Assembly: GCA_951804945.1 (NCBI GenBank)
Contig: OX638159.1
Location: 29,636,001 to 29,700,000 of the forward strand
Origin: Podarcis cretensis
Taxonomy: Eukaryota
Direction: 5' to 3'
DNA: 64,000 nucleotides
Shown here: positions 1 through 64,000 of the stretch, one piece after another
How the letters are laid out: the number at the start of each line of letters is the position of its first letter
Position numbering within the stretch: position 1 is the first letter of the stretch
Position numbers and translations under genes: made by a program
Notes under the pieces: generated by a model
Database searches by the model: none
What the model was told of the DNA's origin: nothing
The model's input: the letters and a program-made list of their open reading frames with translations, nothing else

Positions 1-82
1 ACTCCATACATGGTAGTGCCTAACCTTAAATGATGCTTCTCCAGTCTCGGCTGTATTTACAGTAATTACGTGCATAATGTAG

Positions 83-500
83 NNNNNNNNNNNNNNNNNN
101 NNNNNNNNNNNNNNNNNNNNNNNNNNNNNNNNNNNNNNNNNNNNNNNNNNNNNNNNNNNNNNNNNNNNNNNNNNNNNNNNNNNNNNNNNNNNNNNNNNNN
201 NNNNNNNNNNNNNNNNNNNNNNNNNNNNNNNNNNNNNNNNNNNNNNNNNNNNNNNNNNNNNNNNNNNNNNNNNNNNNNNNNNNNNNNNNNNNNNNNNNNN
301 NNNNNNNNNNNNNNNNNNNNNNNNNNNNNNNNNNNNNNNNNNNNNNNNNNNNNNNNNNNNNNNNNNNNNNNNNNNNNNNNNNNNNNNNNNNNNNNNNNNN
401 NNNNNNNNNNNNNNNNNNNNNNNNNNNNNNNNNNNNNNNNNNNNNNNNNNNNNNNNNNNNNNNNNNNNNNNNNNNNNNNNNNNNNNNNNNNNNNNNNNNN
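83..500. other. Assembly gap (N-run); others at 1367-1497, 3286-3497, 7229-7357, 19760-19891, 35096-35267 and 43460-43665
   Basis: Runs of N, several of which abut repeats. Confidence 0.95.
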
Positions 501-1279
501 GCTGGGATGTCTAGTGCTTCAATTCATGTTAGTTTCTGTAAGATAAGCACGTAGGAAGCTACCATCGTGCAACCTGTATATACACCATGGAGATGTTGTA
601 AGTGACACTAACGTACAGAAACAAAATAGGCAAGATATCTATATTGGCCAAGGCTCTATTGGTAATCAAGGATGAAGACAATGAATTACACAGAACTCTT
701 TAACAAGTGATAACATGCTTGTTACAACGGAAGTTGGGCTAGTAAAATTGCTCAATTTATGTATTTTGTAGCTGTTACTTATGTGGGGCAAACATAAGCT
801 ACTGGCCCCCAAAAGACCTCAAAATCTGCTACAATTTTTCAGGTCTGCAATAAGGTGGAACTCTTGATCTGGAGCCTTCAGAATAGTTATTCACATGAAA
901 GGGGAAAGAGTGCCGTATAAATGTACCCTGCTGCTCTTAACAATTGCCATTTGTCACGTAAAGGTAATATGGAACATTGCAGCTTCTCATACTGTAGAAC
1001 CCAGATCAGGATGCTGGTGGCTTATGTCTGTGTATTATCCCAGAGTGATCTCTTCATGGTAGCTAAAAGCAGTTCACTGGAGAAGGTGAAAATCTTATGG
1101 GGAGAACTACAGCTTATCTTCAGTGGTTAAATATTGTGGTGGTACATGCCCAAGTCCTAATGCCACATTCCTGAAACTATTTGTCTGGGTAAATGTTGGG
1201 ATTCCTTTGCAAATATGTGGCTTCTGTAGTCTTCCAGTAAAATCAGTGTAGTTTATTTACTTTTGAGACAATATGTTTA

Positions 1280-1280
<1 letters not shown>

Positions 1281-1319
<39 letters not shown>

Positions 1320-1366
1320 TGTAGACTGCCCGATACCTGTAGATCTCAGGGCGGTTCACAACATGA
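1281..1366 (-). repeat. (AAT)13 microsatellite with a probable retroposon 3' tail running into a gap
   Basis: (aat)n at 1281-1319 is followed by ctgcccgatacc...ctcagggcggttcacaacat, typical of reversed L2-type tails. Confidence 0.45.
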
Positions 1367-3865
1367 NNNNNNNNNNNNNNNNNNNNNNNNNNNNNNNNNN
1401 NNNNNNNNNNNNNNNNNNNNNNNNNNNNNNNNNNNNNNNNNNNNNNNNNNNNNNNNNNNNNNNNNNNNNNNNNNNNNNNNNNNNNNNNNNNNNNNNNGTA
1501 TCATATGACTTAAGCCACTGCCTTGGGCAGTGGAACTCTGTAGGGTCGTGCCCCCATGGGAACCCCCCTGCCCCACCCCTGCCACCACCAGGGTCATGTA
1601 GCTGCACCTTCCAGCCAAATATTCTGAGAATTATGCAAGATCTCATAAGATCTCACCAGAAGCAACCACGTGACCCCAGTAAGCGAGGCTTCAATGGGAA
1701 CAACTTCCTGTCTTGCCTCAGGTGGCAAAACAGGGTTCGCTCCTATTTCTTTCAAATTTTTAAAACCCACTTAAGATTGCTTCACATCATAAAAACTAAT
1801 CAAAATACAAAAGGGTCACCAATCTTAAGCCCAGCATCATGATACTAAATTCAAATCAAGTGATTGCAGTATAGCTAAACTGCTAGGGAAGGGAAGAATG
1901 GTGCTATATACAGGTAGCAAGAGGATGTGGTTTTCTGGATCCAAGCACCATGCAGATTCACTGACTTCTTACCATGCCCTTTGACAGCTGCTCATTCTTG
2001 CACTCGGTTAAATATGTTCAGTTATATAGGTCACCTCCACTATAGCTTTGCGGTGCTAAATATTTGCAGAAAAGCTGTAGAAATTAGTTTCTTGGAGATA
2101 TGTTTTAAATATTCAGATTACTGAAGTGTGGATTAGTGAAGTTTGGCTGTTACATTGATTTTATTTCTTAATGTTCCCTTATTTCTAGATAGTTTTGAAA
2201 TTTGAGAGGGGGAGAGTTGAATATTACTTGAAGATGTTGGCACCATAAATCTAATACTGCTGTGAGCTTAGTAGATGCATAAAACCAACTCATATTATGT
2301 CTCAGCATGAGTTTATATCTTCTAATTAGTACCACCATTTTATGTAGAGCACATGCTATGAAAGTTTGTTTGTCGTGTCAACAGAGACCAAAGGACATAC
2401 AGTAGTTCTCTGCTAGAATAAGAGGACTATGTGGAAACAAAAGGCTTGTACCCTAAGCAGTAGGTAATCAGAAAAGAATGTAAAAGAATTAAGTGCTGTT
2501 GTGGAGATAAAGTTATACCCATTTTGCAATGAGCATAGGTGGTTATCATGATATTATTTTTCTCATTATTAATTAGACTTCAGTAAAGTACTGTTCTTTA
2601 AAAAGTGAATGAAAACATTAAAAGCTTAAAAGCTTCTATTCTGACAATTGAAAAGTAAAATTTTATGATATTCAAATGCTAATCATATTACTTAGCAGAT
2701 GACTGAAGAAAGTAGTGTATTTTGAATAGAGGCATAAATTATAAATTGTAAACAGTGCATGGGGGATATATTGTAACTGCTTCTCATTTAAATTAAGACA
2801 GGGAGCTTTTTCTGAAACATATTATGTGACTTCATTAAGTTTTAAAATCCACTTTATAATGTTTTATTAAGATCTTTTGGCAACAGGCTACAAACTCCCA
2901 TGCTATAGCAGTTCAAAGTTGTATAAAGAACTTGGCTATAGCTCACGAGCACATTCATAAATTCCAATATTATTTCTACACTTTTCTGTGCTGTTATATA
3001 ATAAATGTACCTCTCTAATGCTGCTCTCCTTGCCCACAAATATGTTTTTGCTTTTTTAAAAACTAAAAAACATCTCAAACATTTACATGATCAATGTTTT
3101 TTGCTTGAGGGATAAAGTTTGCTCTTCCATAGACAAGTGAGAACATATTGATCATTTTATTCTATTTGCTATTTCTAAATTCAATATACCTCTTGAGTCG
3201 ATAAGCGAGATCGAGAGCATATTTTTTTTGTGTGTGCCTGCTTGTAGCTTGTTCTCAAGATTCAAGATACATTTTTGATTAATCANNNNNNNNNNNNNNN
3301 NNNNNNNNNNNNNNNNNNNNNNNNNNNNNNNNNNNNNNNNNNNNNNNNNNNNNNNNNNNNNNNNNNNNNNNNNNNNNNNNNNNNNNNNNNNNNNNNNNNN
3401 NNNNNNNNNNNNNNNNNNNNNNNNNNNNNNNNNNNNNNNNNNNNNNNNNNNNNNNNNNNNNNNNNNNNNNNNNNNNNNNNNNNNNNNNNNNNNNNNNTGA
3501 AAGAAATAGTGTATGTTTTAATTGAAACTTTTAAGACAAACTTTACTCTTCTTAATTTTACTCATTATTAATGCAGATGAATTCACTGCTTCTAGTGCCA
3601 TGTTAGCTCACTAACTTTGCTTCTTCTTACAGTTTCAAAAAAAATAATTTTGCCATATAAATTCCATTTTGTTATTTCTTTCTATGCTAATATTCATTTA
3701 ACATTGTCATCGTGCGAGAAGGAAACAAGGATGTTTTTGTTTTGTTTTTCTAGTTTCAATGCCCGTGGGGCTGAATTCTCAGTACAAACTAGAAGTTCCA
3801 ACTGTGGGATTGGAAGGAATTGTTGAACATTTTCATTTCACATTTGTCTTCAAAATAACAGTTCT

Positions 3866-5446
3866 GACTTCCAGGTCGGCGCCATCGCCGAATGGCGGAC
3901 TCCCTCCGAGCTCCGGAGGGAGTCGGCTGGGTAGGGGTCGGGTCCTGCCGTGCCGGCGATGCGGGGACCCTCAAAAACCATGGACTTGGTGACTTGGCGG
4001 GCACCGTTTGCGCCCCCCGACCCGCGAAGGAGCCTTTTTAAAGGCTGCGGAGCGGGTGACGGGGGGGTGTGGTGCTGTGAGTCCAATGCTTCCCCTGCCC
4101 AGCGAAGCCGCATGCCATTCGGCGGAGAGCAACTACTTCTTCTTTGAAAATTTCGGATTTGGACTAAAAGGAACAACCCGTGAGTAAATTGATTGGACTT
4201 AAAAGGGAAATTTGATCTTTGAATTTGGAGTGAGCGGGGGGAGTGCAAAAAGGAAGTCCGCCCCCCCCCCTGTTGTAGATGGCTCAACGCAAGGATTTGA
4301 CAACTAAGATCGAGAGATGAACTTGTTTACCTTTGACAGCTGTCAAAGTAGCTGTCAAAGCAGGAAAATAAAAGAGAACTTTGTTACGATGGCTTTGCTG
4401 GTTAGATTTGTTACAATTTGGACATAAATTATTGGAAATAAAGGCAACAAGTTATTTGACTTTTGGGTCTGATTTTGAAAGAAATTAAGTTACCATATTC
4501 CCTCTAGAGGGAGGCTGGGACATTGCAACAGTAGCAGCAAGTGGAAAAATACTATGAATTTGAGCAGGATCTGTTATCTCTTGGGAAAGCTGCAAAAACG
4601 AAGCATTATTTTGTCTACAGAGGTTTCTATACTAAAGGAGACAATGGATTTATCTATTGAAGAAAAGAAGGGACTTGACGCAAGTTATGTTCCTGAATAA
4701 CAAAAGCCTCTGTGGAGAACAAGAAGTTTCTGAATTAGAAGGTTTCTGCAGCAGAACAGGAAAAAGCAACCTGAGGAATAAGAGCTGGACCAAATTTGAA
4801 GCCGGAGTATTTGGAACATCCAGACTTTAAAAGGACCAAGAAATAGAATTTAAGTTAGACTCTTAAACATAGAGGTCTGGATGGAAGAACAATGACTTTT
4901 TCTGAGAGTTTTTTCGAGATTGGACTTTCTGAAATTAAAAGCTATCAAAAGACGGCAAAGTGGAGTTGAGATATAGACGTGGATACACCAGGCTGGCAGT
5001 AGACAATGGATGAACTTTGGGGATTGGAACCGGGGAATTGGGGGGGGGGGAGATTTGGAATCCAAAGGCTGTAAAATTATATATTATTTCTTTCTTTTCT
5101 TTTTTCATGTTTGTTGTTTGAAAATAGGGGAATTCGTGGAAGGGAAATGGGGTCGATCTTAGGGAATTATATAAAATATAAGGAGAAATGGTTCATTAAG
5201 ATAAATAAGATAAATTAATTTGGAATAAATGGGTTATTTAAAATTACAAATAAGGTTTTAAAATTTGGGGTAAGAATCTGTGGAATCAATTTAAGGGAAA
5301 TGGAATACAAGAGGGGGAGGGGGGGAAGTCTGGGAAAGATGCCACTGAAACCAAGTGTAAATCATATTTGTTTTTTCTTTCTTTCTTGCTATCTTTCCTT
5401 TTTATTCTGGAAAATTTTTAATAAATATTATTAAAAAAACAAAAAA
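3866..5446 (+). mobile_element. Non-autonomous L1-like retroelement (about 1.58 kb) with CpG-rich 5' end, poly(A) tail and TSD
   Basis: 17-bp direct repeat caaaataacagttctga at 3851-3867 and 5447-5463. GC/CpG-rich head (gacttccaggtcggcgccat...), AATAAA at 5420-5425 and an A-rich tail. No long ORF. Confidence 0.8.
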
Positions 5447-6560
5447 CAAAATAACAGTTCTGAGCCTACAGAAAATGTCATATAATGTAACCTACAAGTA
5501 TGTCTCCCTTTTGACTTCTGAATACCTGTTTAATCACATTTGCCACATCTATAGCAATTTGTCTTCTATTACTAGACAGTACATAAATAAGAAATAGTGG
5601 CGCAGTTGGTCTGTTAACACCTGGAGAACATTTTGTATCAAGCCTGTCTATGATTTGTAATGCTACAGGCAAAAGCCTGTATCATATGGTGGTGCATAAA
5701 TAAGTAAAAGCTCTCTGGGCTACTTGAGGACTTTGTTGTAAAACACCTAAAATCAGGGCCTTTCTTCACCTTGTCATAGATTGTTCTTTGCTTCAAACAC
5801 CACGATCTACTTTTTCTTTCCTCTTAAAAAGTTTATACTGTCATGGGTAAATCAATGGGGCTAATTAGACACAACAATGCTGTTAAAAATGGAGAGGGAG
5901 AAAATAACACATCTGTCATGAACTCCCTCTTGGAAATGAGACATTTTAAATATTTTATGTTGAACACAAAATATCTTGAGGAGATTGTTTCATATTCTGT
6001 ATTCCAACACAAACCTCTGTGTGAGAAGAATAATCCTGCTTGAACAAACCATTTAAACAGTTATTTTTTAAAGGAAAAAAAGCTTCATAATGTGTTCAAT
6101 ATCTCTTTTACTAAAGAATATATAGTACATAAAATGTTTTATCACAGATAATGTATTCAAAATTTACATTTGGAGACTTTTGGCACCCTAGCAACTTGTC
6201 CGTGTTGTGCCACTGCATAGAGGAAAACATGTAATTTGGCATCATAAGATGAGAAAGAGCAGTGGAAAATCTTGCCAACAAAAAGAACATTCTCTTTCCA
6301 ATTATTTCTCTTCAGCCAACATCTAAATCAAATTGAATGCAAATATTTTGCCCATTAGACTAATCTGAATTGTATTTCTAGCAGTTTTTCCTGCAAGATA
6401 TATTTTCTCCTAAGAAAAATATTTAGCACATAATTTATATCATACTTTTCAATGACGTGAAACATTTCCTGTTTTCAGCTTGCATAATTTGTGCATCTGC
6501 ATGGGTTATGCACCTGTGAGTTTGAATTAGAGCATTTAAAGCTATGTATTTAGGTTAACA

Positions 6561-6924
6561 GGGACGCAGGTGGCGCTGTGGGTTAAAGCCTCAGCGCCTA
6601 GGGCTTGCCGATCGAAAGGTCAGCGGTTCGAATCCCTGCGGCGGGGTGCGCTCCCGCTGCTCGGTCCCAGCGCCTGCCAACCTAGCAGTTCGAAAGCACC
6701 TCCGGGTGCAAGTAGATAAATAGGGACCGCTTACCAGCGGGAAGGTAAACGGCGTTTCCGTGTGCGGCTCTGGCTTGCCAGAGCAGCGATGTCACGCTGG
6801 CCACGTGACCCGGAAGTGTCTCCGGACAGCGCTGGCCCCTGGCCTCTTAAGTGAGATGGGTGCACAACCCCAGAGTCTGTCAAGACTGGCCCGTACGGGC
6901 AGGGGTACCTTTACCTTTACCTTT
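6561..6924 (+). mobile_element. Sauria SINE (Squam1 family), full length
   Basis: tRNA-like head with box A TGGCGCTGTGG (6571-6581) and box B GGTTCGAATCC (6625-6635), (ACCTTT)n tail, and TSD tatttaggttaaca at 6547-6560 and 6925-6938. Confidence 0.93.
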
Positions 6925-9900
6925 TATTTAGGTTAACAGAACAGTAGTAGCAAAAACTGAGTGATGGAAAAGAAAGTGTCCTACATGCTAGAATGACACA
7001 AATTCCATAAGTTGTGCATTCATTAATTTCTAAGTCATGTATGTAAAGCATCTGACCATGGACATATTCCTTGCTGTGTTTTTTTAAATCCTTACTAAGA
7101 AGAGAAATGTCCCTACCTGACATTTTTTTAAAGGTTTCTCCATTAAGACCATTCTGTCCCTTCCGTGAAAACATATATTTCATCTTTGACAACTGTTTCA
7201 TGGCGTTACTGGTGTTACTTGGTGTTACNNNNNNNNNNNNNNNNNNNNNNNNNNNNNNNNNNNNNNNNNNNNNNNNNNNNNNNNNNNNNNNNNNNNNNNN
7301 NNNNNNNNNNNNNNNNNNNNNNNNNNNNNNNNNNNNNNNNNNNNNNNNNNNNNNNNNCAACTGCAGCTGACCCTGCTGTGTTTTCAGCTCCAGTACATCT
7401 TATAAAATAAAGTAGTGTTGTCATGCTGGAAACATATTTGAGGAAATAATTCATGACTATAGTTCACCAGACTGAAAGAGAGGCTCTGCATAGTGTAGAA
7501 ATTATCTTTTGGTTTCTGAGTGAATGGTGACAACCAAAACACTTATAAGGCCCAGTTCAAGAAAGAGTGGGCATGAGTTTTGGCAAATATTGCCACTTCT
7601 GCCCTCCGGCTTAGTTTAAATGGTAAAGCAGAATGAGAAAGAAGCACAGTGGTGATCAGAGAACTGAATATTCTGAATAAACTCTTTATCCAGAGAGAGA
7701 ACTCTGAATGATCACAGTCATGCTTCATAACATGCATTCTGTTTGTCTATCAGCAAATGTGCTTACATTTGCCAAATTCTCAGAATCCTGGCTTTACACT
7801 AAAACAAGCAGGCTTCTTGCACTCATTGAGGAGAAAACGGTAAAATATGTTCAAGCTCAAAAACTGGAGATCTGATTGTGATCATGCTCTCAGTCCCTAT
7901 GCCTGTTACTCCCAGACCTTTTTCTCCATCTTTATGCATTTCATTTGTATGGCCTCAACTAAATCATTCCCCTTCCATGGCCATAGTTACAAACTGGGGT
8001 ACACTTCATGCATTAGAACTTCCTGCACAGATAGTACTTCCATGTAGGAAATTGCTTGTCACAGTTTAATGAACAGTCACATGTGACAAATGACACTTGT
8101 CTAATTTGCTGCATGCACATGGTAAGAAACTCTGATTGGTTTCCTCTGAAATAGACTCAACTAAGTTTGCCTTCTGTGGTTCTGTGTATACAAGGTGTAT
8201 GCATTTTCATATTCAGAAATTATATCTAAATAGGATATTCATATGCTGTAGTCCTGATAAAATAAAAGGCCAGCAGTTATATTTTATTGCATTTAAAAAT
8301 ACATCAATATTCTGATTTATAGAAAATTAAGAGAATATCCTGCTTGGTCATTCCAACATGTCATTTTCTATATTGTGAACCTTTTCCTATTATTTTGCTT
8401 TTCCTCTCCTCCTTTTAGCGTTGATAGATTTTGGGAGCAATAACATTAAGTTAGTATCTTTTTAGATACTTTTCCTGGTTCAGTGTCCAATAGTTTAGGA
8501 GGGGGAAGTCTCAGGGAGAAACAAATGTCATATGAACATCAACTGCATCCTTTTCATGTAGCTTCCTATCACTTTACAATCTTATGCTGAATGGAAACTG
8601 AATATGTTTGCAACCAAGCTACTTATGAACAGTGCCATTTCTATGTTCTCAAAGAAAGTGTAGCAGGAAGAAGAAGTATGTTTTATATATACCAAAAGAT
8701 AAATGGTCTTTCTATGTAGCTTGAATAATTAGCTGTCCAATGAAGTTATCGGACAGGCACAAAGATAAACTGTGTTAGCGGATAAGAAAACTTTCAAAAG
8801 CAAAACCTTTTAGACATATGGAATACATAGGCCAACACTTAATTTGTCCTATTATTTTCTTCTGCATAAGTGTCACACAAAATATGTAGACTAGATTGTT
8901 GGATGTCTGTTGAAGATGCAGGTTTGAGAGTGACAAATGAGATTTACACTTCAAATGGTGGGTTGTTCAGTTATATAAATATAGCCTAGTGATTAAAAGT
9001 CTTTGTGCTAATGTGCTAGCTCCTAGCACCATCATTATCAGCAATGTAATAAGCCCAGCTTTAGTTAATTTAGCATCTAAAACAGAAGCATACATTTTAT
9101 TGCCTTATCTGTGCCTTATCTGTAGTAAATTGTATATGAAATGGATCCAGCCAATGTTTTAGATCCTAACCCCACCCCACCCCCATAGACCAACTTTGAC
9201 AGGTGAATGGGGCCACCTTGTATCGTTATGAAGTTATGTGGCTTTGCAGATGTTCACTATAACCTCCAATCACCTGATAGATGGTTACTGCAAGCCCCTT
9301 TGATGATGTAGCATCAGGACCCATCAGCTGACTGGTGCTGAGAGCACACCTTCAAAGGGAGTTTCTATAACTGCTGGTTGGCAGTTACAGTGAGCACCTT
9401 TGAAGTCCATCCGCAGGTGTGGTTAAAATTCAGACCACATCTGCAAACAGTCATTTCTCCTCTGCAAACCAGCGAGTTTATTGGGGCCAAAAGTGTGTCT
9501 TCAATGGGGCTTGCTGACAGTGCCAGTCTGCTGATCAGTACTGACAGCTACCCCCATCAGCTGCATTAGGGATCTCCCAGTAGGAACAATCGGGAACTCA
9601 CTTTAAGTTTCCACTTGTTCCTTTAGATTGTTTTTTACCTGCCCCACATGACACCATGCATGGGGAAAAGTGGTTGTGATTTGAATAAAACATGCTCCTG
9701 GGCTAAACTGGGAACTGTGCTGAGCCTAATTAGGCCTATGGGCAGGAGGTTCCCCAACCCTGCATTAACTGCTCAGAAACCCTATTCTTCTATCTTACAT
9801 AAGCAGCTCCTTCCCCATCTTCCCTGGAGCTACTTAAGAAAGACCTGTGTGCCCTAAGGGAAGGCAGAAGTAAGGGAGCCCAGACCAAGTTGCACACACA

Positions 9901-10287
9901 CCATCAGCTCCTGATAGAACATTCTATGGCCTGAGAGAAATGTTGGAGCAGCTCCTATCTTCCTGGAGTTCTGTGTGCCCTGAGGAAAGATGAAAGCCCA
10001 GTCCAGGAAGCTTGTGCCATCATCTCCCACTTAGCCTGAGAGGATTTTGTCATACCACATTTTATACTTTAAAAGTAAAAACTGCCTCAAGTGCCTGGGC
10101 ACAGAGGTAGTATATAAATCTAATAAATATATATACACTACCAGTTTCCAGGCTGTCTGGGAGTCAAAACCTTTACTAGTCTCCCCCTTCCAGCACTATC
10201 TGAAGGCTGTTGCCATGGCTAAGGAAGGGAACCAAGAAGAGCTTTGCTGCAGACCAGGTGTGAGTCTCATTGTCTCTTCCCCATCTC

Positions 10288-10463
10288 CAGTGCTTTTTTT
10301 CTGGGGGTACACAGGGGTATGAGTACCCCTAAACATTTTGTGAATCTTTGTACTTTGGTCCATTTACTGTATTTATTTTTCCCAATTTGAACTATAAAAT
10401 AGTGGTTTTCTTGAGTCAAAACGAGAGTACCCCTAAATATTTTTATATAGAAAGAAAGCACTC
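10288..10463. mobile_element. hAT-type MITE (176 bp)
   Basis: TIRs CAGTGCTTT... and ...AAAGCACT(c). 8-bp TSD cccatctc (10280-10287) and cccgtctc (10464-10471). Internal repeat gagtacccctaaa occurs twice. Confidence 0.75.
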
Positions 10464-11903
10464 CCCGTCTCCCTCAGCAGCAGCATTGTCCCTGAGTAAC
10501 GGAGGCAAGGAGAAGTATCTTTGTTAGTGGGGGGAGGGGAGGTTCCTCTCCTTTCACCATGGTGGCAAAGGGAAAGGTTGAGCCATCTAGGTGCCACCTT
10601 ACCACAGTGCCACCTGTTTTTGACCCAATCTGTAACCTTCAACGACAGACATTAATGGAGCCAGTTAATTCTGTGACAGTTCCTTTTTTGTGTGTGTGTG
10701 GCAGAAAATGAACCAAAGCTCTCAAGGACACCATTTGAGTGGAGGCAAAATCTACAGCCATTGACTGAGGGCAAAAGAGAGGTCATTCACTTTCATTAGA
10801 GGAAATATCTCACTATTCTTGATAACACATTTGGAAGTAAGGCAAAATCCCTACAGTACTTACAGTAGGTCACTTGATTCAGGGATTTCCTCATCCCAGC
10901 TGCATACCCCAGTAGCAATTTATTGTCATAAATTTCAGTGGTTCCCATTGATATCTGTGGGGCAAAGTAAAGGGCCTGCAATATGCAACACAACTGAAGG
11001 GTCTCTAGTGTCACAGGCAAGTTGGGGAGACACTTTTATTTCATTTTCCCTAATGAGAAAAGGACACTCAAGGACACTGGTGATGGTGTCACCAAACACT
11101 GACAACTTCACCTTTGCTGTTATAGGGTTGTAAGGGGGACTAGCCCAGTCAGGAGCAGAGACCATTGACCTCCACATTTCATCATGGTCTCATTGAGTCA
11201 TTAAGTCAGTGATTACCAGTATATTCCAGATTTCATAATTGCCTCGGAGTGGGCAACTCTATGTATTTCAATGGGTGGAGAATTCAATAGACTGTCCCCT
11301 AACAAATTTATAATATGATTTTTTTAAAAAAGCATTTCTGCTGAAGCTAATAAAGTACACAGTCCAGTTCATATGATTATTCTCAATATGCTGCTCTTAT
11401 TATTGGAGACTTGCAGTCAAAGATGTGATGGTTTATAACAGATAAGCTCTGTAGGCAGTGATATTACTGTGGCAATATGCAAGAAAGTACAAAGGTAATG
11501 TTCATGCTGCCATGGAGCTTTGAGATAGAATTAGATGATCCATAACTAAAAGGTCCATAAACCAAGCCTATTCCTCCAGCCCCTAGCGTCACATTAGAAA
11601 CTGGAAATGAAAGACCTTGTAGGACTGACAACAAACTGCTTTTCTAGAAATCTAACCGTACAGATTCATTTGCCTGTAAGATTTCCATTTTTACGGCAGA
11701 GTAGGGAAATTCCAGTTCTGTTCATACAGCCAATTATTGATACCAGGTTTTCTAGTCAAGCACTCCCTATTGTTTCCTGTTCTCTCTTTCTCCCCCCACC
11801 CCAGTCTTCTAAATTCAGCCTAATAATCTCCTCATGACCTGATAAGAGACTCAAATTTAAAACAGGAAACAAAATAGAATGAGTAGTGAACTGACTTAGA
11901 AGT

Positions 11904-12087
11904 GGGGCCATAGATCCATGGTAGAGTACATGTTTTGCATGCTGAAGCTTCCAGGTTCAGATCCCAGCATCTCCAGGTAGCATTGTGAAAGTCCTTTCTC
12001 TGAAAACCCTGGATAAATAACCACTGCCAGTCACTATATAGGCTCAATGCTCTGACTCTGTATAAGGCAGTTTCTTGTGTTCCTATG
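11904..12087 (+). mobile_element. Old tRNA-derived SINE with CR1-type tail (Squam2-like)
   Basis: Degenerate tRNA head ggggccatag...ggtagag...caggttcagatccc and 3' end ctgactctgtataaggcagtttcttgtgttcctatg. Confidence 0.65.
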
Positions 12088-12574
12088 ACCTTCATTGGGA
12101 TCAGTGGCAAAGTACACTATGGGAAATCTATTCAGAACAAATGATAAACAAGGGAAGTATGCTCTTCCAGTACTATCCCTAGTGTAAGCCAAGCATCAGC
12201 AAGAAATAGTGCAGTGGAAGCAGGGGCCCATCAGCTGACATGAATGGAGAAATAATGCTAGAGGCTGATTCATATTTCTGAAACTTACCTCTAATTTAGT
12301 AATCTCTTCCTTCTTCTATATGAACCACTCACAATACATGATGGAAGCACATGGAAGATTGGCTTCTCAACATACTGAAAATAAATAACGTAATGCAAAA
12401 TTTGTTAGGTACTGTATATATCTATCCAGAATTCACTGCTAGGGCAGTTACAGGTTTTGAGAGGTTAGCTATATTTGTATCTAATAAATCTAAAGGTGTC
12501 TAGTGTCTGGAACTATCTTAGAAAAGTCTCCTGGGAGCAAAATAGTCTGGGAATGGGGCATGGGTTGTAGTATC

Positions 12575-12870
12575 TGCACTAGATTTAGGGTGGTATGGGT
12601 GCTTCCCCTGCTCAGGGCGCCAAGCTGAGGGGGTGCAAAATAATAATAATGATGATGATGATGATGATGATGATGCCTATAGTTATACAGGTATCTGCTG
12701 AGAAGTTCCATAAATAAGCAACTGTGCCAAAAGGAATTACTATGAAAATAATAAGTATTTGGGGAGGGGGTATAAACAGAACGGAAGGGGGCACATATAT
12801 ATTTGTCCTTTTCAGGGGAAGCCAGATTTTGTCCTCACTCAGGGTGCCATGTTACCTAATTCCGCCCCTG
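12575..12870. mobile_element. Degenerate non-autonomous DNA transposon (hAT-like MITE remnant)
   Basis: The right end cctaattccgcccctg resembles CAGGGGCGGA-type TIRs. The left end is degraded (agatttaggg). Internal cagggcgcc/cagggtgcc repeats and a microsatellite are present. Confidence 0.35.
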
Positions 12871-15800
12871 GTAGAAGTAGTCATTGATCTACTTCTTGCA
12901 CCTCCAGATGGTGGAGATGTCAGGCAGCATCCAGGCGCCTAGGCATCTTCACTTGGTTGCAAGTGGCCAATAGCCAGGTGCAAAATGCACCTGCCACCTG
13001 GCAAATTTCAAACACTGATGAAAAGCCTTACGTAGCTATGTTCTATAATTTTTCAGCTTACAAACTATGCTGTGTCCCTTTTTAGATTTCTTGTTCTATC
13101 TTAGTCCTTAAATAAATAAAATAGTTTTAGCAATAGACTTGCATTATCCAAAATAAAATAAAATCATTACAGGTTTCTACATATATTGTAACTGACCTTC
13201 AAGCTTTAGGATGTGTTGATTCAAAACCCAAATAAATAGCCAGGTGCTGTTTGGTGACACATGCCTTTTCATTTAAGCCATGGATGGAGAATTAGATGCA
13301 CTGATAGCGGCTGATAGATATCAAGAAACCCAGAGTTCACACTTCATTAAAATGCAGGTTAAATTCTTTAAAGATAGCCATTCAGGTATCTTGTGTAATC
13401 TTCTATCAGGATTGTATCTCCATTTCAGTTTGTAAGGCACTACCTGTTTGGAATAGGATAAAGACCCATTGTTATTGTCAGACCTGTTTCAAGCTAAATA
13501 TTCTTCTAGTCCTTTGTGGCTGCCATTTTTTATCAGGCATTCAGAACAGCTTTCCTTTGCTGATCTGCCATTTTCGGACATATCACTGTTTCACTTGTAT
13601 GATTTCTGGTGAGACAAGCTCAGACCTGGCTGCTTTTCTCTCAATAACAGAGAAAAGAAATGTCTCTGGTGCCTACTCTGCAGAGAAAGTTCATTCATGT
13701 GTAAATTATCAGTTGGCCTTTATTTGCTTGGCCTGTGGAGAGTACACATGCAGATAAAAGGCTCTGTGGGTCAGGGTTTAGTACATGCAGGTTTCTCCAG
13801 TGGCCACAATGGCACTGTTAGAATTGTTGTCAAAGATTATCAGACAGGCTAGGATGTCTTATCATTATTTACTTGCAGTTTACAGAGTTAAAATAAAATT
13901 CTGCAAGCAGGATTCTATTAGAATGTTAGAACAAAATCCACAGCATGACTACTATAAGAAGTACCTTTCTTAATGAGAAATATATAAATATTCATACAGA
14001 TCTGTTTAAGAATATCTATTTATTAATATCACAATGTTTCTTTACTTTATTATCCGCCTACCTCTACCAATAATAGAAAGCAGTTTCATTGCAGTGTCTT
14101 CAAAATTGTTGTCTTCCTTATATGTATAGCTGCTAATGTGACTATTGAATCATGGGGAACTGCCTTAAATATGCTAAGATATTTATTACACAATTGTATA
14201 TTCTGTGGTGATGTTTGCACTGGCATAAGAAGTAGGTAGCAGCTGCAGTCTATGTGAGGCTGCAGAAAAGTTGTTTGATCTACAAGATCAGTAGCCTGTT
14301 ACTTGGTTGCCTTTCATTGAAACATAATCAAGAATCATTAAGGCCTATTAGCAGCTGTGTTGTAAGTACATTTTATAATGCAGTTCTCAGAGCCCCAGTT
14401 ATCCTTACTAAAGTAAAGTTGTTAAGCTACAACTGTCTCTTAGTTACAGGAGGTTGATCATAAATGAGATAGGATACTAAGCTTTTGAAATGGAAATTCA
14501 AGACCCACAGGATTTGATCCATCAGGTCAGCTTCAATTCAGACATTTGGGACCAACCTGCCATTGAATGGCTGGTACCCAAGGTCATAGCTGGAAAGAGC
14601 ATTATTAACATATCTGCATATATTTGTAATGTTATCATGAAAAGAAAAAAAAATCCAGAATGACAAAATCGTTTCACATTAGTTTTATTTTTTCCTTCCT
14701 AATCATTTTCTTGCCCTTCTTACTAGTGATATTTTATATTGGCTGCATTATTAGCATTCACATACTTAACTTTTGCTTGCTTTATTTTTAAAGTTGCCCT
14801 TTGAAATTATATTAGTGTTGATAGTTTGACATTGATTTCCTTCCCTTGATACTTTGTTATTTGGGCATTTTAAATGCCTAACTAGTTTCTCTAGAAGAAA
14901 AATGCCACACTATGTGAGATTGAAAACCTTATTTCTTGAATGTTTCCCGTTTGGCAGAAGGAAGGAGGTGGGTGTGAAACTCACTGAGAAGGAAGATCAC
15001 TTGGTTCTTCAGAAAGCCCTCAACACAGCCACTGGTGCAGGAAGAGAAAATTCTGCAGAACTAAATATTTATGGTGTCATACTTGCCCTGGCATTTAGAA
15101 TACATCTTATATGGTATAGTCCAAAATGCAGATGAATGAAAGCACTGAAATCAGTGATTGTGACAGATGTGAATAATACCATTATGATTGCTGTTGCAGA
15201 TCATTTAGATAATTAATCTTGTTTCTGCTTTTTGTAAAATGCTGTACAGTCTTATGTGATTACATAAATATGCCCATAAGCTAACAGAGCAGAAACTATC
15301 TCAATGGGGAATGTAAGGAGGGTCACATATGATTACATGGATTTAAGTAGAGTATGTTCCCGGGTACTTGTGTGCAAAATATAGTAGGTGTACATATCTG
15401 TGTGGGAGCCACTTCTGTGCAGCAACTTTCCAGACCTTCCCTGAAACATGTAACCTGGTTTATCATGCAAATCTTCATATGAGCTACCCAGAAAAAGCAT
15501 ATAGTACACTTCTCCTGATACTCCACCACTTCAGAATGCTGTGTCAAAAACTTCCAGGCTCTGGAAAGCTAACATGTCAGAGAGAATGTTTGTAATCTAG
15601 CACAGAGACATGTGATTCCCCTACCTGCATTCTGATGTGGATAATCAAAGGAGGAGTATAATATCCTCCCAATATATATATATATATATATTCAGTTAAA
15701 AGATTTCCAAATGGTGTGACAAAGGAAATCCATCACACATTCATTGACATCAAACCCATCCATTGGCATAAAAACTCCAGGCACCAGTGTCATCAGGCTG

Positions 15801-16084
15801 TGCAGTTGTTTAGTCCCTGTCACTCCCTGGTAATTATCAGGGAATCCACAGGTGGTTATTGAACCATCATTTTTTAATCAGTGGAAATTATTCATCTCTT
15901 TTCACACACAATGAGAGCTCAACTATGATATTACAATGTTTGGCACCGCTATAAAAAAATTTGCCTTGCTGAATTGGACAAAGTTCTAGTTTTGAATTCT
16001 GCTTCCAATAGTAGAAAGGTAACAAATAGGACATGAGAGTGATAGCCCTGTTTTATTCCTTTTTTGTGATGGGTGATATACTAC

Positions 16085-16480
16085 TTCTGAACATCGAGGA
16101 CCCACTTAGCACTCTTAACTAATAACAGTTGATAGATTTATCTTTCATGAATTTGTCTAATCCTTTTCATAGCCATCTAAGTGAGGGCCATTTCCCCAAT
16201 GTGCAGTGAATTCCATTACTTTTATATATTGTGTAAAGAAATATCTATTTCAGTCTACTACAGCCCATCCGTTTTATTGGATAGCCCAAGAGTCAGTACT
16301 ATATTGTGAAATAGAGATAATCTAGTCACTTACTCCACGTTGTTCATAAAGTAGTGTTCCCCTTAGACATCTTCTCCACCCCCAACACAAACTAAACTGG
16401 ACTTGCCTGTGGCTGCAATGTAAGTTTACATATTGGCATTATATTTACAGTTTTCTTTTCAATTCTTTTGTAAATGTTTT
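16085..16480 (-). mobile_element. Old CR1 LINE 3' fragment
   Basis: ttgatagatttatctttcatgaatttgtctaatccttttcatagccatctaag...gcagtgaattccat resembles the reverse complement of a squamate CR1 ORF2 end. Confidence 0.6.
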
Positions 16481-18836
16481 CTCTTCCTGGACATATGATT
16501 TCCAGTAAGCCTTTTCACTTCAAGATCTTTATCTAGTTGGCGGCAGCCAAGTTAGAGCCATGCACGATACAGATGTTTATTATGAATAAAATGCCTTCAG
16601 TGCCATAGTGTGCTTTCAAATGGGAGTGTAATATCACAAACACATATTTTGCAACAGGTTTTTTAAAAAACAACCTGTGAAATTTTCCATGAAAAATGTT
16701 CTGGGGGAGGGGATGACTTCATGTGAACTGTAGCAAATTTACACGCAATAAATAAATTAAATCAATAAATAAAGTTCCACAATAAATACCTGTCTGGAAC
16801 TACTACATTGGGCAAAGAAAGTGGAACCAAGGGTCTTTGGAAGAAAAACTAAACTTGGCAGAAGTCCTCCCAAGTACATTAGAGGAGCAGAGGGAAAGGA
16901 AAAGCATGCAAACCCAAAGCTTCATTCAGCTCACAGAGTCTTGTCCACTTAGTGCTAAACCATGGTTTAGTGTTGCATGTAAACTGGGCTACTGTTCTTC
17001 TGGCTCACTTCCAGCATCTAGTGAATGTAAATAAACATTTGTTATTGGTTTTTATATTTATATTTTTGCCTTTTCTTATAGTGAATTTGTGCTTTTTGTT
17101 TCCCAGTTTGTGCTCTTTTTCAATTTCCTCATGTGAGCACAATTTAAAAACAATTCCTCTTGCGATTCATAACTTCCTTAATTTGCGTTTTGTCTATGAG
17201 CATTCTTTGGCGCTTTTGAGTCTTTGCTGATGAGTCCTATAGATTGCTATTGAATCTGTATTATAGTTGTTTTATATAAACTACAAGCTTCGTAATGATA
17301 TTTCAACCTTCAGTACCTTCATTTTTTAGAAACTTCCCCTCCTGAATATTGATGAAGGAATATATTCCGCTCATATATGTATGATTGTGAAAGCACATTT
17401 GCACCTGATCTTGTGTACCGCTTAGGTTTAAATCAAGAATCACTTCTGCTCTTGGTGGTCCTTATTACCAAAATGTCATAAAACATCATTTATTATATCC
17501 AGAAATAACATATGAATTTACAATTTACAATTTATGCACTCATTTTTTAAACAGTTGAAGCCACTCATTAGTATTGCTTTTTCTACTTCAGCTACCTCCT
17601 TGGTTTATTTTTTACACCTCAAAATTAACATCGTGTTTTGGTGAGGGAGATTCTTACTTTAACCATAAGATTCTGCCAATAGAAGTTTGGAAAGAATTCC
17701 CGCCCCCCTTCAGATTTCTAACTTAATGGACTCTATACCTTCTTAGGATTTTAGAGGAACACTATCTTCAATAAACTTTCTCTATCCTTGTGTAGGTTTT
17801 AGATTTACTTTACTGCCAATACCCGATTAACAGTAGTCATGATGGACAGATATGAAACTAGAAAACAATGGAAACGATTTGTTAAATAGAAATACAGCTT
17901 GATTTAATTGAATTTATAGAAGGCTGTTGAAATCCATAGCTGTGTATCCATTAACACTGAAGTAGGCATTGTCACACTTTTTGAACTGTGACAAGCATCC
18001 AAGAACCATGAAACTAGTTCTATGAGCCCAGAGAAACATTAGATTTCTGTTCCTTGAACAGCATTTTCTCATGTTTTCTGGCAAACCGCTTTTGAAACTG
18101 AGGGAAGAATCAAAAGCAGCTTGTGATAGGATATGAAGGGGGTGTCAGGTGTCAAAGGAAAAAAACTTTACAATTTTATTCAGCTATCACAAGCCCCTTA
18201 CAAAACGCTATCCCAAGTAGCTGTTTAGATCCAAACATCTTTGAATTTGAAAAACAGATAAGTCATGAGCTATTTCATTTTAATAATATCAACCTGTTTG
18301 TACTGTAACAAAATGGTATTTGGCAGCTATCTATGAATACAAATATGTTTCATATCTATTATTATAGTACCTAATACACAAATATACCACTTTTCAGCAT
18401 ATTAACAACGCTTTGTGGCAATTTTCCTGAAAATATAGTTTATACATCTGTGAAGAGATGTAGATGAAATAATTATATGACAAAATAAAAATGCCATAGG
18501 TAACAAGCAGATTTGTTTATGAGTATAATAATCTTATTTACCATAATAACTAAACTCAAATATAAGTTATTTATAGGCCACATTTTCTGTTTTACTGCTC
18601 TAAAGAAGCACTTTTGACTCCTGAAACCAGTAGCATGAAAATTACAGCCCTGTTATATTGCAGGTGTACTATGTACTCTAAAAAGAAATAGACTGTGTAA
18701 ACCTTACAATACAGGTGAAACTCGAAAAATTGTGAATATTGTGAAAAGGTGCAGTAGCTATTCAATCCATAACACCTGCAATGGGTTCCTGAGCCTTTAA
18801 ATGGTCTCTCAGTCTGGTTCAGTAGGAAGCACAATC

Positions 18837-20134
18837 ATTGGGAAGGCTGCTGACCTGACAGTTGTGCAGAAAGCCATCACTGAGACCCTCCATAAGGAGG
18901 GAAAGCCTCAAAAGGTAATTGCAGAAGAAGCTGGATGTTCCCAAAGTGCTGTATCGAAGCACATTAATGGAAAGTTATGCGGAAGGGAAAAGTGTGGAAG
19001 AAAAAGGTGCACAAGCAGCAGGGATGACCGCAGCCTGGAGAGGATTGTCAGGAAAAGACCATTCAAACGTGTTGGGGACTTTCACAAGGAGTGGACTGAG
19101 GCTGGATTTAGTGCATCAAGAGCCACCACACACAGACGGATCCTGGAGATGGGCTTCAAATGTCGTATTCCTCTTGTCAAGCCGCTCCTGAACAAGAAAC
19201 AACGTCAGAAGCGTCTTACCTGAGCTAAAGAAAAAAAGAACTGGTCTGTTTCTCTGTGGTCCCAGTCCTCTTTTCTGATGAGAGCAACTTTTGCATCTCA
19301 TTTGGAAACCAAGGACCCAGAGTCTGGAGGAAGAATGGGGAGACACACAATGCCAGATGCTTGAAGTCCAGTGTGAAGTTTCCACAGTTTGTGTTTATTT
19401 CGGGAGCCATGTCATCAGCTGGTGTTGGGCCACTGTGCTTCATTAAGTCCAGGGTCAACGCAGCTGTCTACCAGGAGATTTTGGAGCACTTCATGCTTCC
19501 TTCCGCAGATGAGCTTTATGGAGATGCTGACTTCATTTTCCAGCAGGACTTGGCACCTGCCCAGACTGCCAAAAGTACCAAAACCTGGTTCAATGCCCAT
19601 GGGATTACTGTGCTTGATTGGCCAGCAAACTCGCCTGACCTGAACCCCATAGAGAATCTATAGGGCATTGCCAAGAGAAAGATGGGAGACATGAGACTGA
19701 GCAATGCAGAAGAGCTGAAGGCTGCTATTGAAGCATCCTGGTCTTCCATAACACCTCAGNNNNNNNNNNNNNNNNNNNNNNNNNNNNNNNNNNNNNNNNN
19801 NNNNNNNNNNNNNNNNNNNNNNNNNNNNNNNNNNNNNNNNNNNNNNNNNNNNNNNNNNNNNNNNNNNNNNNNNNNNNNNNNNNNNNNNNNNTGATATCTT
19901 GCTTTATCACTACCCGCAGGAGTCTCAAAGCGGCTAACATTCTCCTTTCCCTTCCTCCCCCACAACAAACACTCTGTGAGGTGAGTGGGGCTGAGAGACT
20001 TCAAAGAATTGTGACTGGCCCAAGGTCACCTAGCAGCTGCATGTGGAGGAGCGGAGACACGAACCTGGTTCCCCAGATTACAAGTCCGCGTTGAGGTAGT
20101 AATTGATGCAAAAGGGGCCCAAACCAAGTATTGA
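18837..20134 (+). pseudogene. Tc1 transposase pseudogene
   Basis: Paired-like HTH N-terminus (GKAADLTVVQK...CGRKRCTS), FSDES, QQDLAPA and WPANSPDLNPIENL, with 34 residues between the second D and the E. The C-terminus AKGAQTKY* ends at 20134. Lesions: probable ATG>ATT at 18837, TGA at 19221, 1-nt frameshift near 19262, TAG at 19661, and a SINE insertion plus gap at 19760-20086. Confidence 0.92.
19892..20086 (-). mobile_element. Squam3-type tRNA-derived SINE, 5'-truncated, nested in the Tc1 transposase
   Basis: The minus strand reads acttgtaatctggggaaccaggttcgtgtctccgctcctccacatgcagctgctaggtgaccttgggccagtcac...gttagccgctttgagactcc...gatatca. The tail runs into the N gap and the transposase frame resumes at 20087. 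Confidence 0.8.
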
Positions 20135-21776
20135 GTACATATGCATGCTTCTACTTCTCAGAGGTCCAATATTGCTCTATTTGCAATCCTTGTTTTGCTG
20201 ATTTCATTTAATATTTTAATTTTCTGGGATTGTTAATTTGGGGTTTTCATCAGCTGTATGCCATAATCATCACAATTATAACAAATAAAGGCTTGACATA
20301 TCTCGCTTTGCATGTCATGAGTCTATCTCATATATTAGTTTCACCTTTTAAGTTGAATTACTGAAATAAATGAACTTTTCCATGATATTCTAATTTTCCG
20401 AGTTTCACCTGTAATTGCTGCCACTGAAGAGCATTCTTACAATTTGCAAACAGCATAAGCCATAGAATAAAACTTTCATAAATAACATTTTTTAAAAACA
20501 CCTATTTGATCCTCTTATGCTATTTCTGATATTTGTGAATACTGTTAATACAGGTTATAATGTAGCAGAGAAATCAAATATATATTCTAGCCAGTGTAAA
20601 TTGTACAGTCACTACTGCAAGCTAATTTAATTGTTTCATCTGAAACACACTGAAGTTTGAGGTGATTTCAGTATCTTCTATTTAAACATTTCCTTGAACT
20701 TTTTTTTTTAGAATTAAAAGACTCCCTTTATATTTAAGATTCGTAAGACTTCAGCCCTCCTGAACCTATATGAGTTTTCTCTTGCTTTTCCAGAGGGATG
20801 ATTCTTGAATAGTTTGAATGGTCACACATCTACCCAGGACCAGTGTTGGTACCTGACACCCTTGGACAGCTGCCAGGGCCCAAGCACGCCTTTAAGCCCC
20901 ACTATTAACACCTGCCCTAGATCCCCTTTCCTTTGCAATTTGAATTTCCCACAATGCCTCTGAAGTAGTAGCGTTCTGGGGCATTAAGAGAAATTGTAAT
21001 GATGCTGCTTTGATTGCTCCAGCCATGTAAGCTGCCATGACCCACCAACAGAAAAGGGAGCTCTCCAGATTGCCCAAGGCACCCCAAACCCTGGACTGTC
21101 TCTGGGAATAAAATGTGTGATGCACCAACTTCCAGGTAGCTTCAACCATTGCAATGATACCAGTTTCACTAAAGATCTAGTCTGTCTGAAATACAGACTG
21201 CAAAGCTACAATTTTACCATCATGTTGATCAAAATTACCCTTTTCAATGCATATTATTTAGAAACATGCATCTGGGTTTACTGGGAGGATGTAGGTTTAC
21301 AGAGGTAGTTGGTGCCTATTTTGAAACATGTTGATATATGGCACATGTATGACTTGTGAGTTCAAATAATGATCCACATTAAGAAAAAGTCTAATTTTCA
21401 GAGTATCTTTATTAAATGTAGGCTGAGTAACAACTAAACCAGAACATATGGCATATCCTATTTTTAATGTTCAGTTATCAAACACTCAGTGGACTACCAA
21501 AAATAGTCACTATCATATCACTAAGAGTTATCAGTGCAAAGCATCTTAGTCATTTTGGCAACAGCAGCAAAAAAAACCCTAATGTAGAATGCTTTCCAAA
21601 GATAAATGGGAACGCTTTGATCCTGCTATTAGGCTTTGGGTTGTTTCAGACATTTGAAAATGTTAATTAGAAAACCAAATGCTCCTAATTTAGCACATTA
21701 TCGTTATAATGTTTAAAATTATCTTATACTATTGCATGTTTACATTATAGATCCATCTTTATTGGCTCTATGCTGT

Positions 21777-22127
21777 AAAAGGTAAAGGTAAAGGTACCCC
21801 TGCCCGTACGGGCCAGTCTTGACAGACTCTGGGGTTGTGCGCCCATCTCACTCAAGAGGCCAGGGGCCAGCGCTGTCCGGAGACACTTCCGGGTCACGTG
21901 GCCAGCGTGACATCACTGCTCTGGCGAGCCAGAGCCGCACACGGAAACGCCGTTTACCTTCCCGCTGGTAAGCGGTCCCTATTTATCTACTTGCACCCGG
22001 AGGTGCTTTCGAACTGCTAGGTTGGCAGGCGCTGGGACCGAGCAGCGGGAGCGCACCCCGCCGCAGGGATTCGAACCGCCGACCTTTCGATCGGCAAGCC
22101 CTAGGCGCTGAGGCTTTAACCCACAGC
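21777..22127 (-). mobile_element. Sauria SINE (Squam1 family), lacking about 14 nt at the 5' end
   Basis: Its reverse complement matches the 6561-6924 copy with 5 substitutions by manual comparison. (AAAGGT)n tail at the left; possible short TSD gctgt. Confidence 0.93.
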
Positions 22128-23859
22128 TGTGCTTCCCTTCTTTTTCTTCTGTTGAAATGTCAGTTTTTGCATTAACTTATACAGTCCTTTACAAACACTA
22201 AACTTCAATTTTCTAATGCTGCTGGTTTAGACTACTACTATTGGCTTCAATTAAATCTGCCACTTTTGCATCCAGCACTTTCTAGATGGTTTGCATCTTT
22301 CTGCAGAAGGTTTATCCTTTAAATTAGCATGGCATTTCACTGCACCACCCCATTTTTCAAAGCAGTATTATACAGGCAACATCCAATTTGTTGTGTATCA
22401 ATAACCCTCTATAAAGGCATGATCTAGACATCTTATATGGTTGATTTTTTAAAAAATTAAAAGCTTTTCACAAACTCTGTATTTAAAAATAAGTAGGTGT
22501 GCAACCACTGGAAAGTTTCATATAAGGGAATGTGGCCACTGGGCTAAAAAGGATTCTTCAATTCTGTTATACTGAACATTGAACTAGATAGGTGAACATC
22601 AGGAACTTTTTTTTTTTTGAGCAAGAGCCTCAGATCAAAGTTAAGACTTGGACTCTGCCTCCTGTAGAAAACACTGGCCGTCCCAGTCTACAGTGAATTA
22701 TTCTACCATTTATCTGCTGGGACTCAGCACCTGCCAAAGGAAAGGGCCATACTAACAAAGGTGCCATATTTCCTTTATAATATCAGTGATTGATACTGAC
22801 TGAAATTTAAACTATGTTTCGCATTTGGCCCCTCCAGACATTATTCTGTTTCCATGGCAGCATGTTCCTCAGACTAAGTCTGTCTCTAAAACATAACACA
22901 AAAACTTATTTATACAAAATGTCTAGGACTTGTTAAACAGAGCAACAACAAAACCCTATGGGCCAACACTTATTAGGCATAGAGGCAGTAGAGGTAGAAC
23001 TATATGCTAAACAGAACTATTTCTCCCTGATGCTACTTGTTTTTAGAACTACTTTTCCTTGGTGTTTGTTCATTGGTGTTTTGGCATTGTAACTTACATA
23101 TTTTATAGATGATGACATAGAATTGCTGTTCACCAATTTTTAGCTGATAACTTTTCCATTACAACATCTTGATTTTTATTGTAAACAAAACCTGGGACTT
23201 GTAATTATAGGTATGGTTTCGATATGATAAGTTGTAAAAACGTTTAAACATCTCTGCACAACAAGGAGACTTACTTTTGAGAATTAACACACACACATGT
23301 TACATGCCCCTTGTTATTCCACTTCACCTGAAAGGAATAGGATTTGTCTTTCTTTAGATTCTAGTAACAACTATCACAAGCAGATACAAAAAAAACAGAC
23401 AAATGTTGCCCAATTGTCTTGCAGTGTGACATACTCACCAGCAAATTTTAAGATGTTGTTTGGTTTCAAACAACACAGCTCAAGTAGGATAACTCAGTGA
23501 TTTTCTGTATGATGGAGATCACAGCACATTATTTTGAAATAATTAATTTTTGCTTCTGCTGAAAGTAGAAAAGAGACCCCCCCACACAGGTGGCTGTCAT
23601 TCTAGGGCCATTCCTTTAATGCTAATGGGACTGTTGTGATGCCAGTGTATTATGGACTCCACCCTAAGGACTTTATCAGGAGTCTCTGGATTATTTTGTT
23701 TCTATATACTCTCATCTGAAGACTCAAGATGCCAGAAAATGGGTAACTTCATTAAGTACATCTAGTTTCATTCACCTTGTAGACTTTTCATCAAAGCTCT
23801 TAACGAAACCCACAGCTGCTAGTATGCAATTAAAATATTAGTTTCTTTTGACTGATAAA

Positions 23860-24090
23860 GAATGTTTCATTTAGAACACAATTTAAACACATTGTTTGAT
23901 TCAAGAGTTGCAAACAGATTGTGTACAACAATGCCATCAGAACAAAACATCCTTTCACCAAGTACAGCTTCAGTTAAATAATTCTCATTTTAAAACTGTG
24001 ATTAATGAATGGATTGATTACTAATTAATACAATGAATGCTTTCAGCCGCATGTGCTAATTTCCATGTTAGCCCTGTTTGACAAAACTCA
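23860..24090. promoter_or_regulatory. Candidate conserved non-coding element (intronic enhancer)
   Basis: Non-repetitive AT-rich block dense in SOX-like (CATTGT, ACAAT) and homeobox (TGATTAAT, TAATTA, TGATTGAT-like) motifs, inside the presumed NR2F1 regulatory block. Conservation not tested. Confidence 0.4.
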
Positions 24091-25254
24091 TATCTGAAAG
24101 ACTTTTTGAGTTTACTTTGAACTACAAGCATTAGGCCACTGTGAACCATTTTTTATGTTTTAAGTTAGAAAAAATAAGGGTGGACTGTGATACATGTGAA
24201 ATAAAATAACACACTTATAGCTTGAATATATATATAGTTCATTTCCAGTCTGACATTCAGCTGTGGAATTGCAGTATTGAAAGCATTTTCTCCAATATGC
24301 TTTTACAGTACATTTTTTGCACATCTAATGTAAACTACTGATTCATTTGCAGAGCTGCAGCTTTTATCTAGCTTTTTCTCTTTCTTTGACTCATTGGATT
24401 ATAATAGGCACAGAGTTGTATTGATTACTATAACTTGCATGGGAAAATCTTTCTGCTTCAGATTGGCTATAAATTATAAATAATGTATCTCAAAAGGCTG
24501 TGTGTTAAAAGAAGCAATGTTCTTCTGAGACACTCTCATGTAAAGCTCTTAAGGCAGAGGTTATTAACTTTATGATTGCACTATTGGTGTACTTGACCCG
24601 TAGCAATGATCACTATCCATAAAATCGTAGACTAGATAACCATTGTCTGCCTTTTCCAGCAAAGTTCATTAGCAGAGACCACCAAAGATCACTCTAATAA
24701 GCAGAGGGTCAATATTCACTGCATCAGTATAAATTTGTTTGGTGCAACAATGAAGTTATCCTCCCTTCCACTCCACCTTAAAAAGCAGTGCTGTGTAATT
24801 GGGGTGTATAGATTTTGTACATATTGGCTGCTTCTGGACATAATGCTAAACTATTGTTTAGTGCAGAGATGGGGAACTGTATTTGGCTTGTGGTTTAGAG
24901 CCAGATGTGTGGGACTGCCTATCTGCCAATCATCTGATGTCAGGTGATTCAACATCAAAGGAAGAAGTGGGAGTGCACTCCCAATTCTTCATATCTTCCT
25001 TTGCAGCCCCAGCTTGAATTCAGTAAAACATAGTTAATATTAAGCAGAGTTTGAAGTTTGCTAAGCAGCTGCTAATTAAAAATGGAAGTGAAAACTTCAG
25101 ATCTCCTTGCAGCCACTCCAGAGCGGAGAAGGGAGCACATGAGTTCAAGGCTCGTGAACATAATGCTAAATTGTATTTTAGTATTTAACATCCCTTTAAA
25201 TTGAAACACATTTGCCATGTTAATGCTCAATCATCCAGTTTATAGTTTTACCAC

Positions 25255-25490
25255 TCTGAACAATTTGGTGTCACAACAGACTTGGCCCCCTCACTGCTCA
25301 CCTATAACTGCAGTTAATGTATGAACAAATTTAAAAGCACTGGTCCAGTGCAGGATCTTGGGAACCCCACTGTTACATCCTTTCATTGTGACAACTGTCC
25401 ATTTCCTACTCTCTTGGGTTCTTCAAATAGTTACTGACCTGCCTTCTTATCCCATGACCACTAACTTACTCCCCTTTTGGTTTTTGCCAA
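25255..25490 (-). mobile_element. Old CR1 LINE reverse-transcriptase fragment
   Basis: cttggccccctcactgctcacc...tatgaacaaatttaaaagcactggtcc...gatcttgggaaccccact. The minus strand matches the SGVPQGSVLGPVLFNLFI region of CR1 RT. Confidence 0.6.
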
Positions 25491-28400
25491 AATGATCCAT
25501 GTTCCACAACTTACTTTCTACTCAAGTTGTTTTGGTCTTAAAACTGAAATATATGCCTTCCTGGTATTTTGCAGGGAAGTATGGAAAATTCCTGTAGCCT
25601 CATAGTTTTGACTATTTAATGCACGTTACCTGGGAAACCTAGATCAATATTTGCTGTGCAATAAAAACTTAAGGATAATATATTTGCTTGGACTGCTGAG
25701 ACATAGTCAAAAAGAAAATAATTTAAATTTAAATTTCTCTTATGAAATTCAGATGAATGTATTGTTTGTTAGGGTTACTAAATTTTCCACAATAGCACAA
25801 CATAAAAGGAAATGATCATTCAAATAAATGTGGATTATACATTATCTGTGATTTTGGTGTACCTGTGGGGTCAGGATCAGCCCAAGATATTTTGCTGCCT
25901 GAGTTGAAGGAGAAGGTACCACCCTCACCCACCTCAATTTTGTGTACAGAAACTGACCAGATTAATCTGCTAGTTTTACATCTACACTGGCAATGGGACA
26001 CAGCATCTGAGGGCAGCAGGCTAGCTGGGAGGGCACAGAGCCAGCCAAATGGCACATACAGCTCTGTCTTGCTACTGCCTGGCTCTCAGCATTTGCTTCC
26101 TGAGGCAGCTGTTTCACTCTCCCTCTACCATTCACACAATTTTCTGCTCGGTATTTTTGGCTGGTGTTTCCTTGCTGCTGTTAGTGGTAGAAACATGCAT
26201 GGCAATTACATGGATTATGGGAGTTGCAAAATGGGGGTACTGCTATTTGTGTGGAAATGAAAGGGGGGAAAGCCAAATGGAGAAGAATCCCCTGTAAAAA
26301 GCATGTTACCTGGTATTTTTAAAAGATCCAGTGCTTCAAGGGACAAGATGGCCATGGCTACTCTTGTCTCTACTCCCCCCAGGCCTGTCATCCATCCATC
26401 TGTAAATGTGGCAAGAAATAGAAGCTACATCCATCTCATGTTTAGCTTCATTGTAGAATTTTAAGGCACAGGTTGAATCTGATAACCATGTGGGAAAACA
26501 AATCAAAGTGACATGGGATTAACACAATATTTTGCCTTGTAATTGTGTGCATGCCATGAAAAAGAAGAGTAGGCAAAAGAGGAGTAGAAAGATTGGTATA
26601 AAACTGTGTAAAAGCACTACAGAAATTGAGGTTTTGATGTTGATCTAGAATTAGCCTAGATGTGAACATACCCATAACATTCTCCCACACACATCTCAAT
26701 TATGTAGGGCTGCAGACTTGCCCTTTTTAACTCTGCAGAAAACAATATATTCCCTGAGTAGCCTTGTTATTCACAATGACATTAGTTTCAATGAAAATCC
26801 TCCTCTTAAATTTCAATCCTTGCTTGGAATAAAAGAGGTGCATTTTCTTTTCAAATGTATGTATTTATATGGTTTCTCAGGTCTGTCCTTGATCTGTCAA
26901 TTACTTATGACCTTAGTATTAATCATTGCATTTATCTTTAAATGAATTCCCCTTTGACTCTGCAGCACAATGTATCATTCCATGGCATCATCTTTTCTAA
27001 TGTCCATTTTATACATCATGCTGTTTGTCCTGTCCCCACCCCCACCCCTGTCCCAAACCCTGCTGTGTGCATGTCTCAAGGAATTGTTGGGTTAATGCTC
27101 AGGTGGTTGTTTTGGCTGTTTCTCTGGTGCTTTGCATAATTTCATTTGATTAGTGGACTTTGCAAATAAGATATTATCTTGTTTAAATGTACCTAACATA
27201 AACTTGGGACACCAGTTGTCGTTTAATTCAATTCTAAGAATAAATGATCCATGTGGATTTATTAAGCTATAAGATGCTTACAAAAAATAAATACTGTGTT
27301 TGAAAACAGAACAGCTTTAAAACCAGCTGCTGCAATGAGGCTTGACAGATTCACAATACTTTCAATTCACAATACTCTGTGCTTTTAACATTCACATAGA
27401 AAGGAGAAGTGTGTCAGATGCCTGTTCTCCTATTAGAGTACTGCAGTGGTAAGAAAACAACACCAGTAGGTACAAATATTCTCCCTTGTTAAGCAATGAA
27501 GAGTAAAATATGTCTACTCAGAAGTAAGCCTAATAAGATCAGTGGGCCTGAGGGCCAGGTAAATTCTTGATTCACATTGACAGCCTCAACACAAGCAGAG
27601 AGCACTGTTACGTTAAAGCTCAACAAAGCTCAAAAAAAGCACCAATTGTATGGACTGGTGCCTTGATATGAAGGCTGTCCTTATGCCTCCTTTATTTGCA
27701 TAATCATGGCAGCCCTTTTGGATGCACCACAATCACATATCATAGCAGCTGTGTGGACAGCCTTCATGTGAAGACTCTGGTTCATGCAATGGTATACTCA
27801 CTGCATGAGTCTGACAGCAGCCCACATGATGTTTGCTTTCAAGTGTGCTACTGATCAGACCTAAGCCATACGTATCCTATTAGGTGAAGAGGCCCACTGC
27901 ATGCTCATGGTATCTTTGCATATGTGTTCAGCAGTCTGTGTGGAGCCTTTATGAAGGAGTGGATTTGTTTTAGAATAAGTCCATCTTTTTATTTTACACA
28001 AAACAAGTTTTACTGGACTGAGTCATTAGTTCAGACGTGCTCTATGCAGCTGTATGTTATGTCTGCCTTACTACCTGTTATTATCAGACTGAAGATCGTT
28101 TTAGAGCTACATGAGGGCAAATGCCTGCTTTACACTACAGCAATGAACCTCAGATCCCTGTTATGTGTGACCATATCATGCATGTGTTAGTGAACACACA
28201 TTTTTGACATATTAAACATTTAATGTGTAAGTGGACATTTTAATAGAACTGCTAACTGTATGGTAACACTTAACAATATGTAAAGGAGTAATCTGTATCC
28301 TCTAGCCTTATCATAAGCCTAGTATTACCAGGATCCCTGAATTTTCAAACAACTGTTGGAATGTAGTGGCACTGAACAACAGGAATAAAGGCAACAGCCA

Positions 28401-28619
28401 GCTTGCTATGTGAATCAAAATGCTTCAGTGGACGTTTAAAATTGCTATTCTATGAAACCTACAACATATCCCCTAACATGCAAGGTATGCATAGGCTATT
28501 TGCAGTATACTTCTAAATTATGTCTAATGTGACCCTAAGACTACGGAGAAAGAGAAAAATACAAAAGGGTTTACTAAAAGCAAAAATTCTAATTGGAAAG
28601 AAATCAGCAGTAGAATATC

Positions 28620-29490
28620 CCTGTGACCATTCTTAGGCCGAAGTTTATTCAGTATTTTTATTAGTAATAGAAAGAGAAGTAGGGGTGTTTTGATTAAATT
28701 TGCAGCTGATACTGAGCGAGGAGGCAGTGTCAATACAAGGAAGGATCAGGAAATTATGCAGACTGAAATAGATGATCTCATGAACTGGCGTAATAATAAA
28801 AATACAAGAAAATTCAATATGTGTAAGGTCATGCATTTGGGACTGTGGGCTCATCAAGTAGGAACAACTGGGGAAGAAAGAGATTTCAAGATACTGGGTG
28901 GTCACAGGGTGAAAGTGAACTACCAATGTGATGCTGATGCAAAGAGGAAAAAGTAAATTCTACAAGCTTATAAGGCAAAGTCTGTTCTTGGATTTATTAG
29001 GGTGGGGAACTTTTGTAGGAACAAAAGAATTATTGGTACCCTCGTACTAGGTGCTGATAAGACCACATCTGGAAAAATGCTTCATGTTGGTTACCCATTT
29101 AAATAAAAAATGTTCAAAATGGAATCCATGCAAAAAGCAATCAGGTTGGTTAAGTAAAATGTATTTTCTGAGTAGATGTTTCAAAGGTTTTGCCCCTTTA
29201 GCTTATAAAAAGGAGACTGGGAAGTGATATGACAGCACTATACAAATTTTGCTAGAGGAAGTAGTACAGAAAGGGAGATGAATTTAGGCTTTAAAAACCA
29301 GGCATATAACATCACTGGCTACATATTTGAAATAAGCTTTTGTAAAAATTACAGGTCTCAACCCATGAAATAGTGTAGAACATACGGTAAGTTCACTTGG
29401 ATTCATGATAGGGCCACCGCACTTCATATGACAGCCATGCCTTTAGTGTAACCACTGAATTTCCTCGTGTTTAAAGAGGGCTTGAAATAT
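28620..29490 (+). mobile_element. Old CR1 LINE ORF2 (RT C-terminal) fragment
   Basis: ORF 28690-28956 (IKFAADTERGG...EIDDLMNW...KFNMCKVMHLG) matches the CR1 pattern KFADDTKLGG...DLD.L..W...FN..KCKVLHLG. Downstream ctgataagaccacatctgga gives LIRPHLE. Confidence 0.8.
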
Positions 29491-29723
29491 TTTTTTTTTT
29501 TAAGGTTTCAGAAAATAACAAAGATAGGAAGCCCAAGATCCAGCATACCTGTTTGCAGATTATCTATACCACATATCATATTCATTGTCTAGCAGGTAAT
29601 ATTCTGAAAATCTCCTATTCCCTTTCTTGTAAAGCTATGGTGAAGATTCACGTCACCAGTAAATGCACAAGTTGATTTCTGTGCCAGCACCTGAAATTAG
29701 ACATTTTCTGCAAGAAGCCAACA

Positions 29724-29807
29724 ATGTTGTTGGACTACAACTCCCATCATCCATTAACACTGGTCATGCTGGCAGGGGCTTATAGCAATTGTAATCCAAC
29801 AACATCT
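29724..29807. mobile_element. Palindromic squamate MITE remnant
   Basis: Inverted arms atgttgttggactacaactcccatcat and gcaattgtaatccaacaacatct, a common lizard repeat. Confidence 0.65.
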
Positions 29808-30310
29808 ACAGAGATGTCCCTGTCTGTCGTTGTTGTTGTTGTTCCTAGTCCAATGCATCCAACTGAACTGAATTTAGTTGGATTGGCATAACCTGAAATA
29901 ATTGAAAATTTCAAGCATCATCAGGTCCTTGGAGAAATATTTTGACATTACCACTGTAGCGTATCAACCTAGGTATGTTATCTGCAGATGAAGATTTGTA
30001 TTGAAATCTTCTTTTCTGCACAGCAGGACAAGCTTTTGTTTTACATAGCTTGTATACTCCACAACAGGGGCTCATTGTCCTACAGAAACTTGTAAACTCT
30101 GCGGAAGGAGCACTTTGTCCTGCACAGTAGGCAAACACCTACTCAGGCAATCTCCAGGTGTAAATTATAGCATCTTTAATCTCAGTGCCCTATACCAAAA
30201 GAGACTGTAATACTCAGAAGAGGAGTTTGAGGAGTTTCTGGGAGCAGCAGCAGCAACAAAATAATTTAAATTGAATTTCTGCCCCTGTCATGAAAAAGGC
30301 CAGAAATGTT

Positions 30311-30328
30311 TAATAATAGTAGTAGTAA

Positions 30329-30363
<35 letters not shown>

Positions 30364-30368
30364 ATAAT
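30311..30368. repeat. (TAG/TAA)n microsatellite
   Basis: Read directly from the sequence. Confidence 0.95.
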
Positions 30369-31102
30369 ATAAAGTGCAGCTGTTTATTATTTTGCACATT
30401 CGCTAGTGATAGCAGTTTTCTGGAAATATAAAACTCAATCATACTTAGCTTTCTTCCTGCTTAAGGTTAGAATCTAGTATACACTTCTTGTAGAGTAAGC
30501 CCCACTGAAATCTAAATAAACATGCAAAGAATTGCACTGTAGATGTCTAACATCTCAGTATTTCCCCCCACTCCTATTAATGCTTATTTTGCTTTCCATT
30601 TTGTAGATATTTTCCTAATTTAACATTAACACATTTATTTACTATTCCAGGTTGTTAATGATGTTTTTAAAACATGAGCCTAATACTTTTAAAACATGAG
30701 CCTAATACTTTGCCCAATCCCATTGAAGATAATTGCATATTTTCAACTGTCTTCAGAATAGTCATGATTTTACTCTGGAATCCTGGGCCTAAACATGAAC
30801 TCTAGCTTGTCCGCCTATGTCATTGATATAATCTCATAAATTGTTCTACAGACAATGGCCAGTTTAGGAGCATCCAAATGATGCACGATCAAACTGGGAA
30901 GTAGCCCCCAAACGTCATAGAGATGTCACGAAAAGGGGAAGACAGAATGGGGCAGAGCGGAGCGGATTGTATTGTATTAAAACTATCCTATTCAGTCACA
31001 CAGTAAATCTAAGACAAGCACTTGGTGATATGATTTATTCCCAGTTGTTGAGAGAATATTTGTAAGATGTTACAGTTGGCCCAACACACCTGCAGAGCCA
31101 TT

Positions 31103-31104
<2 letters not shown>

Positions 31105-31143
<39 letters not shown>
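31105..31143. repeat. (AAT)13 microsatellite
   Basis: Read directly from the sequence. Confidence 0.95.
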
Positions 31144-32780
31144 CACCTCCCCAAAGAAGCATAGGCAAGTAATGCTTAGAAATACTTCTGTGTGTACAAC
31201 ATTTTCTGAATTATTCCCTTCACATGCAAAAAGATGCTAAAATCTAGCACTTTCAATATTCAGAATGGCATGCACTGTCCTGCTGGACACACCATGCAAG
31301 AGAGTCAGCATCCCATGTGATTTATTCACCTTCTTTCCCCAGCAGCTTGTACAGTTCTGCCAGACCAAGGCAAGAAGAACCTTACATGCATTCTAGTGCT
31401 GCACGTGAGGTTCTCTGGATTGGGGTCACTGCATATGACCTTCTAATTCTAGAAATGTTGCTTCTGCCCCTAGTTATCTAGCTCTACCTGAATACAAATG
31501 GGAGGTAATGGAAACTTCTCAACCCACTAGGTTAATAATACTGCAGTTCTTTATGCATATTTCCAGGAAAACCATTACTGTACTGGACAAACAGAAAATC
31601 ATCCATGTTACTGCCTAGACATTTAGTAATTCAGTGTGATATAATTATTGACATGTCTACTTCTATTTATTCCTAAATTTCACATTACCTTGAGGGTACG
31701 TGTGGATTTTCCCCTTTTAAGAAGACCATTATTATTTTCTCTGAATTGCAATCAAATTTGCCACAAGTGATTTCTTCTTCTTCTTCTTTTAAGTAATACA
31801 GTAGTTGCTTCCCACCCACACCAGTGCTCTGGCATCTTCCTGATTCTGCATGAGTTTTCAGAAATAATTGCCAGTAGTTCAGCAAATTCATTAACTAATT
31901 CCCTTACGACTCAGTGATGCTTGTCATCCAGACCTGCTGATTTGTATATTATTTTTTTCTAAGTATTCCCACATCTGTGTATTTTTTTTCTAATCCAACA
32001 GCTATATTGACAAGGTCTCCATTGTTCATCAGTACTACTTTTCTGTATTTTTAGACTGATATTAAAACTATCTTACCCCTTTTAGACAAATTAAATCATT
32101 CATTAGTAGATCCACTTTGTGTTTATTATTTTTCACTTAGTATTTTAAAAATTATTGCTTCCTTTGGCTAGCATGGCTCCATTTTGCATTTCTTCTGCCT
32201 TCTTCTTTAAATTGCTACATTTTAAATTGCCTCAGATTTTAAAATGGCCACCTTGAAAATTAATGATTTCCAAAGCAGTTATTTTCTACCCTCATATATT
32301 GAAACAGTCCCCTGTGAAACTACATGAGCTCTTCACGTTCAGTGCTTCTGGTACAATTGAAAAATCTTAAGGGTAGCAAGATTCTAGGTTGTTCTTATCT
32401 TCTCCCACTCATTGATTTTAATACACCCTCTCATTACATCATACTTCTCAGATTGCTTAAATCCCATAAGGTTTATTCCTTGAAGTTGTTTTTGTGGCTT
32501 TATTCGATTGCATTGCTCAGTGTGGCTGCACTGAATTTGAATAGTTTTTATTCATTTGGTACAAATATTTCATATTTCAGCCTCCAGTTTTGTCCTTCGG
32601 CAAAGAACTTATACTAATAGCTGCCTCTCCCAATGATTTCAGTCAGTTCAGCTACGTGGTAATCAGTGACTTTGATCATAGACATCTAGCTACATTTTGT
32701 CAACCAAGCATTTCATGAAGTTCCTATATAAAAACAATAGGCTAGATAGGAATTAGGAAACCTCAGTTAGCTATTGCCTT

Positions 32781-32860
32781 AGGCTGCAATCCTAACTCCG
32801 CTTACTAGGAGTAAGCCTCACTGAGTAAGACTTACTCCTGAGTAGACATGGTTGGGATTG
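32781..32860. repeat. Short palindromic squamate interspersed repeat (gctgcaatcct...cttac...gtaag...ggattg type)
   Basis: aggctgcaatcctaactccgcttactaggagtaagcc...gacttactcctgagtagacatggttgggattg. More diverged relatives occur near 27505, 30465-30540, 41100-41200 and 61862-61965. Confidence 0.5.
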
Positions 32861-35532
32861 AATTTTTTGTTACCATAATTTTTCATAAGAAAAAAGAATG
32901 GAGGGCACTGCCAAAACTAGCCAAAAAAAGCAAAGAGAGGAGGTGAGACTCCAGAGTCCAGCAGGTGCCAGAACAGAGGACTTTTTGTAAATAAAGTTTT
33001 TATGAGCTTGTTCCTCAGGGACAGCAGTGCAAGTTCTTCTATATCAAAAGATGCTTTTGAAGCAATTTCGTTGTCGAAGCTTCATTGTCCCTGACAATGT
33101 GCTGCTGAAGTCCAGTGTCTTCTTAATTTTACATTAGCTGAAAAGTGGATTGGATAGCCATATACAGGTGCACTGTAATTTGATTTCCTGGTTCCTGATC
33201 CCAGAAATAATACATGCCAAAAGAATCCTGCTTTCCTACATTGATTCCCTAACTTATATTAGTAGCAGAGCCATGGGGGGCAGATAAAATGTTGTTCTCA
33301 TTCCTCTTCCTTTGTCCCTCCGTGGATATTTTTTTATGTCCCATGCAAAATTCTGTGTAGAAAATGGACTGCACTTGTATTCCTATCCAAAGTTTACTAT
33401 CTGGTTCACTGTGATTTTGATCAATATTTTAACACATTATTGTGAGAATAAATAATATTGTGCAAATATTTCATTTACCATGAAATGACTTATGCCTATT
33501 ATTTCCTGCTACTATTTGGATATATATTTTTGCCTCCTGCTCATTTCCATTTGGCAAAATTGTTATATAATGAGAAAATCATTATATGGAGAAAATCATT
33601 CCATGGATGGTGGCCATAATGTTTTACTGTGAAATCCTGGAAAGATGTGCTACTCTTTTTTTCCTTTCTCTCTCTGATAGTTAACCATGAATATCTATGA
33701 GCAAAATGTGACATCTCAAATGTTATGAAGGGTCAGCATTTATACTTGACAATATGAGAGGACTAAGATTTTAGAGCAATCCTAGTCAAGCAACAGATCA
33801 TCATAATTGTAGAAACTAAAAAGTCATTGTAGCGATTGTACCACAAGGGAAATTGTTCATCCATCAGTAAGATTGTTACAAGGTAAGAGACAATGAGGAA
33901 AGGGAGTTAAAATTGCTTTAGCCCATTGAGTCATCAGTTTCCTCTAGATTCAAAAGCCTGAATTGGTTTTGGAGAGAAGTGGCATAAGAGGATTGCTACG
34001 GGAAATCTTAACAAGTTGATCATAGTCTCAGTAACACTAGCAAGTGTAAGTATGATCTCTCCTAAGGAAAAGTGTAGGTTACATATTGAAGGAGAGAGAA
34101 AAGGATGGGAGTACAATTAGCACATGTCTTCTCTCACTTTTTTTTGGTCATGTGTATTTGGAAGATGGCTGTTCACAAAGGAAAACAGATGTGATAAATA
34201 GTGAAACATTCCCATCACTCTGCAAGTAATTTATTGTAAATGTAGGCCTATATTTACAAATGAATGTGTACTGGCTTATGAGAGAGAGATCAGTGGCAAC
34301 ATAAAGGGATAAATGTTAGTTGTACTATGGATGTGGAAGATGTGGAAAATATTTGTGCAGAGTAGCATCCTACAGTACTAATATGTAAGATTAAAAATTG
34401 TGAATGGAGATTATTGACTACCTTTGTGTTCTGCTTAAACGCAATTAGAAGTGGGGACAATAATGTAATTGTGGCTACCTGTTTAAGAGAGCATATAAAG
34501 TGGCCAATTGTTTTTTTGCAATTTTAGTCTATTTGCTAAAACTTACAAGATATGTGCGCCAGATTTATCTATGGGCAGGTGAGATATCTTTGAAAAAGTG
34601 CTATCTTTTTCTTTGTGTTACAAGGAATTCTTTGTGACCCTAAAGTCCCCAGGATGTTTGCTGTGATACAAAGCCCTTTGTTTTAAAGGTGCTTGTATGT
34701 GATGGTTAATGCATTTTATAAAAGGCATCTGTGGAAGTGATATCCTTCTTTGAAGTGACCTGCCTTAAGTGTTAAGAGTGTAGGGGAATATATGTGCAAA
34801 TTAGATTTGAAAAGCAAACCTCTGCGGTGGGATGTATATGCACTGTAGAAGGGTCTTTGTGTAATAGTTGCCTCTGGAAAGGGATCTCTTTATGGGAGTA
34901 GTAAGAATGTTGGTTTTGTAAGGAAGTGGCTTTGCAACTGTATGCTAATATTACTACCATTGGTATGATCCAGCAGGGACTCAGAATATATATTTTTTGT
35001 ATCACTCCCATCCCAGAGTCACCCAACCACCCATCAGGAAAGCTCTCCTTCAGGGTAGGCCAGGGCCATCATGTCCTTTATTGTTGTAACTCCCANNNNN
35101 NNNNNNNNNNNNNNNNNNNNNNNNNNNNNNNNNNNNNNNNNNNNNNNNNNNNNNNNNNNNNNNNNNNNNNNNNNNNNNNNNNNNNNNNNNNNNNNNNNNN
35201 NNNNNNNNNNNNNNNNNNNNNNNNNNNNNNNNNNNNNNNNNNNNNNNNNNNNNNNNNNNNNNNNNNNCCTGGGATCTGGAGGCTTCCCAGCAGCATCTCT
35301 GCATAATTGTGTTATATAGGAAGGGCTCTGAACTCTTTCAGGGCATCTGGTTGCTGGGTATTGGGGGGGGGATTATTAGATGCTGTTACTGTTTGGTTTA
35401 TGAAAGAAACATGCAGGGGAGTAAAAGGTTTTGGGACTCCTTAGCCAATCAGTGTGAGAGAGGAAAAGCATATGTCAAGAACAATGATCCCAGATCCATC
35501 TCACTTTTCCAGAATACAGATTTATGGTGCTA

Positions 35533-35535
<3 letters not shown>

Positions 35536-35567
<32 letters not shown>
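35536..35567. repeat. (TA)n microsatellite
   Basis: Read directly from the sequence. Confidence 0.95.
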
Positions 35568-35572
<5 letters not shown>

Positions 35573-36923
35573 AGAGATTTAATCTGTGTTTTTGCAGGTG
35601 TGGGAGACCATCACCATAACCACATACATTTGGTTTATTGAAAGAGAGGCTTTATCTAAGTGGATATGAGTGTTTTAAGCAGAAAAAAGTTGTTTCTCAG
35701 TCTGTTCACTTGATTCTTGCTTGTAGAAGAGTGAAATGTCTGGCCATACAGGAAAGTGTACCTAATTAAGCAGCTGTCTTTTGGGAACAAGAAACACTGG
35801 AGAAAAGAAGTTACGGTACTACTTCTGTTTGAAAGGCACCCCAGCTTTCCTAAAACAAGGTCACATATATTGCTGCCTGAGAGTGCCTTGCTAATCAAGC
35901 CACTTAAGTGTTCAGCTTCCCAAGGTTCTGTTCCATCAAAAATTGGGAATATAAACATAATAGGATGATCAGACTGCCAAAGGGCATTACTCATACATCC
36001 TTACTCTTTGCAGACAAGATTTTTGCATGTTCAGCTTGTCAAGGATCTGCATCTGCCAAAATATCTGTTACTATGTAACTGTTGCAGGTATAGGAGAGTC
36101 TCTGCCCCTGCCCCTAGTAGATTAGGATATTAGATTTGGACCAATGAGGCATGTATCCACGAAGTCTCCCACGTTTTCTCTTAAGTTTATTTCAGAACTA
36201 TTAGCTTTCAGACCTGATTTCCTCTCTATAAAATGTGAATAACTGTGTAGGTTTGTTGTAAGGGCAGTATCTTGAACTTTAAAACAAATGAAAATGAAAA
36301 TAATTAATCCCATTGGGAATGCTCTAAATGGTTGGTGGAGAAAAGAGGCAGACAGGATACTTCGTACCAAACTGGAATCCTACCCCTTTTCAGTGAGAGC
36401 CCTTTTCCTGTCTTAAGGCTGGTTAACAACTCCTTTCCCCTCCCTGGGGCTTAATTTGAGTCAAGAGTTCAGAAGCTCTTTTCAGTGCCAAGCTGCAGGC
36501 CTGGTGAAGCATGTGCAGAATGCTCCTCTCGCAGTTGTGAGTTGCCACAATCAGCCTTGGCACGGGCAGCCTGGATGAGAGGGCAGGCCTTGCGGGCTGC
36601 CAGCCTTCAGAAAACGCCTCTCCCGTGCCCTGACGGAGAGCCTAACCTTTCACAGCCCCAGGCCTGGCTGCGCGCTTACGCAGAACAAGCAAGGCCCCCT
36701 TGATGCCACGGGCATGCACTCCCGGCTCAGGGTGCGCAGGATTTCAGCCTGGGCGCCCTTTCGCCAAGAAGGGGGGATCCGGGAGGGCGGGGCGAAGCTG
36801 CCTTGGCCGCCGCCTGCGTCCCGCTCCTCCACTTGACCCCTGCGGCTCGCTGTCGTCGGGGGGCGGAGTGTCTTCCTCCCGCTCCCCCTCCTCCCCCTCC
36901 CTTCCCTCCGCCCGAGTCGCAGG

Positions 36924-36960
36924 CAGTGACGCTGTGCTTCTCCTTCCTTGTGTGTTGCAG
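36924..36960 (+). promoter_or_regulatory. 3' splice site: candidate branch point (CAGTGAC), polypyrimidine tract, AG at 36959-36960
   Basis: cagtgacgctgtgcttctccttccttgtgtgttgcag lies directly before the FAM172A-like reading frame. Confidence 0.85.
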
Positions 36961-37103
36961 GCACGGAGCGGCACGAGCTGACCTCGTGGAAGAGCTACGC
37001 GTCGATCTTCCGCTTCTTCGGCGACGCCATGGAGGCGAAGAGCAGCTCGGGCAAAGCGGCTCCGACGCGCCGCTCGCAGCGGATCCGCTACGAGGAGCTG
37101 TAA
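36961..37103 (+). CDS. FAM172A: Terminal coding exon of FAM172A/ARB2A (Arb2-domain, AGO2-interacting cotranscriptional regulator); the first 2 nt complete an upstream Gly codon
   Basis: Polypyrimidine tract and TGCAG acceptor end at 36960. The frame reads (G)[46 protein letters not shown], TAA at 37101-37103. This is colinear, without indels, with the human FAM172A C-terminus as I recall it ([47 protein letters not shown]). Confidence 0.93.
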
Positions 37104-37319
37104 CCGGGCGGGAGGCGGGCGGGCGGGAGCCGGCGCCTGCTTGCCTGCCTGCCTGCCTGCCTTCCCGCCTGCGCGTCTGGGCGGCGGCGCTCGGCAGTCC
37201 CAGCCCCTCATTAGATTGTTTTCTTCCTAGAGCACAGGGTCGCCGTGTCTACATCTAAGTAGCGTTTTGCATTATTTCTAGATGAGTGCAGCTGTCAAAG
37301 CAATATGGGTTCACTGGTT

Positions 37320-37415
37320 GTGCTTCCTGTGGGCTGCGGCGGGGATTTCGGGCTGCCCATCAGCGCGCAGATTAAGGCTGACAGCAGCACCGCACCGCGC
37401 AGCCTGGTGCAGCTC
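37320..37415 (+). ncRNA. Hairpin positionally and partly sequence-orthologous to human MIR2277; not established as a miRNA here
   Basis: Begins GTGCTTCCTG, contains TCAGCGC.CA.ATTAAGGCTGACAGC and ends AGCTC, as in the recalled hsa-mir-2277 precursor in the FAM172A 3'UTR. Manual folding gives about 23 bp. Confidence 0.5.
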
Positions 37416-39862
37416 TAATTGCCCTGACAGAGCCCGGCACCGAGCTGATGGCGGGCCGACGCGGCGCCCCCCGGGTCCTAGCGCCCTGCCCTTCCTCGCC
37501 CCTCCCCGCCGTCGGAGCTCACATTTAGTTCGCCTTGATTTTAATGGTGGACTTCCCAAGTCTCGCTAACCAAGGTCCCGCCCACGCGTTAGGCTCTGTA
37601 ATGATTTCCCGCAAACGCTTTGGGCGGTGTTTTTTAAAATAATAATAATAATAATAAAATGCTTCCGTGCTTTTTAAATTCAGGGGCTCTAAGAAACTGT
37701 ATTGACACAATGGTAGCGATCCTAAGCCCTGCACGTCTATGAGACTTACGTGTCGCGTCAATGTGTTTAGGATGCGCGTGTAACTCCAGCAATGGCTATT
37801 TTACTCTTTCTACTTCAGGCTGCGGAGAGGCTGTGCCACCCAAACTGAAACCATACATTTAATCAGTGGGTGCTTTGTTTGGTGTTTATTAATGAGGAAG
37901 ACTTGAGCGACTTCAGCAAATCTGAACATGGAAAGAGGACTTAATTTTACTTCCAAATGCGCCAGAACTACCGAGCGCTCTTTGCTTGTGTGGTTCCTCG
38001 GGAGTTTGCTGAGTCATTTTAAAAAAAACCTAAAAGGATGTTTTAGCGACAAATGTAATATAGAGCAATTAATACCAGTATTTAAAATGTTGCTTCTAAT
38101 ACTTGGTTGAAACGTTTATTTTTTATTCTAACAGAATCTCTATTTTGTGACAAATCAGATAGCGAAGAATTTTTTTAAAGATCCTGGGCGCTCCCAGGAC
38201 GCCGCCTCTCCGCCCTGGCCTCCCGGTTCGAGGCCGGGCAGCAGAGTTTTCCATTCCTTGCTGAAACAGGGTCCGCCTTTGCCGGGAGGGGCGATTTCCC
38301 CCCTCCCTGCCGAAAGATCTTTTTTCTCACTCAGTCTGTTGAACTCCTGAAGCCAGTTTCGTTTTACCTTCACCGTCTGGTGACACTGTGAAATATTAAT
38401 AGCAAAAAAGAAAGAAAGAAAAGAAGCATGTATTACTGATGTTGCTAATCACTTTTGTTATAAGCAAGAGGACGTCGTTTTTACATTCCTTAAATTCCTC
38501 ATGGCTTTCAATGAGTCCTGACTCTTTATAATTCCACGCAGACCTAAAAGTCCATCTGTTGTCACCAAGTGTTTCCAGTTACCATGATGCTCAAATAGGC
38601 TCTGCCTTCCACCCCAAACCGCAAATTCTCGGGCTTCTAAGCTCCATACTCGTGGCCAGTGTGGATAAAAGGAGTGGGGTCCCTATGGGCCTCATCTCAC
38701 ACACCCCAAAGCTCTACCCGACCCGGACTCCAAGCCTGGGGCACCCTCTCCACCTTCTCTGCCAGGCCACGAGGCTCAGCTGACTGCCGGGAGTGGCTGC
38801 CCTGCGCGCGGCTTGCGCAGAGGGATCCCCAGCGGACGGCGACCCGGCCTCTTCCAGAGCAGCAGCGCCTGGCTGGTGCTCGAGTAGGCGCGCCGGGGCA
38901 CCAAGGAGCGTTTGAACGTTTCCTGGCCTCCCCTCTCAGATGTTACCCGAGCGAAAGAGGGGGTCACATTTCATCTCATGCATGCATTCAGTGGCTGGGC
39001 GATTTCGTTAGATACCACCACCAGCTCGTTTGAAAGGGAAGCTTTTGGGATTTCAGAACAGACGTGTTGGCTCACGTCTTTGAAAGCGCTGCTGTTAAGA
39101 TTATCCCAAAGGGCGCAATTCGGGTTAAGGGGCCCTGTCGGTGCAAAGTGGAGAGAGAGAGAGACAAGGGCTTTCCCTTCCATCGGAAACCTGCCAGCGC
39201 CATCTCTCTGGGGGCAGATTCAAAGCCAGAGTCAAGTGGCTCCAAGTGCAGAGGTGAAGGTGGCCTGTCTCGGCGCGTCCGCTTCCTCGCCTGACCTCTT
39301 CTGCTCTGTGAAGGGGTGACCTTTCAGACTGGCAAGTTGCACACCTACTCTTCTGCACAGGGAGAATGATCGAGCCATAGCCGGGCAGGCTTGGGCAGGA
39401 ATAGTCTCCTGATCGCTTCCCTGGTGACCATCTCCCCCACCTGATGGTCCCGGTCTCCTGTTTCCCCTTTCTCTGGAACTGCTCCTCTCTCTCTCTCACC
39501 CGCCTGGGCTCACCTTAGCGTCAGCTTCAGGGTGGTAGACGGTCGACCTGGTCTTTTTTCTTATCCATGCTTTTTCTTAGCTGTGATCTTGTGGGCTTTT
39601 CCCACAGCAACCCTTAGACCTTACCCTGTCTTTTGTGAAAGCCTCTGGGGCTCTGCAAAGTGCCAAATCTCACCAAATGAGTTTTTTTCCTCCTCTCCAA
39701 GTGTCACGGTTGAGGTTTCTACTCCTTCCAGTGTGGTCCCACCAGCCCCTTGCTCTGTATCTCGTGCCGTTGCCTGGGTTGTGTTCTCGCTGCTTCTGGA
39801 CCCAACTGTAAAGCACACAGGGAGCTGTTAAAAGAGTTGTCTCTTTCTGTTTACACTGAACC

Positions 39863-39868
39863 AATAAA
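39863..39868 (+). terminator. Candidate polyadenylation signal AATAAA of FAM172A
   Basis: AATAAA with a U-rich upstream segment and a GU/U-rich downstream element (gggtgtgactttcttgtctctggtcttgtt). Confidence 0.55.
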
Positions 39869-42075
39869 AAAATGGTTTCTCTTTTAAGATGCGGGTGTGA
39901 CTTTCTTGTCTCTGGTCTTGTTAAGCGACTGTGCCAGGCGCAACAACTCAAAGGGATGTTCATTTGCTGCTGGCCGGACAAACCCGTTCGCCAGGAGCAA
40001 GGGAGCGCAGCAGCTTCCAGGAAGGATCGCTCTGACTCGGTTGCCCCTCAGCAGAGCGAGCCGCGAAAGAAAGATCTTCCTCCACCTGGGCCGTTTGAGA
40101 CTTGGAATTATTTGCGTGGCCTCTGAACGTGTTTACGAATATCCAAGGCCTTGCAAAAATGCGAGGCGGGGGAAATCGCGTTTACTGTTAAAAGGGCTGG
40201 GGAGGAAAGGCACATATAGAGCGAAAGGATGAATCGGGCACCGCAGTGCATGGGAATTCCTGCGAATGGGTGTTGCGGAGGGTATGTTTAGGAACCATTT
40301 TATCCAAACAAATTATATCCCCAGCTTTTGACAATTAAAAAAAAAATCACCTGTGATGCAGCTCGGTCCCATTCGCGCTTACCCAAAACGAGGCGCCAGT
40401 GAGTTCCGAGGGGCTGCATCCCCAGTACCTTCGTATATGAGTGCAAAAGCCAAAACAAAAAAAGGAAAAGAAAACCTTCGAAAGTGTTGTGTGGCATCCA
40501 GCAAAGGTCCCGGGGCTTGAGCTTTCTCAGTTTAGCGTTTATTTCACCCGAGCCAGAAATTCTACCATGTATAAAAATCTCCACACCTTTCAGGCGTCTG
40601 CTAAAGTCCCGAGCAGCAAATTATGAAGCATTTTTAGGGTCATACATGGGCTTCTCCCCGGTTTAAATCAAGGGGTCTTTCAAGGGATGCCTGCATGGGA
40701 TGAGGCTCGTTCATTTTCCTCTTGGAGCCATCGCTGGTCTTTTCTAGGAAGGCGCTTAAGGCTTGTCAGCCCCAACCAAGGAAGAGTGGCTTTCCTTCCT
40801 TGCACAACTGTCCCCTTATTGCACCTTGCTGGCGTTGGAAAGTGGGAGAAGCTGGGAAAGGGGGCATCCTGGGTGCGGAAATCACTAGACCGTTTGCATG
40901 GATGGCACCAGAGACCCCCAAAGGAGTAGCCCTCCCGCCATCCAGCTAGCCTTCGAGTTTCCTGAGGTCACAGAAGGAGAAGCTCCTTCTGAAGTGCGGA
41001 CTCGTGGACCGGGACTTCTAGCAATGGGTCCAGTTCTAAGAAGGGTTACCTGGAGAACAATAGTACCTAGTTCACAGGAGACCTGTTGTATAGAATTTCG
41101 CTGTAAGCCATCCATCCCAGACATGTCAGGAAGTCAGTCTTACTCCCACTGAGTTGGATGAGGCTCTCTCGAAGGTAAGTGGAGATAGGATTGCAGCCTT
41201 CACGTGACCTGCGCAGTTCTTATTTCTTTCTTTCGACCACGTGGGACCCTGCTCACTCCCAGCCACCGCCGCTATGCAGTCTGCCCTTTCTGGACACGCT
41301 GCTCTCTGGTGTGCATTGGAATCTTACCTACTAATGGGTCAAATCGATTAAAAAACCTCCAAATCGACCGACAGGATCTTTGATAAAGGACAAGCCGGGC
41401 AGTTTAACGAGCAGGACCTCCAAGTGGGCGTTTGCTACCCAAGCGCTGGGATGGGACCAACAAGGTGGGAGAGATGTGTAGCTCCAGGATCTGATGGGAA
41501 AGGGGGGGCGTGTCCCCTTTTTTGGTGGCTTCTGTGATTCTGGAATGCCTGGTGCAATGGACTCCGCTCTTTGTCTGCTGGGCTAAGCCTGATCAAAATT
41601 TAGCTCCCAAACCGAACCTGACTACTTCTGGCGGGGGGGGGGGACGGACTTGCATGTCCTTGATATCTGCCAAGGTGGCCTGAGCTAAAAGCTTCCCCAT
41701 CCAAATCAGTGCACCTTCTGACTCAGAAATGCGAGGAATCCTGTCCCTCCTTTCTGCTGCTGCTGCTGGCTAGAGATTTCCCCTCCACTGCAAAGGAGGT
41801 CTCTTAACTCCTTTCCATGAATATGATTTGTGGGCCCTGGAGAATGGACGGATCCCACTGCACCCGAATGACCCTTGGCATCCCCTCCTCTCCCAGGCCT
41901 TCATTACTCTAGGAAAAGTAAGAGAGTCAGCTATAGACTGTAGCAGCATTAAACTGTGATCATGCGTTTGTGACTGGCGGTGTACATCCTAGTCGAGAGA
42001 CAGTGATACAAAATATCTGAAACACACACACACACCCTTGAAGCATTTTAGCTTTTAGCTCGACACCTGAGCTGT

Positions 42076-42135
42076 GTAGCAGTAGCAGTAGCAGTAGCAG
42101 TAGCAGTAGCAGTAGCAGTAGCAGTAGCAGTAGCA
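42076..42135. repeat. (GTAGCA)10 hexanucleotide repeat
   Basis: Read directly from the sequence. Confidence 0.95.
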
Positions 42136-42894
42136 ACGATCTCCTTTAAAACACACTTGGGAGGAATTAATGACCGAATGGTTAGTTTAATTGATTCCTC
42201 CTTGGATTGGTGGCTCCAAGTTTCACACCGCTGGTCTGTTCACAAGCTGATGTCTTCAGGAGTTACCATAAATCTGGGCTAAGCCCGCTCGGCTGAAACA
42301 GCGCTCCGGCAGTCCGGGGAGGGGTGGGGGCAAAGGCAGAGGATTGTTCCTGGTAAAAAATGAACCAGGGGCCAAGGCTGTCAGGGTAGAACTGGGCTCC
42401 TGAAAGTGGATCCCTCTTTCACTTGGAACAGTGAAGTAGCTGGAGCCCAGGAAACACCAACACACACCCCGCTATAAGTTTTAGAACAAGTTTAGTGCCA
42501 AAGATCTGTAACGCCTTAAAGGAGAGAGAGAGTGAGAATCGATACAACTGAACCAGTTCGTAGTTACGCCGAACTCTGGATGGCAACGCGAAAGGAAGGT
42601 GGAACAAGCTCTTACTTTCCATTCTACTTTGACTAGGCAAAGCACCTGTAAGAATGTCCCAGTTTTGCACCAAAGCAGCTGAACGGACAGTTATGAACAC
42701 ATTCTGACTATGGGGCTCTAGTTTTGCCGGCTAAGATCTGTTTAACATCAAAGGTTGCACCGGGTTTCAACTCCTCGTTGGGTGGGCCTGTATCCATATC
42801 TCCATATCTCTATATCTATCTGTAGTACATGATCCCAGGATTTATTTCTGCAGGACCCCCGTCTCCTTTTAACCGAACGTATTATTTGTTAACC

Positions 42895-42962
42895 GCCCAA
42901 TAACCCCGTGAAGTTTGTTCCTGAGAAAATGTTCCCATTTTACAGATGAACAAATAAGGTCG
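42895..42962 (-). mobile_element. MIR/CORE-SINE remnant
   Basis: caataaccccgtgaag...cccattttacagatgaacaaataagg resembles the reverse MIR core. Confidence 0.45.
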
Positions 42963-44539
42963 ACAGGCCCCTGGCTAGTATCTGTCCTTTTAAAGTAAAA
43001 CTCTGTTTGGGTTCATGACAAAGAGAGTTTCTGTGCATGCCGCAAGGTCCTTTTATGCAGCTAAGTGCCTTCATTCTAATACATAAGTTGACGTGGATTC
43101 CTAATCAACTAAAGTGGGACGTTTAAATATTTCTTTTCTCAGAGGAAGCGCACTTATTCTCCCCCCCCCCTTCTCCCCCCTCAGGAACCAATTCTCAAGT
43201 ACAATTGAAAGCTGTCATATAAGACGACGGCAGTCTGTGTGCCTGCGCTCGAATTTCTATTCCAGTTGAAGTTAAAGTAACCTGTTAAAGGATGCGGAGT
43301 GTATTTCTGTGTATATCTGATAGACAGATCACGCTAATTGTTGACTTAAGTCCCCCAAAGTGTGAAAAAAGAACTTCCCCAAACTTTGCAAACGCTGTCA
43401 TTGCTCCTAATCCCCCACATTTTCCACCTTTCTTTCCAGTTTCGGATTGCGTGTGTTTGNNNNNNNNNNNNNNNNNNNNNNNNNNNNNNNNNNNNNNNNN
43501 NNNNNNNNNNNNNNNNNNNNNNNNNNNNNNNNNNNNNNNNNNNNNNNNNNNNNNNNNNNNNNNNNNNNNNNNNNNNNNNNNNNNNNNNNNNNNNNNNNNN
43601 NNNNNNNNNNNNNNNNNNNNNNNNNNNNNNNNNNNNNNNNNNNNNNNNNNNNNNNNNNNNNNNNNTCAATAGATGCAAAATATTTCCAAGCTCTTTGTAA
43701 CTGAATTCTGTTTGAAGGGGGAAACCAGAGATTAACACGTAGATCTGGGGAGAGCGAGGCGGGGGCAGAGACCCTCGAGCGTCACTTCAAAGTAGATTTC
43801 CAAAAAGAAGCGCCTCTGCGTGTTGACAGTTGCCTGCTCCAAATACTGTAACGGGCCAGTCCTATACGTGTATGTTGAGCGTTCAGCGGGTAAAGGGGGT
43901 CCGGGATTGCAGCCTAAATCACATTCGCAACAAGAAAGGGCCCGCAGACCCACTCGGATCCCCAAACAGGATTGTTCGTGTTGTTTGCTTCCCATATACA
44001 ACTCATGGGTTTAAAGCTGGGATCCCGCTTTCCTTCCATTTATCAGTGATGGGATGGGAGGGTATAAACCATCTAATCTATCGATCTATCATATTTAAAA
44101 TTAAATAAACGTAAAGACGACCTTAATCACCCCCAGCCTCGCAACGGGATTTGTTCTGGTCCTTGAATGCACCCAAATCCGTGGGAGGCCCCATCATTTT
44201 GGAATGTGATCAACGTGCATGGTTGGAGCGAAGAATGGATTTAGGAGTGATCACAAGCCAGAAGGACAGGCGAGAGAAAAAACACCCACTTGACTCAGGA
44301 GGCTGCAGAACAGGCGGGAAATTCCTGTGGGGTAAAATGGGGAAAGTGTGTCGCGGGAGTGGGAGTTGAGCTCGGAGCAGGAAATCCATCCTGGGGGTCT
44401 GCTGGTCCCCCTTCATTGGGGAAACTGAATTCGGAGTCCTTCTTCTGCAAGTGACTTAAAACTAAAATGAGGCGAAGGAATGAGAAAGTAGGACATTTCC
44501 CCTGATCTTTACTAAGCATTCGCTTCCTGCCAGCTTCGG

Positions 44540-45250
44540 CTGAGGACGATTAAGCCCGAGCCTCGAGCAAGAGCGCAGGCTGGACATTTGGAGCCGACAG
44601 GAGTTCCGCCTGTCCCGCCGCCAAGGCAGCCTCTGGGCCCAGGAAGGAGCCGCGGTGGTTTGGCCGGAGTCGCCACGAGAGGTGGCCGCGCCCTGGATGA
44701 AAAGGCCGGTGATCGCCTTCTTCCCCTTCAGAGCATCAAATGAGAATAATCTGGGGGAAGAAGGAGAGAAAAGCCCTCGCCTCTTCACCTCCCCGGCGAA
44801 TGGAGTAACATCTGACATTCCTCCTCACAAGAGGGAAACTTCAAAAGAAGCGCAGGGAACTGGAGAGGGAGAAGCCAACAGGCGAATATTCGCAGCACGA
44901 AAGGGGACCGCTCTGGAGAGCTCAGGCCAGCCTGTCTCAGGTTTCCTCTGCCTCTGGCCCGGCTTCCTGAGGGAAAGGGAGCAGGTCGCTCGCCCCGACG
45001 ACCGAGGTTTTGCTAGCCTCTCCATGGGAGGGTCCCCTCCTCCCAGGCTCTCCCTGCAGCCCCGACATGCCTGGGTCTCTGTTGAGGTCAGGTGACGAGA
45101 ACAACCGGCTAGCAGCTCCCGGCTTGCCACTCCAGGCTGGACTCGCGAGGCTTGAAAGGAAAGGCCCTGCTTGGCTGGCGGGGGGGGGGGGGGAGAGAGA
45201 ATTTTCACTCTTCCTTCCGCATAATCCCTTCTGCCCCCTCCCAAAAAGCC
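44540..45250. promoter_or_regulatory. Intergenic CpG island
   Basis: High GC and CpG density by eye; boundaries approximate. Confidence 0.55.
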
Positions 45251-48200
45251 CATCTCACGCCCCTAGTCTAACTTTTGCTTTCGAATTCCCCCTGTGGGGG
45301 AACAGTAGAGCATCACCTCGATTGAACAAAGAGTAAAATATGAGAGATGTTTCTTTGCTTCTGCGTTTAATGAATTCCTTGAACGGGTTCCCTAGACCCT
45401 GAAGGAGCGCACACCAGTCTTAATTTCGCCCCAGTTCCACCTGCGATTTACTCCTACTTAAGACAAGTTAAGAAGCATCTTGCGGGTAACATCGTATCTA
45501 ATACCTTCACGTGCAAGTGTTTGGAGGCTGGGTGCGCGCGCGGACCTCCTCTTTCTCCTCCAACTTTTTTGTTCTTTAAAAAAGTTTGGGCTTGTCCCTC
45601 AGTTATTAACCAGTTGGTTAATTCACTTTCCGTTTCCTAAATATAGGTGCAGGGCTTTATCTTAAAAAGTTTACTTTTGCATCCTAATTAATTCTTCTAA
45701 CCAGGGGAACCTTGAGAGCCTGTTAATTAGTAACGTCGATTTAACTCCTGTGCGACTTTCCTGATCTTTGGCACAAATCAGAGTAGCTTTTCTGCTAACA
45801 GAGAGATAGACTAGAAAAGAGAGGATAAAGAAAGACGTAATAGCTGCTTCATAGATCGCTGACCATGTGTTCATTCGGGCATCTCTCTCTGCACATCTTA
45901 AAGCCACTTTAAAGGATACCTAAGAAATCTGGAACCCTGGAACCCTGGGTTTAGCCCTGCTGAATCTCTCATTTCACCCTTGCTTTTCCTTAAAACTCAG
46001 TGTGTTAAAGAATCAGGATCAGGTTTCCATGTTAATCTGCTACTTGGAAGCAAGTTGGAAGATAACGACTCAGTCCTCCAGCTTCCAAAGTGGGTGGGAA
46101 GTTATGATACGGTGGTTTCTGAACCTCCCAAGTTGGGCTGTTAAGATTTAGAAAATAGAGAAACCGTGTCAGCCGCGGGAAGGTGTCCAAACTTTTACCA
46201 GGCTGGGGTGGGGATGCGAATTGGGAACCCCTTGATAGAGCAACTGAGGCTGTGACAGTCTCTCTGCCAGGAAACCCGAAAAAGCGGAGCGGAGCTGGGT
46301 TTGCGCCATCCACTCTCTGTAGCACCATGGACAGCTCCTAGTTCTGAGCTGCCCTCGCCCTAAACAAGCCTCTCCTGGCCTCGTTCAGCCCAAGCCTGGA
46401 GCAGGCTGCGGAAGACCTCGCTCTCAGGGACTACGTTTTTGTATCCTGAATCCCGCCTGCTCCGCGCTTCCTCTCATCTCCCTTGAAGCGGGGAGAGTTA
46501 ACCATGCATTTATGCCCCCTTCTCAGGACTTTCCACCTCATATGCTCCTCTGGTCCGATTCCACTGCCCTGGTCTGATGCCACTGCCCGCAGGCCCCCGA
46601 TTTCGTTTTCATCCTCTGTCCTCTCCCTAAGCCCCTTCCGCCAAGATTCCCGCGTTGCCCATCCTTGGTTTCCAGCTTTGCCCAAAACCAGACCTCCTCC
46701 TCCTCCTCCTCTCTCTTTCTCATTACGGGGATGCGTGCATGCCATTTCCCCCTTCCCAGGAGATCTTCATCTTTCCCTTGGCTATAGAGGCGATACTGGT
46801 GGGGGCGGGGATCTGAGGTCCTTGTGGTTGGTTGCAAAGCAGATCCGCTTCCCTTCTTTGATGCGCGCCTACTCGATGCAACCCCACTGACTGCCAGGCA
46901 GCTGGTTAATTGCAGCCTCGGGAGAGGCACCCCAGAGCCCGAGCCCTAAGAGCCTGGCAGCCCTCCCTTTCTCCCTCTCCACCTCCCCGCTTTGCTAAAG
47001 GGTCGGCTAGTCTGCGCGTCTCAGCCCCGTAACTTTACCTCCCTTCAACTTCCCCCTTCCAGACCCGCCACCTGCTGTGATCGTCGGGACTTTAAGCCCT
47101 CTCTGAGTCTCCGCATCCTTTAATTCAAGTTATGCGCAAGGAGAGAGAGAGAGAAAGAGAGATAAATAATGTCTCTTTTTTCTTCCTCTTTGATCACGTC
47201 CCTGTCATTTTAGCAAACAACTTGCAGCCGTGCAAGCTTGTAAAGTCAAGCTATTTACGTGTTCGCTATTTAAATGCAACAAGATGCTCTCTACTCGTTA
47301 AAATGTTCTCGCTCTGCCTTCTTTTGCTGAGAGATCCGATCCCTTCCCATTTGCTTCCCCGATCCGTCCAAAATTACAAAAAATGGGTAAAGGGGGGGGG
47401 GATGAGCAAGTTGGATAGCTAAGGATTTCCTGGCTTTCCCTTAATATAAATGCCCCCAGCCCCAGCTGAGCAAGGACAGCGAGGAGTTACAGACCTCCTT
47501 GCTTTTGAGTTATTGGGGAGGAACTTACTGGAATGGCTTTGGGGCATTAGGAAAGCAAAGTTATAGCCCAGTGCTCTTACTAATATAAAATACTATTACG
47601 GATCATGAGCCAGATTCATGGAAACGGATATTTAGATATCCACAATAGGGTTATTTGAGGGTTATTTTCCTCTCCTCAAATGAAAGAACCCGCTGCCTTC
47701 TCTCTGCTAGCTTGTGGAGAACAGAGTTTGCTTATTAAAAGGGTTCGCTCCAACGTCCGAGTCGAATTATTCTGTTTTCAGCATCAACTTTGCCGGCAAG
47801 TTCACGAGGGAAACCTCGAACCCCCTTTTCGTCTTCACGACCCCTTATCCGTGTTACGAAGGATTAAATGGAATCCCTTCTTCTCGACCCACCTGTAGTC
47901 GGTTCGCCTCACACACACGCGCACCACCGTTTTCACTGTTCTCTATAGGGCAGCTTCGTAGGGGGAATTCTTAGTTTTCTCTGCTTGATCTTCATTTGCC
48001 CCCACAAAAAGTCCAAGGAAAGCGTCCACTCGCTCCCCCCAACTAGCCAACCGGCCTTGGGTAGGCGGAGGGGGCCGCTTTCGTTTTTTGTAGGAGGGAC
48101 CCCAGAGGCAGAACGGTTAGGAATTAAACTTTCAGAGGAATAACCTGTTGCACGCTTCTGATTTGGGGAAAGTGAAGATCACCGTGGTGTTCTATTTTTA

Positions 48201-49461
48201 TTTTTTTAATTCGTGGTATCTTCTATCTAACCAGGATATTTTATAGCGTGGATACCGATAGCTTTCTGATCAGTAATCGAATTGATTCCAGACCATAATT
48301 CAGACATTGTTGTAGTGAGCAATGTTACTATAAACCAGTTTTGTATTATTGTTATTCTTATTCTTATTGACAACTAATTGGCCGAGTGAAAGTTAGATGT
48401 CTGCCTATTTAAGAGGGGGAAGGATTTGTGTTTCGCGGTAGCTCACCTTCGGTATTAAATATTTGCTCCTTTCTTTGATCTTACTAGGATATTAGGTTTC
48501 TCCGGAGCGTGAGCCTCATTGACTAACAAAAAAATCCTTTTGTCAATCCTGCATTAAACCTTCTCATCTCAGTTCTTACGAAATCCTCTTTCTTCGGGTA
48601 ATTTTGCTTTGTGTCTCCCCCACCTCCATTATTCTGAACATACATATGCTGAACATATCCTGAACAATTTAGCGAGTGCATGTCCGTGTTAGTAATCTTA
48701 AAAATAACTTTTAATGGGAGGCATATAGAAAATAATGGAATCTTAGAAAGGGGAAACAGAAAAGGGACTAGAGATTGGGTGTCCAACATGAAAGCATTTT
48801 CAATTATTTGCTCCTCAATTATTTTCCCCAGCTATGGTTTACCTTGTGATTATTTTCTTTTTTTCTTATTCGTGACATGCGTTGAAAAATATTACTCTCT
48901 CCCCCCCCCCTTTTCTTACCTTCTGTAACCCTTCAAAGTCGTTTGAAATTACTTTTCTTGTCTTTTGGCCATTTGTCAACGTCAAAACTACCTGGGCTAT
49001 CTAGTGAAATGAAAGTGTTTCGTGTATATCTTAGATATATGAAAGGATTCCTCAATAGAGTTTTCTGGAAATCAATAGACACCCATTAATGTCCTAAGTG
49101 CCTACTGGGTATTTTTTTTGGGGGGGGGGAATAGTCAGCTCCTTGGGTATAATATCCTGGGATAAAGTTGCAGGATCCTCATTACAATCCACTGGGATAG
49201 TGGAGTTTGACAAAGAACATTTTCAAGAGTAATTACATTTAGGGAAGTTTTGAAAACATGGGGCGGGCACCAGATGCTGCTTCTGAGCTCTGTCTTGCTT
49301 CAGGAACGTATTTCTGTCGCCTCTCTCCCACTGAATGATTGTGGATATATGAGTGTCATTTTCCTGTTTATCTATCTGTGCTCAAGCCTAAGTAAAAAAA
49401 ATTTTTTTTTTTTTACTTTTAACGTGCCACAGTATGTGGTGTAAGATTGTGTGTGTATGAG

Positions 49462-49494
<33 letters not shown>

Positions 49495-52400
49495 GTGCAT
49501 ATATCACGCATTTATTCGCTACCATCCTAGTAATAATGTGTTCGACTTTCAGCCCCTGCAAGACAAACTTTATTCTGCTCCATGGAAATGAACCTTAGAT
49601 GTGCAGATGAACTCTATACACTTATTGAGTAGAAGCTACACTCCGGCCCACCTTATTAACGATTATAATTGTGGCTCCCTGCTCATCAGGACCGGCTCTC
49701 TGAAAGAGGTTTCTTTCTGCTACTCTCTACTTCCCTTCATACCCGCACGATGCTTAAGCTGACGACCCCAGAGCGTTCAGAGGAGGAGGCACATATCCTA
49801 AGACTAAGCAAGGCAACCCAGCTTCTTTCTCCATGGGCAGTTCTGCCTGGCCCACAGAAGACGGGAAAGAGCCTTGCCTGCTTTAAAGCACTGCTCTTTA
49901 AAGATCAACTGCTGAAAGAGATACCTGTGCGCTTTGAATTGCTTTAGGGGAGGGAGGGAGAGAATCAGAGCGAGGTTCTGCCGGCGCTGCACCTAAAACC
50001 GGAATGTCCCAGAAAGGTAGAGGGATTCGTTCATGTTGGTGCAAGTGAAGCCGTAACAAGAGCCAAACTCTGCAGCATTTAAGATTTCCTTATCAGCTTT
50101 CTACCTTGGAAAACGAGACCCGTTTGCTTAACTTAATCCGGAACATATGTTTGCAACTGTAGCGCCGTGTGTGTGTGTGTCTGTGTGTTTCTCTCTGTGT
50201 GTGGTTTGAAGTTGATCAAGTTGTAAATTTTCCGCCTTAGGTTTTCAGCGCCTCCTAGTTACAGCCTAACACTTTGAGACTTTACAAAGGCTCTAACTAA
50301 AGGGGAGAAAATGAAATAACAACCATGTAATTTATCGAATGTTGCGAGTCGCACCAAACCAGCCTATTTTTCTTCCCCTGTGGTAGTGATTGTTGTTAAA
50401 GACCTGCATTTCTGAGAAGCTGAGCCAGAAAAGAGAATGCAACAAAATGACTTCTGAAAAAGGAACGTCTTTAATATGCATTGCTGTTTTAACACTTCAG
50501 AATACGCTCTTCCTGTTTCTATAAACGTAACGATGATCACAATAATAGTATTTGAAATCTGGAATTAATAATAAATTAAAAGTACTTTATACTCTAATAC
50601 ATGTACCTGTCAATACAAAACTTTCAGATTACTTTTTCTAAGGAGAGGAGTTTCCATATAATGAATCCCTAATCATATAATCAATAGAAACAACCGAGGC
50701 TTTTAAATTTCTAAACAGTTTTCTTACTTTAATGAAATGAATAAATTTAGAACACGGAAGGTAATTTTGCAGAATAAATTTAGACTGTAGGAGATACAGA
50801 AACAGACCCCCAGGCTTTACAAACCTAAAAAAAAAAAAAGATGAAAAGAGAACGTACATTTGATTTTGTGGCTTTCTCACTTTAAATCGCTCATAATTGT
50901 TTTGATCTATTCATGAAAGAGTGACAAGGAGGCTAACTTAATACGACCAGTTTCTATTTCTGGTGAAGCTAGATCTCATGTGCGTATTTACATTGCCTGC
51001 AACTAATGAAAACATGTATCAAATCTCCGGGTTGTGTGTTGCTTTTTTTTTATTGGGTTTCCCCAAATACAAATTAGCTACATTTTGGTCCAGCCACCAA
51101 AAAGGAGGGAAATCATTAAGTAGATTACAACATGATTACAACATGAATTGGCAGAGAGTAAAGACGCCATAGTTCAGATTTTGCGTGCAGGCTGCCTTTT
51201 ATTTCAATCGGGATATTTATATGATGATTCTGTATGATTCTTAACATTATTTAATAGCACTTTTTCTTTTTTGCTCGAACTAAAGTGCGTTCCTCGCAGA
51301 ACGAAGCGGGGGTAGGTAATCTGATTTATCTGGGGGAGGATATACGAAAAGGGGCCGTTTTAGCTCTGAATCGGAATGTATTGAGAGACACAGCGCCATC
51401 TAGCAAACAAACGGAGAATCAAAGGCGAGGAATCGGCGAGGCCCTTCGGGCAGTCATAGAAAAAGGGGGGGGGGGGGAGAGAGAGAGAGAGAGAAGCGAG
51501 AGAGAGACTGAGCAGGAAACTTACACTGCCTCGTCAGTTTCACCTGAGCAGAGCTCCCCCCTCCCCCCCAGCAGACAATCCGCACTCCGTTCGGTGTTTC
51601 GCAGGGCTCTGCCCTTTCCCTCCCTGCTTCTGAAAGAGCAACTCGGCTCCGTGTCGTTTGCGCTTCGCTTCTGAGTATTAGGACAGGCAGGTTTCCCTTA
51701 ATCAAGGTCAGATATTACTAGCACTATCTGGTCCCTGGGATGTATACAACCGAGGTACACGCACCTGCCAGGCGCTTAATAACTTTTTCTCTGCTCGTTA
51801 TCTCCAGCTCTCGTTTTTAGGGATGGGGAAAGAGTGAGAGAAGTCAATTGAGCAGTACAGAAAGGACAAAAGTCACCAGGTCCCCTGACTGTTCTATCCT
51901 TGCATTTCCACCACACCCCAGTATAGCCAAGGTGGTTGGTGGCTGCTTGGCTGCTTTGCTGGTCCGGTGAAATGCAGGCGTTTAAACGCTTCGTGAAATA
52001 GATGTAATATATTTTCACAAACTTAAGATGCCAGGAGGTGGCCACGTCGCTCAAGGGAAGCAACGCCCTTCGATGTGTATTTGCATGGCTTTCGAAGGAC
52101 TACAAAACAAAGGCAGGGCATATTCCATTCTCGTAATCTTTGCTGTTCGATTAATCTTCTGTGGCTTTCTTTCTTTTTTTAAAAAAAGGATGGTGGAGGG
52201 AGAGGAAAGGGTGTGTGTGGGAGAGCAGAGAGAATAAACCAAATAATCCACCTCTGGGTATTTGCAAGCCATGTTTACATTAGTTCTGCAAAATTAAACA
52301 AAGACACCAAATGACTGTGAGGAAGAGAAATTGTTGCCACTCTGCAAGCGCGGAAGGCTCTCTAGTAAAGGGAGAGTCATTATCGAGGCTTCGTGGAAAT

Positions 52401-53410
52401 CGTCGCGGGTTAGGAAGAGGCGACTAAGACAAATAAGGCGCACCTTTGCCTTCACAGCTCTTTATTGCCACCTGCTCGAGAAATGTTCCTGCGGAGTATC
52501 AGAAGCCCAAATGTCACCCGTCGCTCTTGTGCTGTTGTTGTGAAGTGTCTGGGCTGTGAAAGATTGTCTCCAGATGCGCCCACCCTTCAGAACAGGCTTC
52601 TGGCGCCCACTCGCCTTTCAACTGGCCAAGCATCTTTCGATATTCCCCTTTTAGAAGCCCAGTATTCAACATCTCAGCTAACCTTGCATCCTTCCCAAAA
52701 AAACCTCCCCACCCACCTCTCCCCGGCCATTCAGATCCTTGAGATTAACATGGCTTGAAACTAACAGGGTTCTCAGACCGTGTCCGTCGTAACAACCACA
52801 AGGGTCCGATCCACCAGCTCTAGTGTTTGCTTGCCTAACTCCCTGAAGGAAAAAGGGGGGGGGTCTTCCCCTTCCTCCTCTAATTTCTTTTTTTTCCGAG
52901 GTCTGAGCTTTCCGTTCTGTGAGATCCATGGGAAATACGGGGCAGAATGGTGGCCACTGAAATCAGCTCTGTCTCCTTCGGGCTCTGTCCAGCTCTTGAA
53001 GTTCCTTGGAAAAAAGGAGAACTATATTGGGGGAGCGGGGTGTGTGTAGGGCAGGGAGAAGGCTGCTCTCTTTGGGTGGTTTCATCTCTATCGCCTGTTC
53101 TCGTCCAGATTTTCTTACCCACGAAACCTGCTCCGTGGTGGGGTTCCCCAGCTGTTTAAATGAACATTGATTTATTGCGTTTAAAAGTAAATTTACACAC
53201 ACGCCAACATCATTCCGTTTTGTTTCCCCAGACCCTAAGATTTATTTTCTGCTTAGCGCTTGTCTGACAAAACAATGTCCTTTAACTTTATTACACATCG
53301 ATGAGGAAATCTGTCTTATTTCCCCCCTGCTTGGATTTATTGCTCTTGTTACCTGGTTTGTTGAGGAAGGGATGGGTGGAGAGAAGGCTGTGGAAAGCGG
53401 GGAAATTACG

Positions 53411-53411
53411 A

Positions 53412-53470
<59 letters not shown>
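53411..53470. repeat. (AAAG)15 microsatellite
   Basis: Read directly from the sequence. Confidence 0.95.
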
Positions 53471-54172
53471 GCTGACTTGAAGAAATATAAGCGCACCTCG
53501 CATGTCCCGGGCTTTGGGAAAAGGGAGCAGGGCGGAAGAGCAGGAAAATACTAATTTTCACAAATTAGAATGTTCGAGTGATTTGTTTTAAGAGACACAA
53601 AGCTCCCTTCATCTGCTAGAAGGCCTGATGCTCTTTGCACAAACTCTTTTGCAACAGATCCATTACTGAGAAGCAAAAATATAATACAACAAAACAAACA
53701 AAGCAAAATAAAAATAATCCTACCACTCTGACTTACCTCTGCGCAGTAAAGTCCCAATTACCCAGCCTATGGGATGGTTGCTCTCAGGGGATTGAGCTGC
53801 ACTTTGAAACAGTCTTTACGGTACACTTCATCTACGTTTTTGTTGTCTTTAGTTCTCATTAAAAGGCCACTTTATTCTTTTCACTGATATACTGTCTGTG
53901 TTCTTCATTTCACACTCTTGAAAGCAAAGTTCTTACAGCTTATCAGGGAAGAAGGGCTCCGAGGCTCTTTGGGGTGGGGTGGGGATGGAGCTAGAGGGAA
54001 TGAGAAAGAGAGGCAGGAGAGGGAAATCCGTGGACAGGAATTTTAAAGGTTTTTTCTGAGCACACAGAGAGAGAGACAAACAGGAGAGGTTGTTGAGGCA
54101 ATGTGCTATTTCAGGGGTGTTGGTGGAAAAATTGAAAAGGGCTATCGGGCAGTCATACAGCGTTAGCCAGAC

Positions 54173-54174
<2 letters not shown>

Positions 54175-54216
<42 letters not shown>
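54175..54216. repeat. (TG)21 microsatellite
   Basis: Read directly from the sequence. Confidence 0.95.
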
Positions 54217-54219
<3 letters not shown>

Positions 54220-57200
54220 CCTGGCCTTATTCCGACTCCCCTACTCCCCCCCCCCAACCTGATTTATCACAGAGGCGTCTAATAATCACTTTGGAGATGT
54301 CAACTGAGGACTGTCCCTTTGCAAGGCGAAAGTGAAGATGTAAGGAAGGGTGGGGGTTGCTATCCTCATCAGTCGGAGCAATTCTTTGTAGAGAGTCTCC
54401 CATAAATGCACTGCCTTTCAGGCCAGACCCCGGGGCTCCGAGAGCCACTCCACCCGCCTTTCCCACTTGTTGTCCAGACCGGCGCAAGAAACCCAAAGCG
54501 TTTATTTGGAAGAATCTCTTACCGAGCCAGAAAGAGGGTAGTAGGGTCAGTCAGCTACATCGGTCTGAATCGATCTCGAATCAATATCGATCTCGAATCG
54601 ATAAGACCTTTTTCCCATGCGCGCGTGCGTGTGCCCAGATAGCGTATACACGGCTCTAAGAATGCACCCAGGATCCGACCCGAAGTGGAGCCAAAGAAGA
54701 AAAGGGGGCAAGGCTCTTGAGCATCCCTCTATTCATATTAGCAGCATTTCTTTCTGCTTGCCCTTTGAATGGGGCCGTGTCACTCAGAGAACTAAGGGCC
54801 ATTTCTTTAATCTCTCTCCTCTGCCCTCACAGATCGACAGCCTTTCTCCCCTCTCCTGGCTACCCCCCATGCCCCCCTCCCTTCAGGGCACAAGATCCCC
54901 GTCCAGCTAGGCTCAGGCCGTCGCCGCTGCCTTCAGTGGAAGATCATAAGCCGGGCTACGTCCCCTGGTACCCGACGGGATAGAAGCCGGGGCTCCTGGA
55001 GAGCCGTGCGGACCCCTGGGCACCCCCACCCCTCACTGGAGCCATGCCCCAAAGAAATGGAGGGCCTAGGATTGGTGATGAATTAATCTTTTGGGGAGTG
55101 GGATGATTTTTCTTAATTCAATCAGGCATCCTAAAGACAGGTGGAATGCCCCAGAATACCTATTTGTGGATTAGAAAACTGCATGGAGACGTTTTCAAAT
55201 CGAACCGATGTTCTATGGATTCGAATTAGGATGGATTTTTTCTCCCCCTCCCCCCCTTTTTTTTAATATACCCAGTTATGCCACAGTGGTGAACCAGAGG
55301 GAATTAAGCCCTCTTCAAGTCCAAAGGCTTGGATTCCTCTTCGAGGAGGCTCGGGCTACAGATGGCTCAGGGACACTCAACCAGCTTCATAGGAGCCAGC
55401 AAAGACTACGAACTAGCTGTTGCCACACGTGTGTGTGTGTGTGTGTGTGTGTGTTGGGGGTATTTTTAGAGTTGGAGTAGCCACTCTACCAGGCAAACGG
55501 AGAAATGGTTCAAAGCAAGATCTCTACTGCTGCCCTCCTTTACTCACAAGCAAGCCCGCCCGCCTGCCTCCCAATTTCATGAGGCTTAATCCCAAGGAAC
55601 CGTGCACAGGCGGCCTGTATTCAAGGGAGAGCCATTTTGCAAGGGGCACCCGCGGTACTGCTCTGGCATGATGGGCGTCACCAGCTGCCTCCTCATCCCA
55701 GCGATCTCTGATCCAAATGCACACGTTCTTTCCAAGCGGATGGAGAGAAATACATAACCGGGTTGAGGGTGCATGCCTTACACCGCCGCCGCCAATAAGC
55801 CAGCCCCCCCCCCGCCCTCTCTCTCTCTCTGCCCTCCGAGGTACTATTGTGAGAACGTCAGCCCCCCCTCCCCGGCTCGATCCTCGCCCAGATTAAGCCG
55901 CAGTAGTTCCATGTCAGCTGATTTCCCACCCCACTCAGAGACACCTCTGACTTAATTCCGGGATTCTGAGAAATGTAAATAAAAGGGCATCGGACTGGGA
56001 TGTCAGGCGCCCTGGGCCCCCGGAAATTCAAGTGGATGGCAGATTGAATAAATGCCGGCATTACCGAATTGTGGGCAGGTTGGGGGGGGGAAAGGTGAGA
56101 GGAACGATCTGAGGGTGGGGGCAAACGGTCGATTCACCCACAGAATCTGACATGTTATTTTCTCTTTGCAGCAATAATAAATAGGCACTAATGAACCGAG
56201 GTACTAACTGTGTCCCCTAAGAGGGCAAAGCTCCAGGCGCAAAGATGACTGCCCGTTGCAAATGGTGAGCAAACACGCGCGCGCACACACAAACACAAAC
56301 GCACACACACACACACCACTAACTTGGGACCCGCTTTCTAGCGGCCTCTTCCCAAGGAAAGGCGAGGGCAGCCGAGAACGTGGGTGAATAAAACGCCAGT
56401 TAAAACGCTATTAAACAGCGCAGAAGGTGCAAAGCTCGCGCCTCGTTCCGCCTTGATATGCAATTAAATTACAGCAAATTCCTCTTTAAATAATATCGTT
56501 TGGAATCCTTCGCTAAGATTCAAGGATGTCTGAGGTTAAGTAGCTTTTAAAACGTCAGTTCTAAATGGCTTATGCAATGAATAGCTACCTTTAAATCCTA
56601 ACACCATTATAAATACTCTATACATGTGGATGTCAGTTTATCTCTACATATTTCTTCTTCAAATGAGGAAAGCATTCATGATCATCATAATAAAAAAGCT
56701 CCTTGACATATTTGAGTTTAGAAAAGCAGATGTTAATTCCACCCTCCCTTCTCCCCACATCTTGTTTTATGACCAACTCTGTTGGAAAGGAGCCAACGGC
56801 GCCCTGCGCTTTGCTCAGTGACTAGTAGCCCGGGCGCATTAGAGCACCAGCCGAGACGAGACTCAAGCCATAACCCCCCCACACACATCTGGGTTTCTTT
56901 CCCTTTTTTTACGAAACAACAACAAAATTAAATTAGGGAAAGAGTTGCAATAAAAATGGGAGGAGGGGAAAAGGGTCTTGGGGACTTGGGGATAGAGGCG
57001 GAAAGAGAACACACCTGCAGCCGCGCCGGAAAAAGAAACGGCCTATGGATATTTTTCAAGATAGAAAGAGCCTTTCTGGGGGCCTGGCCAAACAGGCGTG
57101 TATTTTCAGTGAAATAAGTAAAAAATAATAATAAAATAAGAGGAGGTGCCAAATATGATTGCCAGCTCCCCACAGACACAGAGAAAACAGTGTTCTAGGA

Positions 57201-57739
57201 CACTCCCCCCTGTTTTAGGGGGAGGGACACATCCCCCCCAAAACCAATGGAAGTGATTCCTGGACAAGAAATGCTTTACTTCAGAGCACCCCCCTTTTTA
57301 GCTGTTTTCACATTCCCATTCTCTCCAGGCAGCCTCCCTTCCCTTCCAAGCTGAGGGATCAAGTCTGAGGGTTCCCATCGTTTTCTCGCTCCCTCCCCCG
57401 CTCCTCTTTTCGCCCCATTAACTAATATGTTTGAGAAAGGTTCTTGTTTGCCCTGAGTTACACGGGGAGCAGAAGACATGGGAGGGCTTGAGACAGCGAC
57501 GGCACCGCCACACAAACCCGGAGCCGAGCTTTCCCTGGCATCACAATTAACTGTATGCAATATTTATCATTCGACAATGTTTGCCATCAGGAAACACCAA
57601 ACGTAAAATCGGTGGAAGTTTAATAAACAGACACCCAGAGATTGATCAAATAGAATGAATAAACATGCCTGGATTTTTTTTTTATGCGCACGTCTGTGCT
57701 TCTGACTATTAGGCGATAATCCTGAGTGAGAAATAAATG

Positions 57740-60560
57740 CCATTGGAGTCCGCGGAGGAGGGCCGGCCGGGAGGGGAGGGGAGGCGGGGGCTCTCTAGCC
57801 AGCCAGTTGGCCTCCTACTGAAGTTAATTCCCACCGGTCCAAGTTCCCTGCGGCTTGGAAAGGTTAGGACTGCACCCTTAGATCCCCGGGGACGCATCCA
57901 GATTCCTTGCCGGACATATCCCCACTCCCCACACCCCATGTGGAAGGAGCTATGAGAAAGGGCCACGGTGCCTCTCTTAAGAAACTGTGGCCAGGGTTGC
58001 TTTTAAATATATATGTCTCTTTATGGTTCAAAACTGGGGGGGGGGGGGGAACCATGATCGTCTGTCAAAATGGTAGTCAAAATGGTCTAGTTGGATTGTT
58101 ACAAAAATAATAACAGGACTCTCTCTTTCTCTTTCTCTTTCTCTCTGTCCTCTTCCTCCCCGCTCCCCTCTTTTTCCCCCCTTTTAAATGCAGGATCTCG
58201 CCGGCTGGGGCAACACAATGGCAAGCCATCTGGTGCGCAAGAGAAGCGGTAGAGACGGCAGCGAAGGGAGCCATCCGCAGCTTCCTAGAAGCGCACGGGG
58301 CCTGCAGGCCCCCCCCCTCCCTTTGGCTCTCCGGCCTATAGCTAAACTTGGACGATGGTCTGATCTCGGGAGCCGCCAAGCAAGCAAGTCGCCCCGGAGC
58401 AGCCCGAGGAACCTCTCCACGCGCGCCAAGCGCCGCTTGGCCTCCTGCTGCTGGGAGGTGGTCCCAAGCGCAGGAGCGAGCAGGGAAGAGCTCCACCCCC
58501 TTCCCTTGGTCGCGGAGCGGATAGGTCGGGGCGCGGGTGACGTCACTCCCCATCGCGCAGGAGAGGAACCGGGAGCGCGGGGGAGGGCGCGGGGGAGGCA
58601 GAGAGAGAAGCTTCTTGCCTGCTGGGCTCCACAGTTGGGAAGTTTTGCTTGGAGCAGCAGCAGCAGCAAGAGTAACAACTCAATAATAATAATAATAATC
58701 GGAAATTAGCCCTTTGCGCTTATCTCTCCGTTTCCTCCATCCTTGTTTAAGCTGGGATATCTATCACCCCCCACTGCAATGCTTGGCTCGATTTAAGCGC
58801 ACGCGGCAAAAAGGAGGGAAAACAGGTGGTGGGGATGGGGGGGGGAGAGAATATGTATTAAACAAACCCTTCCGGGTGAACCTGACCCACGCAGAGACCT
58901 GTAGCAGATGACCTGCATCTCTCTCTCCCTCTCTCTTGCGCACAGGAGGCTTCTCATCTGACTTGTCACCGCATCTCACCCTCAGCGCCTTCTTTTGGCC
59001 CCATATTTCTGTCAGAAGGGTCGCTGGTGTCAGACCCGCCTCCTTCCCCACTTGGCCCTCCTCCGTCTTGCAAAGCATCCCTCTGAGCTGACGGTGTGCG
59101 GCCCTAGCTGGCTCTCAAATCGCTCACAGCCAGGACCCCCCCCCCCCCGCCCCAGCCACCCCTGATCAGTATCCCATGAACCACTTACTTTGAAAGCGGA
59201 GCCTTTTCTTCGGCTGTTCCTTCTTCTCTTTCTTTCCTCAAGCACTGTCTCCCCAGGCCACTCAGCCTGGGCTGCAAAGGCTTGCTCGGGTAGTCACAGG
59301 CCAATCATAGCGATCAGAAGAGAAATAAAACTTTCTCTCTCCATCATCTGCCCCCCTCTCTCCCTGCCCCTCCCTTCTTTTTCCCAGGCTCCGCTGTCCT
59401 TTGGCACCTTCTGCAAGAAGGAGGGCTGCAGTCCCATCCCATCCCCTGGAGAGCGTCTTCCTGGGGACGCCTCTGCTGGCCTCCCTGCTGCGGTAGCCGC
59501 GCGCTTCTGCTGCCGCGCTTGGGAGCAGGGAGCCCGGCCTCGGAGCGAAGTGCAGATTGAGACATATCGGGATCCCTATAAAAGGGTCATTTCGCGAGGG
59601 AGGCTGGACACAAAGTTTGGACTCGTGACTGGCATTCCTGAGAGGCCTGCATATTTTAAAAACAACAAAGCGAGCCCCCAAAGAAGGGATTGCGGGGGGG
59701 GGGGGGCGAGAGAGCGAGAGAAGAGGGGAAATAGTGCGGGGGGGGGGACTGGGAGAGAAGTTACTAAGTGACAAACATCTGTCAACATGAGCTAATTTGT
59801 AAGCTTTTGCTGCGAGGAGAAACTGACTAGTTTTGTGAGGGTCTGTGTTGGTCGATGCAGGGATCTTTGTCTCGAACCTCCCGCCCCCTACCCCTCCTAC
59901 CCCGCTTTTATGTGAGTGTTTAATCCTAGAAAGTTCCTAAAATGGATCTAAGACCAAACCAAAAGGGGAAGTTTGACCTGAAAGGTCTTTCTGGCCTTCG
60001 GATTAAAGCCCCCTCTCCCCTCTCCACCCTCGGCCACCGTCCTCCTCTCAGCCGCTCCCCTTTCTTAGCTCTTTATAAACCGTTTCGAGATGGGGGGGGG
60101 GATATAAACGTGTCTCAATGGCACAGCGACAAAGGCCAAAAGAAACACCAGTGACATGAGCTGCTGTTGCTCCCCCCCCAGCCCCCAGCCCACCGCAACC
60201 TTCTTAACAATAAGGTTTTATCTTGCAGCGAAAGAATAAGATCCTCCTCTTTCCTCTCTTGGAATACGATCGCTTTAAAAGCTTCAAAAAGAGAGAGAGA
60301 GAGAAGGGCCAGTGTGCGATGCGGAGACGTCCTCTCGGGCCGCATACGCGTCAGGAAAGACGCAGCAAGTTAACTTTCCCAGCCTTTGGCGCAGATCTGG
60401 AAAGCAGGCGCAGGCTGGGCAGAGGTGGGGGCAGCTGGCGCAAGCGGGGAGGCGAAGGAGCGGGGGCGGGTCTGATGTTGAGGCGATTTGACTGGACTGG
60501 GTGGGATCCTCGGCCGCCCCAGGATCAGGGGGCCGTTTAGTGTGTGCGGGGCCCGCGGAG
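57740..60560. promoter_or_regulatory. Cluster of CpG islands with CRE, CCAAT and TATA-like motifs
   Basis: Dense CpG. GTGACGTCAC at 58537-58546, GGCCAATCA near 59299, TATAAAAG at 59577-59584. Confidence 0.55.
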
Positions 60561-61147
60561 AAGCCTGTTTCTCTCCTAGACAGCTGAAGACAAAAGGAGA
60601 GGAGGCCTAGTGGTGAGCTGGATATCTCTGTTAGTTGTCAGCTCAGGTCCAGGGGCAGGCGAGGAATGCTAATCAGCCATAGCAGAGGGGCTGAAGGCTG
60701 CAGATCTCTCGCATAGTCACGTCATCTCCCTCTCTCTCTCTCTCTCTCTCTCCGGTTGTTTCGCTCTCACTCCCAGGGCACTTGCTTGGTTTTTTGCGCT
60801 CACGTCCACCAGCTACACACCCATCCCTGGATCTTTATGTACTCAGGAACACAATCCTTAAACATACACAACATAGGCACATACAATGCTACTCAGGCTT
60901 TATTCCTCGTTCCTCTCCCCCTGGGGTGACATAGGTAAGGTTTGCGTGGAAGCAGTCTGAGTGCCACTCCACCAAACGGCTCGCGTCGGCTGGTATCCCA
61001 AGGGTTTTCCTCTAACTGGTTATGACTGTTCCAGACAGGGTGGCTCTTTGGGCTCCAACGGCGAGACCGAATCACAAATTACCATGTTGTAATTGTTCAC
61101 TCCTCCATAGCTATCCGAGCTTCGGTCTTTTTTTGCTCTGACACAGA

Positions 61148-61174
61148 GGGGGGGGGGGGAGGGAGGGAGGGAGG

Positions 61175-61208
<34 letters not shown>
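61148..61208. repeat. Polypurine tract G12-A-(GGGA)5-(GA)14
   Basis: Read directly from the sequence. Confidence 0.9.
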
Positions 61209-61209
<1 letters not shown>

Positions 61210-62517
61210 GGAGAGACGTTCCTACCTCCTTCTCTAAACAGAGGGATCGATAGCTGACCCCACGGTTTGGCCAGTTCTTTATTTATCTGCCCGAGCAATG
61301 ATATTATCAGCCTTAAACGTTATATACAGCAAATGTCTTCCTAAATCAACACACAAGGATATCTCCCAGCAGCCAAGCTGCTCTGCCTTCAAGAAGTTCG
61401 CTCTGCCTCTTGCCCTCTCCTCCGCTTTCCACAACAACCGGGGCCCGTTTTACACCCCGTAGTTTTCAACGGGATCCTCTGTTTGAAGCTTGATGGTGGG
61501 CTCTGCAGCCAAGAGGTTGTAGATACACGATTGTACAACCCCGCTTGCTGTTTCTTCCAGGGATTCGCTTGTCAGCCTGGCTGGGCTGCTTAAAGGCTGC
61601 TCAACGCTATCCCTTTTTTTGTAATGGGGTTGGGGAGGAGATCTAATTTCCCACTGTCCTCTCTGTTAATTGCTTTCTTTCCTTGCAATTATATGTATAA
61701 ACCGATTTGCTCCTTTCCACGTTATGGCTTTGTGATTCTAATGCAAACCACTTGAGGGGGTTTGGGGGTGGGGAGAGAAGAGACCAGCCATCTCCCCCCA
61801 CCACACACAGGCAAAATGCATCCCACCCCTTCTTAGTCGTGAGAAGATGCGGCGGTCCTTAGGGCTGCAGTGCATCTCAGTCTTACTTGGGAGTAGATCC
61901 CACGGCATTTAGCAGGATGTGCTTCTGAGCAAGGCGGGCAACACTTATTTTCAAATGTATGGCAGCCAACCAGATCGGGGCCTTCCGGTGAAATTCACCA
62001 TACCCAGAAATTTGACCCAACACCGAATTGCGCCGGCATGGTCAGACAAAGGATGGGGACCCTCAGGGCAGATCATCCGCCAGTCCTACTCCCCATTCAC
62101 ATTCATCTCCCTTGGCTCCCTCTACAGGTGGCTGCCCTTGGCACCAGAGGAACAGAGGTGCCCATGCGGACGCCCCTAGTTGATCTAGCAAATCGCTCCT
62201 TCCTTTACCCCTTCTGCCAGCATGGCCCACTGGAGAATCCCAGCCCATTTTATTCCACTTGTTTCTGCAACCTTGACAAGGGTGCAACGCTAGGTGCGCG
62301 TTTCAAGCCCTGAGTTGTAGGCAAAATGACTGGCAAAGCCATCCCCACCGAGCTCAATGGAGCTCATTCGGAGTGCTCGCCATTGCCGACTCCGTGGGAA
62401 GGCAGCGGGGTAAGAGAGGCTGAGAGTCCGGCTGAAGTCCTTGGAGGGGCTTCCGCCAACTTCCAAGCCTCAGAGTGGGTGGAAGGCGAGAGGGGAGCGG
62501 AGAACGTGACACAGCTC

Positions 62518-62520
<3 letters not shown>

Positions 62521-62562
<42 letters not shown>
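62521..62562. repeat. (AG)21 microsatellite
   Basis: Read directly from the sequence. Confidence 0.95.
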
Positions 62563-62565
<3 letters not shown>

Positions 62566-62719
62566 CCTTGCCTTCCTTCCAGCTTCTCTGCAAATTTCTC
62601 CTTCCTTTCCAGCTGTTTTGTGCTGACTCTTCTATGTGATGTGCTCACGGGGTGGGGAGAAAAGAATTGGGAGGAGGGCATTGAGGGAGCATATTTTAAG
62701 TTCAGAATCCTCAATGGTT

Positions 62720-62722
<3 letters not shown>

Positions 62723-62762
<40 letters not shown>
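62723..62762. repeat. (TC)20 microsatellite
   Basis: Read directly from the sequence. Confidence 0.95.
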
Positions 62763-62768
<6 letters not shown>

Positions 62769-64000
62769 GCCACACAACCCAACTTTGAAAATGGATTCGC
62801 TGACAAGTAAGGATAATAAATTAGAGGCGCTTTCAGATAGATATCTCAGACGTGAAATTGCGCCCAGCTGGTTGTGTAAGCAAACAAATAGCCGCCGTGT
62901 TCGAGGGCTCGCGCTTGATGAATAGAACACGACAGAGGTAAATGGCTCTTTAACTCATTTAGGAATAAAACTCTCCGGCTCCCCGAGTCAAAGAGCCCCG
63001 GAACGGCGTGGATCCTGAGCGAGCCCTTTTAAACAAGAGTTTTATTGGTTTCCACTTGTGAGTCCTCATCTTTCCCCAGTTCCTCCCTCCCACCCCCGCA
63101 GGGAGGCCTCGTCAAGGCACCAACTGACTAGTTAAAAAAAAAAAAAGGAAGAAGAAGGCAAAAACTTGTCAGGTTCCGAAAGGTGTAGTAGCCACATGGC
63201 AAACTTGAAAATCTGCCAGAATTATCAGGGCTGGCTCTGGCTGCCTGGCTGCCTGCCTTTCCCGCTAGAAACTCAATAGAAAATATGAACCGACTGTATT
63301 ATTATTTTTCTTTTAAAAAAGATTTCTTCCCTAGCATCAGGACGATATTGCCTTTTCTTTCTTTCTTTCTTTTTAATTACACCCATTTATGTAAACTGGA
63401 GGGGGAAGAGGGACAGAATCCATTTCTCCAAAGGTATTGAGTCTCCCCTACCTCGTCTAGAAGCCCAACCAGCAGAGAAGCCCCTTCTCTTTTACTCAGA
63501 CTTCACTCTGGGGAAGGGACACCGCAATCTCACGCCACAAATCAGTGAGACTTGCTACTTTCAGGCAAATCTGCTTCGGGCCGAAGCTTTAGCTCCAAAA
63601 GGTCTTCTCATTACTAGGGAGGAGCTGGTGTAGGTCTGTCTGCTCTCTGCCTGTCTCTCTCAAGATTCACGAGGCGGGGAAGGGATCTCTCTCTCTCTTT
63701 TTCTCTCTCACGCCACCCGTAATTCCTGGGGGAAACTTCTGTCCGACCCCCATCCTCTGCCTTTAAAAAATTTTTTTGGCTGGCGGAGGGTTCTAAAAGC
63801 AGCTTGAATCTACAACACTTTGCAACCACTTCAAAGAAATATTAAGCTCTCCCTCTCCCCGAGAACGTTTTGCTTGCAAAAAACGAACCCTTTGACTTGC
63901 ACATCACGCACGCATGCACATTTAAAAGAGAGGGATCTATGCCAAAAAGAGTGACTTCGGATTAAAACATTCAGATCTATGTTCTTATTGATGTCTAGAA

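Follow-up and report, generated by a model that had tools for sequence, protein, structure and literature searches.

A conserved FAM172A 3' UTR element at the position of human MIR2277 is a candidate NR2F1 enhancer without a conserved pre-miRNA-sized hairpin

Human hsa-mir-2277 is listed in the sense orientation in the 3' UTR of ARB2A (PMC12465437, supplement file 2). Its first description, as C5orf21 locus 41039, gave 3 reads and a phastCons score of 0.46 (PMC2702338), and the human MirGeneDB table in supplement file 4 of PMC12465437 does not list it. The stem of a pri-miRNA measures 35 ± 1 bp, and non-miRNA Drosha substrates, in which the usual motifs are missing as well, measure ∼26 bp (PMC10954719). 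The host gene lies in the regulatory neighborhood of NR2F1. A cluster of 67 UCNE is described for ANKRD32/FAM172A/MCTP1/NR2F1 (PMC3436827), and conserved open chromatin 3' of nr2f1a reaches fam172a, with four active 3' enhancers (PMC11563408). In the latter study five of the seven tested regions were active and two inactive, 3'reg4 being active in the eye, nasal pits, and first arch. In the mouse, deletions indicate that distal enhancers in the domain control Nr2f1 (PMC11459158). NR2F1 is dosage-sensitive, and patient deletions often take in FAM172A and MIR2277 (PMC9024734).

The window, i.e. the whole 64-kb stretch of Podarcis cretensis DNA that was analyzed, contains a single exon of the FAM172A/ARB2A protein. 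The features that define the 3' end of this gene are the following.

36961..37103, + strand: last coding exon of FAM172A/ARB2A, with acceptor AG at 36959-36960 and stop codon TAA at 37101-37103
36501..37500, no strand: CpG island over the last FAM172A exon and proximal 3' UTR (GC 0.66, CpG observed/expected 0.66-0.94)
37653..37658, + strand: first AATAAA after the FAM172A stop, a likely and presumably used poly(A) signal

The frame at 36963-37100 encodes the C terminus of FAM172A/ARB2A, which shares 93% identity with a python protein and 91% with that of Rhineura. A preliminary description of this DNA had reported a hairpin orthologous to MIR2277 in the FAM172A 3' UTR, about 230 nt after the stop codon. 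Both placements hold, the host gene by the python match and the ARB2A 3' UTR listing of hsa-mir-2277, and the distance because helix 1 of the hairpin begins 229 nt past the stop at 37101-37103. Several other observations concern the gene and its surroundings. In Anolis FAM172A proteins (P0007-P0009) the part encoded by the last exon has an insertion rich in Gly/Ser/Asn, which is absent from other squamates, and a broken Tc1/mariner-type transposase (Pfam HTH_Tnp_Tc3_2 and DDE_3) lies in the last FAM172A intron at 18801-19663 (+). Past the last exon (36000-64000), the GC content goes up from ∼0.37 to ∼0.50 with several CpG-rich patches, as is expected in the flank of a developmental regulator.

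Orthologues came from a protein scan of metagenome contigs, in which 153 candidate stretches reduced to two loci, both of which were used (last exon and UTR). The comparison comprises three sequences, the window and the orthologues L001 and L002, each of the latter being a single contig whose taxon is deduced from its sequence. L001, the C terminus of which is 87% identical to a parrot protein, is taken as bird-like, or archosaur at least. L002, which has a divergent acidic insertion and a protein matching just one unnamed protein (79%), appears to be teleost-like (hereafter fish-like). In the protein scan of genomes, four of 80 candidates were weak streptococcal matches, which were dropped as spurious, and none of 118 candidates was retained from the scan of viral contigs. 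Exact-pattern scans returned no loci in metagenome contigs, prokaryote genomes, or viral contigs; L001 and L002 differ from the pattern. Among the matches listed for sequencing runs, 18 of 24 rows had at least half of the 23 words (four at 1.00, from one organism, and 14 at 0.52, from nine others); no RNA run was among those listed, and the rows carry no weight in the readings below.

Alignment of the three UTRs delimits a conserved element that is considerably longer than the hairpin.

37198..37454, no strand: conserved non-coding element in the FAM172A 3' UTR, by blastn to L001 and L002
37229..37338, no strand: most conserved block, identical at 101/110 positions to L001 and 90/110 to L002, lying before the hairpin save for its last 7 nt

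As assessed by blastn, the element is 81% identical to L001 over 258 columns (37198-37454) and 76% identical to L002 over 225 columns (37229-37450). Local alignment scores of the UTRs are 290 (L001) and 172 (L002), against shuffled maxima of 28 and 31. Between L001 and the window, 171 of 188 positions are identical in the UTR at 37198-37385, but only 101 of 141 in the coding exon. The stretch is thus a conserved non-coding element in the usual sense, i.e. non-coding, better conserved than the adjacent coding exon, and reaching the fish-like L002; it is probably already present in conserved-element catalogues. It is sited 95-350 nt past the FAM172A stop, before the first AATAAA, and also lies past the stop in both orthologues. 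If the poly(A) signal at 37653..37658 is used, the element would sit within the mRNA.

Within this element lies the hairpin of the preliminary description.

37332..37404, + strand: 23-bp hairpin; the basal 10 pairs are impossible in L001 (3' arm deleted) and 9 of 23 are paired in L002

Its geometry was drawn correctly, as all five helices are exact Watson-Crick complements around a 12-nt loop. When the 96 nt are folded alone, helix pair probabilities are 0.95-1.0, with one pair at 0.5, and the hairpin in this squamate has 23 (centroid) to 29 (MFE) pairs with a 6x2 internal loop. For the 96 nt as stated, the comparison with shuffled controls that had been proposed gave no sign of unusual stability, with a z of -0.47 and 57 of 200 shuffles equally good. 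This value varies with the boundaries, from -2.7 to -2.9 when trimmed to the stem to -0.9 and -1.2 in wider cuts. The reverse strand folds about equally well by shuffle z, and a 75-nt folding window with z ≤ -2.76 is present in 12 of the window's 83 GC-rich tiles (25 shuffles per tile), these 12 including the reported hairpin itself and at least one simple-repeat artifact. When 270-580 nt of the UTR are folded together, the probability of the apical helix is 0.08, another fold being preferred there, and in sliding windows it is 0.17-0.57. Rfam found no gathering hits in the whole 64 kb, and mir-2277 is absent among its six weak matches (E 3.8-8.5). With 23-29 pairs, the hairpin falls short of the ∼35-bp stem of a conserved miRNA gene, and it is devoid of a basal UG, an apical UGU/GUG, and a correctly spaced CNNC (16-18 nt downstream), as judged with cut sites placed by means of the human matures in print, the motifs themselves being optional. 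Nearby, right after the stop, GC-rich 4-nt repeats at 37105-37172 (+) form a predicted hairpin with z of about -3 to -4, stronger than the reported one; the equivalent in L001 is an A-rich tract, so the repeat hairpin looks lineage-specific.

The long stem is not kept in either orthologue. Missing from L001 are 22 nt with the 3' strands of both helix 1 and helix 2, which leaves 12 pairs kept, one broken, and 10 gapped. The 5' strand of helix 1 is nevertheless kept at 7/7 positions, which means that this strand is conserved without its deleted partner. Either a lineage-specific event or a fault in the assembly could account for the deletion. The deletion corresponds, in this single case, to about two DNA turns (L001 3450-3451 versus window 37393-37414), and a loss of this length would leave the TGACAG and CTAATTG blocks in unchanged helical phase to each other. 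In L002 as aligned, 9 of 23 pairs form and 14 are broken, and each arm refolds on itself. Its basal helix can form five of seven pairs, three of them as G-U, and four apical pairs are possible with a one-base shift, the apical helix having a probability of 0.01-0.19 in context. Across the three sequences, the stem is invariant at 18/46 positions, the loop at 8/12, and the flanks at 68/85 (stem versus flank, Fisher p 6e-6, with positions that are not independent). The pattern of mature arms conserved above the loop is therefore not seen. The proposed covariation check yielded a score of 0.188 versus 0.174 for shuffled alignments, 204 of 500 being as high, although three sequences give it little power, and RNAalifold on the same three did not recover the hairpin. 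The claim that the fold had been retained is thus contradicted by both orthologues. What the preliminary description had named as favoring an enhancer is what we found, i.e. the basal stem is lost in the bird-like L001 and the loop-side motifs and flanks are conserved as far as the fish-like L002. The hairpin occupies the variable, GC-rich center of a conserved element of ∼250 bp and is no conserved pre-miRNA-sized structure.

Locus 41039 is taken here to be miR-2277-3p. Aligned by hand to the window, the printed human 5p (PMC5482150) matches at 9/12 positions in 37350-37361 and 15/24 in 37338-37361, and the printed 3p (PMC2702338) at 7/7 positions in 37379-37385 and 9/21 overall. The equivalence with MIR2277 therefore stands for gene, position, and likely orthology, which are supported by the ARB2A 3' UTR listing and the mature matches, but not for the retention of a long fold. 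Likewise, the arms have changed as described, except that nt 1-7 of the human 3p show no difference. These 7 nt are the TGACAG block, which is also kept in L002, so the shared letters need no miRNA explanation. When the 16 pairs between the printed human matures are mapped ungapped by hand, with an uncertain 3' mapping (9/21), the window keeps nine and breaks seven; of nine changed pairs, two are kept, by two-sided change. The end of the human 5p pairs with nt 2 of the 3p, which leaves no 2-nt overhang (by hand). The 15-nt loop-side core is not printed in any main text searched, and a single paper was listed as naming miR-2277 together with FAM172A.

If the hairpin varies, what is conserved around it? 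Outside the variable spacers, the element is made of short motif blocks, two of which combine a homeodomain-like core with a TALE-like site.

37369..37384, + strand: homeodomain-like GATTA, then TALE-like TGACAG; AAGGCTGACAG is invariant in the three sequences, and ATTA is changed in L001
37415..37430, + strand: second homeodomain-like and TALE-like pair; CTAATTG is invariant in the three sequences, and TGACA is present in the window and L002 but changed in L001

We assume that TGACAG is a TALE (MEIS/PREP-type) site, that TAAT cores are homeodomain sites, and that TTTGCAT is POU-like. In the most conserved block, TTTGCAT (37266-72), ATTA (37271-74), and TGTCA (37293-97) are each invariant in the three sequences. 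Two of three TGACA sites are common to all (TGTCA at 37293 and TGACAG at 37379) and the third, at 37425, is in two sequences. Similarly, two of four TAAT/ATTA cores (ATTA at 37271 and TAAT at 37416) are shared by every sequence and two (ATTA at 37371 and 37210) by two, and the single TTTGCAT is invariant; these counts are of consensus strings, not scored matrices. In L001 the ATTA core at 37371 and the TGACA at 37425 are gone, and L002 is without the upstream ATTA and the SOX-like sites. A homeodomain-like core is found 3-4 bp ahead of a TALE-like site twice, and TAAT and TGACA motifs occur in both orientations. The three TGACAG sites within 140 bp, in both orientations, form one of only two such clusters among 37 sites in the 64 kb. 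The other triple cluster (4334-4357) lies in a CpG-rich patch at 3856-4360, which has folding windows with z down to -6.5 and is possibly the 5' end of a repeat element. Invariant blocks are the AT-richer motif stretches, and the CpG-rich spacers between them vary. The most conserved block also contains a weak AT-rich hairpin at 37252-37284 (+), which we do not regard as a conserved structure, given z of -0.3, -0.5, and +1.1 and 3/13 pairs broken in L002. It may be the EvoFold prediction reported ∼75 bases to one side or the other of the miR-2277 locus (PMC2702338).

The window also contains a landmark of the NR2F1 regulatory region.

61269..61315, within 61250-61370, - strand: orthologue of the zebrafish nr2f1a atrial enhancer 3'reg1, by enhancer primer stretches

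The 3'reg1 primer stretches match 61269-61315 at 19/20 positions (reached in 0/100 shuffles) and 15/18 positions (14/100 shuffles), 24 kb from the UTR element. This orthologue places the window within the NR2F1 3' regulatory region, and NR2F1 itself, which is outside the window, should lie past its right end on the minus strand. The element is thus part of a cluster around a developmental regulator, as indicated by the 3'reg1 orthologue and the published cluster, and it may or may not correspond to zebrafish 3'reg4. The mouse interval mm10 chr13:77.894-78.323 Mb presumably holds the 3' end of Fam172a. None of the 35 VISTA regions in Dataset S1 of PMC11459158 is within it.

Taken together, these findings lead us to favor, with moderate confidence, a role of the conserved 3' UTR element as DNA, as a candidate enhancer of the adjacent NR2F1. 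The sequence evidence agrees best with the fallback offered by the preliminary description, in which the GC-rich fold is incidental to a DNA enhancer, the motif blocks being conserved and the long stem lost. This reading draws on the depth and pattern of conservation (blocks shared with L001 and L002, varying spacers, a long stem that is not kept), on the 5' strand conserved without its partner together with the negative RNAalifold and covariation results, and on the TGACAG cluster, the nearby 3'reg1 orthologue, and the published NR2F1 element cluster. The invariant blocks would be bound by TALE (MEIS/PREP-type), homeodomain, and POU-type factors, and the bound element would contact the NR2F1 promoter inside its regulatory block. 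GC-rich spacers around the short inverted repeat TCAGC/GCTGA may give rise to lineage-specific hairpins, one of which, in humans, would yield the few reads annotated as miR-2277, a weak by-product. The 3 reads, the phastCons of 0.46, and the missing MirGeneDB row suggest this last step. Against the enhancer reading count the motif losses in L001 and L002, the naming of the motifs by consensus strings, the two of seven conserved regions that were inactive in PMC11563408, and the location of NR2F1 outside the window.

The site of the element past the stop and before the first AATAAA also counts against the enhancer reading, because it makes RNA-level selection possible. It would suit a linear RNA element on the FAM172A mRNA, with protein or miRNA sites acting on stability, translation, or 3' end choice and no conserved structure. 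Fish-deep 3' UTR blocks often act on RNA, but more than 100 near-contiguous conserved bases are more than seed sites of 7-8 nt explain, and AGCAATA, which we take to be miR-137-like and which is the sole seed-like site checked, is broken in L001. The TGACA/TAAT motifs in both orientations and the location in a known NR2F1 element cluster speak against it as well, and we regard a linear RNA element as rather unlikely. A different function in DNA, as a silencer, a Polycomb-recruiting CpG element, or an antisense promoter in the NR2F1 domain, is highly doubtful. Although the element lies within a CpG island over a gene 3' end and NR2F1 is reported to be bivalent and under Polycomb control (PMC3905905), it is the AT-richer motifs that are invariant, not the CpG-rich spacers, and the fish-like UTR keeps the motifs. 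We give very little credence to an amniote-wide, pre-miRNA-sized Microprocessor hairpin that, like those of the DGCR8 mRNA, would feed back on an AGO2 partner. This proposal of the preliminary description is largely refuted for amniotes overall by the z of -0.47, the missing basal stem in L001, and the refolding in L002; in addition, the fold is unfavored in context, 7/16 human-mature pairs are broken in the window, only 2/9 changed pairs are kept, basal UG, apical UGU/GUG, and spaced CNNC are absent, and the human 5p/3p are without a 2-nt overhang. These points outweigh, in our opinion, the 23-29 pairs in the squamate (near the ∼26 bp of non-miRNA Drosha substrates), the human reads from both arms, the reported fall of miR-2277-5p under PLK1 inhibitors (PMC10531876), and the published binding of FAM172A to AGO2 (PMC10205598).

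A shorter structure deserves separate consideration.

37349..37392, + strand: upper 44-nt hairpin, predicted in the window and L001 with 10 shared pairs, absent in L002

Its stability in both amniotes, with 12 of 13 formable pairs kept in L001, counts against the enhancer reading and leaves part of the claim of an amniote-wide structure standing, i.e. a short upper hairpin in both amniotes but not a pre-miRNA-sized one. The z is -3.0 in the window and -3.7 in L001 (0/200 shuffles each) versus -0.5 in L002, with bounds chosen after seeing the fold. In L001, four changed pairs became three G-U and one broken pair, and two further differences extend the apical helix. Under a null of eight random substitutions from the window to L001, the stability of L001 was reached in 0.1-0.3% of trials; under the same null from L001 to the window the figure is 8-12%, and at least 10 pairs are kept in 9-40% of trials. 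The printed human matures, which keep the apical pairs (by hand), have the L001 letter at three of eight differing sites (37351, 37359, and 37386, by hand), which makes the squamate the likely derived copy at these sites; two of its changes there break pairs. There is no two-sided pair change between the window and L001, the minus strand folds too (z -2.4 and -2.1), and the apical helix of L002 is improbable in context. This pattern fits a weakly held or drifting hairpin. A dual use of the sequence, compatible with the enhancer reading, would add to the DNA element a short ∼44-nt amniote hairpin that was lengthened in humans to pre-miR-2277; considering its post hoc bounds and the evidence on both sides, we find this unlikely. 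The corresponding history is likewise improbable: an enhancer dating back at least to the origin of bony vertebrates would contain an inverted repeat that became a selected ∼44-nt amniote hairpin in FAM172A and then, in humans, the Drosha substrate miR-2277. If true, it would allow the origin of a microRNA in an enhancer to be traced, within the mRNA that encodes an AGO2 partner.

Under the enhancer reading, the proposed amniote-wide Microprocessor hairpin gives way to a candidate regulatory element of NR2F1 within a neighbor's 3' UTR, a place that enhancer surveys can skip. NR2F1 might therefore be what mediates variants or phenotypes now assigned to MIR2277 or to the UTR of FAM172A. Conserved elements around NR2F1 are already well known, and a specialist would find little surprise here.

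How does the locus compare with known systems? It shares host UTR and strand with hsa-mir-2277 (miRBase MI0011284), to the printed matures of which its apical part can be aligned by hand, but the 5p seed differs, only nt 1-7 of the 3p are shared, the long stem is not kept in L001/L002, and Rfam has no match. It resembles the DGCR8 mRNA hairpins (mir-1306 and mir-3618) in being a hairpin in the mRNA of a gene linked to small-RNA machinery, and non-canonical Drosha substrates in stem length, which falls in their range; it differs from both in that its fold is not conserved in orthologues and is unfavored in context. Although it overlaps a transcribed 3' UTR and is a candidate by sequence, the element resembles those of the NR2F1 block (the UCNE cluster, 3'reg1-4, and VISTA hs271 and hs1172), with which it shares the locus, a fish-like depth of conservation, the block-and-spacer pattern, and the homeodomain- and TALE-like motifs.
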